Assembly (NCBI GenBank): GCA_964270895.1
Contig: OZ185439.1
Origin: Podarcis filfolensis
Lineage: Eukaryota
Reading direction: 5' to 3' (one strand)
Length of the DNA stretch: 64,000 nucleotides
Of the stretch, positions 1-64,000 are shown in pieces (the stretch's first letter is position 1; the number at the start of each line of letters is the position of its first letter). A model generated the notes under the pieces. The model searched no databases, had not been told where the DNA came from, and saw only the letters and a program-made list of their open reading frames with translations. The position numbers were made by a program, and so were the translations under genes.

Positions 1-606
1 AACTGAGATCTCATATCATAGTTTGAAGCTGGATGACAAATCATTATTCATCCATGATTAAAAGGTTACCCTGACTAGCATTCATCAACCAATACTGGGG
101 CCAATAAAACACATCAGGAATTTGCCTGTAATTGATGAGCAGCTGGCAGGTGGAGGAGAAGAAGCATGGGATCCTGTGGTCTGTTCCTAATCTCTGAACC
201 AGCACTAAGGGATGGGAAACAGTATATATGTGCTGGCTAGAGGAAGAGAACTACAGAAAGACAGAGTCATAGCTGAAAAAGCCCTCACTAAATTTAATTG
301 ACTTAAATCTTATGGATGACTACTCTGAAGTCACATTATTTTCAAATGGAGCTTACTCTCAGGCAAGTGTGCAAATGACGACAGTCCAAGTGTGGCACCA
401 ATCATTGCAGTCTTATACCTTTCTGCAGGCATATGTACATTCCCTACACATTGTTCATAACTTGTTTGAACTTTTAGGCTCCTGTACACCCCCTCCTGCC
501 TTCAAGGAATGAAATATTGCATGTATGGTGTCTTCCCCTGCTTGATAGCATGGGCTGCTTGATATTCTGATTTATAAGGATCAAAGTCAAGTTCAAGATG
601 GCTTAC

Positions 607-717
607 CGCCTCCTTGATAATTTCAAATCTTTTTTCATCAATCTCAAAGGTAGCCATTTTCTCAACAATCTTCTTGAGCAGGATATGCTGCTTGTCATTG
701 TAACCTTTTACGGAAAG
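607..717 (-). CDS. IDE: IDE exon 16 (111 nt)
   Basis: [37 protein letters not shown]; donor GCG|GTAAG. Confidence 0.97.
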
Positions 718-3700
718 CTATAGGAAAAGGATATATAAGCTGTTATGTGTTTGAAATATTCTGTTTTCTATAATTCTAGATTGTCCATCAAAGCAGTAAA
801 CAGCAACTTCTTAACACTGGGAAGCATTCTCCCTTATTTCACCAGAAATACTACGGTTTGCCCTTTACTACATGGAAGTCTATGTGTGATATTATTACTG
901 CGTTACTTTTTCCCAGGGCTTAACATCTTCTATTACAATTACAAAGCAAAATTATAGTGGAAAACAAATATTGTTCCATGCTGCAAAGCAATGCTTCAAA
1001 TGTCAGGTAATAGAAAACGGAATGAAATGTTGTTGCTCTTTCCCAGGATTAAAATCAGAAAAGCAATATGCTAATTGGAATGAAAAGAGTAGTTTATCAT
1101 TCTTTTTCCAAATGAAGAATAAAAGTATCCTAGGAACCCAAATCTAGAAAAGAATATAGGAAAGAAAAACTTCTGTTCCATAGTTAATAAAGCAGAAGAG
1201 TCCATTATATACTGATTTTTAAGAAGTAGGGACTTACAAATGTTTAAGACATCAAGATGACAGGTTCATAAAATCATTGCATAACTCGGTTGACCACCAT
1301 ACACACAAGGCTGTATTGAACGCAATGCCAACTGGGTGCTGCTTGTGCAATGTGACTTCAGTTTCCTCTCCCTTTCCTGCCCCCCCCCCAACATGCTAAA
1401 CAGGCTTCTCCACCCTTCTGGAGCTTACTCTGAAGGTGTATAGGGAGCTAGAGGGGACAGGAGAAGAAGAAAAAAGAGGATTTGCAGGTACTGATGACTA
1501 GCAGCATCTGCAAAGCTCCTTGCGCATATAAAGGATAAAACCTTTGTTTTAGCAACACCTTGCTGCCTGCAAGATGCACCGACTCACCTGTCATTTGTAA
1601 TGTCTGGTATGTGGGAGGCTCTGCCAACCTTGCAAACTAAGCCTCTGAGGCAGATCCTAATAAGGATCTGGCCTATGAAGTCAAAAGGGCTCCCCAACCC
1701 CTGTGCTACATGATGAAAGAAATTAGAATGGACTTGACTCATATTGACTAGATCCCAGGTTGCAGTCTGAAAACATAACACCTTGGCAACCTTGCTGGTG
1801 CTAAATAGGTCTGATCAGATGAGAGGCTGCTGAACAACACTTTGTACACCACACCGAGTTCCATGATGGAAAAAATGGCAAGCTACAAATGTAAATAAGC
1901 AAAAATACTATAAAACTGTGCTGTTTTCCCCCAGCCAATTTTAGCACTGAAACCAATACATTAAAAAGCATGCTTTTTAGCAGCCCCATGTTTCATCAGA
2001 TAAAGAAAATGTATGACCTACGCAGAGATTACTGGAGTCTTAAAAGTAAGTGCAATATTTTGGGAAAGTTTAGGGAAGAAATAGTCATGTACTAGAGATC
2101 ACTTTTTAATGTACTCATTTGTTATATAAGGACCCTGTTTCACAAGTCATCTTGATCCTGAAATGCAGTCTTCTCATACCAATAATGCAGTTAGTAATAT
2201 TTAGTAAATTGCATGTCTGATGAAGGTGGTTCTGGCACACAAAAGCTCATGCTGCAATAAATGTGTTAGTCTTCAAGATGCCCTGCAGTACTTTGGTGGT
2301 GGCTGGGGTTTTTATTTTTTAAGTATATATTAGGATCTAAATGACTGAAAGCCAGCAGAACTCCATGTTTAACTAAAAACATAGCAACTCGTTCAAGGTT
2401 ACTAGACTATACAAATGAGTAAGAAATGCAGATCAGTAATGCATCAGCACACTTCTCAGTCATAAAAAAACGATTCCAATCATGGCCAAACCATTCAATA
2501 AATGGTTATAAAACTGCACAAGTCTCACACCCTTATGATAGGGATGCAAAGGAGGACAAAACCAGTAGCCATTTTTTCAAGCAGCACTCAACTCTCACGC
2601 CATCTAATTTTTGCTTGTTCNNNNNNNNNNNNNNNNNNNNNNNNNNNNNNNNNNNNNNNNNNNNNNNNNNNNNNNNNNNNNNNNNNNNNNNNNNNNNNNN
2701 NNNNNNNNNNNNNNNNNNNNNNNNNNNNNNNNNNNNNNNNNNNNNNNNNNNNNNNNNNNNNNNNNNNNNNNNNNNNNNNNNNNNACTAACAAAAAAGAAA
2801 AACAAAACAAAAGGATGCTTTGATACTTCAAGGAGCGACACGGTAATGGATGAAGAAACATGACTGAAGAGTATGTATATGCAGCCTCGTAACTAATATT
2901 CTCGGGAATGAAACACTGGGAATTTGATTTCTCATTCGGAACTCTAGTGGAATGGAGCAGTATCTCAACTCCAATTCGGACTGTAAATTTGAGTTTTAAG
3001 TAAAAAAAAATATATATATTGCAAATATTCTGGTGAATGACGTAAAATGAAGTGCAAAAATTGCTGAATGCGAATGGAAATGTTGAAGACTCCAGAAATT
3101 TCAAATTATGAGAAAGTATAGCTAGAAATCAAGGTTGAAAAAGAAACTGAAAAAAACAGGTTCTCAGTTGGAAAAGCCATTGAAAAATTGCTTCCAGCAA
3201 ATCAATTTTTTTCCTTCTGATTAGTGGAAGTAAATTTAAGGCTTTTAAGATTNNNNNNNNNNNNNNNNNNNNNNNNNNNNNNNNNNNNNNNNNNNNNNNN
3301 NNNNNNNNNNNNNNNNNNNNNNNNNNNNNNNNNNNNNNNNNNNNNNNNNNNNNNNNNNNNNNNNNNNNNNNNNNNNNNNNNNNNNNNNNNNNNNNNNNNN
3401 CCACGTAAGCAAATGGGCTGGAAGAAAATGTTGAAAGTAAAATATCTGCTGCAATTACTTCCCAGTTCTGCTAGATCCTCCATACTGGATCTCAAGGACA
3501 CAGTAAAAAAGAAAATGCTGCTTCCTGTTATGAGAATATTAAGACAGTATGTGAACACACACAGCTAAAGGAGGAAAGATTGATTAAACAATTCCATACT
3601 GAGACACACACACACACATATGTATTACATCTATGTTAAATCTACTGCGTAAGATTACACAAAACCATTTTTAGCTCACATTATTCTGAATTTGCTACAA

Positions 3701-6700
3701 AGACAAATGCTTACAAACAAGTACAAAACATATGTAAAACACTTAAAATATACAATGAGTTAAAAATCGCCACAGTGGATAAATCTAAAAGCTTGCCAAG
3801 TAGGACAGTCTCACACTTAACTTGCTTGTCATCAGGATTAAACCTCACTGAACACAGCTGCTGGTTTCACAAAATCAGGAAATAGCGCAGTTATAGGTTT
3901 GCTACCAAACCACTGGCATTTTCTATATTAGGCACAAAAATATCCAAGTTTTGTATTTAGCTATAGCACATAACACTACCCTGATATATTTTTGCAATAT
4001 CCCAAGGAGGAAGAGTACGCTGCACAGACTTCCAAAGGTAAAGACAACTCAAAGACTCAAGTCATGTTTCAACAATACTGCTTCGCACCAACATATTAAG
4101 AGTGACAAACCAGATTAAGAGCAGAAGTAATTTGTGTACAGTATGGTCTAATATCTATTATGGATATATACATATAGCAGTTAAAAATATGAAATCATCA
4201 ACATCGCCCAAGTAAATTGATCACAAAGCAACATTTCTTACTGAAGAATTCTATCATAAGTAAAATAAAAAGTACAACAATATTCAGCATGTTAAAGCAA
4301 AATAATAATTATGGGGCAGAATAATGATTCAAAGAACAAAACATTTAATTAAAACCATGCATCTCTTTTTGAAGAAAAATCAGAATGTTCTTTTAATAAT
4401 GTGAAACAAGTGACCCTTTGCACGATGATTTCTGACATGCAAACCAACACTATTTATTCAGAAGTTAAGTTTCACTGGGCTCAATCAGACTTGCTCCCAG
4501 AAATGTATGCGGCCTCAATATATGTTAAAACTCACGGGACAATGTTGCATTTTCATATACATCTTATCTCAAGGCTATTATTGTAGAGACCCATCACAAG
4601 CAGAAACAACATAATCAGAAAAGGCTGAGACCTCATTTTTAAAACCTTTTCAATACAAAACTCATCAGAAGATAAAGAAGTTTGGGGGGGATGACTGCAT
4701 TTTACTTAATATAGGAATTATCATTTCAAGATACATAACCACCCAAGTTTCTGTCTATAAACTCTCTTACAAAACCAAGCAGTACTGCAGTTCACATGCT
4801 TCCTCAAAAATCAAAATGGGACCATGAAATTAGCTAGCAATTATATTAAGTGTAAAAACCTAACTTACTTGGTTTTATCTTAAATTTCATTTTCAGTGCT
4901 GTAAAATGTTAAGTATGCTTCAACTTTAACAGGAAATTTGACTTCAGAACCAAGCAATTTCACCAAAGTAAGTTTTTAACTGGTCTATACAAATATCCCC
5001 AGCTCATAATGCTCAGCCTTCCTTATGAATTGAGCAGCATTACACTGAGAAATTATCAGGCTTATGAGCATATTTAGCTCATAAGAAGCTCTGGAACATA
5101 TATTTTCTGTTTGAACGTTCAGCTGCTTTGGGAAAACTACACACCACATTCCAGACACGACAGAAAATGAAGGTTTTGTAGAAAGGCACCCTGGTTGTTG
5201 CTAACATTACAAGTAAGTTTATACTATAGGGATGTTGAGTTGAGGCTCACAGATTAGAAAGGTGTGCTTGGGCCCTCTTGAGATCCCAGTGACATTGAAT
5301 CAAGAGTGCAACAGTTTCCAAATTGGGGTATGTGAGAGCTATTATCTGATGGGGGGAATATTATCAGCAATATTAGCAAATCCCAATTTCAAATTGAGTA
5401 ATTCATCATCACTAGATACAAAGGGAGACCTCTGCGGGTGATCAGTTGTACTGCACTGGAAATGATTTAATGATTCAAGCACAGCCAATGCAGAGATGCA
5501 ACAGTATTATCTGGCCCAGAGGTCTGGCGGGAAGGAGGCAAGACCTGAAGCGTAGTTTATGCAGAACCGCAATGGTGATTATGGGTTCACAGGAATGCTA
5601 AATATATTTATTTTATTACTTGTTGCATATTAACTGTTCTCAAAGCTCCCAAGCTGAGACAGACCAAAACAAAGATGAATTATTTTGTGTGCTAAAGAAT
5701 GTTTTTAAAATCAAAAGCATTAAAGTGCAGTTCTAAAATTGTTCTGGACATTTGAAGGGAGAGGAGAATGAAGACCTGTTCATTTATTTCCCTCCATATG
5801 ACTGTACATGGAGCTGGATCCACTGGCCTCATTGATATTCCCCAACACGCGGAGACAGCAGGGGATAAAACAATGGTGGGAGGCTAGAGCAGGGTTTCCC
5901 AAACTTGGGTCTCCAGCTGTTTTTGGACTACAATTCCCACTTTTGCCTTTTTAGGATGCAGCTTGAAGTGCTGCAAAGGCTCAAGAAGTGATTCTTCCAC
6001 AGAATATGGTAGGGCACAAAATGCATGTGTACAGTAAGGGAATTATGGCTCTACAATACTAATTCCTGCTATCATACCAGTTTCTGACAAATACAACAGT
6101 CCTACATTCTACTTCTTGGACAAATCTTACTTTTAAAAAAACCTTCCTCCAAAATCAGATGCTCCTAGCACACACAAAAATAACTTTAGGGGTTAAATAA
6201 GGATAGTAGAATGGTACCAAAGTTGTATAAAAGTGGACTTGTTGAGGTCAAACAAGGCACTCATCGGGATCATAAAGCTGAGGGACTGCTCCACTGAATA
6301 GACTGAAAGCTACTTTCCTTTGAGGAATGTATTAATCAATCAAACAAACAAACAAACAAACAAACAAACAAACAAACAAACACCCATGGCTTGGATATAG
6401 CCATACATGTGTGGAAGCATGTTTCTGTGCATATATTCTCTGTGCTGTGAAGCTCTATCACCAGAGGTATGTTTGGTGTAGGAGTGTGGTGAAGGAGGAG
6501 AGTCATTAACAGCTCTTGGATTATGTTTAAAACACTCTTGTGGCACTTTAACAGTAACAAATTAAGATGCTAAAAGACTTTGTTGCTTGTGCTGCAACAG
6601 ATTAACATGGTTGCTCCTCTGGAACGTGGACAATACTTTTCAGCCAGCACAAAACCTGTGCACACTGTTGCACATCCATAATGCTGGATTGCAGCAATAA

Positions 6701-6932
6701 GTGGGAACCGACAATCTCAGTTATTCCACTGTAGCAGCCCCAAGCATGTCTAGAATGATAAAATGTTTTCTTGAATGACTCTGCTTAGAATGATAAATTT
6801 TAAAGACAAGAATGCATGCATACCTGAAAAATTCAAAGTTGAGACAAGCTTTGGGTAGGAAAAATTTGTCATCTTGCTTGAACCATAGCTTGCACATAGC
6901 AGTGTCCTGAGTTTAAGAAAACATACATTTTC

Positions 6933-6992
<60 letters not shown>

Positions 6993-9079
6993 ATTACAAA
7001 CTGTATTGTGCTGTCTAAACACATGCTTATATGCTAACATTTCTGAGATGGAAGGAGGACCTCTAAGCCCTGTGGGACTTTTGCCGGTATGAACACTAAA
7101 TCCATACGCCGTTTGATTGCACCACTGCCAGGTAAGTCTGGAAAGAAGAGACAGCTATGGCAGGGTCTGGGCTTACCTGATATTGGGATGACCCATTAGG
7201 AGTTCATCTCCTAACTCCGCAATTTGAACTCACCTCCACCACTATGTGAAGGTTTATATACTTTGAATACGGGGCAAAAAGCCAACTGGATAGGAGCTAG
7301 TCACCTCTTAAAATAAAGATCCAATTTTCATTCATTTTTACAATCTATTCTTACAATACTGTTCATATTATAAGCAGTCTACTCAATGACCTTAATCTTT
7401 CAAAAGCAATTCAGGAATTCATATTCCCGAAATTCCACCCACAACTATTAAATACATATGCTTACCTTGATAAGAGTAGGGTACTGTGGTGCATCCTTCT
7501 CTAAAGGTACAATTTCAAAGTTAGTAGGGATAAATTCATTCTTCATTGGCAGCTTGAATTTCCCATTGAGGTCAGCATTTTGCCATTTCTACATTCAATG
7601 TGCAAACAAGAGGATAGTTTTGTTATTATCCAGTGGGTGGGTTAAAAAAAATTGTGCTGCAATTGTGTTGCTCTATGAAGGATTATCGACCTCTGATGAA
7701 TCATGCTTCTTCAAAATTCATGACAAAATTAATTCTTACTAATGTTTCAAATTATTTAATCTGTATGATTCCTTGCAGTTCACATAATACCATTTAAGTT
7801 TGCTTTTAACTATGTTCCATAAACACTTAGAACATAGCGCTGACTGAGGGCTAGAGTGCATGCTCTAACCACTGTGCAGAACTACTAAGAAATGCTTTCT
7901 GCAATATGTATCACCATGTGAGCAGCTGGTTTTCACTCTTAGCAATATGTGAAAATATTACACAAATCCTCCAAACACAGCTGCGTGTGTGATCATAGCT
8001 GTATGTTCAGCTAGGTGCTCTGCACATAGTTTCTCTCTCGCTAAAGCTTATTAATCATAGTTTCTCTCTCGCTAAAGCTTATTAATTTTTTTTTGGGGGG
8101 GGGAGGTGTTTTAAGGGTCCAACATGTATAGTATTGGCTGCACCACAAAGAGATGTTCAAGGATTTGGTTCACATTTTGAAGTGAAGTCTATTTCCCCCC
8201 ATAACACCAGTTGAAATTAACTAACACCAATGTGACACACTTATACAAGCAACAGTATTAGTTGCTTTTGTAAACAACACAAAATAAACTTTATTGTAAG
8301 CAGTGGCGGAGCAAGCCGATCGGGCGCCTGGGGCAGCACACGTGCCCTGTGCCCAGGGGCGAGGCCAGCCGCCCGTGGGGGCGGGCCAGCCACCCACAGC
8401 GGTGGGGCGACCCAGGGCAGGACGCTCCGCGGGGCCTCCGAGGAGTCTGCCTGCCTTCTCCCACTCAGCCGCCCTACAGCTGAAGGGAAGTTGGCGGGCG
8501 GACCATTTGGGGCAGTGCGGAGCCTGCAGGCACTCAAGCCACCGCATCACTCCCAGGAGAGACGCCTGCCTTGGGTGTGCTGCAGGCCCCGCAGTGAGTG
8601 CCGCCCAGCATTTTGTCACCCCCTTCAATGGCGACACCCAGGGTGGACCGCCCCCACCGCCCCCCTTCCTCCGCCCTGATTGTAAGAAGTGTGAAAATAC
8701 TGGTTACATATTCAGTTTACCACCAACTTTCTCACCACACCTTAATGACTTCATCAGAAATTGCCTCTTGCTTGTACTGGGTTCCATACCATTTTTCTGT
8801 TCTATCAGTTTTTCCTTCAAAAGACTTAGAAACTATTGCAACCCTAAAAAATAAAACCAAAACATAGTAAGTAAGCAAGCATATTACCTCCCCTGCCCCC
8901 AAAATACTATTCAAATAATTCTGCTTGGTCACTAAGTTCAAAGATTCTGTTGTTAATACTGTAAATTCTATATGTCCTATTCTATTTTTCCATGTAATCC
9001 TCCTGTCAGTAAAACAAAAAGCAACATTTATCCATATCAAAATGGCTATGTTAAACGACCCCTTGTCATAAAAGATATA

Positions 9080-9152
<73 letters not shown>

Positions 9153-12100
9153 ACACTGAACTTGCGTATAAGAGGATGTATTTTACAGGATTTAATATAT
9201 TAAGCTCAGTTTGCTTTTTGCAGCTATGCAAAATTTCACTAAAATTTCACTAAAATAAAAGATTTCTAGCTCTCATGACAAGTATTTTAAAAAAGACGTT
9301 AACAGAATATTTGAAAAAATTCCCAGCAATTAAGAGCATATATAACACACCCAAGGTGCTCCTAAATTCATTTTCTACCATTTCTAAACAGAAATTTGAA
9401 GCAAAGGAAAAGACCATGCAAATGTCCTCCATGGGTAAAACTACAACATACTTTTGTGATCATGCTCTCTGCAACATTTTAACAGTTTCCAATTAGTTTT
9501 AACAGTTTTCCAGGCTTCAAATGGTCTAGAATTTTAAAGAAATGCTTTGGGGGGGGGGTAAGTAAGGAGAAATAATGCAGAATAGCAAGAGTAATTATCA
9601 TCTCTCTGGCCAATTATATGCGAGAGAAAACATTTACTATCAATCCTGTTCTAGCACCTCAGAGCCTACTCGTAGTTAATTAGAAGACTATAGGACAGTT
9701 GGATATATGGAACACTTAATCAGTCTGAACATTTAGTACAAACATAACCTTAAAAACAAAGGATAGGGCTGAATCAGAGACAGAAATAACTAGCGATTTT
9801 TCATTTTAACCTTGTCCTTGGCTGCCAAATAATATCTCAAGATGGAAGATTCTGTGCTGTAAATGAAGCACCCCACTCAGCCTTCTTTCACACTATGTAT
9901 GAATACAAGGCACAATACAACAGTATGAGGGAAGCTTTATTTCCCTTTGAAATTAGTTACTATGGTAACAATTCTGTCACTGGCAATGAGAGAACACTGC
10001 TTATCTCAGTGTTTCTAGCATACACTGGCAGAGAACCATGGCTTCAGCAAAAAAATAAAAGTCAATTATGTACACCAAGTATGAAAGTCTATCGTATTGA
10101 AAATAGCAGGAAGAGTTTACCTGCCACTAATAAAAACCTCTCTGTTGCCAGTGGACAACTGCGTTTCCACTCCGCTGCAACAACCTTGTTTTACAAATCA
10201 TATGACAAATACAGAACAAGTCAATACATTACTATGAATTAAGCAGCAGTCAGGGGTGTCTGCTGACATGGACCCTGTATGTGGGCCAAGTGCAAAATTG
10301 GGGTGAGCATACAATCACAGGTAAAATCCATGATGAACCACTGTGATTCTCAAGAAGAGCTGCACAAAGAAGAGTGTGTTTTCCTTAAGTAGAAGCATTG
10401 GGCTCAGTCCAGTTAATCCTACAAGCACAAGTTGCCTCTCAGTCCCTATTCTGCAGCAACTATCGTCTTTACAGTTTCCCAGATAATCAATTTGTGTCAT
10501 CTACGCCCCTCACCCTGCCACAACTAGAATCAGATACCTAATTCGAATCACATTTTCAGATTCTGATTTCAAGGGCAAGCACTGACCAGTTTGCCAATGT
10601 GGCAAACTATAGTTGCAATAAATAGAAAACAGAAAGAAAAGCATCACGCTAGCCTGCTGTTCCTTTCGTTGCTTCACCTATGGGTTGGAGGATTGTTTCA
10701 ATTGAGCCCTAGTGTGAAAGCATCCAGAAGAGTCAGTGACATGGGTGTGACATTTCAATGAAGTCTATCAACATCGTATGATAATTCAAAAGAACTACAC
10801 ATTAGTTATGTAAATATGACAAAGGCACATATCAGTTCTTAAAATTATTATGCAGTGTTCTTCCCTCCTTCCATGCCGTGCTAAATATTTTTCTTTGTAT
10901 AGCATAGGAAAACTTTAATATTTCATTCAAGGAGTTTTGCACATGTAAAGTTATTTTGGATTTAAAAGTACAATCTACAATCCATTAGCAGTTTTAACCT
11001 GCAAAATATTTCCATCTCAATCTGTACAAAATATTGGATGTGGCAATATAGCTTACCGGACATTTTCAGGTCTTAATTTATCCAATACCATTTCTATTAA
11101 ATCAGGCCTAAATTCTTCAAGTAAATATTCTGCAGCAAGAACTTCTTCTATAGGATAGTACTACAATAAAAATGTGATATTTTTAGTTTAAACCGAAGAC
11201 ATTATGCATAATACTAAAGTGATAAAATATAGTTACTAAGATAGTTGGCTATCACTCTAAGTAACACTTGGAGTAGACTCACTGAAATCAATAGATCTTC
11301 TCAGAGTTATGACTAATGTTAGATGTCACCCATAGTACAGAAAGAATCACTGTCATTTAGGTACACAGCTAATAAAAAAAAAGCTACCTGTACTAAATTG
11401 TTGATATTATAAGGGATAAAAAGAAGCAAATGCTGACCCCTGGAGGATGTTTTCAAAGTGAATGGAAGCGACATAAACATGTTCATGTAGCAGTATCTAA
11501 AAAAAACCCTGCTTTCAGAAATTCTAACAGAAAGCTATCTTCTCCCGCCCCCCCCCCCCCAGCAAAAAGCAAATAATTCAGTACTTATGAATTCATTCTG
11601 GAAATAAAAAAGAGTGTAGAAGCAAAGATGTCTCCAAGGTTGTTTTGCAAACTGGAACCTTTGGTGAGTCTGCCTTCGATCTAAGTCACCAAGGCTCTTT
11701 AGATGTGAAGACACTAAAACCTAACAGGTCTACAGATAAATAAGACAATACCATATGTTTAGGACCAGGCCCTAAGAACGCCTGGTACAGGAAAGATCAT
11801 TTAACCAGTAAGCATGATTGTGCATTGTAAAAGTCATACTGATTAATCAATATACAGATAATCAGTTCAGTTATGCTTGGAAGGAAACAGTGCAAATTAT
11901 TCAGCTATATCCAGCAACAGTCAGGGTCCCAGTCCATACTTGGTAACTAGTCTTTCCATGGAGTTATTAAGTGAGGAGACAATTAGCTGTCACTACCACT
12001 TTATAGTGTAATTGTGTGCCATATCAACATCTTTTGGCCTGCAATACTCATCTTGGACAAAGTAATTTATCACTATACATGCATAATTTTTTTGTGCTTT

Positions 12101-15100
12101 ACCCCAACCTAATGACATTGATGCCCAACTTTTGACACATTTCAGAAATGTTGAGAAATATTTCAGCATTAAATTCAGTCCAATTTCGTAACTTACGTGA
12201 AGAATCCCTGCAACTTTTGATGTATAACCCCGGGGTCTTTCTTTATCTTTAAACCTGAAGGCTACAGCATTTAAATCCTAAAACAAGAAATAAAATTAAG
12301 TTATTCTGCAATGCCACTCTTCATATTGTAAACGATGGGTAAGAATGGTATTTTTAAACGATAATGGGAAATGAAGCTTGGACATAAATTTTATTTGTTT
12401 TTTGAAGTTAGCAATCAATTGAATAAATGCACTGTGGTTTAATGAATGCAGGCAAACATAAGAGAATAAGTGAAAACCGCTTTAAGTTATTACAAAGCAT
12501 TTAGGGCAAAGTAAACAATGTATGTAATAAACTGCATTCAAAAGCATTAGAAACTAATTGATTGCATTCAAGAACATTAGGAACTTAACTAAGCAGATTT
12601 AAAGAAAATGGAAGTTATAATAATTTTAATCTTCTATAAGATGAATTTTTGTTTATAAAGCTATGGATTATTAAATATAGCATCATTTTAGGTAGGTCAT
12701 GTGTTTGTTCATAAGTTCATAAATTAATTTTAAAAACAAGAAAATTTAACAGATGCAATCTATTTCTAATTAAGGTATCTAAAATAAGAGAAGATCCGGT
12801 GTGAATCTCTAAAACTACTTGAAAGAAAACCTCAAATATATTGCAATTATCATACCTTACATTCTTGGAAAACCCACTCTTGAGGTCCTTCTGTACGTAG
12901 TTTTTGTATATACTGAAACATGTGCAAGATAATATCCTCCACGTGTACTTTCAAGAAAAAGATAAAATATTGCATGCATAAGCAATTTCTCAGGGAAACA
13001 CAAAGTGAACATTTTTAGTTTTCTTAGGGCCAAGACTAGACATGACACAAGAGATCTGCAATTAGAATCTCCTGTGTGCATGTACAAGGCTTTTAAAAAA
13101 CGAATCAGCAGCCCCATGCATGCACTTTGAAGACGGGGATGTTTGAAACCCTTTTCTCCGATGCCCTTCCCCGATCTATTTGCTCCAGTGGGTGAGCCAT
13201 TTAGGGCTGCTATTCTATCCCCACTTAACTGAGAGTAAGCCCCATTGAATTCAGCAGGACTTACTGCTGAGCAGATATGGTTGGGACTGCATTGCTGACC
13301 ATCAATCTTCCAGTTCAGCCCTTATACTTAAAACTAGCAGCTCAGTCTGACAGAGGCTAAACTAATACAAAGTTGTACAAACCGAATGTATGCAGTATTC
13401 ACACATCTATTTGACTAATGTAAAAGTATATAGAGTATCAAGCAAACAACATGCACATGATACCTTTAGATATACAAATAATTTCCAGAGAGATAAACTT
13501 GCTGATCAGTTATGATCTTAACAGAGGCCCAATTTGCACGTAACACAAAACCAAACCATGGCTCATTGTGAGCAACCAAAGATAGAAGATTGTGGCCACT
13601 TCGCTCCTCCTCTGATCCTGCTGCTGCTATGCTGCTGTGACCTTAGCATTATGTCCAAACATAATGGCTGAGCTTTATGTCTGAATCCAGGTTCATGTTT
13701 TATTTTCCCTGCACAAACTACGAGTGGCAAAACCATAGAACAAACCTTGCCCCCAGCTCATGGCTTGTTTTCAGCAAAATAAAGCATAAGCCCAGGATCA
13801 GATGTAATGCTAAGGCAAACCATGTAGTAGGAGTAGCACTAGAGGAAAAGAAAGCAGTCACTATCTTATCTCTGAGAACCCACATTTGCTTCCTTGTGGC
13901 AAGCCATAATTTGGCTTAGTTTTATATACAATTAGGAATCCTCCAACTAGCTTCCTGATAATTTCAATAGAATTAGATGGGCTAAGAACTTTCCTCATAT
14001 TTGGGTGAACACTAGCAGTATTCAGATGCAGGAAAACAATTTTTAAATCTGTAGAATTAAGAATGAGCACATAGATCATTTGTTCAACCCTCTAAAAAAA
14101 ACCACCTACAATCTTAAAATTACAAATGTTTGGCAGTGAGGTTGTTCTTATCTCTACATTTTTGCATGTGATGGGGAAGTTAGTTTGAAGCCAATTCATT
14201 TGTCCCTGACCCAGCTATTATCTGATGGATTTCCATCAGATTATTTCTCACTCTGGGAGATGTAAAAAAAGTCTACTTAGAGTAGCCCACTTAGATCAAT
14301 GTGCTCCAAATCCAAACTCCACAGAATAAAAGAAGGGATCCACTTACAAAGTCCTTCTTCTGTGAGGTCAACATTTATGATGAAAAACATGAAACCTCTA
14401 GCACCTTCTTTTTGTCCTCCAACCAGGGTATTTACCCAGCCTGTGAAATAGAATATATTTAAAACTCACACACAATAGTTTATTTTTTATTAGTTATGTT
14501 GTTCATGTACACAAACAAAATTAGAAGGTACAGTGGTACATCGGGTTAAGAAATTAACTCATTCTGGAGGTCCGTTCTTAACCTGAAACTGTTCTTAACC
14601 TGAGGTACCACTTTAGCTAATGGGGCCTCCTGCTTCTGCCACGGCGCCATTTCTGTTCTCATCCTGAAGCAAAGTTCTTAACCTGAGGTACTATTTCTGG
14701 GTTAGCGGAGTCTGTAACCTGAAGCATATGTAACCCGAGGTACCACTGTATATGTCTTTGGTTAACATCTATGAAATTAAATAAATACTATGAAAGAACC
14801 AAATGACAGAAAGACATTGCATGCAGACAAAATCTAAGTGCATTGGGGGCAATCCTTTGTAAAGATCTTCTGCAATGAGCAGTTTAGAATTCAGCAGATT
14901 CCCAATGCAGCTAGGCTACGTCAGTCCAAGTCCCCATCCCCAGCTCAGTTGGCAATATGCCTGTGCCCCCTTGCCACTCCTGGTGGAGCTGGAGTTGAAG
15001 CTGGTGCAGGCCCCCAAACGGGGCATTTTGAGAGCAAGGGGGACATATGCTACACATTGGTAAACATGTCCTGAGCATCACAAACAGTCATCCTGTTGAT

Positions 15101-18100
15101 GGAATACTGGCGAGAGGGGATATACTGCATACAAATGAGATCCCTTATAATCTTTCATATAAGAAGTACTGAGCCATTGATAGGAAAAACCAAAAAGAGC
15201 ATCAGTAATATAATGCGGGATTGATTGAAATATTACAACTGCAACTTGGATTTTGTTTACTTCACTCCTACTTTTCAGGGGCTGAGCTGTAGGGAAGCAA
15301 TTGCCCCAAGGTTTCAATGTCAACTCACTGCACACCTTACCTTTAGCTTTGAGTTCTGATAGAAGACTTCCTGGACCTTCATGACCAATAAGATGGCCAA
15401 GATAATGGCCAGGGTTTGATTTATAGTACTTCTGAAGATCTGGTATTGGAAACGTGACGTAAAGATTTCTAATGTCTTTGATAGGTACCACTTGGTAAAG
15501 TTGCTGTGAAACAAACAAAAAAGCAAAATAAATCAGATTTAAACTGAACCCAGTATTTTGCCTTTACAAGGCTACTTTTCTTCTCAAATCCACCACCCAC
15601 AGTTCATTACACATATGCCCATTTCATGCTTAGGCCATAACATAAAATTAATATTGCTCAACTGCATTTTCTAGCAGAACAATTAGTGAAGTTTCAGGAA
15701 GGGACCGATTACACCTACACCCACACCTTTTCCAGCCAACATACATTTGTCTTGCTGTACAAGTAATTCTGATGTGCTATGACGCTACTCAACTTATCAC
15801 AGTAGTTTTCTGGTCTTGCTTAAAAACACAACATGAAACTTATTTTAAAAGAAGTCACAATGCAATAAACCCACCCTGAGATGTTCTTCCTGGAAAGGAT
15901 GTTCAGGGAATTCTGGTAATGGAACGTTTTTGTTCTCTACTTCAGAGAATAGCTTCACTACCAAACTTGTTAGCTCATCTAAAGATTCTGTATGCATATA
16001 TTTGGGAGGAAAAGAAAGTTACACATGGTCAAAAGTTTCACAGATGTTATCCTTGATTGCTCCTTTTAGAGAAAGCCTTGATAAGCACAGTCTTAAGAAA
16101 AGTCAGTATCTAAAATCTGAATGCATTTTACACATTCTTCAATATAAAAATTCTGTGCCCAGAATAAAACCTGTCTATGTACTGTTGATGCAGCACAATG
16201 TATTCTGTGTACAATAAGTATCTTCCTAAGGAATTAAAACTGTGGAGTCTAGACTGGGAGGCAGAAAGCAGTGAGACTAAGAAAGATACGGAGATTGGAG
16301 CATGCTAGGAAATGCATGTCACTGAAGCCTGCCCTCCATGTTCTGAGTTCTGGAACATCACTGCATGTTTATATTTTAAGATTCATCTATAAGAAAATAC
16401 TAGGGCTAGAAACATATACATTATATAAAAACAGACATTTTCAGAATGACAAATTCTGCAGCAGACACACAATCTTTTTCTTCTACTACAAATCTGCAGA
16501 GTACATACATCCCTTCCTATAATTTTTTTTTTAAGTCATCCTACAAATTAATAAGCGAAGATATTAGAAATGCTACAGATTTAAGGTAGACCTGTGGTTT
16601 AGGATTTGGAGAGTGGTTGCATTCTTTACACCCACACAGAGTTAAGTTCCAGTGCTAATCCATTGTAAATTGATTATATATTAAAAGTAGCTCCCAAAAA
16701 GTTTGGCATTCTTACCTCGTCCTAGAACACAAACAGCCATTAAATTTGATGAATAATAAGTGGAGTGAAACTTCAATAACTCTTGTCTTACATCTATTCC
16801 TTCTTGGTTTGGTCTAGTTTCCAAAGTGAATTTGCTTCCTACAGTACATAAATAAAAAGAAGGATGTGTTACAATAAGAGCCATGACTGGGTAAATGTGC
16901 TCAGTTCTGTAAAAACTGTTAATCCCTGCAATCACAAGAGGCAACACTGCACATATCCCTCAAACAGACTACAGCATCTGGATTGTTTTATAGTACTACT
17001 ACATTTATACTCTTCATTTCCTCCAATGAGCTCAGGTAGCATACATGGTTCTCCGCACCCCCTCACTTTATTCTCATAACAAATGATGGGCATTGTGCAT
17101 GCAGATCCTATTTATATTTCTATCACATGATGGTACTTCTATCGAGTGCAAGATGTTTATTGGATTTCCTGCTTTCATGATTTCAGCAAGACCATTTGTG
17201 GCTCAGCTTGAATAGCTTGGAGTTAGGAGAATTGAAATCTGGAATTGTGTTCTCAAGGGATTGCTTCCACAAATCCTTTTTCTAAACTTTTATTTACGCA
17301 ATTTTAACAGCTTTTATACACACATCGTACAGTATCCATCACTTATCTCTTTTCCTAAGACTTCCCAATCCATCTCTCTGTGACATTGTAGGGAAATCTT
17401 GATCTACTGCATATCCTGATATTTCACCATTATCATTTCAAGTCTTCCTGTTTTGATGTTATCTGCTGCTCATATGTCAACTCCTACTTGTAGATTAAAC
17501 TGTATATTTTACCCTCTAAAATAATCTCCAAAACACCTCCACTCTTATCTTTATCTCATCCTTATTCCTTAGTTTCACAGTCATGGTTACTAATGCTATG
17601 TATTCTATCAATCTGTTTTGCCAAATTTCCATCGTGGGTATCTCCTCTTCTTTCCGTTTTTTCCATATACTGTTCTAGCTGCAGCGGTTGTGTACAGAAA
17701 AATACTGAGTGCCTTTTTGGGAATTGGAATATCATCACCTATTATCCCTAATAGAAAGGCCCCTGTCCTTTTGAGAAACGTGAGTTTTAGAATCTTATTT
17801 AATTCTGTGTGGATCATTTCCCAATACTCTCCAGCATATTTACATGACCACCACATATGGATCAGGGTTCCCTCCATCTTGTGGCACCTCCAGAATAAAT
17901 TAGACCCTTTTTTATACATTTTCACTAATTTGCTGGGTTTTGCTTAATAAGATAACAGGCAAATCCTATTCTGATATTCATAATATAAAGGTTGTGTAGA
18001 GCAGAAATACAGGTATGTTAATCATACAATTAGTGTTGTGCCTAACAACAAATGCAGTGTATATCCTCATAGTTCATGGACATGTTCAGGCCAGCGTCAG

Positions 18101-21100
18101 ATATAGTGTTATTGAGTCAACAAAGCATGGTTTGTTGGAGTAGAAATGAGCAGTTAGCTCAAGTGCTTCCTCCTCCCACCCTTGGCCTTAGATAAGACTT
18201 TCGGGATAATTAAAACAGTTTCCCCACGATACCTGACTTAGGAAACTGTGGTTTAAGTCAGGGTGGATGTCACTCACTTGACATCATGTGGCAACTTCAA
18301 ATGGGCTGCCTGCCAGTGTCTATCTCCCAGTTCTTATTAATCAATAATAACTTTCTAAATTACTTCACTTTTTTTGGCAGTGAAAAAGGAAAATCAAGAC
18401 TAGAGTTTCTAATTTCCAGTAAGCTGACTAACATTGCTGCTATGCAAAATAAAGCTAAAACACAGCATTCTGGGTTGATGAAATGTAGTTATGAAAACAA
18501 GCTTAATGCAAGAAATCATAAAATAAGTGAGGTGAAGATAATGTTCTAAAAATAATGAGAACAGGGATTTAAAGAATGATCAGCTCAATTCACAAATAGT
18601 AGTAATGAATATAGACAAGCACGAATACGAAAAACCTTTCAAGATACATAAACAAATGGTCTTATTCAATTTATGATGAATGCACAGTAGTTCAGGTCTC
18701 CGTACACTTTCATTGTGAATTGCCACCCTTACAGAATAATTCAACATTGCACTTTCCTGATTGCTTGCCAGACAGAATGATCCCCCCTTTCTTCCCCTCC
18801 CCATGCCCTGTTATCCTGACCCTCCAGAGCAGATTTGGGGGTTGTGGAGGGGGAGGAAAGCCCTGTTGTACTAATTGGAGTCCTTGCACTGGCTTCCGCT
18901 AGCACACTAGGTTAGTGGAATCTGACTCAACATCTGCACTTCACATGGCAGAGCATCTGGTGCTGTTATACCTCTTTAAGCTTCTGTTTTCTTTTTTTTT
19001 ATTTTAAAGACTGCAACTACATTTGAAAATAAGAGTTTTTGAAATCATGTTTAAGACAAAAAGTGACCATTATCAGAAAGGGATCTTGCTACCACCATTT
19101 TAAACCTAATACGTTCACCAGAGGTAATACCGCTGCAGTAAAAACGGACAGAATAAAACCATAGGAGTGAGAGCTTGCATGCTGCTCTCACTAAACCAGA
19201 CAAACCCACAGCTATCAGAGATTCAAAGCAAATTTCAATCAGAAGGGCGGATGATCTATGCTGAAAAAGGGACAGGGGAAGTGAAACCCACTGATTCATC
19301 TGGACTTTACTGTGGCATCAACCACAATATCTTTCTGGAAAATTTCTCAGGAATTGCTTTGTTTTCTGGTTTAAGAAGCAGTGCTGGGAGAGGTTTCTTC
19401 CACCAGTACAGCTATATAATACTCTTTCCACACTTATAAAGAAATATTTCTTCTAGTGTGGCAGCACTCACACTTTGAAACTCTCTACCTATGTACTCTT
19501 TTATGACCTGCTTAAAACATTTTTGTTTACGCAAGTCCATCCATGTAGATGTTGACATGCTTTAATCTCCCTTCAGTCTACTGTTAATTTTAATTATCCT
19601 TTAAATGTTTTAAATTACAGTATTTATTCTTAAACTGCTTTTTATTGGTAATTTTAATACTTCTTGTAAACCACTTATAGGCTTTGTAATTATCAACTGG
19701 TATATAAATTCTGTTAAATAAATGTGACACATTCTCAGTTGCTTTTAAAGGTGAATCAAATGCAGTAAACCACCATGTGTAAAGGCTACATCATCAAATA
19801 ATTTCCACACAACATGTTTTTATTTTAACACATTCTTTAAAAAAAATTAGATTTTCCATCATACAATTTAAGAGAAAAAGAGAAAAAAATACATAACAGA
19901 AAAGAAACATTAAATCATTATACATTAAATCATTATACAATATCCAAAGAAGAAGAAGAAGAAAAAGAACATAAACAAAATAAAATGAACCCACCACCCT
20001 GTTTAACTTCCCTCCACCACTACTCGTCTTCTCTAGAATCAATTTAACCCTTATCATTACATTCTGGTTGTTTTTATTTTCTCTATATACATACATATGT
20101 CACTGATAATTTATTGTTTTGATGCATTTACATTCTTAGTCTAAGCATATTAGCATGTCTTTTTTGGAGCAGTATTTTGCCATATAGTCATCAAAGCATT
20201 GCCATTCATTTTTCAGTTTTTTATTTGACTGCTGTCGTATGGATGCTGTTAGTTTAGCCAATTTTAAATAGTCATTTAATTTGAGAATACCTTCCTCCTT
20301 GGTAGGTAATTCTTTAGCTTTCCATTTAGGTGCTATTACTATTCTAGCTGCGGTGGTCACATATAATAATTCTTTTTTTCGATTTCAGTATTTCTTTCCC
20401 TAATAGGCCCAGTAGGTAAGCCTCTGGTTTTTTCATTAGTGGGATTTTAAGCATTTTTTACAACTCCTCATGTATTTCTTCCCAGAAGTACTTAATTGGG
20501 GTGCAGCTCTGACTTTAATCTCATATGCGAGGTAGGCGTGCTATCCATACCTGTTGTTAAAGCCCTCCAGGTCTAATAAATCTGCTTTTTCCAAAGTGAT
20601 CCATTCTTTCAGCCATACAAGGCATTCTGATTCATAATATAATTTTTCCAATATAAAATAATGCCTTGCACAGATTAAAGGGACTCCCCAATCGAAAGCA
20701 GATCGTGTGCAAATGTAATGGAAGATTAAATACCTGTTCCAAATTTACTGAAGGGGTGATTGGGATTTCCAGTAGCCTTTTCCAGCTGAAATAGTCTCCA
20801 AGCATCATTCATTAAATTCTTCTCATGCTCAGAATCAACAGCATTCACTTCTCTGTCTTTGCAGCTTTCATCAAACAGAGGGCACAAGAAAAACTGAGCA
20901 AACCTGCAAGAAAAAAAGTCAGATTTCCCAAATCAATGTTTCAACAATTACATTTTATTTAATTAAAAATTTTGTTCACCTGGAGCCACTCTGTTGCTAG
21001 GTAGTCTCATCACCAAGTGGATGTTCTAATCTAGTGCAATTTACTATAATGACCTTTTCAGCAAACAGGACACAATCTATGAGCAAGATACCATCAGCTG

Positions 21101-24100
21101 CCTTTTTGCTATCTCAGATCTGCTTCTTCTTGCTGTTGTCTTATGAACTAGCCACTGAAAGTTTCCTTAGCAGAGACCTGCTGTGTATCTGTGAAAAAAG
21201 AGCTATTGGGACCTGCTCTACACAGATGTACTGAGGACCCTTCCAAAATCACCAAAGCTAATGTTACTAAGCCTCTCCTTGGCCCTCAACATGAACCAAA
21301 GAACTTTTTTTAAAAAAAAGTAAAAGGACACAGACCATGACATGAGTGAGGGCTGTGCAACCTGTTAATTACTTTGTCTTGGGGGGGGGGGGATCATGCT
21401 AAATTCCCTGGGAGTAAGCCCCACCAAATTCAACTTACTTCTGAGTAGACATACCAGAGATTGCACTGTTGTTTTGCAAACTCTGAAGTAAAATCAAATA
21501 TACAGTGTGCAGCAGTAGCTTGAATATCCCTATTTTCACCAAATATAAAATTCCACAGAGAGAAGAGCCTTTGAGAGTCAGCTGATAAATATGCAACATA
21601 TGCTGAGAGTGTAAGCAGAATATATTTATAGAACAAACATATGTGAGGTTCCTATGCAACACTTTCATGGCTATGTAAGGTAACAGCAAAATGCTAAACC
21701 ATATGAAGTTGTTAAGACACTCGCCATACTGTTGATGAGTCTCTCCTCACTAAAAACCTATTTTGATATACCACCGCAAGGGCTCACTCCATATGTTTTC
21801 TTTTATCACTGTTATTCCCAAGATGTTAAAAGTATTTCAGTAATTTAGTCTTTACAATTGTATTAAAGTCATTATTATGAAAAAGCAGAAGTAATAAATA
21901 CACTAAATAATAATGGTAGGACTCTCATGTTAATTGTGCTTGCTGGAAAGACAAAACCAAACCAATATATTTAATCATTAATAGATATGCTCACCTGTCC
22001 AGGGCACCTTCCAAGTGTTCATGTGATACATCAAAATAAAAGTTGGTGTGTTCTCCACTGGTAAAAGCATTTGAACTTCCTGCGTGTTCACTGAGAAATT
22101 GGCTGTACTCATTTTCTTTTGGGTATTTCTCAGTTCCCAAAAAAAGCATATGTTCACAAAAATGGCTTAACCCAGCAATGTTAGGGGGATCAGATAATGA
22201 CCCTATGAATAGGAGAAATGGGCAGAAATAGAGTCTTACTTTAAAAGCTGATACACAAATTCAGTATAAAGCAATCAAATCATCCAGAACAATCAACATT
22301 TTAACAGTTTTCTCTGGGTCGGAGAAATCATCTTACTGATTATGACTGCAAATATTTAGGAAATTATATAGCTTCATTTCCCTTTGCAAAAAAGCTAGGC
22401 TGGAATGCACCTGCTAGTATACAGCTGCTTCATACTAACTATAGAGAAGCTATAGGAAAGGTGTTAGCTGGAAATCAGAGGCAAGTGGTTTATGTGAGCA
22501 CCCGAAGCACTTCAAACTACAAAGAAAAGATATCTGATAAAGCAGGACATACATATGTAACCATTTTGGTTTTTAATCATAACATCTAGGTAACAACCAT
22601 GTTCTAATTTCATGTTTGCTTAACATGCAAATACATCATTTTCAGGCCTACTATCTGACTTCTCAAACATATTACACAAGGAATAATTTTCATATGACAT
22701 GCCATATGCCATTAATTTATACCAGGAAATTAAACTATTTTGATTCCCCAGCAGACACACTGGGAGCTTAAGCGCAGGAGGATATGGAGCATATAAATTG
22801 AGTTCTTCTATCATTCATCCTTGAAAAACTTAGACCTGCTTTAGAACAAGTAATTTATACAGCCAGTTTTATGACAAACCTAACTTCTGAGGCTAATCTG
22901 GCTAAGGCTACAATCCTACTTCCATTTACCTGGGAGAAAGCTGCACTGAATTCAACAGGACTTACTTCTGAGTAGAAATGGATAGCCAGCGCTGTAAGAC
23001 TGCAAACCTATACACATCTTCCTGGGAGTTCAATGGGGTTTTGTGCACTTCCAAATAATGTCAACTTCCAAGTAAGCAAAACTAGGATTGCAGCCTCAGT
23101 ATAGTATGTAGAAGGTTGTAAACCATTTTTTTGGAAAGTTATCACATTTGAATTAGATTACAGTGCAAAACCAAGTTACAGTATATTATATATGATCATA
23201 TACCTATGTGTACATCAAGTGCAGCTGAAGACTTGTCTGTAGTGGGGTCACTGATAAGCATTGCCTTGATGCCATTTGCCAGTTCTAGCCCACGATACTC
23301 TCGTTTATCTTCTGGTGATTTGATAATTTCATTTGCTATTCTTTTAATAGCAAGATGACTCATTTTGTTGTGTGTTGCTTGCTGAAGCCTAAAAAAAAAG
23401 CAGTAAAAGTTAAAGCCATATCTCAGTTCAAATAGCCTAAGAAAGAAAAGGGGGAGACGCATCTGCAACTGAAGAACACTCAACTCTAGAAGGTCCAGAT
23501 CAAAAACTTATTGTCCACAGTGCAACACTGTAAGGCGTACTTAAGTTCACTGAAATCAATAGACTAAAGCTATATTACTTCCTTCAAATGTAGAACAGCT
23601 CTGAGTGCTTTCAATAACAAGTTGGCCTAATAATAGTCACAGTGAATCCAGTTTATTAATATCTATTTTATAATATTTCAAAGCCTGTACTTTATTTCCT
23701 TTTTATCTATAACAATATAGTTGCTGTCAGCCTTCACTAATTGATAATATTGGCTATATATTGAAAAAAAGTGCAATGCAAAATCAACATATGCTTGTCG
23801 AAATAAAAGCATTATTTCAGTTATGATGAAAGCCTAGTTTATAACATCATTTTCATCTGCCAAGAGTAGATTTAATGAGTAGCTCTTTAAATCCATGATG
23901 AATTGCTTTACAATGAATATAGAATGCTAGAGAGCCAAAATGAACTGACCAAGCAGGTTCAAAATGTCACAACCATACTCCCAATGACAAGCCAAAAACA
24001 GTTTACTTCAATGTCTGTGATTCTGTGAATTAATTCAAGCCCACATGAAAGGTGAAGTCATTCATGCTGGGCTATTTACCTGACTACACCCTTATTCGGA

Positions 24101-27100
24101 ACTGAATAAATATAATTGCATTTCCTGTATTTGTTCATGCTACATACACCCTATTCCTGACCTGTCATTGATCTAGCTAGAAAATAGGAAGAAAAGAAGC
24201 ATAGAAAAATAAGAAAATCATCCCTGCACATATTCCAGGTACCAGGCATCATTGCAAGAGCTTGTTCTGTCATGCCTTTGCATACAGTCTCCTGTTTCTT
24301 GGCTTTCATGCAAAGCATATAAATATATATTTAAAATATATGCCTAAAAGGAACAGCATGCCTTCTGCAACCTGCCAAATAAAAATGCATTTGTGCTGTA
24401 ATTCTATCCACACTTACCCAAGAGCAAGCCAAACTGAAAACTATGAGACTTATTTCTGAGTAGAAAGACACAAGATCAGCCTGTTAACAAGGTCTCTTTT
24501 CAGTTCCTAGATCATTCTCGCCTCTTTCACCCAAGTATCTTGTACTCTGCAAACTAAAGTGCTGAATGATTTGTTCCCAGTGTCTCCTGGCAATTACACC
24601 ACCAGACTGAAACACTGAAGACAAATACAAAGTGTATTAGCTATTTGGAGCAGAACAGCATCACATTACGATTGTTCTAAATAATTCATTTGATAAAACT
24701 ACAAAGCTATTCCATCATTACTGTTACTGCCACAAAAGTAAAGAAACTTCAAAAGGAAAAATAACAGCATAGAATTTTGGGAGCAGTGCTATTTACTTTT
24801 TTTTAAAAAGGTAACAGAAGAATGAAAAATTAAGGCTTAGAGGAAGGCGAAATAAGTACTAAAGAATAGTGTGTTTAAGAACTATTACGTATCTAGGCCA
24901 AAATCAGACCACGTATTTAAAGACTACGTTCAGCCATCACAATTGCACACCTCAAATAGTTAGCAAGGTCTACGAAAAGCATTTTGGGTTCCACACAGTC
25001 AATTATCATGCAACTGTGCAAAGGACATCCATCCATATGGAACAGTGGATATTTTTAAACATTTTAATAGAGAAACGTAAATAAAAATAAATAAACTTAC
25101 TTGCATAAATATTTTTATGTTCTCCAATCAATCTCCTACTGACCATGGGTTAAACCACATAGTAAAATTCCACTGTCTACTGACACTATCAAAGTCCATA
25201 GCCCTCACTTATATGCTAAACATTTTACATTGATGTTTTATGCAAACCAGTTTGATCTCAGCTACAACACACTGCATTTCTAAAATCAAGGTGTTCATCT
25301 TGTTCCGATGAACATCCCTCATTGAGAACTGTGCTAACAGCAGATGTCAACAAGACAAACAAAAGAAAAAATAGTCAAAAGATACCATGCCAAAGAGCAG
25401 AGGTTGCAGACAGGCACAATTAAGAATCAAACTGAGGGGTCAGGCAGCTGTAGAAGTGAAAGCCTGTAATAGCAACAACTGCTCCAGTAACAGAGGATTA
25501 GGATAAATTAATAAGAAATAATAGTTAAAAAGTAGGGGTGTAGTGGGGTTTAAAAGAACAGAAGGAAATAGAGCCAATATGATACACAGATGTCATATTT
25601 GAGAGCTGCATAGGTATTCAGTGCAGACAGCAGTGGGACTCTGTGGAGCTTATGTTGGGATTCAGGTTCCGGTTGGGAGTTCAACAGTGTGCCAGCTGCC
25701 CAGCTGATTTCCTAGCTTAGATTGTGGACATGATCTGAGACCTAGTATTGGAGTGATCAGTGGAGCATAAAAGGAACTGACTTGTGTACCACAAGCCTCA
25801 CTCTGCCACTAATGCTGTTTAACGTCTACATGAAACAGTTGGTAGATACCATCCAGGACTTTGAAGTGAGACATCATTCATATATTGATACCACCCAGTC
25901 CAGGAATCGCTTAGCTCTGAACCAGTGACTAGAATGTCACAGCCAAGTGTTGGGAGGAACCAATTGGGGAGCCACCAAGGGAAGAAGGCTCAGAGCCCAA
26001 AGAATGGTAGTGGGACAACGATGAGTAGTCAGAGGGAGAAGACTGGGAAGTTGAGATGCTGGAAGTTGAAGGGATAACAGGGCTCAGTGAGTTGGGAGAG
26101 TGTGGCAGAAAGAAGTCAAGAATCAGAGGCTGAAGCTGGAGAGTAGAAGAAGGGAAGTCAAAAGACAGAGATGAGTCAGGCTGGTGAAGAGTCATGGGTG
26201 TCTCCCTCTCCTGCTGCAACAAGTTCCCCCTCCCAACTCACAGAACCAAGAGAGGAATAAAATGGGCAAAGCAGACAGACTGCACACAGGCAAAGTCTCC
26301 AAATGCTTGCAAGAAGCCCTGGAGAGGAGGAGACTTAAGACAAGGAGTACTCAGCTAAATCTGTGAAGACTGATTCTCTAGCTGTGTGATTTGCTGGCTG
26401 GCTTGCTCTGTGACATAGAATGTGTGGATGTGGTCAGCCAAACTAATTGTATCCAGACAAGTCAGAAGTGATGTGAGTAAATAACCCTAAAGCTTTGGAG
26501 GGAGGTTATGCACATAATCATCTAAGGTTGTTTGGAGCCTAGGCATAGTCTTGGACAGAATCTGCAACTATTTAAATCAATGAGATCTCGCCCCACTGAC
26601 CCATGTTTTTATCACCTTGAAAATCAAGTAATGCAATGTGTACTACGTTCAGCTGCCCTCATAAATGACTCATGAGCTACAGCTAGTACAGAATATCACT
26701 GCTTACTTCCTGATGAACATGGAGGTGATTAACATATAATCAATTTTGCAGGAGCTCCACTAGTTTCCTGAGAACTTCTGAGCCTAATTCAATATCATGG
26801 TACTTACCTTTAAACCAAAGAAAGCTAACCTGTGACCCTATAGTTGTTTCTGGACTACAACTTCCATCATCCCCGACTATAGGTCATGTTGACTAGGGGG
26901 CGATGGGAGTTGGGAGACCAACATCATCTGGAAGGCCACAAGCTCCCTATCCCTGCTTTAAATCATGCACAGCCTGGACCCAGCATTCATCAATAGGGAC
27001 CACCTCTCTCTGTATTGAACCCTATTATGGTGTAAAGATAAAAGATCAAGTCCTGCTCTGTATTTCCTCAGGAAGTAAAATCAGCAGCTAAAAGCCAGTC

Positions 27101-30100
27101 TTTGATTTGTTATCACTCTGAGATTCTGGAATAACTTTCTAAATGGATTTTTTTAAATAAAGAAAGTCTGTCTTGATGGCATTCTGGAGGGATTTGCAAA
27201 CTATTTTACATGAAGTAGACAGAAGATAAATAGGATGTTTTGGAGTGGTATGACTTTTATTATTAGGTTGTGGTCTTTTGTGGTTTTATGTTCTATCAGA
27301 TTTTAAGTATTGCTTTTCATTTTAATGCAAAGTGCACTGAGCTTAGTAAAAGTAGCATACAAATGTTTTGAGGCACAGACACTGGACTGGAAGTAAGAGG
27401 AAAGGTCCACAGAATGGGTGCAAGTCAAGTTTTTCACTCAGATAGCAACCAGAACAGTGCATTTTGCATTTAAGCTGCGGGCCTTTCCCAATTTATACTG
27501 GAGCTAAGAAGCTGTATATAAAGTACTGCTTTGGCTGATTGGCCTCTGAATGCTGACATTATGGAACAGTTAACAACATTTACCTTTCGATCCACAGTTA
27601 AGGATGAGTCCTAAATTAGAGTAATAAAGCCTGTAATGAACAGTATGTTGCAAAATATAGCACAGAGCAGAACGCTTCAAATGTCTACAATGTCAGAAAT
27701 TCCCACAACTGACAAATTCAGGTATGACACCCATAGAAGCCAATGTTTCCATTAAGTAAAATCCACCAGCTGCACAATTCCTGCCAAATGGCAATCAGGT
27801 TAATGTAACTTCTCACCTCTTCTATAACGAAGACAGCATTCAGAGCTTTGGAGGAATTCATTAAAACTCACTACTATCATATACAAATAAAAAATAACCA
27901 AGTCCATTCCCTAACATAGCTTTTAGCCTAGTCCTCCTTATACACATTTCTTGTTGACCTTAAAAAACAGGGAGTGAAGATGAGGGGGCTGATATTGTGA
28001 CATATTTCCTAAAGTAATAGTGACATTTAAAGGCACATCAGCCAATAACAAGCTTTTTTTTTTTACATATTACTCTCAGTAATGAAAAAGAGGCATTTTC
28101 ATCAATGTACAGATCTATTTAAATACATTACTGTTCAGTAGTTTTAAGTCACACTTTTTATATTGTTCAGTGTGATACAACACAAAAGTTCATTGTACCT
28201 GGAAAAGATCTAGCAGTGTCACCCCCATATCTCCAGAGTCAGACTTCAACCACATCTGCATCATCACTCATGTCCCAAGCAAGTGGTGTGGTAAAATACC
28301 ATCACTCACCTGACCTCTGGTCAGTTGTTGCTCTAACCAGGAGGTGAAGCCATGTTGGTACAGTGCTCTCACTGGTGTGTTTGTACCATGCTGCCCTTGC
28401 TGCTGCCTTTCCCCTCCCAATAGTCCTCCAGCTAAGCAGCAGCAACATCATGAGGGCAGGTAAGTGGTGACACCACACCACCTGCTACTTACCCCAAGTA
28501 ATTTAAAAATCTCTAACTACTAAGTTCACTGTCTGGAAGTCACTGGCTATATCTAGTAATCAAGAAAGTGAGATAGATCATAGAATTGTAAGCTTGGAAG
28601 GGACCTCAAGGATCATCTAGTCCAACTCCCCTGCTATGCAGAAATCACTAGTGACTCATGTTAAGTTTGTGGTCTACTAAGACCCCTAAAGCCTTTTCAC
28701 ATGTACTACTGGTAAGCCAGGTGTCCCCCATCTTATATTTGTGCAGCTGGTTATTGTTGCGTGTGTGCAGAACCTTAGATTTGTCCTATTGAAATTCATT
28801 TTGTTAGTCTGGCCCATTTCTCCAATCTGTTGAAGTCATCTTGAATCCCAATTCTGTCTTCTGCAGCATCACCTACCCCTCCCAGTTAGGTGTCATCTGC
28901 AAATTTGATGAGCATCCTCTCAATTCCTTCATCGAAGTCATTAAACAGACGTTAAACAACAGGCCAGACTTGTCACTTTTTTCCAGGATTAAAAATGATT
29001 TCGCCATAAATGCTTTAAGAATTATGATGTTTTAAAGACTTTTACATATGAACTGTTGACAAACTCAGCTACAAATATCTCTACTCTACCTAATTCATAA
29101 ATCTAAGTCAAAAGTATCTCCAGAAATGTATATATGGCATCTCCCTGCATCCCGCTTTTGTCATGACGTCTTTAAATTGATAACTTTCTGCTTTATTTTA
29201 GAATCCCGAGTTTAGTTCTTGTTCAAATGCTACATAGAAGCAGAGAAAGAAAATGAATCCTAGAATTGATAGATCTCACTGTAGGTAAGAATCTGTTTCC
29301 TTCTGCATGTTACAGCAAAAGCATGACTCATCCCTACTTGTGCTTCCTATGCAACTAATTTACCACACACCTTGGCTTTCACAGTTCCTACTTTTTTTGT
29401 CCTGGCAAGGGCTCTGTGTCTTTATTAGGCCTGTGACAGGCAAATAAAACATGTAACAAATTTGCCAAGCAATGGTACATAATCTTCAGAAAGCTACATC
29501 TGTTGAAATCCTACCTGTTATGCAGCTGTTAGAGGCACAAAAAACTCATCATAATTATGAAGATACTTTCAACAGAAGCTAAATGCACTTGCTAAGGTGG
29601 TACCTAATAATACTTCTGGGAACAAGTATTGAACTAGCATGTGACAGTCTGAGTAATCTATATTTATAGCAGCTTAAACACTGACCTGGAATAACCCAGA
29701 TAATGAGATCAATTAATTTCCAGTTCAATTAAAAACAGGACTTTTCCTATGGAGATACAGTTTGGATGTATAGTGGCTTATTCTTCCCTCTCTCTCTGCC
29801 TCCTGGATATTTTTATAGAGAAAAAGCATTACTTACATGCCATATATTAGCGACACTTCTCACAACCTCAACAGGGAAATGGCTTTCATCAAATTAGTTC
29901 CTAAGCTTGTGCAAGGCAAACCAGAGCTCATTAACAATAAGCATTCTTCTAAACAAGAATATGAACACCCCCAATTCACCACTTGTATATCTTTTTGCTT
30001 TATATATTTAGATATATAAAGCATATCTTTATACTTCCTGGGGCTTCTCAATAATAACCAGTTCTGAAATAGTTAATACTGTACTATTAAAGAGGAAATG

Positions 30101-33100
30101 TTGTACGATGGCACACATCACGGATGCAAAGTTTGAGTTGCTTTCAACAGAACATTTTTATGATGAAAGTGGCTTGCAACTAAGATCTAAACAATTGCGT
30201 GGGAAGGAGTTACAGAAAGGATACACACAAAAACACATACCGTATTTTTCGCTCTATAACACGCACCAGACCATAACACGCACATAGTTTTTAGAGGAGG
30301 AAAACAAGAAAAAAAATATTCTAAACGAAATAGTGGATATATGATTTTTGTGGTTCATGCTGTGGCCACAGACATGTGATCTGACAGTGAGTTTGGAGTA
30401 GCCCAATGCAAAAATCCTGAGGATCCATGTGGATCCATGCCTTGTATCCACGGAGGAGGGAAGGAAGGGGAACCATGGATCCTCTGCTCACGACTGTAGC
30501 AGATCCCCCCCGTCACCCGCAGGCATTCGCTCCATAACACGCACAGACATTTCCTCTTACTTTCTAGGAGGAAAAAAGTGAGTGTTATGGTGCAAAAAAT
30601 ATGGTACGTACTCCCAAGCTGTTTATAAAGGTTTTTAGAGTGATTTAGAGAAATGCTTCTGTCATAAGCATTTATTTTCAGTAATGATACACTATGTTTA
30701 TAATTTCTAGAAATAAAGAGGACTCATAGTGGTATACAACACAATAAACTAAAATTAAATTATGAACATAATGACATTAATTGAAAGAAGAACCCTCACA
30801 AGTGGTGTACAAAGTTCTGGCATTTCAGGTGCTGTCATTAAAGGGTAGCCACAAAGGAAGTGACTCAAATGGAATAACAGGAAGGATAAATGCTGTTATT
30901 CATGTATTGAGCAAGGGGTTGGGCTTAATGGCTTACAAGCCCCCCCCCCCCCAAATTCAATCATCATATACAAGACTATTTGGTGGCAATAACAGGCATT
31001 AACATGCTTAGAAGAGGAAACAGAGAAGTTTCACCGAAGTGAGAATAAGATAGAGGAAAAAATACACAACAGTTCATTTTGAAAAGATGTTTTTTCATAC
31101 CATGCACAGTGCAGCAACACAGAAGCAGATGCTCACAAAGCCTGAAGTTCTCTGGCAATAACTTAATGGGAAAATATCAGTGAGGTGCACAGGTGTCTGC
31201 AAGAGCTGAAGTGAAAGGTTAATTTACTGCAGCACGTAGGACTTTATTCGCACAATGAAAAGAAAGATTGCTATCTCATATCAAAACAAGTAGGAAGCCC
31301 AAAATGATTCAGCTACATCCCTAGCTGACTATCTTGCATCATTCAAAGGTCACTGTTTTTCTACAGAATTGTGAACTCCATCCAACAGATATAATAACCA
31401 GATATATTCACCTGATACCTCTCTTTCCTCACAAAATAAAAGGTCAAGCACTCCTGATCTTACTGATTATTTGTCAATGCCTTCAACCTTTGATATACCT
31501 GAAGTATAATTTTCATCCCAGAAAACCAGATAAGACTCCCTGCCCTTGCTCTGGTCTGCATAATTATCTCTTCTTTTTAGTCTTTGTAGAACTTATTTAC
31601 TCATTTTATTATGATTATCCCCTCCACCTTAGGAAAATAATGAAACTAGCTTTTTATCTTGCTTCCCCTTTTCCTTCATTTCCCTTGTAGTTTAAGATCA
31701 CATTTCTTTCGGCCTTCCAACAGTATTTGTCTCTAATTGGCTTGTTTCCCACTGTCCCTTCCATTTTCACAAGGGCCCACACAATCTAATGTTTCAGTGA
31801 CAAAGGATGGAGACAGACTACTAATCATGGGAACACTACTTAGAATTGATCCCAATGGTAGTTTAAGTGTGTGATGAGCTGGTTGCTGAGAGGGTTCTAC
31901 TCACTTACTTCATAGGGTACTTATAAATAGGAACCATGTGACAAACTGGTATCTGTTTCTATCTGGGAAATATGTCAACCAATATTTTAAATATTAAGCC
32001 ACCCTGTATACTACAAAAAAACCTAGTTAAAAAACTGGACTGTACTCTCGCCAGCTGTTTTAACCAAAAAAAGTAACACATTTTTTCCTAACCACTTTTG
32101 TTGTTTCCTGTCATCAATTCTTATCTAGTAGGTACCTTAGAAATATAAAAGAAAGCCAACCCATACCCTCTCTTTGTTATTTGCTGCTGTATGACCACCT
32201 TATAACAGGGATGGCTAACCTCAGTTCAGGTCTGATCTGACCCCTTAAGCAATTTTTTTCTGGCCCTCCCAGAACTCTGATTTTTGCTGCAGAAGCAAAA
32301 AAGAAAGAAAATGAAACAGACACAGTGCTGGAGTGGGAAGAGCCCAGTGCCCCAAAGGGAATTCAAATCACTCTCCAGTGTCATGAGATTGATCATCTGA
32401 GCAGAGAGGGAATGATAATCACCCTCAGCGTGGATCAGCTGGGGTGGGGAGGCTGTCTGCCTGTGGATATTTTGTGTAAGAGTGTCTGCACACATGCAAC
32501 ATGCAAGTACATTAATGAGTGTGTGGCAGCCACACCTACTACTGGAATGGGACCCCTAAGTGAATCCCTCAAGTCAAAGAAAGCTACCCTGCCTTACAGA
32601 GAGAAGACTCAATTAACGTGCTACATAAATTTTCTATCAAGATACTAACCTTTTATGAAATCAGCAACATAGGGCCTGATCTATCAAGAAAAATGGCTCT
32701 CTTGCTTTAAGCCTCTGTGAGAAACAGTTATATATCAGTAATTGGGATGAGTTCATCAGTTTGAAGCACCTGCGTTATCTCACCCTCCTGTGTCTCAAGG
32801 TCAGCGACTGGGCCTGCTAATTGAGAATCGACTTCAGCTGTGAGAATGAACATATGCCCAAGTTCAGGAAGTTTCTAAGCATTTTCATTGGCTCAGGGGA
32901 CTCACCCCAGTTGCTATACCTTTTTACTATAAAGTTAGCCATTGCCTTCACCCCTTTGTCACTTCTTTCCTGTTGCTTGTACCTGTTTCTTTGTAATGCC
33001 TGCAAGATCCTATTTTCTGTGCTAGGGAAGCTTTCGGGTCACTGTTTTAGAAAGTTAGTTTCATGATTCCATTCATAATTGTCAATTGTATTTAAGATCT

Positions 33101-36100
33101 GCACTTTTTATGGGACTTTCACATGCTTTTCTTTTGAATAACTATCTCATTTAAGATGGGTGTCTGTCTTTTGGGATAAAGCCTTGGTACTGAATCCAGT
33201 TCCTAAGTGCCCTGCTTTTAACTTCTCCTTCTCTGATATCCTAGAAGGATTCAGTAAGGGTCTCTCAGCCCAGGCTGGTTGGACTTAAGGAGTGGTGGTA
33301 GTATACTATATTGCAGGGTTGGTTTTATACCCTGCTCAGTAGACAAGATCGGAAACATAAAGAACTGTGCCCAGGGATTTGAGGTAGAAGTTCTTGACAT
33401 CAATGTAGCCCACAACTGTGACACACATTTCAGATTCAATGATACACTGGTACTATAAATCTAATGGGATCAAGAGAAAGTAAAAGAGCATAATTTCATA
33501 CTCTGACATTGAAATGGAGATACTCTGTTAGCAAACAGGAGCCACAGCCCAAAAAAATGGGGGGGGGGGGGAGAAGTTAAAAAACCTTTTTCTGGAGATG
33601 ATAGAATTTCTTGTGAATAAGAAAAAATAACAAAGTGAACAAAAGGCGTAACAGTGTAGGATGGGAGCCTGGATGGATGATCTCATTGTATTAGCATTGG
33701 TCATGTCCAAACATTCATAGGGTGGATAGAAAATCCAACTACTATCTATTGCTCCAGCAAAACGAAGCTATCTTCTGTTGTGCGATTCAGCAACTATTTG
33801 ATCAATGAATTAAACATTGTGCCCAACAGGAAAGGTATCCTCAATTTACCTTTTAAAAAAATCCGTATTGATAATGTATTAAAAAGTTCAAAGAACATTT
33901 TAGAAGTACCATTTCCTCGAGGAAGACACAGGAGGGCTGAGATATCAAATCATCTGAAGAACTTTTAATGTGCAAATGTATGCAGAGCAACTAAAAATTA
34001 AAGATTTCTTTAAATGGGAGATAGCCCTACTTCTGATGTTGTGTACAGTACATGCATGTGGTGCACATACGGGCAGGAAAGAATAATTAAAGCATGAAAT
34101 AATCTGAAGTGTTGCCAACTCATTTTATGGATTGTGTTGTTGAAACCTTTGTCCCACTTCTTTAAAAAATTTACTGATGCAGTTATGTGGGCCTAATTCC
34201 AACAGAATCAAGGGGTGCATTTATTTCCAACATATATCAGAGTATTAAGTTACCTTTGGTGAAAGCTTCTCAGTCATCCTTTCTTAATATGTTAGCAACA
34301 GATTTATATTTAATAAATAGATCAAATAATTTTTTATAATAGTTCTTAAGTTCAAAAATCTTGCTACTACATGACACATTCACTGGAAACCTGTACAACC
34401 TGATCTTATTTATGTATGTTTAGTGGTAGACAACTCCCACCAAGTTCAACGGAGCTTAATTCCAAGAGCACTTTGTTGCACCTCATCTTACTACATTAAC
34501 CTAAGCCTATACATTTTCAAAGCTTTGCATGCTTTTGTTCAGCACTGTGGTTGTTCTTCCTCATACAGACCAATCTGTCAGAAAACAGATGCCCTATATT
34601 CCTGCTGTATATTGTACTTAAACTACTGTATTTAAACTAACTGTTGCCTCATTTGTATTTAAGTATGTTTTCTGAGTACAAGCCAAATCCTACTCTGTTC
34701 AATTATGGCATACCTTTTGAATTCAAAATGATTTATGGTGCAATTGTACAGCTGTCTACTAAGAAATCTTATTTAGTTCAGTGGGGGCTTACTCCCAAGT
34801 AAGTGTTTAGCATTGCTGCATGTGTTCTATAAAGTAAAACAGTTGTTAAACAGTGTCAAAACCACAGTTTTGAATGGGTGGGGAGAGAAGCTTCCTTCCT
34901 GCGGAACAACTTATAAAGGTGTCTAATGCATTCCTAACTTACATAATGTTGGGCTAACATGGTTCCCGATTCTTGCTCTAAACAAAGTTGTCTGCACTGT
35001 GTTTTTAAGTCCACATGAAAGCCATGCAAGCATTAAAAGCTAATCCTCTTCAAAGACAACGGAGATCTGATAAACCTGTTACGTACACACTTGCAGGGAA
35101 GTACTTTCCATCAGCCCTGTAGGTAAACAACTAATATTGCCAACTCATGCAAAACAGTCGCACTTAAAGAACAGCAACACGATATTGCAAAACCCTCGCC
35201 TGCATGCATGTATTTTGTGCTCTCGTTTCTGACATCCACACACACTAAGAGAAAAGCATTCGTGTACCGACGGCGACACAGTATTTAAAGACGATCGCAG
35301 TTTGCGAAGAAAAAGCTCGATTTCCCAGATTTTTTTCTGCGAAAAAAATTTCTTTCGCTTGAATTTCAGCGATCGTTCGCCGCTTGCTAAGTTCTGCCCT
35401 TAGTAAACCGGTTACGACCAATGTGACGTTGAATTCCTCCCATTAAAAACATGATTCCCAGAAAAAATACAAGGGGTGGGCGGAGGGGTAGGGAAAAGAA
35501 AACAACCACAGCCACCACTGAGCGTTATTTGCGCCAGCTGTTTACGACTTGCTTACTCCTACTTGCACCACTACACCCGACTCAATCGCTTGGGGGCTAT
35601 TTCGCAGCCGCATACGACCCCCTTTCTTGCCTACCAGAGTCACTTCGCAGACTCGGAGAAAGAGGCCGCTACACCGCCCCTTCCCCTCAAAGCCAAGCCT
35701 CCCTCCTTAAACAGCTCAGTGCCAGAGTCCACCTTCCCTTCCCCCACGGCCTCGCATTAGCGCTGATTCACCCGCTCCCAGGTAGAGGTCTTCCTCCAGA
35801 AAAATCACACACATTTAACCGCCTGTTATACAACCAGGGCAGAAACCCAGTTGGGGGGGGGGTGGAGGGAGACATCCCACCCCACCCTCCTCCTCGCGCC
35901 TCCTCAACGGCTTACACAACGGAAAGAGGGAGCTGGGGGGGGCAAGCACACACACCCCTCTCCCCCCCCGTTTATACTACTGCTGCTGCTACTACTACTA
36001 CTACACTGGCACACAACACCCCCATTTTGGGGCAACGGCGCGCCGCGTGGCGGAGGAGGTGGGGAAGGAGAGACGATACCCGGAGACGAAGAGCCGCTGT

Positions 36101-36210
36101 CGCAGCGAAAGCAGGCGAGGCGGAGCGAGAGGCCGAGCGAAGCAGCAGCCCCAGGAGAGCAGCACAGTCCTGCTGAGGAGAGGAATAAGCCGGGGGAACC
36201 ACTGCCGCAT
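607..36210 (-). CDS. IDE: Insulin-degrading enzyme (insulysin, M16A zinc metallopeptidase), coding exons 1-16; gene continues beyond the left edge
   Basis: Fifteen readable exons plus one inferred 145-nt exon 15 join in frame with GT-AG sites (2028 nt = 676 codons). Inverted zinc motif HFCEH in exon 3 and DSEHEKN in exon 4. Translation closely matches recalled vertebrate IDE. Confidence 0.98.
2621..2784. other. N-run, 164 nt
   Basis: Read directly. Confidence 1.
2641..2785 (-). CDS. IDE: Probable IDE alternative exon 15b (145 nt inferred; only the first base readable, rest in N-run 2621-2784)
   Basis: Long pyrimidine tract ccttttgttttgtttttcttttttgttAG|T abuts the N-run. AG from exon 14 plus T gives Ser, the same phase as 15a. 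The N-run is long enough for a 145-nt exon. Human IDE has a same-size mutually exclusive exon 15b. Confidence 0.6.
3253..3400. other. N-run, 148 nt
   Basis: Read directly. Confidence 1.
3273..3417 (-). CDS. IDE: IDE exon 15a (145 nt inferred; only the first 17 nt readable, rest in N-run 3253-3400)
   Basis: Acceptor cattttcttccag followed by C CCA TTT GCT TAC GTG G = (S)PFAYV, the start of canonical exon 15a. The 3' end is inferred from the recalled 145-nt human exon length. Confidence 0.85.
6341..6381. repeat. (CAAA)n microsatellite
   Basis: About 10 units, read directly. Confidence 0.95.
6824..6906 (-). CDS. IDE: IDE exon 14 (83 nt)
   Basis: [27 protein letters not shown](S); donor AG|GTATG, phase 2. 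Confidence 0.97.
6933..6990. repeat. (TAT)n microsatellite
   Basis: About 19 perfect units, read directly. Confidence 0.95.
7466..7588 (-). CDS. IDE: IDE exon 13 (123 nt)
   Basis: [41 protein letters not shown]; donor AAG|GTAAG. Confidence 0.97.
8025..8086. repeat. Perfect tandem duplication, 2 x 31 bp
   Basis: CATAGTTTCTCTCTCGCTAAAGCTTATTAAT twice. Confidence 0.95.
8301..8678. mobile_element. Non-autonomous hAT-type MITE, GC/CpG-rich, in IDE intron 12
   Basis: Perfect 8-bp TSD ATTGTAAG at 8293-8300 and 8679-8686; TIRs CAGTGGCGGAG / CTCCGCCCTG. Confidence 0.9.
8741..8843 (-). CDS. IDE: IDE exon 12 (103 nt)
   Basis: [34 protein letters not shown]; donor AAG|GTGTGG. Confidence 0.97.
9080..9148. 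repeat. Compound (TA)n(CA)n(GA)n microsatellite
   Basis: Read directly. Confidence 0.95.
11057..11160 (-). CDS. IDE: IDE exon 11 (104 nt)
   Basis: [34 protein letters not shown]; donor CG|GTAAG. Confidence 0.97.
12197..12277 (-). CDS. IDE: IDE exon 10 (81 nt)
   Basis: [27 protein letters not shown]; donor CAC|GTAAGT. Confidence 0.97.
12856..12947 (-). CDS. IDE: IDE exon 9 (92 nt)
   Basis: [30 protein letters not shown]; donor AAG|GTATG. Confidence 0.97.
14348..14440 (-). CDS. IDE: IDE exon 8 (93 nt)
   Basis: [30 protein letters not shown]; donor T|GTAAG. Confidence 0.97.
14531..14748. mobile_element. Tc1/mariner (Tigger-like) MITE, copy 1
   Basis: TA TSD, TIR CAGTGGTAC...GTACCACTG; same family as 46954 and 48575 but in opposite orientation. 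Confidence 0.88.
15341..15503 (-). CDS. IDE: IDE exon 7 (163 nt)
   Basis: [54 protein letters not shown]; donor G|GTAAG. Confidence 0.98.
15875..15987 (-). CDS. IDE: IDE exon 6 (113 nt)
   Basis: [37 protein letters not shown]; CAG acceptor, AGG|GTGGGT donor. Confidence 0.97.
16716..16838 (-). CDS. IDE: IDE exon 5 (123 nt)
   Basis: [40 protein letters not shown]; donor G|GTAAG. Confidence 0.97.
17278..17959 (-). mobile_element. 5'-truncated L1-clade LINE
   Basis: ORF2 C-terminal Cys/His motif [17 protein letters not shown]...YW...AFLLG; candidate 8-bp TSD CAAATCCT at 17270-17277 and 17960-17967; short A-tail. Confidence 0.85.
19817..20575 (-). mobile_element. 5'-truncated L1-clade LINE fragment
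   Basis: ORF2 C-terminus [15 protein letters not shown]...[10 protein letters not shown]...[13 protein letters not shown], followed by a T-rich 3' UTR; ends approximate. Confidence 0.8.
20734..20903 (-). CDS. IDE: IDE exon 4 (170 nt)
   Basis: [56 protein letters not shown]; CAG acceptor, G|GTA donor. Confidence 0.98.
21408..21466. repeat. Short dispersed palindromic repeat family (GGAGTAAGCCCC...ACTTACTTCTGAGTAG)
   Basis: Related copies near 13230-13290, 22910-22990, 23020-23090, 24410-24480 and 34770-34810. Confidence 0.6.
21995..22202 (-). CDS. IDE: IDE exon 3 (208 nt), catalytic HxxEH motif
   Basis: [70 protein letters not shown]; donor AG|GTGAG. Confidence 0.98.
23204..23388 (-). CDS. 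IDE: IDE exon 2 (185 nt)
   Basis: T-tract-AG acceptor; [61 protein letters not shown]; donor G|GTA. Confidence 0.97.
26840..26955. mobile_element. Short hAT-like MITE fragment (GGACTACAACT/ATCCC family)
   Basis: Shares core GGACTACAA(C/T)T(T/C)CC with fragments at 5890-5938 and 44325-44340; terminal CCCTG. Confidence 0.5.
28578..28968 (-). mobile_element. CR1 LINE remnant (RT fragment plus 3' tail)
   Basis: Minus strand reads MLIKFADDT (RT catalytic motif); ends in a CR1-type ATTCTATGAT tail. Confidence 0.85.
30240..30604. mobile_element. Tc1/mariner-pogo type MITE (CCGTATTTTT TIR family)
   Basis: TA on both sides; ends CCGTATTTTT... and ...AAAAATATGG. Confidence 0.8.
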
Positions 36211-37110
36211 TATATCCCGGCCCTGCCTGTTGTCGCCGGTGCTCAAGCCCGGCCTACCTCTCCGCCGCTCCTCCCTCAGCAGAAGCCGCTTCTGGCCGGC
36301 GGAGGCGCCATTTTCTCTGCCCTCGTTTACCCGGCGGAGTGTCTCTGCTGCTGCCCTCGCCCACCTCCTCCTCCCTTCAAGCCCCGCGCCGAGGCCTGGA
36401 AGCACTTCTGCTGCTCCTACCTGGGGCCGAGGGGAACCAAGTCGCCTTCCTGCGGAGGGACCGCTAAGAGAGAGACCGAGGGCGGCGGCGGTTGCAGAAG
36501 CGACGCGGCGGGAAAGCGCCTGTTGCTGCTGCTGCTGCGGTATAAAAGGAGCAAAAGGCCGCCGAGCTGTCTGCTGCTCTCCTCGATCGCGGGGTGGAGG
36601 GATTCCCGTTATGGAGAATGATGACAGCCTGGTTTCTAAGACACTCGCCCTTTGCACGCTTTGCTTCGATAGTCGACCCCTTTTTAACTTCCGAGTTTAA
36701 AGCATGCACGTGCGAAAGGAACTGGCACATGGGTGGAACGCCCCAGAGCGCGCGCTCTCATTCTGCTACTCCGGGAGACCCACCTAACTATATGCACTTA
36801 CCGGGGGGGGGGAGCGAGTCTTGCCACCATCCACTGGTGCTTCCGATTAAAATGGGTTAGGAGACATCACCGCCCGAGCCCGGCATCCTTCCGATTCCGG
36901 AAGAACAACGCGATCTGCGGCAGGGGCTGTTGCAGGCGGATGGCTTGCTTGGCGCGAGCGTCGGCAGGCAACAACCTACTAGACGGTTGTACGTATGCGA
37001 AATCGGCTGCCCCAGTAATAAAGCAGTTGGAAGGCAGCATCACCTGTCTCCTGTGTGGGATCCTTTTTTAAACAGCCAGATCCGATGCAGCTAGGCGCGC
37101 CTATGCGTTT
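35200..37110. promoter_or_regulatory. CpG island / IDE promoter and exon 1 region
   Basis: High GC and dense CpG against a CpG-poor background. YY1-type CGCCATTTT at 36306-36314, E-box CACGTG at 36707-36712, 14-bp palindrome AGAGCGCGCGCTCT at 36745-36758. Confidence 0.85.
36080..36210 (-). CDS. IDE: IDE exon 1 coding part (131 nt)
   Basis: ATG at 36210, [43 protein letters not shown], donor GG|GTATCG in phase 2 matching the exon 2 start; lies in a CpG island. Confidence 0.85.
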
Positions 37111-38025
37111 TGATTTCGATGGGCTATGCGCTAAGCTGCGTAGAATCGGTGCAAGGACAAAAAGGGCTTCAGAAATACCGGTAATCTGTGAAATGGCAAC
37201 GGTAAAATCAAGCTAAATGATCAAGGCGCATGTGTATTTGGCACAGAGGCAAAAGCTAGCCTTGGGCACAAACTTCAGCATCCTAAGAGTTTCTGTTTAT
37301 TATTAAAGGAAAGTTCTAGCCCTCTAGTCTGAAATGTAGGTTCCTTCCTACATTCATGTTTGCCTCTCCCTGAGATTAAAAGCAAAACAAATTATGCATA
37401 TAAGTACAAATACCTTGTTTTGAATTTACCTATTCATATAACTAGTTTTGTGTGGATGAGACCAAATGTCCATTTAGGAGTCTAGTGTTACATTTCCAGC
37501 TATGACTAGCAAGCTACTTGTTGAAAACTTAAAAGCGCAGCATGAAGACAACAACCTCTTCCTGTTCTTTGTCTCCAGCACCTGGTCATAAAATTCATCC
37601 TTTTTTCACAGAATTTTATTGATCTTGGTGTAAAATTCTGGTGTTAGTGGGTTGTTGTTTTTCCCTTTTAAAGCACAAATTATATGCAGGCTGGTATTTA
37701 GGCAAACTTCATAAGATGAGCCTGCTGGATCAGGCCAATACCCCTTCCTAGTCCATCATCCTGAAGTATATTGGAGTTAGATCGTGAAGATCTCAGGGTA
37801 TTTCTGCAAGGCAGGAATTTTTGGAAGAATTATACAGGGCTGTAAAATCAGTACAAAAGTTCCCATTAACTTTAATTGCAGCTTTCAAGCTTGTTCTGTT
37901 TGGCTGATGATGTACATTTTAAAAAAGCACTGTTAATTCCTTCTTCCAAAGTTGTACAGACGACATTTGACATATTTTAATTAGAGTAACATAATTCAGA
38001 CCTCCAGGAATACTAAACACATGTG

Positions 38026-38185
38026 GAATCAGAGAGTTGTAGAAGGAAGGATCCCGAGGGTCATCTAGTCCAACCCCCTGAAATTCAGGAATCTCAACTA
38101 AAGCATTCATGACAGATGGCCATCCAGCCTCTGCTTAAAAACCTCCAAGGAAGGAGAGTCCACAACTGCCTGAGGGAGTCTGCAC
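38026..38185 (-). mobile_element. CR1 LINE 3' fragment
   Basis: Resembles the 28578 tail (GGTCATCTAGTCCAAC...); boundaries approximate. Confidence 0.65.
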
Positions 38186-38233
38186 ACATTCCACCTCTGC
38201 ACACATTCCGGTTTGCCAATATCCTCCTCAAAT

Positions 38234-40222
38234 TGTGGCACCCAGAACAGGACAGAGCATTGGTGCCAAGGTCTGTGTGACATGGGGGGGATGCTTGTTG
38301 TGTGCGCATGATGTCACATATTTGACATGTGTGTCATCACACATATCAGGAGGAGGTCGCAAGGCCCAGGGGGGTCTACTGCCACCACAGTTAGGCCTGA
38401 TAAGGCCTTCCACCATCATAGAGAGACAGCTCATTGCCTGACATACATTCTGGATCTTATTAACCCTATAAACAATAATGGCTCCCAGTGGGTTTTTAAT
38501 GATGGTCAACTAGGCCAGCTGTGATGGAAAAGTTTGTTTTGCTTGGCAGGTTGGGTCAACAAGTGTTTTCTGTTTCTTTTTCCCTGCCAGCAAATGGTTA
38601 GCAAACAGCAGCTTATGATTGACTGGGGGTTCCAGGAGGGGGAGTTGAAAAGGAGAGGATTTGGATAGACAGTTTCTAGTTTGGGATAGAGTAGGTTAGA
38701 ATAGGTTGGGGGATAGGTAGGGAGACAGGGAGTGAGAGGAGAGAGTTTGTTCTGGGTAGAAACATCCACTCTAAGGAATATATCACAAGCTAGAAAAAGG
38801 AGTCTCTGAGCTTATTGTGAAGGACTGTGTGTGGTGTCCTGTAAGAGTAATTAGGCCAGGAATTAACTGGGAGGCTGAGGCTGAGCCAGAAGTAGAAGCG
38901 GGAAAGATACAGTCTACTTAGGATGCATTCCAGTCAGGAGGGGAGAAATTCTTCTCCGAAAAGAGAAGACTCCCAAACCAGTTAAGAGGGGTGTGGAGAT
39001 CCCTTGAGTCTGTTACTTGGAGTACCTCAGGAGTAGGGTTGTCTAAGGGGTGTGGAACTGACAGGAAGTACCACCTTGTTTTAAGAACCAAAATATTAAG
39101 TGGCAACAGCTGTGCAACAACAGAGCACTGAAGTAAAATATTATAATCTGAAGTATCCTATGTTTTACCCACTTGTGTCATAAACTTCCTTTGTTAAATA
39201 AAATATTGTTTATTTGATCAAATCCTGCTTGAGACTCCAAATTATTAAGTTTTCCCTCACACAAGTCCCCCACAAGATAATCTGGGGTAGTTTGTGGGAA
39301 TTCGTGGAACTGGTGTTCTGTGAGATGGGTGCACTATATTTAAGTGAGGGTGGGCCCAACGGCACCGGGGGGGGGGGGAGGCCGTTGCGCCATCACATAT
39401 TAATTGGTGATATGAAGTTAAAACCCACACAGAAATGTACCCAGAGATACAGAACAACCAGTTTAATAAAGTATTGAGGATATTTTATTAAAAGAAGAAA
39501 AAAATTCTGTCAGAAAATGACCAGCAAGCGCCAAGCAAAAGAGACTTGGGATGACCCAGTGCAGGGAGCTGCTGCATTTGAGGAGAATCCTAATACTGAA
39601 TTAGAAATGATGAGGCTAAGATTAGAATTGGCTAAAGTTGAAGCAGAGAAAGAAAAACAAATTAAAGCAGAAAGAGAAAAGGCCAGAATCGCAGCTGACA
39701 TTCAGGTAGCACAGATACAGGCTGAGAGAGATATGGCAGAGAGAGCAGATTAGCTCATGAGGAAAAAAGAGAGAGAAAGAGATGCCAGATTAGCCCAAGA
39801 ATACAGAGAAAGGGAGACCAAGATGGCCCATGAAAAAGACATGTTTCTTTTAAAAATGGAGGAAATTAAGCTGAGAGCAGAACTGCCACAACCATTGTTG
39901 CGGGGTTAAGATTTTACCTCAACTAATATAAAGAGATTTCCAAAGTATGTCAAAGGTGATGATGTACAGGCATTCCTGTTTAGTTTTGAACGGACCTGTA
40001 AAGATTTAAATATTACTGAGGAAAACTGGATGCTGTACTTACGCCCACAGATATGTGGAATTTTGAGTGAAATATTAATTTGTGATTTTTGAGAGAAGAT
40101 GAAACCTCACATTTAAAGAAAGAGTGAAGGTGCTTGGTGTTCTGTGAGGTGGGTGCACATATATATTTAAGTGAGGGCGGACCCAACGGCACCAGGGGGG
40201 AAAGTGCCGTTGTGCCGTCACA
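38234..40222 (+). mobile_element. Degenerate, internally deleted Gypsy/Ty3-like LTR retrotransposon
   Basis: Frameshifted gag remnant at 39517-40070 (coiled coil, then RFPKYVKGDDVQAFLFSFERTCKDLNITEENWMLYLRPQICG). About 87-bp direct repeats at 39311-39397 and 40135-40222 end in TCACA. PBS-like TGGTG at 39405, AATAAA at 39197. Left boundary uncertain. Confidence 0.75.
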
Positions 40223-40833
40223 ACAGCTGAACCTCATAACTGAGGACAGTTGCACGAAAACTGTTCTATATGTTAATGGAAGTACTTATGTTCTGCCCTT
40301 TCAATAATATCCTCCACCAGTTGCTGAAAAAACAACATTCTTGCAAAGTCCTGCTGGCTTTGAGGTTGGGGTGCTTGCTTGTTCTTTTGACATCCACTTG
40401 CCAGTAGGAACAAGGGAACTCTGGGGCTTGTCACAGAAAGAGCTACAATCTATGGAGTACAAATCTTAGAACTTCCAGTACACAGATTTGTGCTCTCAAT
40501 CTCAGTCTCCCTTCTTTTAACAGGAGTGGCAGAAGGTGGAGTAGGTTCTGGTGGTAAACCTCTGAGGAAATTGAAGAAATTTGACAAGGAGCACTCAGTT
40601 GTTTTAGCAGCAATATAAAGACTCACCATCCACATCATGCTACTGAAATGAAGTTGAGAGATAGGGAATGTAACCAGAATGGGTAACCAGAAGTAGCTTT
40701 TTGAGTCAGCTCATTTAAGTTATGGTATTCAAAATGAATTACTGGGCTCCAAATTCTTTTATTCTAAATGTGCCTCTTTTGCACGTAACTCCACCTGAGT
40801 CTATCTTGAGGTTGTAATGAAAACAAAATAGAT

Positions 40834-41068
40834 CAGGCGTCAGCAAACTTTTTCAGCAGGGGTCCGGTTCACTGTCCCTCAGACCTTGGGGGACAGATGG
40901 ACTATATTTTGAAGGGGGGGGGGATGAACGAATTCCTATGCCCCAGAAATAACCCAGAGATGCATTTTAAATAAAAGGACACATTCTTCTCATGTAAAAG
41001 CACACTGATTCCATTTAGAAGACGATTGGGCTGGATCCGGCCCCCGGGCCTTAGTTTGTCTACCCATG
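40834..41068. mobile_element. hAT (Charlie-like) MITE
   Basis: 8-bp TSD AAATAGAT at 40826-40833 and 41069-41076; imperfect TIRs CAGGCGTCAGCAAACT / AGTTTGTCTACCCATG. Confidence 0.85.
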
Positions 41069-42004
41069 AAATAGATCTTGCAAGCCTGCAGGCTGCCTAT
41101 ACCTGTTCTAGAGAGCCTACACCAACAGCCTAATGTTCAACGTGTTCCCTGTTGTTGTACCAGACCTGCTCAGTGATTCCAACAAGTTTCGCAACATATT
41201 ACAGGACTGGGACACCCCGAAAGAATACAACTTTTGTAAACATCCTCATCCGAGGCTAGTTCCTGCTTTGCTTGTTTAGAATCTGTAAACATTTCCCTCT
41301 TTCCTTGACCTCCCTAGTCCTTCAGCCGAAGGGGTGGGGGAACCTTTCCTGGCTAGTGATCCAGATTCTTATCTTTCCACCTCTGCTGAACCAAGTTTTA
41401 CAGGTGGGTGGGACTGTCCTATCAGTCACCTGATGTCACTATGATGTGAGGTGATATGGGGTTTTGAAGCCCCACTTGTTGACCCTCCAGGACCAGGGTG
41501 AGTTGCCACCACTCATCAGCTGTAGGCAGGGGAGAAACTATGCTTTATTTAATCTGGGTCAAAAACACACTCCCATGCACATTTGCGTGCACACACACAG
41601 GCTGGGAGCCCCAATGGTAATCCTCTCTAGAAGCTTCACCTGGGGCAAAAAACCTGGCTACCCCTCCTGCCACTGCCACTATGGCTCTGCTATAAGAACT
41701 CACTTTAAGCTCCTAGTCGAATGCCTTGGCCTCAACACCTAGTTGAAAAAAGGCTTCATACTCATAGTCAAGGTGAAAAGTAATTAGTAAGAATGTGATT
41801 ATTTCATGCCAATTATATACACACCCTCCTTTCATTAAGCCTTATACGTAATGATATATATGAGGAAATGCCTAATTGCAATCATGTCAATTACAGCACG
41901 GCGCACAAGCTACTTGTGCTGTTGTCTGCTGTTCTTTGACCAATGGATGAATTCCTCTTAAACTGAAGTGCTACTTATTAATTTAATTCATATGTCAACC
42001 TTTT

Positions 42005-42180
42005 CTTTGAGAAGCTCATGGTTGTGTACATGGTTCTCCCCCTTTCTCATTTAATACCCTCAACAACCCTGTGAGGTAGGCTAGGGTGAGAGGCAGTGAT
42101 TGGCCCAAGGTTACCCAGTGAGTTTCATGGCCGAGTGGGGAACAGAACCCTGGCTCCAGGTCCTAGCCTGACATGCTAGC
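42005..42180 (-). mobile_element. CORE/MIR-like SINE remnant
   Basis: CAACAACCCTGTGAGGTAGG...TGGCCCAAGGTTACCCAGTGAGTTTCATGGC...GAACCCTGG pattern; a related fragment lies near 49930-50050. Confidence 0.5.
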
Positions 42181-44678
42181 CAGAGGCTTGGAAGGGATAC
42201 CAAATTTGGGGGTTCATAGTTAATAACCCTCTACCCACTCAATTGACAGAAAGCCTCACTAAAACGCAGTGAAGTCACCTGTGCAGAGACAGGCAATAAT
42301 TTTAAACCACACAATCTTACTTGTCTCCAGTTGTAGTTCAAGTAGGTGGAACTGTCTGTGACCTGGCAGATCCTTGCTGCAATATCTTTGTTCACTGGTT
42401 ATTCCTGCCTGCTGCTGTCAGTCATCCACCCATGTCCAAACAAATCTAAGGCATTTGTATAAACCCAAGAAACCGAAGTAGGACAATGAATCTGCATTAA
42501 CAGGCTGTTAAATATATTCAGAAGCCAGGGCAACAGCTAATTTAAATTTGACCCCGCCATAAAGTCTTGGAATGCCTCGTCTTCTGTGCTCTGCATCTTG
42601 AAGATGTTCAAGCAGGAACATGAGAATCCAAATAAGTTCTGATGAGAGCTACAGTATACACAAGAGAGTGACGAAGCTCCATTCACAGCTGATATAATAT
42701 TTTTGTTCCAGATTCTTGGGAGGGAGGGAGGGTGCCCTGCCAAAGGCAAGGGGGCTCTTTCTCTGGGATTCAGAAGCAAGACAAGGCACAATTGGGGAAG
42801 AAAGCCTTAAGATTTATTAAAAAGCAGGCAGATTATACATAAGAGTATACTACACCAAGTAAGCAACACCTCCGCTCAGTTGCTGGGAGCTCCACAGGGA
42901 CAGCAACGGAGAGGACCCCATAGGTAGTCACCAAATGACACAGCATGGCAGGTCTGCACTGATGCTCTCCCTGTGTCTGAATCACAGGGGCCTTCCTAAA
43001 TTGGGCTGCATGATTGGTGTGGCAGCTGCCAATAATAAGCCTAATGCTGCTTCAAGGGATCCTCCCCCAATCACAGCTGTTCTCTCTTACAGGTATTTAG
43101 GCTGTGATCCTCCTAAGATGGTATAGCTGTACGCTATCTCTTCTAAATGTTTAAGCTGGGAAGCAGACAAGTAACACATTTTAGCAAAATACTGTAAGGC
43201 TGTTTCTAGCCAAAATAAGGATAACTGCTGCCTAGGAGAGTGAAGGTCACTGGCATGAAGGAGCAATTGTGACAGGCCACTACACCACATCGATGTACAA
43301 TATATCTTCTGGTGCATTTCCCATACAGGGTGTAGCTACTTCTTTTACTTCTTGACTTCATGACACGCCCCCCCCCCCCCCAATCTAGGCTTCTCTTCAT
43401 GCCCACAGACAGCATGGTAAAATCATGGTCTTAACAACATTTGCTTTGGAAAAGCAAAAAAGTATAAGATGCAAGGAACAAGCCCTCATGATTTTACATG
43501 CAGGTATCACAGTTCCACCGTACAATAACAGGCCACATCCATGCCACATAAATCCACAGTGGTGCTGCAAAGTTCTGGATCCATCGGTTTCACAGCACAG
43601 TCACGGAGTGTAAACTGAGACTAAATCACAAATTTCTGTTGAACTCTAAAAGCCTTTTAAAATTTTGTTTAGTAAGGTTTAGATAGCACTAAGAACAACT
43701 AGGTGGTTTAGGTAAAATAGTAGAAAATATTAATTAAAATAGTGACAAAACAGCCTTTAAAATTTCATAATACAATTTTCAAAATTTAAATAAAAGCAAG
43801 TTTTAAAAAACAAATATGCATGTTAAAATTACATGTCTGTGTAGTCTTTCATAAACAGAAAAGCTTATAGCAGGCATGGAAAACAATATAATTATGGTGC
43901 TTGCCTAGTAATTATATTATTGCCTACTATTGCCTAACTTGGCTCATAATTTTGTTATGTTTTGATTGGTCCTAGAAAACTGTCATTAGGTTGTTAAAAA
44001 TTATTTGTGTCACTCCCAAGGATACTTAAGAAATGCCTTTTTATAGGCCCCAAAGGTGGTCCTTTCACACCACAGAGGACAAATGGTAGCTTCCAGCAAA
44101 TGAATCTCCTCCCTCTGCAGTTTTCCTTTCCTCACAGCAAGGAGGCAGGGAATGGGAACAGTTCACCTGGTGACTGACTGGACACGTCATATGTAAATAA
44201 GTACGCTCTCTCTCCCTAGTTTCCACCATAAGGAATCCTGCATAGCAACCGTGTAACACCGGACTCAGGTTTCACAGCTTCAAAGCTGTGTGATAGGCAA
44301 GCCGAAAAGGGCAGTGGAAACTACAACTCCCAGCATGCCCTGTTGTCATTAAACTGACGGTGCTTTTACAAATCCCTAAGCATAGAGATAAAAGATTAGA
44401 GCAACCGCCAGTAGTTTCCCTATTTGGAAATTTCTATTTTACTCCGTGAGATGACTAAAACAGAAGAGTGTCTGTCTGCAGAAGTAATGCTGCGCAGCTT
44501 CCGCACAGGACCACCGAATAACCGAGCGTTTGCTTGGGATCAAGTGTTCACACGTGCCAGTCCTGGTGTTATACACGAATATTTCCAGCAGAGATGCGTC
44601 TCCCGATTCTTTTTTCCTCTGAAATGTGAGAAATGGTCTTCTTACAGCGGCTCAGGTCCAGAGGCTGGAATGCGTTTC

Positions 44679-44706
<28 letters not shown>
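44679..44706. repeat. (CATA)n microsatellite
   Basis: Read directly. Confidence 0.9.
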
Positions 44707-44710
<4 letters not shown>

Positions 44711-45388
44711 TTTTTTCTATTCAGTGTAAAGACCTGTGCACAAACTCCTGCCTTTGCTCTAAACACTTTGCCACCAAATCTCAGCCTGACATTTTATTTT
44801 GTTTTAAATCTTGCCACAGGCTTTTGCCGGGCGTGGGAGGAAGAGATATCTGTATTAGACTAATGACTAATGAGGTTCGCGTCAGAAGCAGCCCAGAAGT
44901 CCTTTCTACAAAACGGGAACGGACTGCTCTTACATTACTGGTCTATGTTTCATTTTGATCCTTGCGTCGCCGGATCACGCAGTCAAAAACGTAAGTCCGC
45001 TTTCTGGGAGGAAATAATAAACGAAAAGAGGGAGAAAAAGTCCCGTGTTGCCCTGCGCGCCTTCTCCCTTCGCGCTGATTGGCCGAGGCGCGAAGGAGCG
45101 AGTCGTTCAAAGTAGGCGAGTGTGGAGGCGCTTTGGGCGCGCGTCTCGTTTGAGGCGGTTCTTCTTGACATTCGCCGGTCCTAAGCGCTTCTTTTTCCTC
45201 CGGGAGCCGGCGGCTCATTTTCTCCTCTCCGTCTCTCGCGGGCGTTTCGGCCAGCTAGTGGAGCTCGCAAGTGTGGGGACCCGCCTCCCGCAGCCGTTAA
45301 AGACGAAACGGGACTCGAGCGGCCGCCTCCCTTCCCTTCCCTTCCTCCGCTCCTCCCGTGTCGGAGTCTTGCCTGTGGCGGCCTGAAC

Positions 45389-62595
<17,207 letters not shown>

Positions 62596-63002
62596 GTTAC
62601 TTAGCATCTTACAGTCTAATGACAGACTTCCTAAAAGTACTGCACCACTTTAGGCCATGGGTGGAGAATCTCTTGGGGGTGATGTGTTGGATGGTCAGGG
62701 GCAGTGGTGCGCTGGGCCTCCTGTTTTTTCTTCTAGTTGTTGTGTACCTTCCTGTTTCTCCACCCCTTGCCACCCACAAAATAAGCCAAATACTGTAGGT
62801 TGCCCACTCTTGCTTTAGATAGACAAGACTGGTCTGTGGCTAGCATATATAAAACATCTTGGATTGGATAACATTTGGGTTTGAAAATTACTTGATTCTC
62901 AATCGAGAACAGTTGGAAAGGCTGGGCCTATTCAACATCTGGTATTTGGTCGAGATTGGGGAGAGTTGCCCATCTTTACATGGAAGAATTCAAACACATT
63001 TT

Positions 63003-63304
63003 GGCCCCCTCTGCACTATACATTTAAAGCAGCACCATACCACATTAAACAGCCATGTCTTCTCCCAATGAATCTGGAGAACGTTAGCTAGTTAAGGCTG
63101 CTGGACCCTCTACTCCACTCACAGAGCTATAATTCTCAGAGTGCTTTAATAGTTAATCCCTCTTCTCTGGGAATTGTAGCTCTGTGGGAAGAATAGAGGT
63201 CTCCTAACAACTCTCAGCACCCTTAGCAAACTACAGTCTTTGGGGGAAACCATGGCTGTTAAAGTGGTATAGTGCTGCTTTAACTGTATAGTGCAGATAA
63301 GGCC
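63003..63304. mobile_element. PIF/Harbinger-like MITE with long TIRs
   Basis: About 55-bp imperfect TIRs starting GGCC (CTGCACTATACA...AAAGCAGCA...ACAGCCATG); 3-bp TSD TTT on both sides. Confidence 0.75.
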
Positions 63305-64000
63305 TTTGATCACAAGTGGCAGCACTATCAGATTTGGCCACCTGATATTGGTGAAGGCAAATGAAGTTGCAGTACCCTTGCTTTGAGCTCCGGTTCTGCC
63401 AGGATGTACAATGGAACAATCATTTCTGTGCGCAGTGTGATGTGCTTTCAAGAACAATATAGTGCTTTTAGAAAATGTTTGCCCTCTGGCCTGATTCTGG
63501 ACCAACTTTTTCTAGTCAACCTTCCTGCCGAAGCAACTGGACCTGGTTCACATGATACATTAAAGCATAGTTAAAGCAAACTAGGTGGTTCAGGATGAGC
63601 ATGCTGGGGCACATTGCTGAAATTGGAGTGCTTCATTCCTTCCCCACACCTGCTGCTGCTCCCTTTTGCCCCAGCCCAATTTCTGTGTCTGTTAACACCC
63701 TATACGCTGCTACTTATAATTTGACAAAGAAGTCAGGAGATGTCTGGGCAGTGCCACTAGTGGTTTTCCAGAGTCTTAGAAGCCTTTGTAGAGGAGAACT
63801 GGCAAAGAAGATAGCTTAAATATTTTTGCTACCTGGAAGCTAACTTGGTTTTCTGAGAACATGAACCTTTGTATGTATGAAACCAAGCTTAAGCCCTTTT
63901 TGTCCAGCATTATATTTATTAATTCCACCTTTTGAAAAGAAAGTTCCTAGTATTAAGCTCATCTAGGAGTTTTCGTGAATTAATTAGCAAAAAAAAAATA

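Follow-up and report, generated by a model that had tools for sequence, protein, structure and literature searches.

IDE gene and exon map of the locus

The 64 kb window (the whole stretch of DNA analysed here) carries the insulin-degrading enzyme gene, IDE, on its minus strand, with exons 2–14 and 16 visible from 23.4 kb down to 0.6 kb. The exon map was drawn by running tblastn against the window with one fish IDE (P0015) and the IDE models of two lizards as queries. Amino-acid identity to the fish IDE ranged from 67 to 98% across exons 2–14 and 16, and the window differed from the two lizard models by 0–3 residues per exon, with more differences in exon 2. These differences place the two models in species other than that of the window. 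Exon 14, whose length is equal in all five species used for comparison below, ends in TTT TTC AG/gtatgc (the slash marking the exon end), and exon 16 opens with CTT TCC GTA (LSV) in phase 0. This exon end and this phase together require one exon of 3n+1 nt between the two, so that a preliminary description of this DNA was right to call for a single exon between 6824 and 717, given that exon 14 stops in the middle of a Ser codon. A search for repeats and inverted repeats within 600–7000 returned short matches at chance level only. The features of this interval are listed in Table 1.

Table 1. Features of the IDE exon 14–16 interval in the window, in order of transcription
Feature	Position	Strand	Basis or remark
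IDE exon 14, 83 nt	6824..6906	-	last two bases AG open a Ser codon; tblastn
Exon 15a, visible first 17 nt (C completes Ser, then PFAYV)	3401..3417	-	acceptor context identical to Phrynosoma
N-run 1, 148 N; probable cover: other 128 nt of 15a, donor and ~20 nt of intron	3253..3400	-	flank alignment, anchor counts
Visible part of the 15a–15b spacer	2786..3252	-	76–80% identical to two lizard spacers
Block of ~120 nt upstream of 15b: 21-nt core, UCUU-rich stretches, likely branch-point region, pyrimidine tract, AG	2786..2905	-	hardly differs between three lizards and a bird
Intronic core of 21 nt, AGGCTGCATATACATACTCTT, candidate docking element	2867..2887	-	invariant in six species; complementary to both exons
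Exon 15b, sole visible base T (AGT = Ser)	2785..2785	-	sequence read and relatives, which begin TCG
N-run 2, 164 N; probable cover: other 144 nt of 15b, donor and ~20 nt of intron	2621..2784	-	flank alignment, anchor counts
IDE exon 16, 111 nt, phase 0	607..717	-	read of the strand and tblastn

Two acceptors leading into probable masked exons

Two acceptors lie in this interval, and each runs into a stretch of N. At the first, position 3417, ttttcttccag is followed by CCCATTTGCTTACGTGG; its C joins the AG of exon 14 to give Ser, PFAYV follows, and the N-run then occupies 3400–3253. At the second, position 2785, tttttcttttttgttag is followed by T, a long pyrimidine tract ending in ttgttag; AG plus T again gives Ser, and the N-run occupies 2784–2621. 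Both acceptors, their completion of the Ser codon and their entry into N had been pointed out before, and all are readily seen on the minus strand. The window contains two N-runs in total, one behind each acceptor. The 2785 site has pyrimidines at 17 of 20 positions and a YAG, with no AG nearby upstream, and acceptor-like sites of equal strength number 18 on the minus strand of the window, 3 of them in this intron; that an N-run begins one base past so rare and strong an acceptor is not, in our view, a matter of chance.

To place these observations among relatives, IDE loci were compared at the DNA level in five species, namely two lizards, Phrynosoma platyrhinos (L001) and Lerista edwardsae (L002), a pufferfish, Takifugu rubripes (L003), a thrush, Turdus rufiventris (L004), and a sturgeon, Acipenser sinensis (L005). 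In all five relatives, two homologous exons stand between exons 14 and 16, 15a before 15b; both are exactly 145 nt long, and both are bounded by AG at the acceptor and GTAAGT at the donor. The search for the pair in related lizard assemblies, which had been suggested as a check, accordingly returned 15a and 15b in both Phrynosoma and Lerista. The two exons agree in 24 of 48 residues (~50%). The spacer between them measures 514 nt in Phrynosoma, 491 nt in Lerista, 514 nt in the thrush, 502 nt in the pufferfish and 1909 nt in the sturgeon, and the whole spacer of the window is predicted to extend over 487 nt (3272–2786). The sequence upstream of 3417, the visible spacer (3252–2786) and the sequence downstream of 2621 are collinear with the flanks of 15a and 15b in Phrynosoma and Lerista, and around the acceptors the window matches these two lizards exactly or almost exactly.

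The lengths of the N-runs were compared by counting letters between conserved anchors. Across run 1 there are 152 in the window, 154 in Phrynosoma, 154 in Lerista and 152 in Turdus, and across run 2 there are 179 in the window, 177 in Phrynosoma and 178 in Lerista (the last value being corrected by hand because its anchor had slipped in a T-run). The agreement of these counts indicates that the N-runs keep their true length to within 0–2 nt, with both sides collinear, unlike the gap placeholders in the Phrynosoma and Lerista assemblies, which consist of 100 or 10 N. On this comparative evidence, the N-runs very probably hide the orthologues of exon 15a (3417–3273) and exon 15b (2785–2641), in which case they would be true-length masks placed precisely on the region's two most conserved exons and not gaps of undefined size. 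Exons 15a and 15b themselves are probably two homologous 145-nt exons that arose by an ancient tandem duplication, with one of them spliced between exons 14 and 16. The earlier proposal that this lizard keeps the 15a/15b pair thereby gains indirect but strong support from the collinear flanks, the masked length, the exons found in five relatives and the reading frame (below), although a disabled 15b in this species is possible.

Age, annotation and known function of the exon pair

A search of a protein database, with scores taken over the exon-15 part of a fish isoform of the 15b type, yielded 300 proteins, for which 120 cluster representatives were listed. In 99 of these 120, a 15b-type segment of 48 residues is cleanly present, its mean identity to the majority sequence being 94%. 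Among the matches listed, 15b-type proteins came from many teleosts, bichir, coelacanth, lungfish, at least eight frogs, crocodile, several birds and mammals. The presence of 15b-type isoforms in both fish lineages implies that the pair is older than the split between ray-finned and lobe-finned fishes. The preliminary description had placed it before the split between mammals and reptiles, which is true, but the pair is far older than that, being present in ray-finned fishes, coelacanth and lungfish. Exon 15b is, to judge from its sequence, under strong purifying selection across vertebrates. As for the ancestry of the two copies, 64 of 66 full-length non-vertebrate homologues are closer to 15a than to 15b, which marks 15a as the ancestral-like copy; 15a would be the default exon, and 15b would give the isoform that is catalytically weaker according to reports on mammals.

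Public annotation already names 15b-type entries "insulin-degrading enzyme isoform X2" or similar, so the pair is no discovery; models named X2 exist for many species and imply that transcripts support the isoform there, outside this genome. In nine of the database's gene models, 15a and 15b stand one after the other. The two lizard models with both exons (P0156, P0159) would have 15a and 15b spliced together, and we rejected them as evidence of such splicing, since a false mini-exon predicted from the conserved spacer block bridges the two exons and makes the models prediction artefacts; they show that both exons exist in those genomes and are no proof of co-splicing. Reviews that cite Farris et al. 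2005 state, in the text accessible to us, that 15b replaces 15a with reduced catalytic efficiency (PMC7830943). In the accessible part of a further source, 15a is reported to be ~1000-fold more abundant than 15b in mouse liver (PMC8467815), and the two sources, in those parts, describe 15b as a minor, tissue-biased isoform in mammals (PMC7830943, PMC8467815). The exon pair is, in short, already known and widely annotated; the present finding adds one species to it and leaves knowledge of IDE unchanged.

Reading frame and exclusivity

In the window, the direct junction of exons 14 and 16 translates as FFSFP*, the stop coming three codons into exon 16. When both exons are retained (14+15a+15b+16), a stop falls 16 nt into 15b in the two lizards and the bird and 67 nt into it in the pufferfish. 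Because 145 is not a multiple of three, the inclusion of neither or of both exons breaks the frame, and the early claim to this effect is borne out by the stop after skipping in the window and by the early stop after double inclusion in the relatives. Messages whose translation stops early, with the last exon junction still far downstream, are expected to undergo nonsense-mediated decay (NMD). Skipped or doubled IDE mRNAs would meet such an early stop and be removed by this route. The preliminary description had further held that some other mechanism of exclusion was needed; this consists at least of the frame and NMD filter, which its own remark on the frame already contained, and a candidate RNA switch, described below, may add to it.

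An invariant intronic element complementary to both exons

Within the block upstream of 15b, the 21-nt core is unchanged in the window and five further species, from pufferfish and sturgeon to lizards and bird. The 12-mers common to all five relatives between exons 14 and 16 fall only in this core, in 15a (71–93 and 99–110) and in 15b (60–84), and none was found in the constitutive exons 14 or 16. The core is a near reverse complement of exon positions 75–95 in both exons, which code for (N/K)EY(A/T)YAA. Ungapped, it forms 17–18 pairs out of 21 with both exons in four species, and in the sturgeon 17 with 15a and 16 with 15b; the duplex is interrupted centrally by one mismatch with 15a and by two with 15b. 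The 3' extension of the core differs between the pufferfish and the tetrapods and pairs nonetheless, in a shifted register. In the window itself, the element is the only visible partner of these pairings, the exon segments being masked.

We scanned 160–880 intronic windows of 30 nt per species for duplexes with the two exons, and the element was the best partner of both exons in four of the five species; in the sturgeon, whose spacer is 1.9 kb, it ranked 3rd for 15a and 8th for 15b. In folds of ~800 nt spanning 15a, spacer and 15b, the core pairs with 15b at P ~0.8 in the two lizards and the bird, and with 15a at ~0.77 in the pufferfish. Folds from which 15b was left out, as before its transcription, have the core paired with 15a at P 0.76–0.80 in all four of these species. 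The minimum-energy structure and the centroid agree on the hairpin of the element with 15b, and the z-scores of the hairpin folds are -2.25 and -2.73. Thermodynamic folds of 800 nt are in general weak predictors of structure in vivo.

Constraint on the exons was assessed at third codon positions, which are invariant in 61% of columns in 15a and 55% in 15b, compared with 26% in exon 14 and 35% in exon 16. Within exon positions 60–94, the invariant third positions number 8 of 12 in 15a and 10 of 12 in 15b. The exon segment is partly palindromic, and complementarity to it is inflated to that extent. A search of the stems for compensatory covariation found none, which follows from the invariance of the core and its partners alike. 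Rfam returned no family at the element, with two sub-threshold hits elsewhere.

We propose, as a reading that we place at close to an even chance, that the 21-nt docking element pairs with the same coding segment of either 15a or 15b and so forms a bistable switch more than 400 million years old. The element (2887–2867) would pair with the homologous segment 75–95 of one exon or the other, never of both, and would thereby keep the spliceosome from one exon at a time. With 15b as the partner, a loop of ~150 nt would contain the branch point, pyrimidine tract and acceptor of that exon, and such looping out of the 15b splice signals is in keeping with the low share of 15b in mouse liver.

If the switch is real, few competing RNA structures in vertebrates would match it in depth of conservation, and it would explain why synonymous sites are frozen in both exons. 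Antisense oligonucleotides against the element could then shift the ratio between the efficient and the inefficient insulin- and amyloid-beta-degrading isoforms. A conserved element of this kind, with competing pairings, would be directly testable and would be relevant to the modulation of IDE in diabetes and Alzheimer research. What merits follow-up is the invariant 21-mer, together with the two exon segments complementary to it; the exon pair itself is ordinary.

In the searchable literature, we found no description of the core; the original 2005 paper and most supplementary tables were beyond reach, and a prior description is possible. The same literature yielded no description of a mechanism for the exclusivity of 15a and 15b or for the rarity of 15b in liver. 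IDE goes unmentioned in the accessible main texts on competing RNA structures, conserved complementary regions, tandem-duplicated exon substitutions and mutually exclusive exon catalogues, whose supplements lay mostly outside the search.

Alternative explanations

The main rival to the RNA switch is protein binding to the same conserved UCUU-rich block. The exon pair would be real, the choice between its members would be made by the frame and NMD filter together with protein regulators, such as PTB-type repressors on that block, and the 21-mer would be a protein site whose complementarity to the exons is incidental. We regard this as possible, though at rather less than an even chance. It draws support from the block upstream of 15b, which is rich in pyrimidines and UCUU and conserved in lizards and bird, and from the minor, tissue-biased expression of 15b in mammals, as given in the accessible parts of PMC7830943 and PMC8467815. 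Complementarity at 17 of 21 positions is, moreover, not very rare, and the stems contain no covariation. Against this reading, the element and its two complements are exactly the region's three most conserved stretches, the element ranks first as a partner for 15a and for 15b in four of the five species, and synonymous sites are frozen in the exon segments that would pair. As to the chance level, matches of 17 of 21 pairs, G–U included, occur ~10 times per 50–70 kb.

A second alternative, which we consider very unlikely, is that 15a alone is real, that the tract at 2785 is a chance one or belongs to a decayed exon copy, and that N-run 2 is an unrelated gap or a masked repeat. The exon letters are indeed masked, with a single base of 15b visible, and this intron, being AT-rich (GC 0.29), has many T-rich tracts. 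Yet a true 145-nt 15b in two lizards has flanks to which both the ~120 nt leading up to 2785 and the letters following 2621 are orthologous, and the masked length agrees to 1–2 nt. Sites as strong as this acceptor are, besides, limited to the 18 counted on the strand in 64 kb, and the strong purifying selection on 15b across vertebrates speaks against a decayed copy.

Steric exclusion by a spacer branch point too near the 15a donor, after the manner of OGDH exons 4a/4b, where the accessible text of PMC7969005 has distant branch points enforcing exclusion despite a long intron, is extremely improbable here, because the spacer is long (487–514 nt in the window, two lizards, bird and pufferfish) and AG dinucleotides lie 33–45 nt upstream of the 15b acceptor (gaAGtatcaaAGcatcc), leaving a short AG-free zone and hence an expected branch point near that acceptor. 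The preliminary description had likewise judged a 487-nt spacer too long for steric exclusion, a judgement upheld by the spacers of 491–514 nt in four relatives and by the AGs near the acceptor.

Returning to the locus as a whole, we consider it likely that the window holds a squamate IDE with exons 2–16, in which the N-runs are length-preserving masks over the orthologues of 15a and 15b, one of the two is spliced between exons 14 and 16, and exclusivity is secured by the reading frame and NMD, with the proposed 21-nt element in addition.

Comparison with known systems

The nearest system is the mammalian IDE 15a/15b pair itself (Farris et al. 2005, via the accessible parts of PMC7830943 and PMC8467815). 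It concerns the same gene and the same place between exons 14 and 16, with a replacement of equal length and 15a as the canonical exon, and the lizard locus is orthologous to it. As far as those sources go, we see no essential difference between the two; the pair has been described in human and mouse, and in sauropsids and fishes it is annotated yet undiscussed. In its reading frame, IDE fits fully, and with no difference, the class of frame-incompatible mutually exclusive exons policed by NMD that is set out in the accessible text of Hatje et al. 2017 (PMC5740500), its exon length not being a multiple of three and both joint inclusion and skipping leading to premature stops.

For the proposed switch, the closest parallel is offered by exons 7a/7b of ATE1, in which competing RNA structures were proven by compensatory mutants (Kalinina et al. 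2021, PMC7797038). The likeness lies in a conserved intronic element between duplicated, mutually exclusive exons that is complementary to a homologous sequence on each and pairs with one at a time (PMC7797038). The partners in ATE1, R1 and R4, are however intronic and overlap 3' splice sites, whereas those predicted in IDE lie inside the coding exons, at positions 75–95, and their pairing is a prediction. The conservation of the IDE element reaches the ray-finned fishes. The layout in IDE is also like that of the arm-duplication model of Ivanov and Pervouchine 2018 (PMC6071210), in which, according to its accessible text, one arm of an exon–intron stem is doubled to give two selectors for one docking site.

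A conserved intronic core complementary to both alternative exons

An invariant 21-nt core, identical in pufferfish, sturgeon, bird and lizards, was identified in the IDE intronic sequence, and positions 75-95 of exon 15a and of exon 15b were both found to be reverse-complementary to it. Within the exon 14-16 interval, the 12-mers common to five species were confined to this core and its two exon partners.

Positions of the intronic core and of other features at the IDE loci
Feature	Locus	Position	Remark
21-nt intronic core	P. filfolensis window	2867-2887	minus strand
21-nt core	Phrynosoma platyrhinos (L001)	38237-38257	lizard
21-nt core	Lerista edwardsae (L002)	54531-54551	lizard
21-nt core	Turdus rufiventris (L004)	32254-32274	bird
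21-nt core	Takifugu rubripes (L003)	8333-8353	fish
21-nt core	Acipenser sinensis (L005)	23087-23107	fish
Double-exon gene-model regions	L001; L002	37673-38476; 53995-54775	proteins P0156, P0159
Simple repeats, (GTTT)n and long (AAT)n	P. filfolensis window	6335-6385 and 6930-7000	introns either side of exon 14

Gene models, flanking sequence and masking

The deposited IDE models of P. platyrhinos and L. edwardsae (P0156 and P0159) carry exons 15a and 15b together, with a false mini-exon between them whose amino acids come from translating the conserved spacer block, and seven more models (sturgeon, two birds and four mammals) fuse 15a directly to 15b; these models are annotation artefacts. At the sturgeon locus (L005), exon 16 (around 30950-31060) lies on the strand opposite to exons 14-15b, which is likely an assembly inversion or misjoin because the record is labelled UNVERIFIED_CONTAM.

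In the intron 3' of exon 15b, the 16-nt word TTGAAAAAATGGCTAC (gene strand, window 2565-2580) matches TTGAGAAAATGGCTAC of exon 16 (window 650-665) at 15 of 16 positions, a likeness that is probably due to chance; the intron patch around this word is also conserved in two other lizards. Exon 14 is flanked by two microsatellites, one in each adjoining intron.

Masking in the window is confined to 2621-2784 and 3253-3400, which fall on the two exons with by far the highest nucleotide-level conservation of the region; exons 14 and 16, whose protein conservation equals that of the masked exons, are unmasked. Speculatively, this pattern would be compatible with masking that depended on how closely the nucleotide sequence resembles that of another genome.
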